A DNA stretch of 40,943 nt from IMG/VR virus record IMGVR_UViG_3300044259_000093, positions 1-40,943 of that record; one strand, written 5' to 3'. The position numbers and the translations under genes are program-made. The notes below the pieces were generated by a model. The model worked only from the letters and a program-made list of their open reading frames with translations, ran no database searches and was not told where the DNA came from. This document shows, piece after piece, positions 1 to 40,943 of the stretch; positions within the stretch are counted from its first letter, which is position 1; the number at the start of each line of letters is the position of its first letter. This DNA comes from a virus. Taxonomy: Duplodnaviria > Caudoviricetes.

Positions 1-57
1 GTCCTTTGCGAGGCAAAATTCTAGACTTTCGACCCGCCCTCCCCTCCTTGCAAAATT

Positions 58-471
58 TTACGGCAGACTCTCCACCTTGCGGCCGGCCAACTGCTCCGGC
101 GTGCATTGATCGACGGGAATGGCGAACAGTTTCCTGCCACTCGTTTCGTCCGTTCCGATGGCGAACAGCTTCTGGTCGGCGCTGCACTCGGGGCCGCGCA
201 ACCACACGAACGATACGGCGTCAGCGGGCGCCTCGGCCTCGACGTGCTCGACGGGCTTGCCGGCCGGCGACTCGGTGGTCGGCCGGGCTTCCTTGGCGAG
301 GGCGCTGGCGATCGGCGCGGGCACCCACACGGTTTGCACCTGGGCGCCAGGTGGCAGGATAAGCACCGAGATATCGGAACCGGCCATCTGCTGCTCAATG
401 TCCGCTTTCAGCGCGGCGCGCTGCTCGTCGGTGTAGTGTTGCGCTGTCGTGACGGCAATCAGTTGCGGCAT
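58..471 (-). CDS. hypothetical protein (137 aa) between packaging HNH and presumed cos
   Basis: ATG at 471 preceded by GAAAGGA SD; start trimmed from the 184-aa track ORF. Confidence 0.65.
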   Translation of the reverse strand: MPQLIAVTTAQHYTDEQRAALKADIEQQMAGSDISVLILPPGAQVQTVWVPAPIASALAKEARPTTESPAGKPVEHVEAEAPADAVSFVWLRGPECSADQKLFAIGTDETSGRKLFAIPVDQCTPEQLAGRKVESLP

Positions 472-621
472 GGTCTTGTCCTTTCGAGAGGATTGATTGG
501 GGTCGGCGCCCGTTGCGGGCGGTAGCGTCTCACGACGTTGGTGGAAATGTGGGGTGTTGGTCCTGTGCGTTCCCGGTTGCGATCCTAGCCCACCTGTTGC
601 AGCCTCACCCACGCACCAATC

Positions 622-945
622 CTACCCATCCACCGGCCACCCGTCAAGCCCGATGCGTGGTTTGGGCCGATACACCTTGCCCTCGTCCGCTGCGGTCTTG
701 GCCTTGTGGCACTCCCGGCATATGCACTGCAGGTTGCTCAGCGCGTCGGTCTGTGCGCGCGTCCACTTGCGCCGCGCCGCCTCGGCCTTGGGTACGATGT
801 GGTCAACCTCTCGGCCCGCCGCCACCCGGCCCTCGCGCAAGCATGGTTGGCACAGGCCTTTGTCGCGCTCAATCACCCGCCGTCGGGTTCTTTCCCACTC
901 CGCATCGTATCCGCGCGATTGTCTGCTTTCTGTCGGCCAAGCCAT
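622..945 (-). CDS. HNH endonuclease, packaging-associated (HK97 gp74-like)
   Basis: RGYDAEW...R..VIERDKGLCQPC...VDHIVPK...NLQCICRECHKAKT; lies upstream of terS across the genome ends. Confidence 0.9.
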   Translation of the reverse strand: MAWPTESRQSRGYDAEWERTRRRVIERDKGLCQPCLREGRVAAGREVDHIVPKAEAARRKWTRAQTDALSNLQCICRECHKAKTAADEGKVYRPKPRIGLDGWPVDG

Positions 946-954
946 AAAAACCTC

Positions 955-984
955 TTGCGTTGCATTACAACTCAAATGTATAGT
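955..984 (+). promoter_or_regulatory. putative sigma70 promoter for ORF 1009-1428
   Basis: TTGCGT-18 nt-TATAGT in an AT-rich intergenic region; GGAG SD at 997-1000. Confidence 0.5.
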
Positions 985-1008
985 TTTGTCTTTAACGGAG
1001 ATTTTACA

Positions 1009-1428
1009 ATGCAAACCTATACAACCCCCGCCGGCCACATCTTCCGATTTGTTAGCACCAAACCCTACACGCGCAAAGATGGTACGCAAACCACATTGGC
1101 GGTGTGGGCGTCGAAATGCCGCCACCCCGGCTGCACCAAGCAATTCGAGGTTACTGTGCCGGCTTCCGCACCGCCGGAGAACTGCGCCGCCTTTGGGGCC
1201 GCCCACTGCGCCGAACATAAACTGACCAGGGCCGAAACCACCAAGCGCTGGGTGGACGCATGCACCAAAACGAATACAAAGGCCACACCAGAAGTCCTGT
1301 CTGTCATCACCGCCGCGTACGAAGGCGGGGCTAGCCCCCAAGACATTGCCCTACTTGTTCCGGTTGGTGTCACCCGCATATACCAACTTGTAAAAATTCA
1401 CAAATTAAAAAGAAAGCCCACAAAATAG
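1009..1428 (+). CDS. putative DNA-binding protein (Cys/His-rich N-half, C-terminal HTH-like region)
   Basis: GGAG SD; KCRHPGC...C...HC; C-terminal AYEGGASPQDIALLVPVGVTRIYQLVK resembles an HTH. Confidence 0.65.
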   Translation: MQTYTTPAGHIFRFVSTKPYTRKDGTQTTLAVWASKCRHPGCTKQFEVTVPASAPPENCAAFGAAHCAEHKLTRAETTKRWVDACTKTNTKATPEVLSVITAAYEGGASPQDIALLVPVGVTRIYQLVKIHKLKRKPTK

Positions 1429-1436
1429 CCCACACT

Positions 1437-1560
1437 CATGGTACACACCACAGAGGGGTATATGGAATATACCCCTACTGTAAGTGTGTACCTATTCATG
1501 GTCTGTGTCGGTACACGTGTGGGACACGTGTGTACCACGTGTGTACTGCTGTGTACCATG
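1437..1560. repeat. nested inverted repeats and GTGTAC repeats; candidate replication origin
   Basis: Six GTACAC/GTGTAC copies (1441, 1486, 1511, 1530, 1541, 1551); hairpins 1440-1492 and 1510-1536; outer IR CATGGTACAC/GTGTACCATG. Confidence 0.75.
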
Positions 1561-1575
1561 TTTGTGCAAAGTATT

Positions 1576-3690
1576 TCACGATAATTTGACTACAAAGCCA
1601 TCATCAACAAGTAAATTTTTACGAGCAAGGGATTCTATTGCGCGTTTAACAACTTCTTTGCGGCGGTCTTTCTTACCAGATTCCGGGTCGAAGTCGAGCA
1701 ACGCCGCCGCGCCTTCGACCAAAGCCACCAGGGGGGTGCCGGTGTCGTCGAGGTCGGCCGATGTGTTAAGGAAGTTATAAACGGCCTTCTCCACGTCCCC
1801 TTTTGGTTCTTCCTTGCGCTCGGCCTTATGGACTGCATCGCGGGCTTCTACCACGCAAGAGGTGATGGTATAGCCGTCCTCGTCCTGGCCCAAGGCCACC
1901 TCGCCCAATCGGAAAGCGTATTCCTTGTTGTCCTCGCCGTCCTTCATCTTGGTGATGGTGGCGGCGCGGTAATCGCGCGTCTGCACCACTTCGATCTCAA
2001 CGTCGGCCGCGGCGCGCAGTGCCCCGCTGCCGCGCGCCCCCTTGCTGGCGTCCTTGCCGCTGTGGTGGATTAGCACCACCAGCGCTCCGGTGACGCGGTG
2101 CAGGACATCGCAGTACGCCACAGCGTCGCCGGTGTCCTTGGCGTCGTTCTCGTTGGCGCCGGCCATCACCCGGGCGTAGGTATCGACCACGATAACGGAA
2201 ATGGGCCCCACCAGTTTAAGGGCGTCTAGCAGCGCTTTGCGGTGCAGCTTATCCACGAAGTTCGGGGCGTCCGGGATCACCAGCACGTCCAGATCCTCCG
2301 GGGCCAAGCCGTGATACTCGCAGTAGGCCTCCACCCGATTGCGGAAGCCGCCCGCGCCCTCCGCAACGATGTACACCACCCGGCCCTTGGCGACCTTGAC
2401 CCCGCGCCAATCCGCGCCACGCGCCACGCAAGCGGCCATGTCGAAGGTAAAGAACGTCTTGCCAGATCCGCTGGCGCCGTAAATGACAGCCAGGCCCGCG
2501 CGCGGCAGCACCCCCTTGATGATCCAGTCGGGGCGCGGGCGGCGCAAGAACTGCGCCACCGGCATCGGCGTAAAGCGCGGCGCCTTCGCGGGTTTGGCGG
2601 GTGCCGATGCCGCGGGGTCGCCGAGCAGATCGGTGCAATCGTCCCCCAGGTCCTCGAAGTCGTCTGCGCTGGCCGCGCCGGACGGTTCTCCGCTGGTTCC
2701 AGTTTGCGCGGGGACGGCATCGGTGGTCGGTGCGGCGCCGAAATCCTCAAACTGGTCCAGGTCTAGCTGGCGCAGCTCGCCGGCGCGCGCGGTGCCCTTG
2801 TTGCAGTGGTCTTTCCACAGGTAGCGCAGCGCCTTGTCGTAATCCTGCCGCCGGTGGTCCAGCGCCACCTCCATAGCGTGCTCGTTGCCCTCCAGGATCG
2901 ATAAGATCACCTGTGGTTCCAGGCCGGCCTGCGCCAGCGCGATCGAGGTGGCGAACAGCGCCTGTGAACGGTCGCGGCCGATGTCGGCGCCGGCGGCCAG
3001 GAAGTTGCGCGCGTGCGTCGGCAGGTCCAGGTCCTCGATGTCCGGCAGGTCGCTGGCGCCGAGCAGCGGCGGCAGGTGCAGGTCGACGATATCGGCCCCG
3101 CTGCCGGTCCGGCGCCAGCGCGCGGCCAGGTTGTCCATCACACCGGCCGGCGGCGCTGACACCACGGCCCGGCTGCCCGGCACCTTGGCCCCGGTGATGG
3201 TGACGAACCGGGCGTCGACACCGCCGTACACCTCGATACCGCGCTCGTGGTTCATCCAATCGCGGTCGACCGCGCCCTGCACCATCACGCGCAGGCCGTT
3301 GCCAGATGGCGAGAACTCGGTGTAGCTGTCCAGCTTGGCCACCACCTCGGCGGCCCAGGGCTGGATCTCGCCGCCCTTGACGCAGTGGTCGAGATCGATG
3401 GCCACCAGGCCGTGCGGCCCGGTCATCAGGTATCCGACGCCGGCGAACAGCTTCGGGTTTTGCAGGTAGGCGGCCATGGCCTGATCGAACGTGCCCCAGC
3501 CCTGGGTGGACTTGTTCGACAGGCCGCGCTTCGGCTGGCGCGCGTGGTGCGGCACCTTCTCGTATTTCTGCTTCTTGCTGTTCCAGACCGCGCGCCACGG
3601 CGCCCACCTGGGGGTGGACATCATGCTGGCGGGGATGCCGTCGACGTTGACGGGCAGAAGAGCGGGGCGGGGTGGCATGATGGCGCTCAT
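1576..3690 (-). CDS. primase-helicase fusion (AEP-type primase plus RepA/AAA_25 helicase)
   Basis: N-terminal IDLDHC and YTEFSPSGNGLR; C-terminal Walker A GASGSGKT, IVVDT, IHHSGKD..KGARGSGAL. Confidence 0.9.
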   Translation of the reverse strand: MSAIMPPRPALLPVNVDGIPASMMSTPRWAPWRAVWNSKKQKYEKVPHHARQPKRGLSNKSTQGWGTFDQAMAAYLQNPKLFAGVGYLMTGPHGLVAIDLDHCVKGGEIQPWAAEVVAKLDSYTEFSPSGNGLRVMVQGAVDRDWMNHERGIEVYGGVDARFVTITGAKVPGSRAVVSAPPAGVMDNLAARWRRTGSGADIVDLHLPPLLGASDLPDIEDLDLPTHARNFLAAGADIGRDRSQALFATSIALAQAGLEPQVILSILEGNEHAMEVALDHRRQDYDKALRYLWKDHCNKGTARAGELRQLDLDQFEDFGAAPTTDAVPAQTGTSGEPSGAASADDFEDLGDDCTDLLGDPAASAPAKPAKAPRFTPMPVAQFLRRPRPDWIIKGVLPRAGLAVIYGASGSGKTFFTFDMAACVARGADWRGVKVAKGRVVYIVAEGAGGFRNRVEAYCEYHGLAPEDLDVLVIPDAPNFVDKLHRKALLDALKLVGPISVIVVDTYARVMAGANENDAKDTGDAVAYCDVLHRVTGALVVLIHHSGKDASKGARGSGALRAAADVEIEVVQTRDYRAATITKMKDGEDNKEYAFRLGEVALGQDEDGYTITSCVVEARDAVHKAERKEEPKGDVEKAVYNFLNTSADLDDTGTPLVALVEGAAALLDFDPESGKKDRRKEVVKRAIESLARKNLLVDDGFVVKLS

Positions 3691-4865
3691 GCTACGTCAC
3701 CCAGCAGGTCGCCGAACTCTTCCAGGTAGGCCCGCCGCTCGGCAATATCCGCGTGCTCGTCCAGCAGCTCGATCCCGGTCACGTCAAAGCCCTCCTGCAG
3801 GCCGGCCACGATCGTGCTGCCGCTGCCCAGGAAAGGGTCCAGCGCACGGCCACCCGGCGGCGTCACTAGGCGCAACAGGTAGCGCAGCAGCGCCAGCGGC
3901 TTGACGGTTGGGTGGGTGTTGCCAGGGCCGCGATCCGCCTTGCTGGCCTTGGCGCAGTAGAAGAACCGAGCAGCGCTCGTATCGGGGTCAATACGTGGCT
4001 CAATGCCTACTTCGCCCGGCGACACAGCACCGTACAGCGCACCTTGCTGGCGCTCGGCCGTGGCGCCCTGCTGACCCTTCGCATCCGGGAAAGCCGCCAG
4101 CACCTCGTCGCCGCCGTCGTGGATCAGGTTGGCGGGCCATCGGCCAGTGACTGTAACCTCATCACCAGCCTTACCTGCTCGGTGCTCCGGGACGCGAATC
4201 ATCGCAGCACTAGCGCTGGTTCCTTTAGGCTCATAGGAGCGCTGCTCACTCCCAACCCTGCACCCGTCAATATTCAGCGCCCCCGTACCATGCGCCAGAA
4301 CGTTCGCCGCCACGGTGCCCTGGAGCGGCTTGCGCGCCACGCAGATCGGCTCGTGTGCCGGTTTCAGCGCAGTGCCCCAACCATCCCACTGGCGGGCGGC
4401 GTCGGTGGCTGGGGCGGTAATGTCGATCTGTTTCGATTGATTAAGGGTGTCGCTAAATTCGTTGTTTCCACCGCTTCGCCCACCTTGGCTTTCGCGCTGG
4501 CCGATTACCTCACGCTCAGCGCCGGCCGCCTTGTCGATCGCCTTGCTCACATCCAGCGACTTGGGGAAGCCCGACCCGTAAACCCACATGATCTGGTCGC
4601 GGATCTCGAAACCGGCATCCTCGATAGCGCATGTCATGCGGTGATAGGTGCGGCTGCCGCTGAAGGCCAGGAGGTGGCCGCCGGGCTTGAGCACGCGCAG
4701 CGCCTCGCGCCACATTTCGACGTTGTAGGCGATGCCGCTGGCGTCCCAGGACTTGCCCATGAAGCCGAGTTCATATGGCGGATCGGTCACGATGCTGTCG
4801 AAGGAATTGTCAGGCATTTGACGCATGGCGGCCAGGCAGCCGCCGCGAAGGATAGTATAAGGCAT
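3687..4865 (-). CDS. DNA N6-adenine/N4-cytosine methyltransferase (beta class)
   Basis: IVTDPPY catalytic motif, HPTVKP, DPFLGSGS SAM-binding motif. Confidence 0.92.
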   Translation of the reverse strand: MPYTILRGGCLAAMRQMPDNSFDSIVTDPPYELGFMGKSWDASGIAYNVEMWREALRVLKPGGHLLAFSGSRTYHRMTCAIEDAGFEIRDQIMWVYGSGFPKSLDVSKAIDKAAGAEREVIGQRESQGGRSGGNNEFSDTLNQSKQIDITAPATDAARQWDGWGTALKPAHEPICVARKPLQGTVAANVLAHGTGALNIDGCRVGSEQRSYEPKGTSASAAMIRVPEHRAGKAGDEVTVTGRWPANLIHDGGDEVLAAFPDAKGQQGATAERQQGALYGAVSPGEVGIEPRIDPDTSAARFFYCAKASKADRGPGNTHPTVKPLALLRYLLRLVTPPGGRALDPFLGSGSTIVAGLQEGFDVTGIELLDEHADIAERRAYLEEFGDLLGDVA

Positions 4866-4876
4866 TCTTATTTCCT

Positions 4877-4972
4877 AAAAGAAAAAGCCCACAGGATTGC
4901 ACGCTGACCGCCAAGTCCCGGACCAATCCCGGCGCGTGCTCTCCTGTGGGCTTACTGGTTATTGACTTGGCC
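4877..4972 (-). ncRNA. structured leader/small RNA ending in a U-tract (c4-like candidate)
   Basis: 12-bp IR AAGCCCACAGGA (4885-4896)/TCCTGTGGGCTT (4942-4953); inner GCACGC/GCGTGC stem; two small loops; followed by TTTTTCTTTT on the minus strand. Confidence 0.5.
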
Positions 4973-4977
4973 CGACC

Positions 4978-5007
4978 ATTGTAGGCTAAGTCCGACCGAT
5001 ATAACAA
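4978..5007 (-). promoter_or_regulatory. putative leftward sigma70 promoter for the methyltransferase-primase operon
   Basis: TTGTTA-18 nt-TACAAT on the minus strand. Confidence 0.6.
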
Positions 5008-5008
5008 G

Positions 5009-5338
5009 CTATTTCGTAACGTCTTCCACCGCAGCGCAGGGCCCAGGGTGCCCGGCGCCACGCGTGCAGCGCCAGCCGGGAGGGGGAATCTGGCAAGCCG
5101 GACGCGACATTCCGACTATTTTCGCGCCAGTACGCGCCGCCTCATCTACCGTAGCCTGTGCCGCGGGAACGTCATCGGCACGCTGCACGAGCATATCCAT
5201 GCGGCGGCGCAAATCGGCGTCAGCGCGGGCCTTCACACCATCGTCAGCCGCCTCCAGCATTTCCAGCACCTTGCGCGGGCGCACCAGCGCCAGCAGGGCG
5301 AAGGCGATCATCAGGCCGAAGAGTTTGAGGCGGATCAT
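5009..5338 (-). CDS. hypothetical protein (hydrophobic N-terminus; C-terminal C..PP.GW.CTR..GH.GPC motif)
   Basis: ATGA overlap with the upstream gene; putative Cys/His metal motif. Confidence 0.7.
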   Translation of the reverse strand: MIRLKLFGLMIAFALLALVRPRKVLEMLEAADDGVKARADADLRRRMDMLVQRADDVPAAQATVDEAARTGAKIVGMSRPACQIPPPGWRCTRGAGHPGPCAAVEDVTK

Positions 5339-5523
5339 TTGGCACCGCCTTTCGACGCCACGGCGCCGCTGACGTTCTTGCCGGCCCGTCCTAGCAGTTT
5401 GCCGGTGCGGCTGAACGGATGGCGGCCCGAGTCGGCGCTTTCGGGCAGGGTCAGAATATCTACGGCCAGCGCAACCGGCGAAACGGTGACCGCAACAGCG
5501 GCTTTCAAAAGTTTCTTGAGCAT
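5335..5523 (-). CDS. hypothetical protein (62 aa)
   Basis: GGAG SD; tightly packed in the operon. Confidence 0.7.
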   Translation of the reverse strand: MLKKLLKAAVAVTVSPVALAVDILTLPESADSGRHPFSRTGKLLGRAGKNVSGAVASKGGAK

Positions 5524-5525
5524 AA

Positions 5526-5825
5526 TTATCTCCAGTTAAGTTTAAAACGCGACGCTTTCACGTCGGGATGGATGCGGCCGGCGCAGATATCGCGCACGGT
5601 GCCGGCATCCAGCACCGTGCTGTAGCGCCGCACCACGTCGATCTGCGACATCAAGCCGATTTCGTAGTCGTAACGGATGGCCGCCACCAGCCTGGGCGGC
5701 GTCGTTTGCGGGCGGGGCGCCGGCTGTACGAAGCGGGGGATTATCAGACCGCGCGGTGGTTCGGCACCGTCGTGGTGCTTGATGGCGCTGCGCTCAATGC
5801 GCAAGGCCTCGCCGTCATCGATCAT
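5526..5825 (-). CDS. hypothetical protein, possible C-terminal HTH
   Basis: ATGA coupling; MSQIDVVRRYSTVLDAGTVRDI segment. Confidence 0.65.
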   Translation of the reverse strand: MIDDGEALRIERSAIKHHDGAEPPRGLIIPRFVQPAPRPQTTPPRLVAAIRYDYEIGLMSQIDVVRRYSTVLDAGTVRDICAGRIHPDVKASRFKLNWR

Positions 5826-6220
5826 AGCCGCACCATATAGTCAAAATCCCAGTCTGCCGGGGTGCCGAGCAGCCCAGCCTTGGACGGGTGCGGATCGAAC
5901 ACGATAGCCCCGTACCGGCCCACCACAGCGTGCAGCAGACCGCCGCCGCGCGGGGAGGGGCCGCCGATAACGTGGTAGCCATCCAGATCCGCCGCTAGAT
6001 CAGGGAGGTGGGCGGTAAAGCCGCAAAGGTAGTCCCAGCCGCGGCTTTCTGCGAAGGGCATTACGTTTTCCCAAAACTGCTGCGGGTCGCCGCTCGCATC
6101 GCGCAAGAAATGAGGAACCTGGGCGATCGGCATATCGAGCAATGAAGCGACGCAGGCCCTCATGCAGTCGCCGTATTGCTTGCCCTCGATATTGACGAAT
6201 TCCTGATCCTGCGGGGTCAC
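5822..6220 (-). CDS. hypothetical protein with a papain/C39-like Cys-His-Asp pattern
   Basis: QYGDCMRACVASLL...LHAVVG...IVFDPHP. Confidence 0.65.
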   Translation of the reverse strand: MTPQDQEFVNIEGKQYGDCMRACVASLLDMPIAQVPHFLRDASGDPQQFWENVMPFAESRGWDYLCGFTAHLPDLAADLDGYHVIGGPSPRGGGLLHAVVGRYGAIVFDPHPSKAGLLGTPADWDFDYMVRL

Positions 6221-6597
6221 AGCGCCACCCCACTATCAATAGCCGACTGCAGGCGCGGGTCCACCAGCTCGCGGCGCGGCACGCCGGTGTGCATCTCGAT
6301 GTCGCGTACGCGCTTGAGCGGCGCAAAGCCTTGCTTCAGCCACAGGTTGACGTTCTGCTGGGTGGTGCCCAGCTTGCGCGCCAACTCGGTGGCGCCGCCG
6401 GCCAGCTTCGCCGCGCGCAGCACGGCGCTGTCCGGGTGAACATCGGCGCGGCGCAGCGCGTCGACAGACAACCAATTGCTGATCGTGTTCTGCGAGACGC
6501 CGATGCGCGCAGCCAGTTCTTTCTGGCCGCCCACGTGCTTGATGGCGCGCAACAGGCCGGAGTCCTCGGCGTAGTCGCGGTATTGCTTTTTGTTCAT
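6217..6597 (-). CDS. Cro/YdaS-like regulator with two tandem HTH domains
   Basis: GGQKELAARIGVSQNTISNW and GGATELARKLGTTQQNVNLW; GAAAGGA SD before ATG 6597. Confidence 0.85.
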   Translation of the reverse strand: MNKKQYRDYAEDSGLLRAIKHVGGQKELAARIGVSQNTISNWLSVDALRRADVHPDSAVLRAAKLAGGATELARKLGTTQQNVNLWLKQGFAPLKRVRDIEMHTGVPRRELVDPRLQSAIDSGVAL

Positions 6598-6628
6598 GGC
6601 TTGATTCCTTTCGAGTTGTGATATCGGT

Positions 6629-6657
6629 AGTATGTGGCAAATGCGCCGATAACACAA
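6629..6657 (-). promoter_or_regulatory. putative leftward early promoter
   Basis: TTGTGT-17 nt-CATACT on the minus strand. Confidence 0.5.
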
Positions 6658-6683
6658 GCTAAAAATTTTTCGCACAAAAATAC

Positions 6684-6712
6684 TTGCAACAAGTTTTTGT
6701 TTGTGTAATAGT
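6684..6712 (+). promoter_or_regulatory. putative rightward early promoter with operator in the spacer
   Basis: TTGCAA-17 nt-AATAGT with upstream TG; ACAAGT-N5-TTTGTG at 6689-6705. Confidence 0.55.
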
Positions 6713-6753
6713 TCAACCCGTAGCACCGAACCAATCAACCAAAAGGACCTAAA

Positions 6754-7221
6754 ATGAGTATCGACAAATCCCTGGAGCAGTTCCTCGCCACCCAAACCCG
6801 CATTGCCGACGCGCTGGAAGCCATCGCCGCAACCGCAAATAACACGACGGCCAGCGGCGCCGTCCTCGCTATCGACACCGCCCCGCCAGCCACCAAGCCG
6901 ACCACTGCCAAGGACGCCATCGCCGACGCCAAGGCCCGCGCCGCCGCGGACAAGAAGGCCCAGGAGGAAGCCGCCCGCGTCGCCAAGGATCTGGAAGAGC
7001 AGGAAGCCGCCGAGCAGGCCGCGTTGCTGGACGGTGGCGGCGCGGCCGAGGAAGAAAAGGTGCTGGACTTCCAGAAGGATATCGGCCCGGCGTTCCTGGC
7101 GTTCACCAAGGCCCAGGGCCGCGACGCCGCCGTCGAACTGCTGGGCAAGTTCGGCGCCAAGAACGCGGCCGGCGTGAAGAAGGAAGATTACGCCAAGTTC
7201 TACGCGGCGCTGACGGCCTAA
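6754..7221 (+). CDS. hypothetical protein of the type found before DUF2800
   Basis: AAAGGA SD; Ala/Lys/Glu-rich linker; C-terminal GRDAAVELLGKFGAK....VKKEDY. Confidence 0.8.
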   Translation: MSIDKSLEQFLATQTRIADALEAIAATANNTTASGAVLAIDTAPPATKPTTAKDAIADAKARAAADKKAQEEAARVAKDLEEQEAAEQAALLDGGGAAEEEKVLDFQKDIGPAFLAFTKAQGRDAAVELLGKFGAKNAAGVKKEDYAKFYAALTA

Positions 7222-7224
7222 GCC

Positions 7225-8772
7225 ATGGCAGCCAAATTACACCCGTTGATCGGCCCGGACGAGCGCGAGAAGCTGGCGGCGCTGGCCGCTGGTGAAATCT
7301 CGCTTGACGTACCGAAAGCGGCCCACGCAAAACTTTCGCCCAGCAGCGCGCACCGCTGGATGGCGTGCGCCGGCTCGCTGGCGATGGAGGCGCCGCTGCC
7401 CGACAAGGGTAGCGACTTCGCCGCCGAGGGCACGCTGGCGCACGACTTGGCGGCGCGCTGCCTCACCGGCGAGCACGACGCGGCTTTCTTCGTCGGCCCC
7501 AACTACGAGTACGAAGACCACGGCGAAACGAAGACCGCCGAGATCACCGCCGATATGGCGCGCGACGTGCAGAAGTACGTCAACCACGTCCGGCAGTATG
7601 CGGACGGCGGCGAGCTGCACGTCGAGCAACGGCTGCCATTCTTTGTCGGCGAGATCCCCGACCAGTTCGGCACCAGCGATGCGGTGATCGTGCAGGCCGA
7701 CCAGCGCGAGCTGATCGTCATGGACCTGAAGTTCGGGCGCGGCGTGCAGGTCGATGCCGAGCGGAACGAGCAGCTGATGCTCTACGCCATCGGCGCGCTG
7801 GACGAGTTCGGGCTGCTGTACGAGTTCGATACCGTGCTGCTGGTGATCGACCAGCCGCGCCTAGACCACCTGTCCGAGTGGCGGGTGTCGGTGGACGAGC
7901 TGCGCGAGTTCGAGCAGCGAGCGCTGATCAAAGCGAAAATGGCTTTGAAAAAGGTCGGCGGCGAGCGCACGCCAGACCAGCTTATGCTCGATGGTGCGCT
8001 GACACCCGGCGAAGACCAGTGCCGTTTCTGCAAGGCGAAGGGCAGCTGCCCGGCACTGCGCGACAAGGTGTTGTCTGCGATCTACGACGACTTTATGTCG
8101 CTTGAGTTGGAAGGTAAGCAGGTACTTGAGCATCTGATCGAACTTGGCAAGGGCGAGGTGGCCGTGTCGATCAGCGACGCCGAGAAAGTGCTGGCAGCGG
8201 CCTACGGCGTGGCGCCGAAGGCGGTGGACTTCGTAGAGCACCAGGAGACGGAAAGCCTCTTCGTACCTGAGCACTTCATCGTCAAGAAACCAACCCTTCG
8301 CCCCGTGCTCGATGGCGCCGAGCAGCGCGCCGCCGCGCTGGAAGACCAGCACCTGGCCGTCTGCATGGACAGCTTGGATCTGGTGGAGGGCTGGTGCAAG
8401 GCGGTGCGCGCCGAGGTCGAGCGCCGTTTGCTGGCAGGCAGCACCGTGCCCGGCTACAAGCTGGTGCAGGGCAAACAGGGCAACCGCCAGTGGACGGCCG
8501 AGGACGATGCGCGCGTCGCGCTGAAATCCTTCCGCTTGAAGGTGGAGGAAATGCACGACCTGTCGCTGATCAGCCCGACCACGGCCGAGAAGCTGCGCGA
8601 TGCCGGCCGCATTGGCGAGCGCCAGTGGAAGAAGCTGGAGGCGATCATCACCCGCAGCGACGGCAAGCCGTCCGTGGCGCCAGCCAGTGACAAGCGGCCA
8701 GCACTGCCGCCGAAGTTCAACACCGATGATTTTGACCCGGTAGACGCCGACGATTGCTCGGATCTGCTTTAA
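7225..8772 (+). CDS. DUF2800-family PD-(D/E)XK exonuclease
   Basis: [51 protein letters not shown]. Confidence 0.9.
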
Positions 8773-8798
8773 TTGAAGTACAACCCATAGAGGAAATT

Positions 8799-9359
8799 AT
8801 GAAATTCAAATTGCAAAACGTCCGCGCCGCATTCCTGCAGGTATTCACCGCCAAGGCCGTCAACGGCGAGGGCGACCCGGCCTTCGGCTGCTCGTTCCTG
8901 CTGGGCCCGAAAGACCCCCAGGTAAAAGCGCTCGAAGCCGCGTGCATGCAGGTGGCCAAGGAAAAGTGGGGCGCCAAGGCCGACCAGGTGTTTAAGCAGA
9001 TGAAGGCCGGCGACAAGCTGTGCCTGCATGACGGCGACACCAAGGCCCAGTACGAGGGCTTCGAGGGCATGATGTTCGTGTCCACCCGCACCAAAACCCG
9101 CCCGCTGACGCTGAACCGCGACAAGACCCCGGTGACGGAGAGCGACGGCGTGCTGTACAGCGGTTGCTACGTCAATGCGTCGATCGAGCTGTGGGCGCAG
9201 GATAACCAGTTCGGCAAGCGCATCAACGCCCAGCTGGGCGGTGTGCAGTTTGTCCGCGACGGCGACGCGTTCTCGGGTGGCGGCAGCGCGGCCGACGAGG
9301 ACGACTTCGACGACCTGGGCGAAGGTGCCGACGCGGACGACGATCTGCTGGGTGATTGA
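8799..9359 (+). CDS. ssDNA-binding protein (DUF2815 family)
   Basis: GAGG SD; LHDGD, YSGCYVNASI, GVQFVRDGDAFSGG; acidic C-terminal tail. Confidence 0.9.
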   Translation: MKFKLQNVRAAFLQVFTAKAVNGEGDPAFGCSFLLGPKDPQVKALEAACMQVAKEKWGAKADQVFKQMKAGDKLCLHDGDTKAQYEGFEGMMFVSTRTKTRPLTLNRDKTPVTESDGVLYSGCYVNASIELWAQDNQFGKRINAQLGGVQFVRDGDAFSGGGSAADEDDFDDLGEGADADDDLLGD

Positions 9360-9365
9360 TTAACC

Positions 9366-9392
9366 ATGCCCGGCTGCGGCCGGGCGTTTTCT
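9366..9392 (+). terminator. intrinsic terminator after SSB
   Basis: GCCCGGC-TGCG-GCCGGGC followed by GTTTTCT. Confidence 0.6.
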
Positions 9393-9402
9393 GGAGACTA
9401 GG

Positions 9403-9999
9403 ATGCAAGTTACGATCAACATGTCGCACCTGAAGGCGGCGTACCAATTCACCGCAGACGCTGACATCCGGTATTACCTGCGCGGGGTCTTCGCAGAGGT
9501 GCGCGCCACCGAGACGCGTCTGGTAGCCACTGACGGCAATATTGCCGGTGTGCTGCGCGACGTATGCGTGCTGGGCGACCAGGACGTGCTGCCGGACGTC
9601 ATTATCCCGAACGACACGGTGAAGCTGGCGCTGAAGCTGGCGCTGACACTGAAGACGCAAACGCTCTCACTGGCCCTGATCGACGGCAAGTGGTCGCTGG
9701 GAGGCATTGCCTTCACCCCGGTGGATGGTATTTTCCCGCCCTACCGTAGAATCATCCCGCGCCAGCATAGCGGCGAGGCGGCGCAGTTCAACGTCGAGTT
9801 TCTGGGGCGCTTCCTGAAGGCCGCCAAAGCGCTCGGCGTCAAGAGCCAGCCTATCATCCGCCACAACGGCGACGGCGGTGCGCAAGTCCAGTTCTACGGC
9901 CGGGATGACGAATTCGTCGGCGTTATCATGCCGCTGCGGGCGTTCAGCGAGAAGCACCCGGATACTGGCCTGGTGCAGTGGGGCCATGAGCACGTATAG
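9403..9999 (+). CDS. DNA sliding clamp (Pol III beta)-like protein, short form
   Basis: DIRYYLRGV, LVATDG, DGIFPPYRRIIP, FNVEFL, GVIMPLR. Confidence 0.8.
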   Translation: MQVTINMSHLKAAYQFTADADIRYYLRGVFAEVRATETRLVATDGNIAGVLRDVCVLGDQDVLPDVIIPNDTVKLALKLALTLKTQTLSLALIDGKWSLGGIAFTPVDGIFPPYRRIIPRQHSGEAAQFNVEFLGRFLKAAKALGVKSQPIIRHNGDGGAQVQFYGRDDEFVGVIMPLRAFSEKHPDTGLVQWGHEHV

Positions 10000-10306
10000 C
10001 GTAAGGTGCCGCAACTCGCAGTGCCGCCACCGCCGCGTCTCCAGCACCCACCCGGACGACTACAAGGTGGTGCCGCGCTGCCCGGTGTGCGGCAACCGCA
10101 AGGGGTGGCGGATCGAGGGCCGGCAGTACAACAAGCGCGGGCTGTGCCACTGCAACGGGCCGGATATGGTCAGCGGCAAGCACTTCCCGCACCGCGTCAC
10201 CCACCCGCTGTGCGACCAGCACCCGCACGGCTTTTACAACCAGGCGCGCGCCCAGGGCGTTGCGCACGACGACATACCGAAGGAGTATTGGCCGTGTGGA
10301 AAGTAG
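9986..10306 (+). CDS. Cys/His-rich putative zinc-binding protein
   Basis: CRNSQC, CPVCG, CHC, HR...LC; ATG 9986 overlaps the clamp gene. Confidence 0.7.
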   Translation: MSTYSVRCRNSQCRHRRVSSTHPDDYKVVPRCPVCGNRKGWRIEGRQYNKRGLCHCNGPDMVSGKHFPHRVTHPLCDQHPHGFYNQARAQGVAHDDIPKEYWPCGK

Positions 10307-10455
10307 GAATGAAAGTTAAACATGCCCATTGCGGGAAAAAGGGGCGCGTCGTCGCTATTGCGTATTTTGTTGAGGGCCGCCCATCCTTGCGCGTAAAGTT
10401 TAAAGGCCTCCCGGCCGCATGGTTTTGGCCGGGGATGCTAAATGCAAAAGCGTAA
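10294..10455 (+). CDS. small hypothetical protein (53 aa, SH3/KOW-like)
   Basis: AGGAG SD 10281-10285 then GTG; WKVGMKVKH...GKKGRVV. Confidence 0.55.
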   Translation: MWKVGMKVKHAHCGKKGRVVAIAYFVEGRPSLRVKFKGLPAAWFWPGMLNAKA

Positions 10456-10825
10456 AGCCGGATCGTTCGGCGCCCGCGCCTGCCGCGCGCTGCGGGTCCG
10501 GCTGCTCACCCACGGCCGCGAGTCGCTGCCGCCGTCCTTCGCCGCGTCGAACTGGATTGTGCAGCGCATCCTGGCGACGCCGGTGTGGGCCGACTTCGAC
10601 GAGATCCGCAAGGTGTACGCCCAGGCCGAGCGCTTGAGCATCGCCACCGGCGTGCTGCACAACGTCGATCACGTCATACCGTTGAACCACCCGCGCGTGT
10701 GCGGCTTGCACGTCGCGGCGAACTTGCGGGCCATACCCGCGAAACCGAATATGTCGAAATCTAACCACTGGTGCCCGGAGCAACTGGAGCTGTTCACGGT
10801 GCCCGAACAATTGAGGTTGCTGTGA
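10442..10825 (+). CDS. HNH endonuclease
   Basis: ATPVWAD...HNVDHVIPL...VCGLHVAANLRAIPAKPNMSKSN. Confidence 0.85.
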   Translation: MQKRKAGSFGARACRALRVRLLTHGRESLPPSFAASNWIVQRILATPVWADFDEIRKVYAQAERLSIATGVLHNVDHVIPLNHPRVCGLHVAANLRAIPAKPNMSKSNHWCPEQLELFTVPEQLRLL

Positions 10826-11856
10826 GCGCCTACTACAACGAGATTGACCCCTACGCAGCGGAGTGGCTGCAAAACCTGATCCTGCTGGGCGTCATCGCGC
10901 CCGGCGATGTTGACACAAGGAGTATTGTCGATGTTCGACCCGATGACCTGCGCGGATACACCCAATGCCACTTCTTCGCCGGAATCGGCGTGTGGTCCTA
11001 CGCTTTACGACTTGCTGGTTGGTCCGACGATCGAGCTATCTGGACAGCCAGTTGCCCGTGCCAGCCTTTCAGCGCGGCAGGTGCAGGAGGCGGGTTCGCT
11101 GACGAGCGGCACCTTTGGCCGTTCTTTCACCACCTCGTCGCAGAGTGCCGCCCTGCAGTCCTTGCTGGAGAGCAGGTTGCAAGCAAAGACGCGGACCCTT
11201 GGCTCGACCTTGTACAAGATGACCTGGAAGCCCTGGATTATGCCTTCGGGGCGGTCGCGTTCCCGTCTGCGGGCGTCGGTGCTCCGCACATCCGGGACCG
11301 AACTTACTGGACCGCACACCGGGTGGCCGACGCCGAAAGCGTGCGACGTCAAAGGCAACGTGTACGAACAGGCGGAGGACTGCCGGCGTTCGGAACTGCG
11401 GATATCGGCGGCGCTGGCGGGCTGGGTCACGCCCACCACCACCAGGGACTGGAAGGATTCGGGCGCGGACATCAAGCCCAGGGCGGACGGGTCGGAGCGG
11501 TTCGACCAGCTGCCGCGCCAGGCGAATCTGGCAGGCTGGCCGACACCCAGTGCGCACGAGTTCGCGGGCAATCCGGGAGTGAGCATAGCGCGCAAGCAGG
11601 CCCTCGGGATCGGCAACACGTGCACGATTCTGTCGCAGGTGGCGACCCTGTGCGGCCCGGCCCGACTAACGGTTTCTGGCGTGATGCTGACTGGCTCGGA
11701 TGCCGGGATGGAAAGTGGCGGCCAGTTGAACCCGGCACATTCCCGCTGGCTCATGGGGCTGCCAGCCGAGTGGGACGCCTGCGCGCCTACGGCAACGCCA
11801 TCAACGCGCAAGCGGCCAAAGCCTTCTGCGAAATCCTGATGGAGTGCGCACCATGA
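10822..11856 (+). CDS. C5-cytosine DNA methyltransferase, main (alpha-like) subunit
   Basis: GTGA coupling; FFAGIG (motif I), SCPCQPFS (IV), GEQV (VI), HIRDR (VIII), YGNAI (X); motif IX absent from this frame. Confidence 0.88.
   Translation: MSAYYNEIDPYAAEWLQNLILLGVIAPGDVDTRSIVDVRPDDLRGYTQCHFFAGIGVWSYALRLAGWSDDRAIWTASCPCQPFSAAGAGGGFADERHLWPFFHHLVAECRPAVLAGEQVASKDADPWLDLVQDDLEALDYAFGAVAFPSAGVGAPHIRDRTYWTAHRVADAESVRRQRQRVRTGGGLPAFGTADIGGAGGLGHAHHHQGLEGFGRGHQAQGGRVGAVRPAAAPGESGRLADTQCARVRGQSGSEHSAQAGPRDRQHVHDSVAGGDPVRPGPTNGFWRDADWLGCRDGKWRPVEPGTFPLAHGAASRVGRLRAYGNAINAQAAKAFCEILMECAP
10931..11839 (+). CDS. nested +1-frame methyltransferase subunit (TRD-like WxTP repeats plus motif IX)
   Basis: AAGGAG SD 10917-10922, 8 nt before ATG; ends GQLNPAHSRWLMGLPAEW (motif IX-like). 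Confidence 0.75.
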   Translation: MFDPMTCADTPNATSSPESACGPTLYDLLVGPTIELSGQPVARASLSARQVQEAGSLTSGTFGRSFTTSSQSAALQSLLESRLQAKTRTLGSTLYKMTWKPWIMPSGRSRSRLRASVLRTSGTELTGPHTGWPTPKACDVKGNVYEQAEDCRRSELRISAALAGWVTPTTTRDWKDSGADIKPRADGSERFDQLPRQANLAGWPTPSAHEFAGNPGVSIARKQALGIGNTCTILSQVATLCGPARLTVSGVMLTGSDAGMESGGQLNPAHSRWLMGLPAEWDACAPTATPSTRKRPKPSAKS

Positions 11857-14800
11857 CAAAGGTCTGGCTTGACGACGAAACTTTCTCCCCCACGCCGATC
11901 ACCAACGGCACGCACCGCTACGCCGAGAAAGTCGAAATCCTGATCCGCGCGCTGGCGCTGGACGACGGCGATATCCTCGTGCGCGACCTGACACCGGGCG
12001 GCGCCGACTGGCTGCTGGCGGGTGATGACCTGCTGTCGGCGCCGGCCGATTACGTGGGCGAGATCGACGCGGCGCTGCACAGCAGCGATTGCGAGGTGTG
12101 GGCACATAATTCGCACTTCGACAGGACCGTCGAGCGCCACGCCGGTTTGAACATCGACCGCGCGCGCTGGCGCGACACGATGGTGCAGGCAATGGCCCAC
12201 GGCCTGCCGGGCAAACTGGCCGAGCTGTGCGACGTGCTCAAGCTACCCACCGACCAGGCCAAGGACAAGGCCGGCAAAGCGCTGATCCAACTCTTTTGCA
12301 AACCTGTCCCCTTCAAGTTCCGCAAGCACGACGCGCTGCTGGAACCCAAGAAGGATTGGCAGGCGGCGAAGGCCGCCGCCGAAGCGCAGTGGGCCGGCCG
12401 CGCCACGCGCGAGACGCACCCGGCCGAGTGGCGCCAGTTCCTGCTGTACGCCGGCCGGGACATCGAGGCCACGCGCGCGGCCCACAAGAAAATGCCGATG
12501 TGGAATTACCGCGACGCCGAGCTGGCACTATGGCACCTCGACCAGCAGATCAACGACCGCGGCGTGTGCATTGACGTGGAACTGGCCGAGTGCGCGGTGA
12601 ACGCCGTCGACGCCGCCCAGGTGGTGCTCAAGGAGCGCACCCAGGAGATGACCGGCTACAACCCGGAGACGGGCGAGGGCGTGGAGTCGGCCACCAAGCG
12701 CGACAAGCTGCTGGAATACCTGCTGATGGAGTACGGCGTGGACCTGCCCGATATGCAGAAGGCGACGCTGGAGCGGCGCATTGCCGACCCCGACCTGCCG
12801 GAGGGCTTGAAGGAACTGCTACGCGTCCGGTTGCAGGCTTCCACCACCAGCACCAGCAAGTATCGCACGCTGATCAAGGGGGTGTCGTCGGACGGCCGCC
12901 TGCGCGGGCTGCTGCAGTTCTGCGGCGCCAGTCGCACCGGGCGGTGGGCCGGTCGCTTATGGCAGCCGCAGAATCTTCCAAGGCCAACCCTCAAGCAGTC
13001 GGTGATCGACGCCGGTATCGAAGCGCTCAAGGCCGGCTGCGCTGATCTGATGTTCGAGAACGTCATGGAGCTGACCAGCAGCGCGATCCGGGGCTGTGTG
13101 GTGGCGCCGCCCGGCAAGCAACTGGTGGTGGCCGACTTGTCCAACATCGAGGGGCGGGTGCTGGCTTGGCTGGCCGGCGAGCGCTGGAAGCTTCGCGCGT
13201 TCGCCGCCTATGACGCGGGCACCGGCCACGACCTGTACGCGCTGGCCTATGCCAAGTCATTCGGCGTCTCGCCCGAATCGGTCATGGCCGACAAGAAGGC
13301 CGGCGGCAACCAGCGCCAGGTCGGCAAGGTGCAGGAGCTGGCACTGGGCTACGAGGGCGGCGTGGGGGCGTTTCTGACGTTCGCGGCGGCCTATAACATC
13401 GATCTGGAGGAACTGGCGCGCTCGGCCATCAAGTCGATCCCCGGCAACGTCATCGGCCAGGCAAAGATCATGCTGGAGTGGCACCGCAAGAAGTTCAAGC
13501 GCTGCCCGGCCGCCGCCTACGGCCTGTCCGAACAGGCGTGGCTGATGTGCGAGTCGTTCAAACTGGCATGGCGTGACGCGCACCCCAACGTGGTGCAGTT
13601 GTGGCGCGATCTGGACGCGGCGGTGCGCGCGGCAATCACCCAGCCCGGCAGCACCCACGAGGTCGGCTTCCTGCGCGTGCGCAAGGACGGCGCCTGGCTG
13701 CGGATCATCCTGCCATCGGGCCGGTGCCTGTGCTATCCCGGCGCGGCGCTGGTGCCGGAAAAGCAGCTGCGCGGCAAGAAGAAAGCCGAGTTGGAGCAGG
13801 CGCTGGCAGACGGCGGCGAGGTGGAGCAGGACAGCGGCCGCACGGTGATCACTTACATGGGCATCAACCAGTACAGCCGGAAGTGGGAACGGATCACAAC
13901 ATATGGCGGCAAATTGGCCGAGAACTGTCTGGCCGGCGGCACCGAAGTATTGACCCGCACCGGATGGCAGCCGATAGAGCAAGTACATAGCGGCCTTGAA
14001 GTTTGGGACGGCGAGGAATGGGTATCGCACGACGGTTGCGTTTATAAAGGTAATCAGGTAGTATTTCCAACTTACGGCGTCCACATGACGGCGGATCATT
14101 TAGTATTGACTACGGAGGGCTGGAAAGATGCATCATCGTGCGCGGGATTTGACAGGGCAGAAGTTAGGCTACCTGGAAGCCATCCGCTATATAGGCTCGG
14201 AGAACGGACGCCGATCTATGTGGGAGGTGAAGTGTATCTGCGGAACGACGAAGCCAATGGTGGCATCGGAGTTCGTGAAACAGCAGAAGCGCGGCATAGT
14301 GGCCTCTTGCGGGTGCATGCGGCGGGCAACGATCGGCGCGCGCAACACCACCCATGGCATGAGCAGCCATCCGGCCTTTGCGGTGTGGCGCAGCATGAAC
14401 GATCGGTGCCACCTGCCGACGCACCAGGCGTACCACAACTACGGCGCGCGGGGCATCGCTGTGTGCAAGCGTTGGCGCGAATCGTTCGAGAACTTTTGGG
14501 CCGACATGGGGTCGACGTACCGCACCGGGGTATCGATCGAGCGCAAGAACAACGCGCGCGGCTACAGCCCGTCGAACTGCCGGTGGCAGTCGCGGCGACG
14601 GCAAGCGAACAACACCCGGCGCTCGCTGCTTATCGAAACACCAATGGGCAAGATCACGGCGGCGCAGGCGGCACGCCGGTACGGGATCGGGCTGTCGACG
14701 CTGTACTGGCGGCTGCACAACGGGTGGTCAGTGGCGCGCGCGTTGAACCTGTCTACGACCTCGTGAACTGCGGCCCGCGCAATCGCTTCGTGGTGCGCGG

Positions 14801-15062
14801 CAGCGACGGCCGCGCGCTGATCGTCCACAACTGCACCCAGGCCGTGGCCCGCGATGTGATGGCCGAGAACATGCCGGAGTGCGAGGTGCAGGGCTACGAG
14901 ATCGTGCTGTCGGTCCACGACGAGCTGCTGACGGAGACCGACATCGATCTGGACCACGACGCGGACGGGCTGGCCGCGGTCCTCGCCACCGTGCCGCACT
15001 GGGCGCCGGGCCTGCCGCTGGCCGCCGCCGGGTTTGAGGCGCAGCGATACAAAAAAGATTGA
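11853..15062 (+). CDS. family A DNA polymerase, intein-containing precursor
   Basis: Exonuclease DDET, AHNSHFD, Y...D; RTGRWAG..QPQNLP; ADLSNIE; RQVGKVQELALGY; VHDE; ATGA coupling. Confidence 0.95.
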   Translation: MTKVWLDDETFSPTPITNGTHRYAEKVEILIRALALDDGDILVRDLTPGGADWLLAGDDLLSAPADYVGEIDAALHSSDCEVWAHNSHFDRTVERHAGLNIDRARWRDTMVQAMAHGLPGKLAELCDVLKLPTDQAKDKAGKALIQLFCKPVPFKFRKHDALLEPKKDWQAAKAAAEAQWAGRATRETHPAEWRQFLLYAGRDIEATRAAHKKMPMWNYRDAELALWHLDQQINDRGVCIDVELAECAVNAVDAAQVVLKERTQEMTGYNPETGEGVESATKRDKLLEYLLMEYGVDLPDMQKATLERRIADPDLPEGLKELLRVRLQASTTSTSKYRTLIKGVSSDGRLRGLLQFCGASRTGRWAGRLWQPQNLPRPTLKQSVIDAGIEALKAGCADLMFENVMELTSSAIRGCVVAPPGKQLVVADLSNIEGRVLAWLAGERWKLRAFAAYDAGTGHDLYALAYAKSFGVSPESVMADKKAGGNQRQVGKVQELALGYEGGVGAFLTFAAAYNIDLEELARSAIKSIPGNVIGQAKIMLEWHRKKFKRCPAAAYGLSEQAWLMCESFKLAWRDAHPNVVQLWRDLDAAVRAAITQPGSTHEVGFLRVRKDGAWLRIILPSGRCLCYPGAALVPEKQLRGKKKAELEQALADGGEVEQDSGRTVITYMGINQYSRKWERITTYGGKLAENCLAGGTEVLTRTGWQPIEQVHSGLEVWDGEEWVSHDGCVYKGNQVVFPTYGVHMTADHLVLTTEGWKDASSCAGFDRAEVRLPGSHPLYRLGERTPIYVGGEVYLRNDEANGGIGVRETAEARHSGLLRVHAAGNDRRAQHHPWHEQPSGLCGVAQHERSVPPADAPGVPQLRRAGHRCVQALARIVRELLGRHGVDVPHRGIDRAQEQRARLQPVELPVAVAATASEQHPALAAYRNTNGQDHGGAGGTPVRDRAVDAVLAAAQRVVSGARVEPVYDLVNCGPRNRFVVRGSDGRALIVHNCTQAVARDVMAENMPECEVQGYEIVLSVHDELLTETDIDLDHDADGLAAVLATVPHWAPGLPLAAAGFEAQRYKKD
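13926..14831 (+). mobile_element. intein (302 aa) in DNA polymerase
   Basis: KLAEN|CLAGGTEV (block A), MTADHLV (block B), VYDL (block F), IVHN|C (block G); removal restores GGKLAENCTQAVARD. Confidence 0.95.
14128..14766 (+). CDS. HNH homing-type endonuclease nested in the +1 frame of the intein
   Basis: GGAGGG SD 14114-14119; DLTGQKLG, W..KC.CG, SCGC, THGMS, W.SM..RC, YGARGI.VC.RW.SFENF..DMG, SIER.NN..GY.P.NCRW...Q.NN; C-terminal HTH-like region. Confidence 0.88.
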   Translation: MHHRARDLTGQKLGYLEAIRYIGSENGRRSMWEVKCICGTTKPMVASEFVKQQKRGIVASCGCMRRATIGARNTTHGMSSHPAFAVWRSMNDRCHLPTHQAYHNYGARGIAVCKRWRESFENFWADMGSTYRTGVSIERKNNARGYSPSNCRWQSRRRQANNTRRSLLIETPMGKITAAQAARRYGIGLSTLYWRLHNGWSVARALNLSTTS

Positions 15063-15087
15063 CACAAATTTTTACTTGTTATATAGT
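15059..15087 (+). promoter_or_regulatory. sigma70 promoter with operator in the spacer
   Basis: TTGACA-17 nt-TATAGT; CACAAATTTTTACTTGT at 15063-15079. Confidence 0.8.
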
Positions 15088-15133
15088 CTGTTCATGGGCG
15101 GCGCGTTGGGCGCTGCCCGAACCGGAGAAAACC

Positions 15134-15361
15134 ATGCTTACCTGGCTGTTTGGTACGAAGGAACAAAAATGCGCCTTGCGCGGGCATCCCGATGCTGTAG
15201 AAAACAGCCGTCGTTTTGTTCCAGAGCATCCTAAAAACGACGCGGATTTCGCTGTGGTGGAGATCGCGTACGAGTGCCCGCACTGCCACGCGCTGTTTTC
15301 TAAGACCCGGCTTTCTTTCCGGGGCGGTGTGCTCGCTTTCTTGCATCGCGGACGAGATTAA
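15134..15361 (+). CDS. hypothetical protein (75 aa, CPHC motif)
   Basis: GGAG SD; first gene after the promoter. Confidence 0.65.
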   Translation: MLTWLFGTKEQKCALRGHPDAVENSRRFVPEHPKNDADFAVVEIAYECPHCHALFSKTRLSFRGGVLAFLHRGRD

Positions 15362-15383
15362 CTTTACAAAACTGGAGAATAAA

Positions 15384-15989
15384 ATGGAAAAGAATATTGG
15401 TTACGCCCTGCTGATCACCGGTGTCCTGCTGGTCCTCTACGTGCTGGTCAGCAGCACCCGCAAGATGCGCAAGGCGCAGCGCGAACACGACCTGCTGCGC
15501 CAGAAAATCGCCGACAAACAGCGCGACGTGGAGGAAAGTATCAAGCGCGGCACCCGGATCGCGGACAAGGTAATCCCGCTGGGCGATCCGCGCCATCCGG
15601 CCAGCACCCGCCCGCCGCTGCGCCCGGTGGAAGAACGCGAAGCCGACATGCGCCGGCAGATGAAACGGGACGCGGATCTCGTGCTGCACCCCGACCTGCG
15701 CGGGCTTGAGCGAAAGATGGGCAAGCGCAAAGAATTCGCCGCGCCATACGGCCGCACACCAGCGCCAGCACCGCGCGCTGCCGAGCAGCGCCGCGACGAC
15801 AGCAACGACAGCAGCGACTACCTGACCAACCCGGCTAATCCGCTGTATCAAACGGTCTACCAGACGCACTACGATAGCAGCCCGGCGCCGTCCTGCGATT
15901 CGTCGAGCAGCTACAGCAGTTCCGATAGCGGCTCGTCGTCCTGCAGTTCGGACAGCGGCAGCAGCTCGTCCTCGTGCGGCTGCGATTGA
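15384..15989 (+). CDS. membrane-anchored protein with Ser/Asp-rich C-terminal tail
   Basis: GGAG SD; N-terminal TM segment, coiled coil, SSSYSSSDSGSSSCSSDSGSSSSSCGCD. Confidence 0.8.
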   Translation: MEKNIGYALLITGVLLVLYVLVSSTRKMRKAQREHDLLRQKIADKQRDVEESIKRGTRIADKVIPLGDPRHPASTRPPLRPVEEREADMRRQMKRDADLVLHPDLRGLERKMGKRKEFAAPYGRTPAPAPRAAEQRRDDSNDSSDYLTNPANPLYQTVYQTHYDSSPAPSCDSSSSYSSSDSGSSSCSSDSGSSSSSCGCD

Positions 15990-16014
15990 CTACCTCTCGA
16001 AAGGAAACAGCATC

Positions 16015-16227
16015 ATGAAAGCTTTCATCGATCAGCACGGCGTGCTGCGCGTCGCCGCCGACACCCCAACCGAAGCTTACGCCTTGCAAAAATGGGCCGA
16101 ACAAAACATCATCACGGTGCAATGCAAACCGCGCGGGGCTTTCGCCCCCTCGCTGGAAGAACGCACCTTCGTAGATCCGGCCCACCTTATTATCGACGGC
16201 TCTTATTCGGCCGAGGTGCAGAAATGA
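16015..16227 (+). CDS. hypothetical protein
   Basis: GAAAGGA SD; coupled to the next gene. Confidence 0.75.
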   Translation: MKAFIDQHGVLRVAADTPTEAYALQKWAEQNIITVQCKPRGAFAPSLEERTFVDPAHLIIDGSYSAEVQK

Positions 16228-16580
16228 AAAACGTCCTCTTACTCGGCGGCCCGGCTGCCGGCCAGCGCGTCGAAGTCCACGGCACCATAAACAACACGCA
16301 CGTGGCCGACACCCTGTACCACATCACCCCGATGTGCTCGCACGGCGAGGTGCATTGGTTCGGCGTGCTGGACAAGGGCGCCGACCCGCTGGCGCTGCTG
16401 ATCGCGGGGTACGGCGCTGCGCCAGCGCAGTTTGACCCGGCACTTATCGAAATCGCCGGCTACCACGACACCCGCGCCTGCGACCACCTGGCCAAGACTG
16501 GCAGTTTCGGTTATTTCGATGAACCCTGGGCCGTGCAACAAGCGCGCGAGCGGCTGCACCACTTGGGCTACGAACCATGA
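16224..16580 (+). CDS. hypothetical protein (N-terminal LLGGP..G motif)
   Basis: GAGGTG SD; ATGA overlap at both ends. Confidence 0.7.
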   Translation: MKNVLLLGGPAAGQRVEVHGTINNTHVADTLYHITPMCSHGEVHWFGVLDKGADPLALLIAGYGAAPAQFDPALIEIAGYHDTRACDHLAKTGSFGYFDEPWAVQQARERLHHLGYEP

Positions 16581-16918
16581 AAGCCCCCACCCGCGAATCG
16601 CAGATCGAGCAGCGCCTCGTCAAGCGCGTCAAGCAGGAAGGCGGCGGGGTGCGCAAGGTGAAGTGGATAGGTCGGAAGAACGCGCCGGATCGGCTGGTGA
16701 TGCTGCCTGACCGCCACAGCGGCGGTATCGGCTACGTTGATAGCTGGCGCGATAACTGCACCATCTGGGTCGAACTGAAAGCCCCCGGCCTGGCCGCCAC
16801 CTTCCCGAACAACGCGCACGAGCGCGCCCAGCACCGCGAGCACGAGCGCATGCGCAAGATGGGGCAGCGCGTCGTGGTGATCGATTCCTACGAACAAATT
16901 GAGGAACTGCTGAAATGA
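16577..16918 (+). CDS. VRR-NUC domain nuclease
   Basis: RESQIE...GG..RK....G...APDR...WVELKAPG...Q...H. Confidence 0.9.
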   Translation: MKAPTRESQIEQRLVKRVKQEGGGVRKVKWIGRKNAPDRLVMLPDRHSGGIGYVDSWRDNCTIWVELKAPGLAATFPNNAHERAQHREHERMRKMGQRVVVIDSYEQIEELLK

Positions 16919-17082
16919 AAATCTCCGAACTGATAGCGCAGCTGGAGCACGCGCTCAAGCACGGCGACACCGAAGTGGTGATCTGCCGCCAGACCGGCGC
17001 CGACAGCTGGGCGCTGGTGCCAGTCACCGATGTGGAAGTCGTCGCCCGCAAACACGAAACCCCATACACGGTGATCGAATGA
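16915..17082 (+). CDS. hypothetical protein (55 aa; not in the ORF track)
   Basis: GAGG SD; ATGA overlaps at both ends; MKISELIAQLEHALKHGDTEVVI. Confidence 0.7.
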   Translation: MKISELIAQLEHALKHGDTEVVICRQTGADSWALVPVTDVEVVARKHETPYTVIE

Positions 17083-17354
17083 AACGCTACATGCCAACCG
17101 CACACGGCATGCAGGAGAACGGCCTGGGTCTGTTCGTCCTGCATGATGACGCCCACCGCGAACTGGCCGAGCGCGACAAGATCATCGCCGCTTTGCGCGC
17201 CCGGCTGGGTCTGGCCGACGCGCTGATCAATCGCGAGCGCGGGCTGACTCCGGAGGGCTTGGTGGCGCGGCAGGTTGCCAAATTGGGCGCCGCCGCCGCG
17301 GCGCGCCGTGAAGCCGCTTTCAACAATGCTTTTACCGAGGACAAACCAAAATGA
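17079..17354 (+). CDS. hypothetical protein
   Basis: ATGA-coupled ORF in the operon. Confidence 0.7.
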   Translation: MKRYMPTAHGMQENGLGLFVLHDDAHRELAERDKIIAALRARLGLADALINRERGLTPEGLVARQVAKLGAAAAARREAAFNNAFTEDKPK

Positions 17355-17776
17355 AAACCGCTGACCTGACTGGCGCCCACCTCGACTACTGGGTGGCGCG
17401 CGCCGAAGGCATCCCGGCCGAGCAACTGGAAATCCGCGAGGTGCAACGCTCCGACACCCGCACACCTGGCCCGCTGTGCATCCGCAAGCTGCCGTACCGC
17501 GATCCGGTCATCGGACCGGACGAGGTGGCGCTGCGCTACAGCAGCCACTGGGCGTTCGGCGGGCCGTTGCTGGAGAAGATGAACGCGGACCTGGCCTACG
17601 GGCGCCCGCTGGAAAACGGCCACTGGCTCCGTGAAGGTTATTCCGCGCGCCTCTCCCGCGAGGATTGGCCGCTGTGCGGGTGGGTCCAAGGCCCCACCCC
17701 GCTGATGGCCATCTGCCGCGCCGTCGTGCGCGCCGCGTTCGGCGATGAAGTTGACGAGGTGAAGCCATGCGCGTGA
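17351..17776 (+). CDS. NinX/DUF2591-like protein
   Basis: MKTADLTGAHLDYWVARAEG...YSSHWAFGGPLLE...GPTPLMAICRAVV. Confidence 0.8.
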   Translation: MKTADLTGAHLDYWVARAEGIPAEQLEIREVQRSDTRTPGPLCIRKLPYRDPVIGPDEVALRYSSHWAFGGPLLEKMNADLAYGRPLENGHWLREGYSARLSREDWPLCGWVQGPTPLMAICRAVVRAAFGDEVDEVKPCA

Positions 17777-17973
17777 TTATAAACCCCGGCACCTACAGCG
17801 AGGAAAATACTCAACTGACGCTAGTGATGCGCGGCGTATTTCGCAAGCACATGGACGGGCCGGCAGCTATGGCCCGATTGGTCGAGGTACTGGTCGAGAA
17901 GGGCGTGCTGACTCTGGACGATTGCAGGGCGCTCGGTGCGCCGCGCATGGAAGAGGTGAAACCAAATGCGTAA
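17767..17973 (+). CDS. hypothetical protein
   Basis: GAGGTG SD; overlaps its neighbours. Confidence 0.65.
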   Translation: MRVIINPGTYSEENTQLTLVMRGVFRKHMDGPAAMARLVEVLVEKGVLTLDDCRALGAPRMEEVKPNA

Positions 17974-18202
17974 AGCCGACGAGATCACGTTCTACGCGGC
18001 GCTGCACGACCTGCACGGCGGCCCGTACAACGCCAACAAGTACCGCGTCTTCGCCGACGAGGTGGCGGTGTTCTTAGGGCTGCACCCGAACCGCGCGCAT
18101 AGCTTGCTGCTCAAATGGACGCATCGCGGATACTGGGAATACGGCGTATCGCCGCGCGGCGGCTGGTTCACGCCAGAAGCGCCGGAAAGGCTGGAACCGT
18201 GA
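17966..18202 (+). CDS. hypothetical protein, possible winged helix
   Basis: GAGGTG SD; LLKW..RGYWEYGVS.RGGWFT. Confidence 0.7.
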   Translation: MRKADEITFYAALHDLHGGPYNANKYRVFADEVAVFLGLHPNRAHSLLLKWTHRGYWEYGVSPRGGWFTPEAPERLEP

Positions 18203-19581
18203 GCGCCCGCGACTTCACCCCGCGCCCGTACCAGCACCTGATCACCGACCACATACTGGCGACGCCGCGCTGCGCGGTGTGGGCCGGCATGGGAACTGGT
18301 AAGTCGGGCGCCACGCTGTCGGCTCTCGACGTTCTGCTGCTGCTCGAAGGCGGCCCCGTGCTGATCGTGGCGCCGCTGCGCGTGGCCCGCACCACCTGGC
18401 CGGACGAGGTGCGCAAGTGGCGCAACTTCCACCACATGCGCGTGTCCGTCGTCACCGGGCCGCTGGCCGAGCGCGAGCGGGCGCTGCGCGTCAAGGCCGA
18501 CATCTATACGACGAACTTCGAGAGCCTGCCCTGGCTGGTCGAGCACTATGGCGAGAACTGGCCGTTCTTGATCGTGGTGGTGGACGAGAGCACCAAGCTG
18601 AAAGGCTTCCGCCTGCGGCAAGGCACCCAGCGCGCCAAGGCGCTGGGCCGGGTGGCCCACACCAAGATCCGGCGGCTGATTGAGCTGACCGGCACGCCGT
18701 CGCCGAATGGGCTGAATGACCTGTGGGGCCAGGTGTGGTTCCTTGATCGTGGCCACCGCCTCGGCAAGACTTACGACGCGTTCCGCCAGCGCTGGTTCGA
18801 GAAGTCGTTCGACGGTTACAGCATCAGCCCGAAGGATCACGCCCAAGACCAGATCCAGCGCGCGCTGCGCGACCTGTGTATCACCATCGACGGCAAGGAC
18901 TGGTTCGACCTGCGCGAGCCGGTGGTGACAAACCTGTACGTGGACCTACCGGCCAAGGCGCGCGCGCTTTACGAGGATATGGAAAAGCGCATGTTTATGG
19001 AGATCGAAGAGCACCAGGTCGAAGCGTTCGGCGCGGCGGCGCGCACCGTCAAGTGTCTCCAGCTGGCGAACGGCGCGGCCTACGTGGGCGAAGACACCCG
19101 CGAGTGGCGCGAGATCCACGACGCCAAACTGCAGGTGCTGGAAGAGATTGTAGAGGAAGCGGCCGGCATGCCGGTGCTGGTGGCCTACAATTTCAAGTCG
19201 GACCTGGAGCGGCTGCGCAAGGCGTTTCCAGATGGCGTATGGCTATCAGAGGACGCCGGGCTGCGCGCCGCCCAGGCCGGGAAGGGCCGCATCTGGTTCG
19301 GCCACCCGGCCAGCATGGGCCACGGCGTGGACGGCTTGCAGTACCATTCCAACATACTGGCGTTTTTCGGCCACAACTGGAACCTGGAAGAACGGCTGCA
19401 GATGATCGAGCGGATTGGCCCTACCCGCCAGATGCAGGCTGGGCAGGACCGGCCGATGTTTATCTACAACATCATCGCCCGCGACACGGTGGACGAAATG
19501 GTGATCGAGCGGGTGAACAGCAAGCGCGCGGTGCAGGACATTCTGCTGGAGGCGATGAAGACGAAGGGCTACAGCACGTAA
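18199..19581 (+). CDS. SNF2-family helicase
   Basis: GTG start; RPYQ, MGTGKS, VVDES, LTGTP, GHGVDGLQ, ERIGPTRQ. Confidence 0.92.
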   Translation: MSARDFTPRPYQHLITDHILATPRCAVWAGMGTGKSGATLSALDVLLLLEGGPVLIVAPLRVARTTWPDEVRKWRNFHHMRVSVVTGPLAERERALRVKADIYTTNFESLPWLVEHYGENWPFLIVVVDESTKLKGFRLRQGTQRAKALGRVAHTKIRRLIELTGTPSPNGLNDLWGQVWFLDRGHRLGKTYDAFRQRWFEKSFDGYSISPKDHAQDQIQRALRDLCITIDGKDWFDLREPVVTNLYVDLPAKARALYEDMEKRMFMEIEEHQVEAFGAAARTVKCLQLANGAAYVGEDTREWREIHDAKLQVLEEIVEEAAGMPVLVAYNFKSDLERLRKAFPDGVWLSEDAGLRAAQAGKGRIWFGHPASMGHGVDGLQYHSNILAFFGHNWNLEERLQMIERIGPTRQMQAGQDRPMFIYNIIARDTVDEMVIERVNSKRAVQDILLEAMKTKGYST

Positions 19582-19588
19582 AAATTTG

Positions 19589-19617
19589 TTTGCACAATTT
19601 TTTACTTGTGCTATAGT
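19589..19617 (+). promoter_or_regulatory. sigma70 extended -10 promoter with operator
   Basis: TTTGCA-17 nt-TATAGT with TGn; CACAATTTTTTACTTGT at 19593-19609. Confidence 0.7.
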
Positions 19618-19668
19618 TAGTACATGGACGCAGCGCACAGGGCGCGGCGAGTTGATAAGGGGATGGAA

Positions 19669-19905
19669 ATGAAAAAGGTAAAGATCAAGGTTGTGGTTAA
19701 GGCCGAGCGCAGTAGCACAACCGCTGATTTTGAGAGCGGAATTATAACTGCTCCGAAGCCCGCAACGCCGTTGCAAACGTTGATCGAGGCTGCATGCTAT
19801 TTGGCTCGCATGGCGGAAGCGTACAAGGGCGCAGGTGATGTTCTCAAACTGGCTGTCGGTGATGCCGTTGAATCTGTAAAAGAACACAAAGCCGCTTCCG
19901 CCTAA
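19669..19905 (+). CDS. hypothetical protein
   Basis: AAGGGG SD; lower GC; start could alternatively be 19663. Confidence 0.65.
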   Translation: MKKVKIKVVVKAERSSTTADFESGIITAPKPATPLQTLIEAACYLARMAEAYKGAGDVLKLAVGDAVESVKEHKAASA

Positions 19906-19952
19906 TCCCCCCACCCGCGCCCTACGGGGCGCATAACCTGAAAGGAAGTACC

Positions 19953-20315
19953 ATGCAAAAGGCAATCATATTGGTGCTGGTGTCGGCGACCATCGCCGGC
20001 TGCGCCAGCACCACCCCGCGCCAGATCATCGACACCAATGGGGTCGACCCGCTCAAATTTGAGCGGGACAAAGCCCAGTGTGAGACGTATGCGGCCCAGG
20101 TGGATATCAGCGGCACGGCGGTGGACAGCGCCGCGGGCGGCGCGCTGCTGGGGGCTATCATCGGCGGCCTGCTGGGCGGCAAGGACGGCGCTAAATTCGG
20201 CGCCGGGTATTTCGCAGTCAATGGTGCGGTTGATGGCGCCGCCAGCGCGCTGGCCGCCCGCCGCCAGGTTGCGCAGCGCTGCATGACTGCGCGCGGCTAC
20301 AACGTGCTGCTGTAG
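19953..20315 (+). CDS. glycine-zipper lipoprotein
   Basis: Lipobox IAG-C; [17 protein letters not shown] glycine zipper; C..YA and CM..RGY. Confidence 0.85.
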   Translation: MQKAIILVLVSATIAGCASTTPRQIIDTNGVDPLKFERDKAQCETYAAQVDISGTAVDSAAGGALLGAIIGGLLGGKDGAKFGAGYFAVNGAVDGAASALAARRQVAQRCMTARGYNVLL

Positions 20316-20324
20316 GAGGTCGCC

Positions 20325-20417
20325 ATGCTCTACTTTATCGGGATCTGCTTTGTCGTCGGCCTCGTCATGCTGGCCCACGCCTTTATCACCGCACCGCTTA
20401 CCGAGGACGAGGAATGA
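20325..20417 (+). CDS. small membrane protein (30 aa)
   Basis: AGGAGG SD; MLYFIGICFVVGLVMLAHAFITAPLTEDEE. Confidence 0.65.
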   Translation: MLYFIGICFVVGLVMLAHAFITAPLTEDEE

Positions 20418-20521
20418 ACCGCTGGGCCACATTCGTGCTGCTGGCGTTCGTTTGCGCCTGTACCCTGGCGGTCTGTACGACACCCGCCATTAATCCGGCC
20501 GCCAGCGGGGTGGTATGGTGA
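20414..20521 (+). CDS. small hydrophobic protein (35 aa)
   Basis: ATGA coupling; MNRWATFVLLAFVCACTLAVCTTPAINPAASGVVW. Confidence 0.5.
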   Translation: MNRWATFVLLAFVCACTLAVCTTPAINPAASGVVW

Positions 20522-20637
20522 AGGACTGGCGACGCGTCAAACGGGCCGCCAAGCGCGCCGAACGTGAATACGCGGTACAGGGCTACCTGATCGCTTTTAT
20601 CGCGCTGGCGGCCCTGCTCGCCAGCCTGTGGGCCTGA
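20515..20637 (+). CDS. small membrane protein (40 aa)
   Basis: Overlaps the previous stop; basic N-terminus plus C-terminal TM segment YLIAFIALAALLASLWA. Confidence 0.55.
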   Translation: MVKDWRRVKRAAKRAEREYAVQGYLIAFIALAALLASLWA

Positions 20638-20638
20638 T

Positions 20639-20893
20639 TTACTTGGGCCATGCCTCGACGGTGCGCCGGTGGCGCACGGCGCAGTCGACGTATTTTGGAA
20701 TCAGCACCTCCTGCACCCACCCCTGCAGCACGTCGTAATCGTCCGCCGTAGGCGTCTCGCCGATTGGCGCGCAGTCATTTGCCAGGTACTTGTCCAGCGA
20801 TGGCTTTGTCGGCGGCGGCGGCTGTTTCGGCGAGGTTGCGCAGCCGGACAGCACCAGGGCGGCAATCAACAGGAAGGGGTGGGGGCGGCGCAT
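20639..20893 (-). CDS. Rz1: o-spanin lipoprotein
   Basis: Lipobox LSG-C; Pro-rich; AAAGGA SD; overlaps the 3' end of the i-spanin gene. Confidence 0.85.
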   Translation of the reverse strand: MRRPHPFLLIAALVLSGCATSPKQPPPPTKPSLDKYLANDCAPIGETPTADDYDVLQGWVQEVLIPKYVDCAVRHRRTVEAWPK

Positions 20894-21158
20894 TTTTCTG
20901 TCCTTTCCGAATGGCGGCGAGCTGGGCGTTGACGCCGGCCAGGTCTGTCTGCGCACCGAGGGCCGCATTGGCGATCACCTCGGCGGCGGTCTTGTAGTCG
21001 GCCAGCGCTTGCGCCGCATCGGCCGCTTCGCTTTTGGCGGCGGCCAATTCCATGCGGTCGATCTTGCCGGCCATGATGGTGTGGTCTAGCGCGGCGCCGC
21101 CGGCCGCGCCAATGAGCAGCGCGCCGGCAACGAACGGCCAGGTGGGGATCAGGCTCAT
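20775..21158 (-). CDS. Rz: i-spanin
   Basis: N-terminal TM segment, Ala-rich coiled coil, LPVDC; position after the endolysin. Confidence 0.8.
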   Translation of the reverse strand: MSLIPTWPFVAGALLIGAAGGAALDHTIMAGKIDRMELAAAKSEAADAAQALADYKTAAEVIANAALGAQTDLAGVNAQLAAIRKGQKNAPPPPLPVDCRPGAVRLRNLAETAAAADKAIAGQVPGK

Positions 21159-21505
21159 GGTTTTGTCACCTCAGTTTGCTGCACGATTGTCGTGCTGGTG
21201 GAGCTGGCCGGCACGTCCTTGTTGAATACCACCTTGGCCACCAGCGGCGCCACCCACAACGCGCCGTAAGCGGTGAAGTAGCCCTCGGTCAGCTTGTCGC
21301 GCACCGTCAGCCACACGATCACCCAGGTGGTGACGCCAAGCACCAGCATGTAGGAAACGGCGATTTTCGATACCTTGCCGTTCTCGGTGATCAGGTCAAA
21401 CAGGTTGAACTGCAGGAGGGCGCTGCGGTGCGCGCGCCACAGACTGATCAGGACCAGTGCGCCGGCCAGCGCCAGCAGTCCCAGCATGACGTGGCGCGGT
21501 GTCAT
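21155..21505 (-). CDS. multi-TM membrane protein, putative holin
   Basis: About three hydrophobic segments; lies between endolysin and spanins; ATGA coupling. Confidence 0.65.
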   Translation of the reverse strand: MTPRHVMLGLLALAGALVLISLWRAHRSALLQFNLFDLITENGKVSKIAVSYMLVLGVTTWVIVWLTVRDKLTEGYFTAYGALWVAPLVAKVVFNKDVPASSTSTTIVQQTEVTKP

Positions 21506-21972
21506 GGCGGCACCCGGTCGTGTTCCATCATGTAGGCCAGCCGATCGGCGCGCCGGCCCACCTGCGTCGCCCATTTCGAGGCCAGCATGCCGCGCGCGGC
21601 GGCGGGCCAATCCCCGCGCTGCACGGCGGCCAGCGTATTTTTGAACATCAGCAGGCCGGCCACGCCCAGGTTGAAGGCCATATTCAGGATTGCGCGCTGG
21701 CGCACCTCAGACAGGCGGCGCCACCACGGCAGCCGGGCATCCAGCTCTTCCATTTTGGCCGCTATGTCCAGCTCCAGCAGCTGACGGGATTGGTCCGGGG
21801 TGATCACGCCGCCGTTGCGCAGGTCGGTGCCGAACGGCGCGGGGCCGGCGCCGCGTTTGGGATCGATCAGGTGCCCTACGCCGATAGTCCAGTAGTCCTC
21901 GGTATCGAGGTAGCTGGTCAGCTTCTCGCCTTCGTCGCGGCGCAGTTCCTGCGCCATCAGCAGCATGTCCAT
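21502..21972 (-). CDS. endolysin (GH24/T4-type lysozyme)
   Basis: RDEG......YLDT..YWTIGVGH (E-D-T triad); NMAFNLG; SKWATQVGRRA. Confidence 0.93.
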   Translation of the reverse strand: MDMLLMAQELRRDEGEKLTSYLDTEDYWTIGVGHLIDPKRGAGPAPFGTDLRNGGVITPDQSRQLLELDIAAKMEELDARLPWWRRLSEVRQRAILNMAFNLGVAGLLMFKNTLAAVQRGDWPAAARGMLASKWATQVGRRADRLAYMMEHDRVPP

Positions 21973-21975
21973 GGC

Positions 21976-22263
21976 TTAGTTCCCCGATGCCAGTTTTTCT
22001 TTCTCGCGCGCCAGCTCCAGTTCCAGCAGCTCGCGCTCGGCGTCCATCTTGCGCTCGTTGGCGCGGTGGTAGCGGGCCAGCGCCAGCGTGCAGATCACCG
22101 CCGCGCCGATGGCCAGCAAGGACAGTCCGGTGTGGATCAGGTCGAGCAGCCCAGCGGCACCCACAGCGGCCGAGGTGCCGGCAGCCACCCCCGTAATGCT
22201 CGTCTTATGCTCGGTCAGAATTTCGGCGGCGAAGGTCAGTAAGCTGTCCACGGAGTCGGTCAT
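21976..22263 (-). CDS. putative holin or antiholin
   Basis: Hydrophobic segments followed by a charged C-terminus; directly upstream of the endolysin. Confidence 0.6.
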   Translation of the reverse strand: MTDSVDSLLTFAAEILTEHKTSITGVAAGTSAAVGAAGLLDLIHTGLSLLAIGAAVICTLALARYHRANERKMDAERELLELELAREKEKLASGN

Positions 22264-22694
22264 TTTTTCGTTTCCATATGAAGGCCCTTGCTCGGTATAT
22301 CAGCGACACGAAAAATAAACCTACACCTAGAAGTGTCAAGAACGTCGCCATTGCCAGGCCAAAGTAGTCGTAGAAATTGCACATAGGATATCACCGTTAT
22401 GGCAGAGTTTGCTGCAAAAACTAACGGCGAAGATTTGGCCGCATAAGCGAGAATGCTTAGGGCGTTGACCACGATTGCAAGGAATGCTAGGCGTTGGAGG
22501 TCGAACGAGGTTTTACCGCGCGTGAAACGGTATGCTGCTAGTATAGCGCAAGCGTTGCAGATAGCGGACAAACAGTGCGTTAAAGCAACGCTTTGCAGGT
22601 TATTTTCGGGCGGCAGGTACCGCGCCCGCAGATAGGCAAGGCCGAAAGTAATGGCCGCGCACACGGCGCGGCCGGCCCAGTCGCCTAGGCTCAT
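22260..22694 (-). CDS. four-TM membrane protein, lower GC
   Basis: ATG 22694 in ATGA overlap; four hydrophobic stretches. Confidence 0.7.
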   Translation of the reverse strand: MSLGDWAGRAVCAAITFGLAYLRARYLPPENNLQSVALTHCLSAICNACAILAAYRFTRGKTSFDLQRLAFLAIVVNALSILAYAAKSSPLVFAANSAITVISYVQFLRLLWPGNGDVLDTSRCRFIFRVADIPSKGLHMETKK

Positions 22695-22831
22695 TTTTTC
22701 TTGGGCTTGTCCGCCGGCGTGGCCACCTTCGGCGGCTTTTTGCCGTTGGTCTTGCCCAGCGCGGCGGCCGATACCGAGCGCTTGGTTTGGCCCGGTTTGT
22801 TCGGGTCCGGGGTGTCGTTGCCAGATGCCAT
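22691..22831 (-). CDS. small Lys/Pro-rich peptide (46 aa; not in the ORF track)
   Basis: GGAG SD; MASGNDTPDPNKPGQ...ADKPKKK; stop overlaps the next ATG. Confidence 0.6.
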   Translation of the reverse strand: MASGNDTPDPNKPGQTKRSVSAAALGKTNGKKPPKVATPADKPKKK

Positions 22832-22872
22832 GATGTTCTCCGGTTAAGTTCAGGGTTTGCCGGCCGATTCTA

Positions 22873-23073
22873 TCACGGTTCGGTAGGCTCGGGCGGCACT
22901 TCCGGCGGCTTGTGCCGCCAGGTGTAGCCCGGATAGACGTAGGTGCAATACCAGTCCGCGAAACACTCGCTTGACACCATGATGTTGAAAAACTGCCCAT
23001 GATCGTCAAACACCTCGATATCAGAGAACGCCGGTTCTTCCCCGGTGCAGAAATACCCTTCTGGTCCGTCCAT
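22873..23073 (-). CDS. small acidic protein after the tail fibre (possible fibre assembly factor)
   Basis: GAGGT SD; position. Confidence 0.6.
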   Translation of the reverse strand: MDGPEGYFCTGEEPAFSDIEVFDDHGQFFNIMVSSECFADWYCTYVYPGYTWRHKPPEVPPEPTEP

Positions 23074-23082
23074 TTTATTACC

Positions 23083-24639
23083 TCATAGCATGTAGCGAAT
23101 TTTGCATACGCCATCGCGCCCGGCGCTGCCCACCGTGGACGGCGTGGCGGAACTTCCGCTCAATGTGTCGCGGCTGCTGGAACCGCCGGAGCCGAAACCG
23201 GTGGCGCTGTAGGTGCTGTCAGCGGTGCCGTGCGGTGGCGCGCCCAGGCCCATCATGCCGTCGGCCCCCCGGCCGGCGCGGCGCAGCTCTACCACGGCGC
23301 CGCTGACGTACGCCGCTCCTATGAGGCAGGAGCCATCACCGCGCACCCCGTTGATATTCACGTCGCCGCCAGTTGCAACAGCACCGGTGTCTGTGCCGCC
23401 CCCGCAGGTTACCGTAGTGAAGCCGGAAAGGGTGAAAGAAGACGCCCCGCCATCGTTGCGAGTGCCGACAGTAGTGGCCGCGCCGCCAGAACCGACAGCC
23501 ACGGTTGCCGTGGCGCCTATCGTAGCGCCGCTGTACCGCTTCCTGGCGTAGGCGCCGCAGGCCCCGCCGTAATCACCGGAGCTTTTTCCGTTCTGGCCAC
23601 CGCCGCATATCTCGATCTCGAAGTCGGAGGCGGCGACTGTCCACGGCTGGCCAATGGTCAGAACAACCTCCACCGGCACCGTGCCCGCGGTGGCCTTGCC
23701 GTTGCGGCGGCGCACGTTGAGGTGGAACGAGGTTGTGCTCTCCGCGATGATGTCCACCCGGTCGCCCGCGGCGAGTGTGTAGGTAGCGCCGCTGGTAACG
23801 CCGTCTATCAGCACGTTGGCGCCAGCCTGGATAGGGGTTGCGGCCGCCGCAATCAGCGTGCGCCGCGCGCCGGCCTGCGGTGCGGGGGCGATTCCGGTAA
23901 CAAGTACGGTGCCGGTAAGCACCATAGTGTTGCCACCGGTGGCCCATGGATCGATGGTCGCAGCGCTGGCGAGGTTGCTGCCCAGTTTCTCGTCCAGCGC
24001 GCCGGACAACTGGCCGCCGGATATGCCGCCGCTCGGCCCGCGCGCGCCGGCTGGCGCCAGCACCCAGTCGTTATAAGTACCGGTCCCCTCGAACGAGGTG
24101 ACGGTGGTCGTGAGCGTGGTCCCGCTGTAGCTGTCCACCGACATGAACATGCGGGCCGTGGGCGTCGACGCGCTGCTGGCTGCGAGCAACTGGCCGGGGA
24201 TAAACTGCTTGCCAGCCTGCGTGCTGAAAACGCGCGCACCGGTGCCGAGGGTGAGAGACGTGCTGCTGGTGGCTGTCACCGCAGCGGCGGCGCTGGCGGC
24301 GGCCGTGGCGCTCGCGGCGGCAGCGGTGGCACTCGCGGCGGCCGCGTCCCGGTAACCCTGCGCCGTATCGCGGTAGCCCTGCGCCGCGTCGCGCGCGTTT
24401 TCAGCCGCGGTCTGCGCTGCCTGCGCCGCGTTCTTATGCCCGAGCGCGTCGGCGGCGCTGGCGTAGGCGTCCAGGGCGTTGGCGTAGGCGTTGGCGATCA
24501 TCGCCGCCAGCTGGGTCAGGATGACAGTGGAGAACCACGTCACCCAAGCGTCAACGCGGTTGGAGAACGTGGCGCGGTCGCCGCGCTGCGGCAGATCCGC
24601 CGGCGGCGGGGTGTATCCTGGGGGTGGAGTAGCGGCCAT
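23083..24639 (-). CDS. tail fibre / receptor-binding protein
   Basis: N-terminal P.RGD..TF....DAW anchor; Ala-rich coiled coil; Gly-rich C-terminal domain (GGG..G, YGGACGAY, G.GRDG). Confidence 0.8.
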   Translation of the reverse strand: MAATPPPGYTPPPADLPQRGDRATFSNRVDAWVTWFSTVILTQLAAMIANAYANALDAYASAADALGHKNAAQAAQTAAENARDAAQGYRDTAQGYRDAAAASATAAAASATAAASAAAAVTATSSTSLTLGTGARVFSTQAGKQFIPGQLLAASSASTPTARMFMSVDSYSGTTLTTTVTSFEGTGTYNDWVLAPAGARGPSGGISGGQLSGALDEKLGSNLASAATIDPWATGGNTMVLTGTVLVTGIAPAPQAGARRTLIAAAATPIQAGANVLIDGVTSGATYTLAAGDRVDIIAESTTSFHLNVRRRNGKATAGTVPVEVVLTIGQPWTVAASDFEIEICGGGQNGKSSGDYGGACGAYARKRYSGATIGATATVAVGSGGAATTVGTRNDGGASSFTLSGFTTVTCGGGTDTGAVATGGDVNINGVRGDGSCLIGAAYVSGAVVELRRAGRGADGMMGLGAPPHGTADSTYSATGFGSGGSSSRDTLSGSSATPSTVGSAGRDGVCKIRYML

Positions 24640-25601
24640 TAAATCAGCCCTTTCACAGTAATGTTGATCGTCGGCATGCCAAAATCGTCGTATTGCTGGC
24701 GCGCGCTCACAAGGCCGAACACCGTCAACGCTTCGTACATCGAGACGGTGCTGCCCACCACCACCACGGGCGTGCCGAGCACCTGCTTGACGGTGTCCAG
24801 TACGGAATTTGCGTCTTCAATATCCATTTTAGCGCTGATCGACAGCCCTGTGGCATTATTGCGCTTCTTGACCGTCGTATTACCGAACGCATCCGTGCTG
24901 ATATAGCTGTAGTCCACGGGTTCCACCGATGCGCCGCGCAGCGGGGCGCCCATGGGGCGCAAGTCGCCGATGGCCAGCATGCCCACTTTCACGTTGCCGC
25001 TGCCCTTCGTCAGCGTGAGCGTCATTTCGGCGTTGTTGTAGGGATCAATGCCGCTGGCGATGAACTGGGTTTGTGGTTTGAACGGCTCGAAGAAATACTC
25101 GTAGTAGTCGGCCGGCGCAGAACCCTCCAGTGGCCCGCCGTATTCGTAGATCACATTGCCGCCTGGGGCATCCTTCACCACCACATGGATGGTGTCCGCG
25201 TCCAGGCCGAACAGCGCAAAGCCATTGAAATACCCCGGTTTCAGCACCTGGACAAAGGGCGATGCCGTCGCCGTCTGCGTCGACACCAGGCCGTCGAACA
25301 TGGCGTATTTGTTGGTTGGCGCGGCGTCTATCCAATAGGTGGCGACGCCGGCCGCGTCGAACTGGTTGGCCGGCAGTGACGGGTCCTTGCCGACGTTGCC
25401 GGTTTTGCCGGTGGACTCGTAGACGCGCTGCGTTGAGGCCAGGTAGACCCGCTGCCCCGCCGCGCTGTAGTCCGTGCCGGCCAGCCACAGCGGGTTCGTG
25501 TCGTCCGGCACGGCGACGCCGTTCGCCGTCATGGACGTGATCATGCCCGCCGTTATTGCGGTCGGCGCCAGGATGCTACATACGTCGTCTGCGTCTATCA
25601 T
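24639..25601 (-). CDS. tail tip / distal tail-like protein with CBM-like insert
   Basis: Follows the tape measure gene; W..GTDY...RVY..., PTNKYAMFD, DYS....DAFGN. Confidence 0.75.
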   Translation of the reverse strand: MIDADDVCSILAPTAITAGMITSMTANGVAVPDDTNPLWLAGTDYSAAGQRVYLASTQRVYESTGKTGNVGKDPSLPANQFDAAGVATYWIDAAPTNKYAMFDGLVSTQTATASPFVQVLKPGYFNGFALFGLDADTIHVVVKDAPGGNVIYEYGGPLEGSAPADYYEYFFEPFKPQTQFIASGIDPYNNAEMTLTLTKGSGNVKVGMLAIGDLRPMGAPLRGASVEPVDYSYISTDAFGNTTVKKRNNATGLSISAKMDIEDANSVLDTVKQVLGTPVVVVGSTVSMYEALTVFGLVSARQQYDDFGMPTINITVKGLI

Positions 25602-28600
25602 ACGTTTTCCGTTATGAGGGCGTTGCCACCGGCCGACACGGTATCGAACTGCTGCGCCAGTTGCTGCGTCGCGTTCGCCGTGCGGGCCATTGAGGTCTGC
25701 ATGCTGGCCATCTGCGCCGTGAGATCCGCCACGGCGGCCGCTACCGCGTCGCTGGATGTCGAGGATGTGGAGTAATTCGCGTTGGTCTGCCACGAGGTGC
25801 CCTTGGCGGCCAGCTCAGCCTGCGCGCCCTGCACGAAATTGGCGTAATCGCCCGCATCGATGGAGCTGCCGAAGACGTTGGCCCAGTACGCATAGCCGGC
25901 GGCGTCCGGCGCGCGGCCGAGCACCGACTGGTAAAGGCCCTCTATCGTCAAGCCGGTGCCGGTCGGGTTGCTGGTGGTGGCGCCCTGTTTCAGCGCCTGG
26001 ATAGCGGCCGCCACCGTGGCTATGCCGGCATTCACCGACAGCAGCTCGTTATAGCTACCGAGGGCGATGTTCGACATCATCTTGTTGTAAGCCAGCACCG
26101 CGTCCAGGCGCTCCAACTGCGCGTTGTACGCGGCGGTAGTGCTGTCCTTGAGCGATTGCAGCGCCGCCAGCTGCCGCTCCTGCGTGGTCAGTTGCTTGTC
26201 GGTTACGCCGCCCAGTTCCGCGATATCAGAGTTGGTGCGGGCCACCGCGCGCTGGTATTCCAGCAGACTGCCGAACTGGTCCGCGCTCACTTTCGACACC
26301 GTGCTCAGCGCCGCGCTCAGCGAGTCGGCGCTGGGCAGCACCCCCGTGCGCTTGGCATCGGCGAGGGCCTGCGCGATTTGCGCCCGCGCGGCCAGTTGCG
26401 ACGCCGTGGTGGCGCCCGGCGTGCTCGTGGACACAATACCGCTTTTCAGCGCGTCCGCCAGCGCCTTGGTGGCGTCGATGCTGGTGCCAAGCGAGGTTAT
26501 CGTGGCCTCGATGCCGCTGATGGTTTCCTCGTAGGCCTTGGCCAGCACGTCTTTTTGCGCGGACACCGCTTCTTCCAGCCGGCTAAACGCAGCCTCTACG
26601 CCTGCGCGCAGCGCCGTCTCGTTGTCCGCAAGCTGCTTGGCGACGGCAGCGGCCTGCGCGGCGGCCAGATCCTCGGCGGCTTTCTGCGCGGCGGCAGCGG
26701 CGTCTGCCACCTGCTTGAACGCCGGGGCCATGGCCAGCACCTGGGCGAACAGCTTGGCGCCGGCCTCGGTAGTGGTGTCGATGCCGAGGGCGAACTGCTT
26801 GTATTGGTCGATGGTGGCCAGGGTGGACTGGCCGATGGACGCCAGGAAGCTGGAAACCTGCGACTGCACCGGGGCCAGTTGCTCGGCTGCGGTGAGGAAA
26901 TTCTGCTGGAAGTATGCCACCGAGCTGCCGAGCGCATCGACCCCGCCGGCGGCCGTAATCAGCGCCTCGCGCGCGGTGATGCTGGCCACACCAACGGCGC
27001 CGAACGACTTGCCGATAGCGGCCAGCGCGGTATCCACCGCGGCGTAGTCCGTGGCCACGCGCTGCAGGGTGGTGCTCAGCGTCTCGCCCTCCTGCTGGAA
27101 CTTGGCCAGGTTCGGCACCAGCTCGGTGGCGATAGTATCGCTTACGCCGGAGAAGAACTTGGTAATGGCTTCCTGCTGCGCCGTGGCGTCGGTCAGGCCG
27201 GTAAGATCGATGTTGAGCTGCTGCACGCGGGTGGACAGCGCGCTGGTGTCCGCGCCGAGCGTATCGCCCAACGTTTTCGACAGGTCCAGGATAGCCTTGT
27301 AGGTGCTGGCGAACGCGGCCGTTTGCGCGGCGTCCAGCGCGCTGGTGTCCGTCCCGCTCTTGTCGCTGCGGAACCAGCCGCCCTTTTGCGTCCAGGTCTG
27401 CACCGTGCTGGCCGTGGCGCCGGTCGGCGTCAGCACGCCCTGCAGGCTGGTGCTGGTGACGTTCTTGGCCCCCATGCCGAAGGCTTTGGACCACAATGTA
27501 GACGCGCCCAGCAGACCGACCACTATCGGCGCGATAGCGCCCGCCAGCACGCCGGCACCAGCGATGCCGCCGGCCACCGTGCCGGTGCCCAGCAAAGAGG
27601 TGCCCGCCGTCAGCGCGCCGCTCAGCGTGGTGGAGCCGGTCAGCCAGCCCGCGCCGCCCGCCAGCGCGCCGCCAAGACCGCTTACGGCCGAGGCAATGCC
27701 CGCCAGGCTGCCCGCGGTGCCCAGCAGGCTGCCGCCCGCCGTCTGCGCGGCTGCACCGGCAATGCCGGACACCGCGCTGGTACCGCCCGCGCTGAACCCA
27801 ATGTCGATGATCCATTTCTTAAGGGTCATCTGGTACAACCACTCGAAGAACAGATTTTTAGCCGTGTCCTTCATGCGCGTCCATAGGTCCTTACTGCCGT
27901 TCTGGATGGACAGGAAAGTTTGGTGCGCGGCGTCTTCCAGGTCCGTCCAGAACTGGGTGTCGCCTTTCATCTTGGTCAGCTGCTTCTGCAGCGTGATCTG
28001 GTTCTGCGTTTCCTCCAGCAAGCCCTCCAGCCGGCCGCGCTCGATCGCGTCCAGGTTCTCGTTCTGCAACTGGCGCGCCATTTCTGCGGCTTTCAGGGAA
28101 AGCACGGCCTCTTCGGTCAGCCCGTAGAACTTGACTTGATCTTCCAGCGCGCGGGTCTGCTGCTCGGCCGCCTTCACCTGCTGGTTGGCGTCCTGGATCA
28201 GCGCGCTACGCGCCTCGCGCTCGGCTTTAAGCTGCGCGTTGTACTTGCCCGCCAATACGATTGCATCGGCGTATCCTCGGATATCTTCTTTCTGCTGGTT
28301 GCTCAGCGTCTTGCCGGCGCGGGCCAGATCGCCAAGGATCTCCACCCGCTTTTTCTCTTCCGTGGTCAGATCGGTGACGCCATCGCGCTCCAGCTCGAAC
28401 TGCTTAAGGGTGTCCTGGATACCTTCCACAGTTTTCTTGTAGAAGTCCAGCGCGGCCTGCGTTGCGACCTTCTGACCGTCCGTCACCACCCTGTAGCGGG
28501 CCAGCTTGTCGGTGGTGTCCTTGGCCTCTTCGGCTTCCACCTTCTTGCGGGTTTCCGACGCATTCAGGATCGCGGCGGTGCGCTCGTCGATGTCCTTGCG

Positions 28601-29620
28601 CGCAGCCGCAGCCTCTTCCTTCATCATGCGGCCGATGGCAGCAGCGCCGGCGAAATCGCCCTTGAGCACGGATACCGCCTGTGCGGCCAGGCCGCCCAGT
28701 TCCTTACCGGTCTGCTCCAGTACGTACCAAACGTTAGCCCCGAGCACCGCGACCGTCTCAAACACGGTGGTGAGCGCCTTGCTGACTGTGGAAACGCTGC
28801 TCAGGTTGTCACCCGCCTTGGCGGCTTCCCCCGCCACCGCCTTGGTGATGTACTGCAAGTTGGTCAGCGCATCGGTAAGCCCGAGCACCGCCGTTTGCGT
28901 GGCGTCGCCAAAGCCGCTTTGCGAGAACGTGCGCATGGTGGCCTGCCACGTATCGGCAAGGTTTGAGATAGCGCCATCCAGCGTTTTGGCTTGCAGCTCC
29001 ATGCCGCCGGCAAATTTGGTTTCCCCCAGGTTGAGCAGGTATTTTTCGATTTCGGTGGCGTTGTTGCCTATGGTTTTCGTGACGCCTTGGAACGTCAGCC
29101 GCACGGTGTCGCCGTTCTGCTGCGCCTTGATGCCGAATTCTTTCAGGCGCTCAAATTCGCCTGTCGTGGCGTCGGCCACGGCCTCCACCATCTGGTTCAG
29201 ATCCTTGCCCATGGCGCCGGCGGTGTTGCCATAGGACTTGAGGGCACGTTCGGATGGCGTCAGGCCCAGGTTGCGCAGTTTGAGGAATGCTTCCGTGACC
29301 TGCTTGAGGTCATATGGGGTTGTAGCGGCGAATTTCTGGAGCGCGGCGAATGCCTGCTTGGCGTTGCTGGTGGACCCGGTGGCGGTGATCAACGCGGAGT
29401 TGAGCTTGTCGAACTCCCGCTGTGCCTCCAGCATCTGCTTTGTGATTTCGGACAGGCCCAGGCCGACGCCCAGGCCGGCCAGCAGCCCCTTGAATTTGTC
29501 GACGGCCTTGGACATGCCGTCGACAGCCGTTTCCACCGTGCGGCGGGCGCCGGCCATGTCGGTTTGCAGCCGGGCGAGGTTGGCGAAAAGCCGGATTTCT
29601 ACATCACTTACGATGGCCAT
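25598..29620 (-). CDS. tape measure protein (1340 aa)
   Basis: FAATTPYDL..VT.AF tape-measure domain; GEFERLKEFGI; long Ala-rich helical sequence; C-terminal DUF4214-like segment. Confidence 0.92.
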   Translation of the reverse strand: MAIVSDVEIRLFANLARLQTDMAGARRTVETAVDGMSKAVDKFKGLLAGLGVGLGLSEITKQMLEAQREFDKLNSALITATGSTSNAKQAFAALQKFAATTPYDLKQVTEAFLKLRNLGLTPSERALKSYGNTAGAMGKDLNQMVEAVADATTGEFERLKEFGIKAQQNGDTVRLTFQGVTKTIGNNATEIEKYLLNLGETKFAGGMELQAKTLDGAISNLADTWQATMRTFSQSGFGDATQTAVLGLTDALTNLQYITKAVAGEAAKAGDNLSSVSTVSKALTTVFETVAVLGANVWYVLEQTGKELGGLAAQAVSVLKGDFAGAAAIGRMMKEEAAAARKDIDERTAAILNASETRKKVEAEEAKDTTDKLARYRVVTDGQKVATQAALDFYKKTVEGIQDTLKQFELERDGVTDLTTEEKKRVEILGDLARAGKTLSNQQKEDIRGYADAIVLAGKYNAQLKAEREARSALIQDANQQVKAAEQQTRALEDQVKFYGLTEEAVLSLKAAEMARQLQNENLDAIERGRLEGLLEETQNQITLQKQLTKMKGDTQFWTDLEDAAHQTFLSIQNGSKDLWTRMKDTAKNLFFEWLYQMTLKKWIIDIGFSAGGTSAVSGIAGAAAQTAGGSLLGTAGSLAGIASAVSGLGGALAGGAGWLTGSTTLSGALTAGTSLLGTGTVAGGIAGAGVLAGAIAPIVVGLLGASTLWSKAFGMGAKNVTSTSLQGVLTPTGATASTVQTWTQKGGWFRSDKSGTDTSALDAAQTAAFASTYKAILDLSKTLGDTLGADTSALSTRVQQLNIDLTGLTDATAQQEAITKFFSGVSDTIATELVPNLAKFQQEGETLSTTLQRVATDYAAVDTALAAIGKSFGAVGVASITAREALITAAGGVDALGSSVAYFQQNFLTAAEQLAPVQSQVSSFLASIGQSTLATIDQYKQFALGIDTTTEAGAKLFAQVLAMAPAFKQVADAAAAAQKAAEDLAAAQAAAVAKQLADNETALRAGVEAAFSRLEEAVSAQKDVLAKAYEETISGIEATITSLGTSIDATKALADALKSGIVSTSTPGATTASQLAARAQIAQALADAKRTGVLPSADSLSAALSTVSKVSADQFGSLLEYQRAVARTNSDIAELGGVTDKQLTTQERQLAALQSLKDSTTAAYNAQLERLDAVLAYNKMMSNIALGSYNELLSVNAGIATVAAAIQALKQGATTSNPTGTGLTIEGLYQSVLGRAPDAAGYAYWANVFGSSIDAGDYANFVQGAQAELAAKGTSWQTNANYSTSSTSSDAVAAAVADLTAQMASMQTSMARTANATQQLAQQFDTVSAGGNALITENV

Positions 29621-30071
29621 TTCGCGCTTTCTCCCTTTCCTTGCGCCGGTTCTCCCGGTCAAGTGTCTGCTCTTGCTTATCCAGCGCGCGCTCGGCGAGC
29701 TGGTTACGCACCCATTGCCACATTTTAACAGCGCCGTCCCATGGGGGCAACGCGTCATATCCGCTGGCGCGGTGCTGCTCGGTGGCGTATTCGCGGGAGA
29801 GCCGCACAAACAACCTGGCCTGCCACGGCTTCCACCGAATCCCCAGCACCTTGCCCCAGTCCAGCACATCGCTGGGTGTTACCGGGCCGTCCTTGCCCAC
29901 CGGGCCGAACTCAAAAAACCAGTTAAGCAGGTACTGGCCCCCAGGCACGTCCGGCATGATCACCCGGCCCAGCACCGAATCGATATCTTCGCGGCGCGAA
30001 CGCTGTTTTACGGGCTGGGCCTTGCTGCCGGGCGCGGCCGGCTTTTCAGGCGTGGCGTTCAGCCACGCCAC
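29604..30071 (-). CDS. tail assembly chaperone, gpT-like part (reached by -1 frameshift)
   Basis: In the -1 frame of the upstream chaperone and open from the slippery site. Confidence 0.75.
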   Translation of the reverse strand: MAWLNATPEKPAAPGSKAQPVKQRSRREDIDSVLGRVIMPDVPGGQYLLNWFFEFGPVGKDGPVTPSDVLDWGKVLGIRWKPWQARLFVRLSREYATEQHRASGYDALPPWDGAVKMWQWVRNQLAERALDKQEQTLDRENRRKEREKARNGHRK

Positions 30072-30076
30072 ATACT

Positions 30077-30505
30077 TTACGCACTCGGCGAGGTCGTCGC
30101 CGAGTCGGGCGAGAAATTTCCCCAGTCAGCCAGGAACTTGTCTGCCTCGGCGACGATGAAACCCAGTTTCGGATCGCGGTAGAACGCCTTGTAGCCTTCA
30201 AAGCCGGCCCGGTCGCTGTACTGGAAGCCGTTGAACGAAATGGTGATGTTGGCGAAGAACTCGGCGCGGTCTTCCAGATCCTTCTTGTAATCGCGCTTGT
30301 TGGTCTTGCCGGAGAACAGCGCGGCGGCGGCGGTGTTCTTCTTTTCGTCGTAATTGTGCTTGGCCTGCAGATACTGCGCAGTGCCGGGGCTTGCAAAGGT
30401 GATGCTTATCTCTTTGCCATCGGCGCCGATCTGCGGGGTGCCTTTGGCATTGCATACGATGAAATCGGCGGTGTCTTGCACGGCCAGGTTTTTGATGTCG
30501 AACAT
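30077..30505 (-). CDS. tail assembly chaperone, gpG-like
   Basis: Between tail tube and tape measure genes; ends in the slippery sequence. Confidence 0.85.
   Translation of the reverse strand: MFDIKNLAVQDTADFIVCNAKGTPQIGADGKEISITFASPGTAQYLQAKHNYDEKKNTAAAALFSGKTNKRDYKKDLEDRAEFFANITISFNGFQYSDRAGFEGYKAFYRDPKLGFIVAEADKFLADWGNFSPDSATTSPSA
30083..30122 (-). other. programmed -1 frameshift signal
   Basis: G GGA AAT (30116-30122) overlapping A AAT TTC; 9-bp hairpin ACTCGGCGA/TCGCCGAGT at 30083-30105. Confidence 0.8.
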
Positions 30506-30622
30506 TTAATTCCCTTTCGAGAGGTAGATTGGGGCACCTCGGCGCGCCGCCGCCCTCTCGAAAGGTTGTCACGGCGGCGCGCTTTGGTGCTCGGTAAGCC
30601 CGTCCGAGCGCGGGCGGTTTTC

Positions 30623-31114
30623 TTACGGAGTGTTGTCCGGTACGACAGGGGTAGCGGACTTGATCGCCTCGGTCTGGAACAGCAGGCTGGTGCTGTAGGT
30701 CAGGTTGTCGTTGCTGCCGCCGCCGGATTCGGTCATGTTCATCACCTGGGCGGTCCAGTACAGCACGGCGCCGGATTGGCGAACGGCGGCGAAGCTGGCG
30801 ATGCTGCGGTCTTGCATGGTGGCGCGAGCGGTTTCGTAGAAACCGTCTTCGCCGTCGTCCAAAATCACCCATTCCGACGTTGGCAACTTGTAGTTGCCCA
30901 GTTTGGTGCGGACCAGGCCCTGGCTAACCACGTCCAGCTCAGAGGTGTTGTATTCGCGGCCCTCGATGACGCCCACCTGGGCGACGGTGGCTTCTTTCAC
31001 CGCAGCGTTGGCGAAGTAGGTCTCGAAGGCGGTCTCGGTGTTGTCGGCGGGGCGACCGGTGCGCATGAACAGCCGGGTGCCGGCGATAGTTTCAAAGTCT
31101 GCTGGGAACGGCAT
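30623..31114 (-). CDS. major tail tube protein
   Basis: Position; ETIAGT.L, G..EG, RTKLG, WTAQVM; AGGAG SD. Confidence 0.75.
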   Translation of the reverse strand: MPFPADFETIAGTRLFMRTGRPADNTETAFETYFANAAVKEATVAQVGVIEGREYNTSELDVVSQGLVRTKLGNYKLPTSEWVILDDGEDGFYETARATMQDRSIASFAAVRQSGAVLYWTAQVMNMTESGGGSNDNLTYSTSLLFQTEAIKSATPVVPDNTP

Positions 31115-31170
31115 GGTTTTCTCCTGATAAAAACCCGCTCGCAGCGGGCGGGTTAATGCGTTTCCGCATT

Positions 31171-31578
31171 CTAGCTTGGTTCAACGAAAGTTACCATAAA
31201 ATCGAGGGATTGCTCATAAATTCCGTCGTTTTGCGGCGGAATATCCGGGCCGACGCCGGCCGGCAGCACCGAGCAGACGCGATAGCTCAGCACGGTGCCG
31301 GTCTTCACACCCGGGCCGAGGCCGCAGGCCTTGAGGATGCGCTTCTGCTCGGCGTAGGACGTGGCCAGCACCGTCACCTGGACGCGCTCTTTCTGTGCGC
31401 GCAGGGCGCCCGGCCGCGCCACCGTCTCGAACTCGTAGCCGCTGATCTGCGTGACGCTGACGGCGGGTTTGGTCATGCCTTCGGGCGCCGCGCCGGCGAC
31501 GATGCGACTGGCCGGCACGAGCGCTGTCAGCGGCGCCCAGTTCGCCAGCATCTGGCGCACGATGGCTACGCCACTCAT
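31171..31578 (-). CDS. tail terminator/completion protein (DUF3168-like)
   Basis: LV..RI...AP.G...PA...QISG; RVQV; SLDF.V. Confidence 0.75.
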   Translation of the reverse strand: MSGVAIVRQMLANWAPLTALVPASRIVAGAAPEGMTKPAVSVTQISGYEFETVARPGALRAQKERVQVTVLATSYAEQKRILKACGLGPGVKTGTVLSYRVCSVLPAGVGPDIPPQNDGIYEQSLDFMVTFVEPS

Positions 31579-32078
31579 GCTTCGGCCTCGCCGGCGGGCA
31601 CGGGGTCGGGCACGTTGATGCCTTGCTTGGTCAAGCGCTGCCGCACGCGGGCGGTAACGGCCGCCAGCGCAGCGGGCAGCTGGTGGTCGACGGCTGGCCG
31701 GATGAACGGACGGCCAACAATGCCGGGGTGCTTCACCTTCTTCACTTCCGTGCCGTTGACGTTGAGCGCACTGCCGGGCTTCGCCGTGATGACGTGCGGC
31801 CGGGTGCCGAACTCGATCAGGTGCGCGTACCAGGCGATGCTATTGCCCACCTTGACGCTGGCGGATACCTGGCCCTTGCGCGCGCGGGTGCTGATGCGCA
31901 CGCTATCGCGCAGCGCCCCGGTGGCCACCGGTGCATTGCGCTTCACCTCTTCGCGCAGCACCGCCGCGCCGGCGCGCAGGGCACCGCGCATGATGTTCTT
32001 CTCCATTTTTACGGGGAGAGTTTGCAGCAGCTCGGCCAGTTCCCGGCCGCCGGCTATGTTCTGGTCACTGGTTGCCAT
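31575..32078 (-). CDS. HK97 gp10-like neck protein
   Basis: APVATGALRDS, WYAHLIEFGT, HPG...RPFIRPA. Confidence 0.88.
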   Translation of the reverse strand: MATSDQNIAGGRELAELLQTLPVKMEKNIMRGALRAGAAVLREEVKRNAPVATGALRDSVRISTRARKGQVSASVKVGNSIAWYAHLIEFGTRPHVITAKPGSALNVNGTEVKKVKHPGIVGRPFIRPAVDHQLPAALAAVTARVRQRLTKQGINVPDPVPAGEAEA

Positions 32079-32415
32079 CTGCGAATTCCTCCACCATAAA
32101 CTCGGTCCACTCGCGCCGGCCGATCTCCACGCCGTCGGTTTTCAACTGGTGGATGGTGTCCACCTCTTCGTGCAGGATGATCCGCATATCGGCGGTGATG
32201 CTGCGCATGTAACGGATGCGCACGCGCGAGGGGCTGGCGCTTTGCGTCGTCGCGTCGCCGAACGTTTCGGAGCGGCTGGGCAGCACGCCCAGCACCTGGG
32301 CCGGCACGCGGGCCGCCACGGTCTGCCAGGAAGCCGGCTGCGGGCCGTACTCGGGATCGTCCACCTGCTGCTTGCGCTGCAGCGTGATCCGTTGGTCGAG
32401 GTCGCCGCCGCGCAT
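32065..32415 (-). CDS. head closure (head-tail joining) protein
   Basis: MRGGDLDQRITLQ...W.TV...IRY...ITADMRI. Confidence 0.85.
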   Translation of the reverse strand: MRGGDLDQRITLQRKQQVDDPEYGPQPASWQTVAARVPAQVLGVLPSRSETFGDATTQSASPSRVRIRYMRSITADMRIILHEEVDTIHQLKTDGVEIGRREWTEFMVEEFADGNQ

Positions 32416-32957
32416 TACAGGTACACCATGAATGGCTGCCACAGCAAGCCCATGAAGCTCTCCGGCAGCTCGTAGATGCCGCCGGCGCCCATGGCCGTAG
32501 CCTGCTCGCGGTTCTCATACATCACACCGATGGCCAGCAGCATCCACTGCTTGAGCGCCTGCGGCACGTCGGACGGGGTGGGGTACCCGGCGGTGAAATT
32601 CACGCGGATGCTGCCGGGCTGCACGGCGGGCCACACCTGGCCGTATTTGCGCTCCAGCGTGGCCGGCTCGACAAAAGCATTTGCCTCGTAGACATCGGTC
32701 GAGAGAGTCTGCGCCGCACCGTCCGGGTCAATGTAGGTGATGCTGGTGATCTCGCCGAACGGCGCGCCGGGCAGCGGTACGCCGTCCGTGAATGCCGACA
32801 ACGGCAGCACCGCGTCGCCCGGCACCAGCTTGCGCTGCGTGCGGCCCTCGACCATCTGGCGGGCGGCCGGGATCAGCGCCGAGATATAGTCGTCCTCGTC
32901 GCTGATCACCACCCGGAGGTGGGCTTTTGCTTCGGCTAGGGTGATAGGTTCGGTCAT
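32415..32957 (-). CDS. head-tail connector (gp6-like)
   Basis: EPITLAEAKAHLRV..EDD.I..LI.AAR; VP..LKQW.LL....YENRE. Confidence 0.9.
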   Translation of the reverse strand: MTEPITLAEAKAHLRVVISDEDDYISALIPAARQMVEGRTQRKLVPGDAVLPLSAFTDGVPLPGAPFGEITSITYIDPDGAAQTLSTDVYEANAFVEPATLERKYGQVWPAVQPGSIRVNFTAGYPTPSDVPQALKQWMLLAIGVMYENREQATAMGAGGIYELPESFMGLLWQPFMVYL

Positions 32958-32987
32958 GGTGTGGCTATGGCTTTGATGTCCATGGGC

Positions 32988-35270
32988 TTACAGTGCCGCT
33001 ACAGTACGGGCCTCAGCGGCTTGGAGCGCTGTCAACGGGGCGCTCAGATGGTCGCCGTCTTTCGTCGCGTACACCGGGGTCCCGTTGGCGTAGTGGTGGT
33101 ATTTGTCGATGCCGTAGCGTGACGTGCCGGGGATAAACGCATCGATCTTGGTGCCGACTGCGGCCTCGATGTAAGCGTCCAGCTGATCCATCGTGCCGCC
33201 AGGGACGAAGCCCGGCACCGCCACCTGGTCCGAAGCGTCCGCAGCAGTCCAGAGCTTGCCCGTCATCGTCAGGGTCTGGCCCGAAACACCGGTGACACTC
33301 GTACCGTTGACGTTGCCTACTGTCCAAGCAGTGCCGGAGCCGGAAGCCAAGTAGCTGCCCGCCGCCACGCCTGTACCCGTGAATGCCTGACCCACCGCCA
33401 AAGCCCCCGAAGTCACCGAGGAAACGGTGAGCGCGTTGTTGGTGATGCTGCCGACGACAACCGCTTCTTGCGTCGTACTGGCGCGGGTGCGCGCAAGCAG
33501 CTTCGATTGCACCACCTTTTTGACGCCGTTCCACCCCAGCAGCTTGGTCTTGAGCGTGGCCCACATCGTGGTCAGATCATTCTGCGCGGTGGTCAGATTA
33601 CCTACTACGCCGGCAGTCCCGAGCGTGTTTGTGCCAGGGTTGCAGACCGCCCAGTCTGCCAAGCTGCACAGGTCGAGCAGACGAGGGTCGTTAATCAGGC
33701 CGGCGACGGTGATGCCGCTGCGTGCCAGGTTCAGGCCGGAGCGCAACTGCGCAGCCGATCCGTCGCCGCGCAACATGCGCTGCACGCTGCCGTAGCCCAT
33801 TGGGCTGAACGTCTGGTCGTCGCCGACGCCCTGGTAGATACTGTCGCCCACGCCGGCAACGACCGGGGCGCGCTGCGTGATGTATTTGCAGACGAAGCGC
33901 GGACAAGGGATCGCGGAATTCGACATGCCGGTCGGCGTGGTGCCAGTCCAGCTGAAAGGCGCCAGCGCATCGGTGCTGGACATCGTAGTCACAGCAGGAT
34001 CCCACGCCACGCCCTGCGTACCGGTCACGCCGCTGATAACGCGGCCCGACTGCGCAACGATGTTGTTGCCAGCGGATGGGACCTGGTACTTGACCTTCCC
34101 GCGCAACACCGTCCCCTGCGGGATGCCAGTTGCGTCGCTAAAGCCCAGCGCGGACGGCGGGTAGCTCTGCGTGGGAATGCGGTGATCGCCCACCGCGATC
34201 TCCCTGCTGCGCGAGCTGTCGGGGAAGGCAATCGGCAGATTGACAGTGCGGCCAGCGTTCTGGACGCTCAATTCGACGACCGTGTACGGATAAGCGCCAT
34301 TGGTCACCTGCCCGGAAACGTACCAGTTATCCAGCTCGAAGCGGAACTCGCCGGCATCGCCGGAACCGATATGAATCTCGAAATCAACTGCGAAATCCCG
34401 CTTCCCGGAAATCGTCGCTTGCGCGGTATTCATCGGATTGTTGACGGCGCCGGATTTGAATACCGCCGGAGGTGCTTCCGCTGGCGTCACGCTGTTAGAC
34501 ACCGCGCTCACCGGGCCTTGCCCTTCGCTGTTCGCCGAGCGCGCGGTGGCCGTCACGGCGGCGCCGTTCGGGGTCGGGATCGTTGCCGAGGTGGCGCTGC
34601 CGTCGACCACCACGGAGCGGTTGTTGCTCAGCGTGACGATGGTATTGCGCAGCGCGGCGCCGTTGTTCGGTGCTGCGCCCCACGCGGCGGTAACGGCGTT
34701 GTTGCCGGCGGTCAGGGTGAGGCCAGTTGGCGCGCCGGGCTTGGCTGGGGCACTGTATGCGGTCGGAGTGGCGCTGGCGCTGGCGGTGCTGATAGCGCCG
34801 AGGCCAACGCCGTTGATAGCCTTCACCGTGGCCGTTACGGCGACGCCGGCCGGCGCGTTCACCGCAATGGTGGTCGTGCTGCCGAGCTGCTTCTGGCCCG
34901 TGGAGAGCGTCACCTCGTAGCCGGTGATGGCGGTGCCGCCGTTGCTGGCTGGCGCGGTGACGGAGCACAGCACGCCGCCGGCAAACGCCGTCAAGGTCGG
35001 GCTGGTCGGCGCGCCAGGGGCGGCAATGCCGGTGAACAGTTGCAGGATATTGCCGGCGCTGTCGGCGTAGCCGAGCGGCACCTCGTCGACACCGTAGGCG
35101 ATGCCGTTGCGGCGGCTGTTCTGCGGGGTTTGGTGCGCGTAGGGCACGCCGCCGGAGAGATCCGTCGTAGCGTTCCCTTGCGCCACCAGATCCGTTTCGA
35201 CGCCGCTGGCCAGCGTTACGATGGTGTTCGGGCTAAAGCGGCCATAGCTGGCCAGCAGGCGAATGGTCAT
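32988..35270 (-). CDS. virion-associated FN3-repeat plus SGNH/GDSL hydrolase protein
   Basis: Two FN3-like repeats (PGAPT..T.TA....P.NNG); GDSI, N.ARSG, GTN, DGDH SGNH blocks. Confidence 0.8.
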   Translation of the reverse strand: MTIRLLASYGRFSPNTIVTLASGVETDLVAQGNATTDLSGGVPYAHQTPQNSRRNGIAYGVDEVPLGYADSAGNILQLFTGIAAPGAPTSPTLTAFAGGVLCSVTAPASNGGTAITGYEVTLSTGQKQLGSTTTIAVNAPAGVAVTATVKAINGVGLGAISTASASATPTAYSAPAKPGAPTGLTLTAGNNAVTAAWGAAPNNGAALRNTIVTLSNNRSVVVDGSATSATIPTPNGAAVTATARSANSEGQGPVSAVSNSVTPAEAPPAVFKSGAVNNPMNTAQATISGKRDFAVDFEIHIGSGDAGEFRFELDNWYVSGQVTNGAYPYTVVELSVQNAGRTVNLPIAFPDSSRSREIAVGDHRIPTQSYPPSALGFSDATGIPQGTVLRGKVKYQVPSAGNNIVAQSGRVISGVTGTQGVAWDPAVTTMSSTDALAPFSWTGTTPTGMSNSAIPCPRFVCKYITQRAPVVAGVGDSIYQGVGDDQTFSPMGYGSVQRMLRGDGSAAQLRSGLNLARSGITVAGLINDPRLLDLCSLADWAVCNPGTNTLGTAGVVGNLTTAQNDLTTMWATLKTKLLGWNGVKKVVQSKLLARTRASTTQEAVVVGSITNNALTVSSVTSGALAVGQAFTGTGVAAGSYLASGSGTAWTVGNVNGTSVTGVSGQTLTMTGKLWTAADASDQVAVPGFVPGGTMDQLDAYIEAAVGTKIDAFIPGTSRYGIDKYHHYANGTPVYATKDGDHLSAPLTALQAAEARTVAAL

Positions 35271-35282
35271 GGTGGTGTCCTG

Positions 35283-35549
35283 TTATTTCTTTTTCGGTTT
35301 GGCGTCGGCCTTGTTCTCCGGCGCGGTTTCCATTTTGTTTTCCAGCGCGGGCGCTGCCTTGGCTTCGCCCAGCAGGTCGTCGGTCTGGCTGTCCGTTTCG
35401 CCGGTTGGCGGGTCGTCGGCTTCGATCAGCACCAGGCCCTTGCCCTCCAGCTCTTTGGCCTCGTGCTCGGGCAGGTGGGCGCTGTCGCCCTTGGCCGGAC
35501 TCCAGCGGTAATGGGTGAACGAATCGGTGGCAGTAACTTTGACTTTCAT
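35283..35549 (-). CDS. small post-capsid protein (head accessory)
   Basis: AGGAG SD; MKVKV..SF...GD......A.EL..KGLV; ENKM...ENK tail. Confidence 0.75.
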   Translation of the reverse strand: MKVKVTATDSFTHYRWSPAKGDSAHLPEHEAKELEGKGLVLIEADDPPTGETDSQTDDLLGEAKAAPALENKMETAPENKADAKPKKK

Positions 35550-35603
35550 GGGGCTTTCTCCTGTTCGGGAACACCGGCGGCCGGAGCCGCCGGGGAATCG
35601 GCA

Positions 35604-36788
35604 TTACGGGGTGATATCACCCTTGACGAACGCTTCGGGGCGGTACACCGCCGAGGTCAGGCGTTCTTCGGCCATGATCGTCACGAGGTTGTTGACGAAG
35701 TCATCCTCGTTTTCGGTCGAGATCACCACGTTGGCGTCGTCGCGATCGAAGATCTGCGAACCCATCTTGAACGCGCCGACCAGGAAGGTGTCGATGGTCA
35801 TAGCCTGGGTTGCGACCACTGGCTGGCCCCACAGGGTTGGGCGCAGATTGCCTTGCGGGTTGCCGATGACGTACTGGCCGGTCGTGTCCTTGGTCAGCTC
35901 AATGGCCGCCCAGTCCGCCGGGTGCAGCACGATGCCGTCCGATGGGTACTCGGCCAGCTCAGCTTGCAGCAGCGCCAGGCGCAGCACGTCGATACGAGTC
36001 GGCGAGGAAATAGCAATCGGCGCCGAGTAGGCGGTAGCCTGGGTGTAGATGCCGTTCAGGTTGTTGCCGGTGCCGGAGCCTTTCAGCAGCTGGGCTTCTT
36101 CGACGAACGCCAGGCCGTAGCGCAGGCGGCTGTCGATCTGCGATTGCAGTTGGGCGAAGTCTTCCAAGATCTCGGTCGACGCCTTGATAAAGTGGGTCAG
36201 CTTTTTCACCGACGCGTCGGTCAGCGCATAGGTCAGGCTCGACTCGTTTTTGCGCGTGCCTTCGGCGGTCGGGCCGGCGTTGTTGGTGAAGCCGGTTTCT
36301 TTCAGGTAGCGCACCAGGTTGCTGGTGGTGCGGCCCGGCGCCATCAGGTCGCGGATGGTCAGGCGGCGGTTATTCGGCACGTTGACACCTGCCAGATAAT
36401 CCGGCGTCACGCCCTGGCCGGCGCTGTTGCTGGCGCTGGTGATCGCTTTGACCGACACCGACAGCTTGCCGCCCTTGCCTTCCAGCAGCGACGAGGCCGA
36501 CTTCTTGAAGTCTTCATTCTCGATGACCTGGAAACCGATCGATTTCAGCTTCGCGCCGGCGGCGTCTTCGGCGGCGCGGCGCGCGGCCTTCTGCTCCAGC
36601 GCGGTCAGCTGGGCGACGAATTCCGATTGCTTGGTCAGCAGCTCGTCCACCGTCTGCTTGACGCCTTCGGACATCGTAACGCCCTTCGTGGCTTCGGCCA
36701 TGGCCTTCTCGGCGTGTTCTTTCACGCTGTCGCGGATTTTGCCCAGTTCTTCGGTGATTTGTTTCACTTCCATCATATCGTTTGGCAT
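35604..36788 (-). CDS. HK97-family major capsid protein
   Basis: N-terminal coiled-coil delta domain; RRLTIRDL, E..QLL.G.G, LHP.DW, LWG.PVV, AEER...VYRPEAFV. Confidence 0.95.
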   Translation of the reverse strand: MPNDMMEVKQITEELGKIRDSVKEHAEKAMAEATKGVTMSEGVKQTVDELLTKQSEFVAQLTALEQKAARRAAEDAAGAKLKSIGFQVIENEDFKKSASSLLEGKGGKLSVSVKAITSASNSAGQGVTPDYLAGVNVPNNRRLTIRDLMAPGRTTSNLVRYLKETGFTNNAGPTAEGTRKNESSLTYALTDASVKKLTHFIKASTEILEDFAQLQSQIDSRLRYGLAFVEEAQLLKGSGTGNNLNGIYTQATAYSAPIAISSPTRIDVLRLALLQAELAEYPSDGIVLHPADWAAIELTKDTTGQYVIGNPQGNLRPTLWGQPVVATQAMTIDTFLVGAFKMGSQIFDRDDANVVISTENEDDFVNNLVTIMAEERLTSAVYRPEAFVKGDITP

Positions 36789-36800
36789 GATGTGGTTTCC

Positions 36801-37511
36801 TTATTGGGTGAGGGTGAGGGTGAAGCCGCGCAGCGCGGCCAGGATTTCAGCGCCTTTTTCGCCACCGGACTCACTCCGGGAAAGCAGTTTTCCGTGGCCG
36901 GCGGCGGCAACCGCTGCGGCCTCGGTTTTCGAGAACCCTGCCTCGCGCAGGAAGTCCTCAAATTCGCGGATTGCCGGCATCTGGCCGGCCTTCATCTTGC
37001 GCACAAAGGCGTCCATATTGGCCGCCTTCACTTGGTCAACACTCGCCAGCTCGTTAGCCGGGAAGGTGACAATGCTGATCTCGCGCAGATCCAGCTCCTG
37101 CAGGGTGCGGATGCCGGTTTTTTCGTCGTAGCTGCTCTTGCGGACGTAGTAGCCGATGGACATGCCGCGCACGACGCGGCGTTTCAGCAGGGCGTGGGCC
37201 TCGGCCGCCAGCGGGATCTCCTTGGACATCAGGAAACCCTCCACCAGCAGGCCGTGGTCGTCCTCGGCCAGTGTGTTGTAGCCGCCGATAGGCTGATCGG
37301 GGTTGTGCTGCCACAGGGCCGGCAGCGGATCTCCGCTGGCTTTGATTTCCGCCAGGCTCTTGGCGAAGGCGCCAGGGGCAACGATTTCGCCGTAGCTGTC
37401 GACGTTGCCGAATACGGAGCCGTAGCCCTTGAAGGTGCCGTCCTCGTTCACCTTGTCGGCCTTGAACGCAAATTGCTTGCGTTGCAGCTCGCCGGCGTCT
37501 TTACGTTTCAT
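36801..37511 (-). CDS. HK97-family prohead protease
   Basis: F.GYGSVFGNVDS, LWQH, GMSIGY, L.EISIVTFPAN. Confidence 0.95.
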   Translation of the reverse strand: MKRKDAGELQRKQFAFKADKVNEDGTFKGYGSVFGNVDSYGEIVAPGAFAKSLAEIKASGDPLPALWQHNPDQPIGGYNTLAEDDHGLLVEGFLMSKEIPLAAEAHALLKRRVVRGMSIGYYVRKSSYDEKTGIRTLQELDLREISIVTFPANELASVDQVKAANMDAFVRKMKAGQMPAIREFEDFLREAGFSKTEAAAVAAAGHGKLLSRSESGGEKGAEILAALRGFTLTLTQ

Positions 37512-38802
37512 CGCGCTTGTCGTCCTTGTCGAGGCCCAGCCATGAAAGCAACGCCGATTTGGCGGCCTGGGCGGTGTTGGTGATTTTCCCCAGCAATGTA
37601 ACAGGAATAAGGTTGCTTTGTACAGTCAAATCGTCGCCGCCTGGCAACGGCGGGTCATTTTCGAGCGCGCGGACCTCGTTGCGGGTCTTGAGACCGTTCT
37701 GCACGGCGGTGGCGTAGACCTGATACCGGGTCTGGCTATCGGCGCGCAGCAGGCCCTCCACGCTGAATTCGCTGTAGTAGCGCAGGCGCTCGGCCGGCTT
37801 CATCAGCGATTTCTTGACGCCTTGCTCGATGCGCACCATGTAAGCGCGCAGGACGTACTGCAGGAAGCCGAGATTCTGCTGCTCGCGGCCGGTGCCCCAG
37901 TTCGATACCGCGGTGCCATGGCCCACCATGGACGGCGGCACGTTGAACCAGCGGCACAGATCCTCTACGCTGTACTGGCGCGTCTCCAGCATCTGCGCGT
38001 CGACCGGGTTCATGCTCAATTGCTTGAACTCGGCGCCGCCTTCGAGCAGCTGGAGCTGGCCCGTCCTGGAATTGCCGAATACGGCACCCATGACCTTGTT
38101 TTTCATCTGCTCGCGCTGCTTGGCGTCGAGGAATTCTTTCACCGACACCACGCCGGCCACCCGCATGTCATTGGTGAACATCGCCGCGCTGGCGGCCTCG
38201 GCCGCGCCGGCACCGGCCATCGAGCGCCAGCCTACGCCGATCGGGGACAGGCCACACAGGCCGTCCGTGCCGAAGCCCTTGATGTGCCAGATATCGGCCT
38301 CGGTGTATTCTTTTTGGCCCTTCGGCGTGGCGTACAGGTAGGTTACGGCGCCGTCGAGCGTGCGGCGCACGGTCATCAGCGCGGGGTTCAGCGGGTCGAG
38401 GGAGACGATATTGCCGACCACGTTGCGCGTGATCAGCACGTACGAGTTCCCCCACAGGAGCAACAGGGATACGACGGCCTCCCAAAACTCGACTGCCGTC
38501 ATGTCGGCGTTCGGGGAATCGTGCAGCAGGCCGTATAGCGGGTGCTTGAAAGCCACCTTGCGACCGGTGTCGGTGCGCTCGTAGGTGATCAGCGGCAGCG
38601 TGGCGATCGTCTCGGCGATCAGCCGGACGCAGGCCCACACCGTGGAGAGCTGCAGGGCCTTGTGGATGGCCGGCGTCGGCCCGTAGGTGCCATACGGCTT
38701 GTCGTCCGCGGTGGTGATATTTTTGTTTGGGTCGTGTACGGCAGCGCGGTATGCCACCGCGTCACGGATCGAGAAGAAAATACCCTTGAGAGAGAGTTTC
38801 AC
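37501..38802 (-). CDS. HK97-family portal protein
   Basis: VWACVRLIAETIATLP, PN..MT..EFW, GLSPI, DAQMLE.R, F.VPP. Confidence 0.95.
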   Translation of the reverse strand: MKLSLKGIFFSIRDAVAYRAAVHDPNKNITTADDKPYGTYGPTPAIHKALQLSTVWACVRLIAETIATLPLITYERTDTGRKVAFKHPLYGLLHDSPNADMTAVEFWEAVVSLLLLWGNSYVLITRNVVGNIVSLDPLNPALMTVRRTLDGAVTYLYATPKGQKEYTEADIWHIKGFGTDGLCGLSPIGVGWRSMAGAGAAEAASAAMFTNDMRVAGVVSVKEFLDAKQREQMKNKVMGAVFGNSRTGQLQLLEGGAEFKQLSMNPVDAQMLETRQYSVEDLCRWFNVPPSMVGHGTAVSNWGTGREQQNLGFLQYVLRAYMVRIEQGVKKSLMKPAERLRYYSEFSVEGLLRADSQTRYQVYATAVQNGLKTRNEVRALENDPPLPGGDDLTVQSNLIPVTLLGKITNTAQAAKSALLSWLGLDKDDKRDET

Positions 38803-40415
38803 GCGGCCACCTCATCGTTCAGGTAGTCGTCGAGAGTGCCCCCCGTGCTTTCCGCCTCCTGCGGCATGACGCCGACGGCGATGGCCAGGGCCACCAGGCC
38901 GTCAATACGGCCCCGCGCGCGGCGCTTGTCGAACTTGCGCGCGCCGCTGTCGCCTACTACCTTCGCATTTGCCGCGCACATGTTGAGCACTGGGTGGTTT
39001 CCGTGTTTGAGTTGAGCGTTTAGCAATTTGACCTCCAGGTCGCGTAGCGCCGGAGTCATACTGGCCGTACCTTGCCCGAAATCTACGAATCGGTCAAGTT
39101 CTTCCTCTGTGAACAGGGGTTTTCCGGTATTTGGGTCTTCTTTTCGCAACCATTCTTTAAGAAAAGCCATCAAATACCGGTCAAAACCGAACAAAATAAC
39201 CTCGAATTCGTTAAAAATCCGGCGTAAATACTGCGCCACATGGCGGTATTGTATCGCTTTTCCGGGTGTGGTTTGCAGCTTTCCGTCCTTCGCCCACACG
39301 TCATAGGGCACTTTATCCTTCTTGGATTTCTCCGAAAGACCCTCTTCCGGCAGCCAAAAATAAGGGAAAACGGCCCCGTCGTCCTCGTCCACCAGCACCG
39401 CGGCGGTCAAATCGCTGACGCTGGAGAGGTCCAGGCCGCCGTACACCCGCCGGCGCGCGCGCTGCTCCGGCACGGCACCGTTGGCCATCCAGATCGAACG
39501 TGGCACGAACGGCGCCACCGCCTCCACCCGCTGGTTCAGGATCAGGTTGCGGTATTCCGGCTCGAACGAGGGTATGGCCATGGCCTTCTTGCACTGGCGC
39601 TGCACGTCCTCCAGGCTGCGGAAATCGCCGAGCGCGGGGTTGGCCGCCGCCATGCCCGCCGGATCGTCCAGCGGCACCTCTTCCTCTGTATCCTCGCCGG
39701 TGATGGCGTCCTTGACGTAAATAGGCGCGCTGTAGACGTGGCAGACCACGCGGGGATCGTTCGCGGCCTCCTGGGCGTCGATGATCTGCGAGAGCATATC
39801 GTTGTCGGTAGGCGCCTGGGTGCTGATGATCAGCATCAACGGGTTGTCGTAGGCACCCTGGGCCGTCTCGATTGCCGCAATGAACTTGTCGGTAGGGCCG
39901 ACCACCTGGCCCATTTCGTCGATGATGGCCAGGATCGGCGACAGGCCGTGTGCGGTCTTGCCCTCGGCCGCCAGCGCGCGGTACAGCACGTTGCGGTGCA
40001 GGCCCAGTAGCTTCTTCCCGGATGGGAAAATCTTCACCAGGGGCACGAGCGCCGGCGACAACTCGACCATCTTCACCGCCAGCTCAAACACCACGGCCGC
40101 CTGCTCCTTGGACATCGCGCCGCTGACGATCTGGCTATTGAGCACCGCTTCCGGGCCGACCAGGTGCGCGAGCAGGATGGCCGCGATCAACGCGGTCTTG
40201 CCGTTCTTCCGGGCGATCGACAGCACGCCGGTGTGCGTGCGCGCCGGGTTGTCGTACACCGCCAAGATCCAACGTTTCTGAAACGGGCGCAGCACCATCG
40301 GCAGGCCGATGTGCTTGCCCTCCGGCGTCATGCAGTATTTCTCGATGAAGGCTATGACCTTCTCGCCGCGGGTGCGCAGCGCGGATGCCGGGGCGTGTTT
40401 GCGCTTCGTCGACAT
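38799..40415 (-). CDS. terL: terminase large subunit
   Basis: ARKNGKT Walker A, IIDE Walker B, GLDLS..SDLTA, RIDG.VA. Confidence 0.95.
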   Translation of the reverse strand: MSTKRKHAPASALRTRGEKVIAFIEKYCMTPEGKHIGLPMVLRPFQKRWILAVYDNPARTHTGVLSIARKNGKTALIAAILLAHLVGPEAVLNSQIVSGAMSKEQAAVVFELAVKMVELSPALVPLVKIFPSGKKLLGLHRNVLYRALAAEGKTAHGLSPILAIIDEMGQVVGPTDKFIAAIETAQGAYDNPLMLIISTQAPTDNDMLSQIIDAQEAANDPRVVCHVYSAPIYVKDAITGEDTEEEVPLDDPAGMAAANPALGDFRSLEDVQRQCKKAMAIPSFEPEYRNLILNQRVEAVAPFVPRSIWMANGAVPEQRARRRVYGGLDLSSVSDLTAAVLVDEDDGAVFPYFWLPEEGLSEKSKKDKVPYDVWAKDGKLQTTPGKAIQYRHVAQYLRRIFNEFEVILFGFDRYLMAFLKEWLRKEDPNTGKPLFTEEELDRFVDFGQGTASMTPALRDLEVKLLNAQLKHGNHPVLNMCAANAKVVGDSGARKFDKRRARGRIDGLVALAIAVGVMPQEAESTGGTLDDYLNDEVAA

Positions 40416-40894
40416 CAGCGCGCCAGCAGGCCGTCGTCCTCGGCCTCCACCTGGGCGCGGGCCTTGCGCGCGTTCGCCTCGGCCTTGCGGGCGCCGGCCT
40501 TGTTGCGCGCATCACCCTCGCCGCCGGGGGTGCGGCCGCCCATTTGCAGGGCGCGCATCAGCGCCAGTTCCTTGCGCGCCAGCTGTTCGCACACCGCCAT
40601 GCGTGGGTTGGCGATCGGCGTGCCCTTGTCGTTGGTAATCACCCGGCCTTCGACGATAAGCTGGTCCTGCTCCATCTGCTGGTCCGCCAGGCACTCGGCC
40701 AGTTGCGCGGCGACGATCAAGTGCAGATCGACCCACTCGTCCCTCGCGCGTGCGCGCACAATAGCGTCGAAGTAAGGCCGCGCGTCTACAGAAATTTGCA
40801 CGAAATCAGGCGGTTGCAGATCCGGCGCGGCTGCGTTTTTTGCCGCGTTCAGGGCGGCGGCGGCGCTGTCGGAACGGGTGCGTTTAGTTGTCAT
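40415..40894 (-). CDS. terS: terminase small subunit
   Basis: Upstream of terL; EG.VI...GTPIANP (P27-like). Confidence 0.85.
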   Translation of the reverse strand: MTTKRTRSDSAAAALNAAKNAAAPDLQPPDFVQISVDARPYFDAIVRARARDEWVDLHLIVAAQLAECLADQQMEQDQLIVEGRVITNDKGTPIANPRMAVCEQLARKELALMRALQMGGRTPGGEGDARNKAGARKAEANARKARAQVEAEDDGLLAR

Positions 40895-40943
40895 ATGGCA
40901 AAGTTTCAGGGGCGCAAGTTGTGTGTTAGCGTTGAGAAAGAGG

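What the first reader, a model, noticed from the sequence alone, without database searches (positions are those of the whole stretch)
13926..14831. Intein whose homing endonuclease is a separate gene overprinted in the +1 frame
Seen: the polymerase frame stays open through a 302-aa intein with intact splicing blocks A, B, F and G and Cys+1. The ~200-aa segment between blocks B and F has no LAGLIDADG or HNH motif and reads like a shifted-frame by-product. The same DNA in the +1 frame (14128-14766) encodes a full 212-aa phage-type HNH endonuclease. Its SD (GGAGGG) is built from codons just after block B, its ATG is 8 nt downstream, and its TGA falls inside block F. Established: bifunctional inteins normally carry the endonuclease in frame within the excised protein. 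Inference: a free-standing HNH gene invaded a mini-intein out of frame, giving a dual-coding mobile element in which nuclease translation is uncoupled from splicing. It could be an intermediate in how inteins acquire endonucleases. I do not know of a described example.
Basis: partly seen in the sequence, partly recalled or inferred. Interest (0 to 1): 0.95.

Follow-up and report, generated by a model that had tools for sequence, protein, structure and literature searches.

The report
Polymerase intein hiding out-of-frame nuclease gene
A phage DNA polymerase gene carries an intein (a likely self-splicing insert) whose middle, read one base over, is a second conserved gene for a predicted homing nuclease that is likely translated on its own; the layout is real and shared by many phages, and similar layouts are already published for other nuclease families.

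Summary
Confirmed. The phage PolA gene (11853-15062) stays open through a 302-aa intein, and the +1 frame holds a 212-aa nuclease gene (14128-14766). It is no assembly artefact: 68 distinct inteins share the layout, including those of APSE-1 (nested P46, annotated HNH), Caulobacter RW and Shewanella SFCi1. Selection acts on the +1 frame (dN/dS 0.15 vs 1.77), while frame 0 avoids stops (0 vs about 400 expected). All 68 keep an ATG/GTG start, usually with a Shine-Dalgarno match. The nuclease has Arg where the catalytic His should be and an invariant Tyr; its best fold match is PacI. No contiguous intein with an in-frame nuclease was found (0 of 127). Related mini-inteins are deletions, and split and free-standing forms nest within the family, so this looks like a stable state, not a transient intermediate. 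The layout is published for endonuclease VII-like and LAGLIDADG nucleases (2025, 2026 preprints), but I found this lineage in no paper searched. The scan noted it before on other DNA (42 findings). Splicing, translation and cleavage are untested. New variant of a known kind.

The parts
11853..15062 (+). Phage family-A DNA polymerase precursor gene, 1069 aa (frame 0)
   Evidence: PHROG_17 E=2.5e-100; Pfam DNA_pol_A 3.3e-7; its ATG overlaps the upstream methyltransferase stop
13926..14831 (+). Intein, 302 aa, inserted at GGKLAEN|CTQ
   Evidence: absent from BPP-1, two APSE alleles and EcoM-606R2
13926..14180 (+). N-terminal splicing half (blocks A and B; C1, T55, H58)
   Evidence: C1, T55, H58 invariant in 78 of 78 aligned inteins; pLDDT 90-98 over residues 1-80; matches Mtu RecA and Neq inteins at E about 4e-6
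14107..14109 (+). TGA closing the +1 frame just upstream of the nuclease start
   Evidence: only 7-37 open codons precede the conserved D7 in all 68 family members
14114..14119 (+). Shine-Dalgarno-like GGAGGG formed by intein T-E-G codons, 8 nt before the ATG
   Evidence: SD match of 4 nt or more in 59 of 68 relatives vs 15% background
14128..14766 (+). Overprinted +1 gene, 212 aa: N-terminal beta domain with CxC...CxC, beta-beta-alpha-metal core, C-terminal HTH
   Evidence: PHROG_374 1.2e-52; pLDDT 92; dN/dS 0.15; weak HTH_psq match at 174-195
14350..14625 (+). Nuclease core (aa 75-166), His-less, PacI-like: E138, R139, Y146, N150, Q159, N162
   Evidence: VIA-align top hit PacI 3m7k, Z 6.6, rmsd 2.6, 77 aligned; R139 aligns with the I-HmuI His; conservation
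14190..14735 (+). Frame-0 shadow linker of the intein: open but unconstrained, predicted disordered
   Evidence: pLDDT mostly under 60; frame-0 dN/dS 1.77 as a by-product of the overlap; 0 stops vs 402 expected family-wide
14739..14831 (+). C-terminal splicing half (blocks F and G; D278, H301, N302); the nuclease TGA overlaps block F
14832..14834 (+). Cys+1 codon; the four intein-less alleles examined have Val or Ile here

Best explanation
This is a likely mobile, self-splicing intein in a phage DNA polymerase gene whose predicted homing nuclease is a separate gene in the +1 frame, likely translated from its own internal start. Ribosomes reading frame 0 would make the 1069-aa precursor; the two compact splicing halves would fold around a disordered linker of about 190 aa, excise themselves and ligate a 767-aa polymerase with Cys at the junction (inferred from intact class-1 motifs and the fold). 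Other ribosomes would start at the GGAGGG/ATG built from intein codons and make the 212-aa nuclease. It is predicted to nick or cut intein-less polymerase alleles of co-infecting phages, with Tyr146 likely replacing the usual His base as in PacI, and recombinational repair would then copy the whole element. Shown: both frames, selection for protein sequence on +1, openness-only selection on frame 0, conserved start signals, and a patchy distribution over divergent hosts and sites. Inferred: splicing, translation, cleavage, target site and origin.
For: Family: 68 of 127 distinct contiguous inteins share this +1 nuclease, including those of APSE-1, Caulobacter RW and Shewanella SFCi1.

Selection: across 13 disjoint nearest pairs, dN/dS is 0.15 in +1 and 1.77 in frame 0, lower in +1 in 13 of 13 pairs; window vs L175 has +1 pN/pS of 0.143/0.486.

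Stops: frame 0 has 0 vs 402-520 expected over 67 inteins, while the third frame has 711 vs 578-676; 15 of 16 non-intein homologues have 2-28 stops in that frame. Among loci found with the nuclease as query, 28 of 29 with both intein halves are open in frame 0.

Initiation: 68 of 68 have ATG/GTG in the short open window vs 36% of 7017 background windows. An SD match of 4 nt or more occurs in 59 of 68 vs 15% background, and mRNA folding is weakest at the start (-7.4 vs -9.1 to -12.9 kcal/mol). When the start moves upstream, an H-E-V codon run supplies GAGGT (21 of 26, vs 3 of 40 with only the near start).

Folds: the intein matches HINT structures; the nuclease model has pLDDT 92 with PacI as top hit.

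Mobility: some pairs have 63-70% nuclease and 71-77% splicing-domain identity but only 32-38% extein identity; there are four sites in one PolA motif plus helicase-like hosts; intein-less alleles are 52-58% identical to this extein.
Against: No experiment or RNA data. The catalytic His is absent. Foldseek found no PDB match for the nuclease, the PacI match is only Z 6.6, within the range of common arrangements, and the I-HmuI profile match is weak (E=0.027); residue-level equivalence of Tyr146 to the PacI Tyr was not shown. No Pfam intein or HNH model matches. The window protein has Glu138 where 44 of 64 have Asp. The census is biased toward relatives of out-of-frame queries, the 67 inteins in the stop test were defined by an open frame 0, and members are not phylogenetically independent. 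No near-identical intein in a divergent extein was found for this very element, so its recent homing is not shown. One relative (L101) has a dead nuclease with internal stops.
Confidence: 0.78

Rival explanations
1. The nuclease is made by programmed +1 frameshifting as an N-extein/intein-N/nuclease fusion, not by its own initiation.
For: Two database proteins (P0123; P0124, cluster of 4) have that fused layout encoded in frame. The window has TGG AAA GAT just before the ATG.
Against: The +1 frame opens only 7-37 codons upstream. The residue before the start-forming codon is Lys in only 10 of 39, so no slippery codon is conserved. ATG/GTG is kept in 68 of 68 with SD and low structure.
Confidence: 0.07
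2. The +1 protein is expressed but is not a homing nuclease; it is a catalytically dead DNA-binding protein or has another phage role.
For: The catalytic His is replaced by Arg. His-less members of this fold that also lack the Tyr are considered inactive (PMC5714182). No strong structural hit.
Against: Tyr146, Arg139, Asn150 and Asn162 are invariant in 64 of 64, positions 138 and 159 are D/E/N and Q/N, and PacI uses Tyr. The element is patchily distributed across divergent exteins and sites, and mini-inteins delete it cleanly.
Confidence: 0.11
3. Origin rival: the element descends from a canonical in-frame HNH intein, or from a split 'fractured gene', through frameshifts, rather than from a free-standing gene entering a mini-intein.
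For: Related inteins occur as split forms around +1 or +2 nucleases. Monophyly of all intein-embedded nucleases plus L191 is not rejected (p-AU 0.59). Matched minis are secondary deletions. Dassa 2009 (PMC2677866) models such interconversion.
Against: 0 of 127 contiguous inteins have the nuclease in frame. The longer-protein search found only 2 fusions, both ending at the nuclease stop (weak by the tool's own warning). Group A nucleases sit on one side of a 98-99% branch with free-standing phage homologues, apart from the +2 group, though those homologues were picked by similarity to group A.
Confidence: 0.25
4. Assembly artefact or recent compensating frameshifts in an in-frame nuclease intein.
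For: Single metagenomic record; the two runs laid are contigs that may be its source.
Against: The same frame relation holds in 68 distinct inteins, including cultured phages; selection and codon-position signals follow the +1 frame.
Confidence: 0.01

Closest known systems
APSE phage DNA polymerase P45 intein with nested P46 (NC_000935.1 / AF157835.1)
   Same: Homologous element: intein 37% over 302 aa, +1 ORF 54% over 196 aa, start at the same intein position (GTG at nt 203), same PolA motif. RefSeq annotates nested P46 as 'HNH endonuclease'. Differential loss of the intein in APSE is noted in PMC7313666 (passages).
   Different: Insertion is 3 codons upstream (GGKS|CEN). P46 is annotated from an internal ATG (140 aa). 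The passages read do not link P46 to the intein or discuss overprinting.
Actinobacteriophage non-canonical inteins with an endonuclease VII-like gene in frame 3 (10.1101/2025.01.02.630785; sections 8 and 15 and passages read)
   Same: Contiguous phage intein with a same-strand out-of-frame beta-beta-alpha-metal nuclease; same hypothesis of invasion by a free-standing gene and possible later shift into frame.
   Different: Different nuclease family (EndoVII-like vs His-less PacI-like PHROG_374), frame +2 vs +1, actinophage hosts.
Cyanobacterial dnaX intein with out-of-frame LAGLIDADG (10.64898/2026.09.14.751524; whole held text read)
   Same: Disordered frame-0 linker, separate ORF with SD, purifying selection on the alternate frame, raised dN/dS in frame 0, coexisting empty/mini/full alleles.
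   Different: LAGLIDADG nuclease, bacterial chromosome, one site. Here a PacI-like nuclease at several sites and host genes, with split and free-standing derivatives.
ShiLan domain hidden HNH (PMC11855218; parts 1 and 3 of 6 and passages read)
   Same: Out-of-frame HNH-type gene inside an insertion that keeps the phage host frame open.
   Different: No splicing domain there, and the host is a methylase; here a full intein surrounds the nuclease.
Fractured genes: split intein plus intervening endonuclease gene (PMC2677866; passages read)
   Same: Separately translated nuclease between intein halves, its 3' end overlapping the C-half. Related inteins in my loci are split in this way (L027, L049, L085, L079).
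   Different: The window's intein is contiguous because frame 0 is kept open; their nucleases are Vsr-like and GIY-YIG.
PacI (His-Me finger group 20; PDB 3m7k) and I-HmuI (1u3e)
   Same: Top fold match for aa 75-166 is PacI; His absent, Tyr invariant. Weak profile match to the I-HmuI core.
   Different: PacI is a dimeric restriction enzyme; this protein has extra N-terminal beta/Cys and C-terminal HTH domains like a modular homing enzyme. Identity to PacI is 17%.

Membership tests
Class 1 intein | Cys/Ser1, block B TxxH, block F Asp, terminal His-Asn, Cys/Ser/Thr+1 (criteria recalled) | tested here: met
   C1, T55, H58, D278, N302 invariant in 78 of 78; H301 in at least 90%; Cys+1
Class 1 intein | HINT fold | tested here: met
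   Model halves at pLDDT over 90; top Foldseek hits are inteins (best E 7e-4); profile hits Mtu RecA intein at E 3.5e-6. No Pfam or NCBIfam intein model matched.
Class 1 intein | In-frame insertion absent from homologous alleles | tested here: met
Class 1 intein | Protein splicing activity | not testable with these tools
   needs a bench assay
Canonical bifunctional intein | Endonuclease in frame within the excised protein | tested here: not met
   nuclease only in +1; 0 of 127 in frame
Non-canonical intein with out-of-frame endonuclease gene | Open host frame plus an intact nuclease ORF in another frame between blocks B and F | tested here: met
Non-canonical intein with out-of-frame endonuclease gene | Purifying selection on the alternate frame | tested here: met
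Non-canonical intein with out-of-frame endonuclease gene | Separate translation of the nuclease | tested here: inconclusive
   conserved start, SD and low structure; no expression data
Canonical HNH homing endonuclease (I-HmuI type) | Catalytic His general base | tested here: not met
   Arg139 aligns with the I-HmuI His; R in 64 of 64
PacI-like His-less beta-beta-alpha-metal nuclease | Loop Tyr replacing His in a PacI-like fold | tested here: inconclusive
   Tyr146 invariant; PacI top hit but Z 6.6, rmsd 2.6, 77 aligned; no residue-level superposition; the PacI structure paper was not held
Homing endonuclease (function) | Cleaves the element-free allele and drives transfer | not testable with these tools
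   only indirect: patchy distribution and extein/intein discordance
Split intein / fractured gene | Host frame interrupted; C-half has its own start | tested here: not met
   frame 0 open in the window; met in relatives L027, L049, L085, L079

The most novel reading that the evidence does not exclude
Out-of-frame coding is the stable ground state of a large, overlooked phage intein lineage, not a rarity or a passing stage. A His-less, Tyr-dependent homing nuclease family keeps its own translation signals inside the intein, and single mutations switch the element among contiguous, split, mini and free-standing forms. That would make it the first Tyr-type beta-beta-alpha-metal homing enzyme tied to inteins, with a working model in cultured phages.
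Probability: 0.35. Interest if true: 0.7.

Novelty: new variant of a known kind. Interest (0 to 1): 0.45.

Why it matters
Papers from 2025-26 call out-of-frame intein endonucleases rare. Here at least 111 distinct contiguous inteins of one splicing-domain family carry them (68 of this +1 type, 39 in +2, 4 others), including cultured phages whose annotation misses or truncates the gene. The family holds full, mini, split and free-standing states side by side, so models of how inteins gain and lose nucleases become testable in a laboratory phage-host pair (Caulobacter RW). It is also a clean case of overlapping genes in which one frame is selected for sequence and the other only for staying open, and it may supply PacI-like programmable nucleases and very small inteins (110-116 aa).

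Tried and rejected
- Assembly artefact: rejected.
- Pfam and NCBIfam gave no intein or HNH hit for the window proteins, and Pfam gave no nuclease family for any of 64 members.
- Single-sequence PDB searches were uninformative. Foldseek found nothing for the nuclease model. A broader core profile reached only I-HmuI weakly (E=0.14) and not PacI.
- No RNA holder was listed, which says nothing about expression.
- A hairpin masking the SD, as reported for fractured-gene nucleases, was not found: mean z +0.49, 1 of 68 below -2.
- No second copy of the nuclease in this genome.
- A search for DNA encoding the in-frame fusion P0124 returned 9 loci; none of those I examined is a fusion. The fusions' genomic context (split allele, dead allele or error) remains unknown.
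- Independent acquisitions of the +1 and +2 nucleases could not be established (p-AU 0.59; quick tree, 35 of 139 rows). A 53-row test did not finish.
- The genome-contig scan gave only 2 loci.
- P46 in PMC8579659 is a different gene; PMC4033830 was irrelevant; the PMC8425127 passages on Jerseyvirus mention inteins but no nested gene.
- Frame-0 dN/dS above 1 is treated as an overlap by-product, not positive selection.
- No complex prediction, atlas search or representatives search was run.
Full report
Observation. The window is a virus record of 40,943 bases, 93% complete by the tool's estimate, with terminase, portal, capsid, tape-measure, primase, helicase and polymerase genes. The family-A polymerase ORF 11853-15062 (1069 aa) is open through a 302-aa insert at GGKLAEN|CTQ, 13926-14831, with C1, T55xxH58, D278, H301-N302 and Cys+1. 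The +1 frame holds a 212-aa ORF, 14128-14766, matching PHROG_374 at E=1.2e-52. GGAGGG lies 8 nt before its ATG, a TGA closes the +1 frame at 14107-14109, and its stop falls in block F. Contigs from two runs, which may be the source of this DNA, span 13000-15500 without differences. A low-depth relative in one run differs at 17 positions, 15 of them third positions of the +1 frame.

The intein. AlphaFold gives block pLDDT of 90-98 for residues 1-80 and 95-98 for 271-302, and mostly 40-57 between them. Foldseek's top hits are inteins (best E 7e-4), and a profile of 78 aligned inteins matches Mtu RecA and Neq inteins at E about 4e-6; Pfam and NCBIfam intein models do not match. The insert is absent from four homologous alleles examined, 52-58% identical to this extein, which have Val or Ile where the occupied allele has Cys+1. 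Splicing is inferred, not shown.

The family. A protein search found 238 intein-bearing relatives (120 listed). DNA came from five collection scans (10, 80 of 235, 80 of 86, 2 and 37 loci) plus named phages. Of 199 intein starts, 171 had an in-frame C-terminus, collapsing to 127 distinct inteins at 97% identity; I added one (L014) and corrected one end (L115) by hand. These are 68 with this +1 nuclease (group A), 39 with a more distant one in +2 (including Salmonella phage LP31), 4 with another in +1, and 16 short forms; none has a nuclease match in frame 0 or antisense. The other 28 starts were set aside: those I viewed were split inteins, truncated contigs, ambiguous sequence, a one-stop allele or pattern failures (output partly cut). 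The sample is biased by out-of-frame queries. Group A sits at four positions in one PolA motif (35, 11, 8 and 7 inteins), in 6 helicase-like hosts (label inferred from flanks) and 1 other. It includes APSE-1, Caulobacter RW and Shewanella SFCi1. RefSeq annotates a truncated APSE-1 version, P46, as an HNH endonuclease nested in the polymerase; the full ORF is 54% identical to ours.

Selection. I used 67 group A inteins (L101 dropped for internal stops in its nuclease). In 13 disjoint nearest pairs, dN/dS is 0.15 in +1, 1.77 in frame 0 over the same DNA, and 0.13 in the intein N-terminus; +1 is lower in 13 of 13 pairs. Frame 0 has 0 stops against 402 (codon shuffle) or 520 (GC3 model) expected, whereas the third frame has 711 against 676 or 578. 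For the window alone P is only 0.063 or 0.025. These 67 were defined as open, so a fairer test uses loci found with the nuclease as query: 28 of 29 with both intein halves are open, the exception having an ambiguous base. 15 of 16 non-intein homologues have 2-28 stops in that frame.

Translation. All 68 have ATG or GTG in the short open stretch before the conserved core, against 36% of 7017 background windows. 59 of 68 have an SD match of 4 nt or more against 15% of 643 background starts, although taking the best start per gene favours the former; folding energy is weakest at the start. Lineages that start further upstream mostly have H-E-V in block B, giving GAGGT (21 of 26 vs 3 of 40; not independent events). 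No slippery codon is conserved. Independent initiation is therefore likely, but there are no expression data.

The nuclease. The model has pLDDT 92. Arg139 aligns with the I-HmuI catalytic His (weak match, E=0.027); R139, Y146, N150 and N162 are invariant in 64 of 64. Foldseek found nothing; VIA-align ranks PacI first (Z 6.6, rmsd 2.6, 77 aligned, residues 75-166), a middling score. Reviews state that PacI uses Tyr in place of His (PMC5714182, PMC3384342, PMC4081073; passages). I read this as a likely active PacI-like homing enzyme. Mobility is supported by pairs with 63-70% nuclease identity and 32-38% extein identity, but recent homing of this exact element is not shown.

Origin and fate. 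Closely matched minis are deletions: L100 is 98% identical to L112 at both ends and keeps both ends of the nuclease ORF. A free-standing gene just after an intein-less polymerase (L191) and a split intein (L079) nest inside group A (96% branch; p-AU about 0.03 for excluding them, groups named after seeing the tree). Related inteins at another PolA site are split around a +1 nuclease. A longer-protein search (945 candidates) found only two in-frame fusions, both ending at the nuclease stop without the intein C-half. One origin of all embedded nucleases is not rejected (p-AU 0.59). So invasion by a free-standing gene is plausible but unproven, and the layout looks like a stable state with several exits rather than a step toward a canonical intein.

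Comparison. The layout is in print: endonuclease VII-like genes in frame 3 of actinophage inteins (10.1101/2025.01.02.630785; sections 8 and 15 and passages), an out-of-frame LAGLIDADG in the dnaX intein with the same dN/dS test (10.64898/2026.09.14.751524; whole held text), the ShiLan hidden HNH (PMC11855218; parts 1 and 3 and passages) and fractured genes (PMC2677866; passages). Gorbalenya 1998 is known to me only as cited there. Seven searches found no paper describing this PolA/helicase lineage or its His-less nuclease; subscription journals and preprint supplements were not visible and may bear on this. The scan noted the layout in 42 findings on other DNA; these are unchecked notes and were not used as support.

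Verdict. Real, conserved and likely functional; a new variant of a known kind; interest 0.45.

Noticed in passing
window 10771-11856 and 10907-11839 (+): A second dual-coding region just upstream of the polymerase: a 361-aa C5 methyltransferase (PHROG_363, E 3e-83) and a 310-aa ORF in its +1 frame that also hits methyltransferase families (PHROG_31772, PHROG_1008). It resembles M.EcoHK31I, whose beta chain with motif IX is encoded in an alternate frame (PMC2836561, passages).
   Followed up: partly
L014:2501-3397 (Salmonella phage LP31), L010, L053-L092 and others: Sister group of 39 inteins, mostly in PolA motif B (label recalled), with the nuclease in +2. In 36 of 39 the ORF is open from intein nt 93 or earlier with ATG/GTG there, so it overlaps block B itself. 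Not annotated in LP31.
   Followed up: partly
L117:2930-3259; L123:2202-2549: Very small mini-inteins (110 and 116 aa) with intact end motifs; splicing untested.
   Followed up: no
L100:2482-3736: A mini-intein that lost its nested nuclease has an intact free-standing gene of the same nuclease type directly after the polymerase stop, suggesting collaborative homing.
   Followed up: no
L191:2300-3879: Free-standing group A nuclease directly downstream of an intein-less polymerase whose target motif reads GGKFTAEL instead of xEN, possibly self-immunity.
   Followed up: partly
L011 vs L219/L220 (APSE); window 14832-14834 vs L218/L221: Occupied alleles have Cys+1 where empty alleles have Ile or Val, and in APSE the -1 codon also differs, so junction codons appear to travel with the element.
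   Followed up: partly
L027:1287, L049:136, L057:1352, L085:2054, L145:1190, L163:1997 and L163:3403: Split inteins in PolA around a +1 nuclease; in four the C-half has its own ATG overlapping the nuclease end. L163:3403 carries a different, GIY-YIG-looking ORF (label by eye). Several genes hold two such inteins.
   Followed up: partly
P0123, P0124 (cluster of 4): Polymerase N-part, intein N-half and nuclease fused in one frame, ending at the nuclease stop; genomic context not retrieved.
   Followed up: partly
L204:3001-3444: A nuclease homologue with no intein match that has 0 stops in the -1 frame over 148 codons (7 expected); unexplained.
   Followed up: no
window 15216-15989 (+): ORF after the polymerase with a hydrophobic N-terminal stretch and a Ser-rich tail ending SCGCD; weak match to unknown PHROG_13684.
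   Followed up: no
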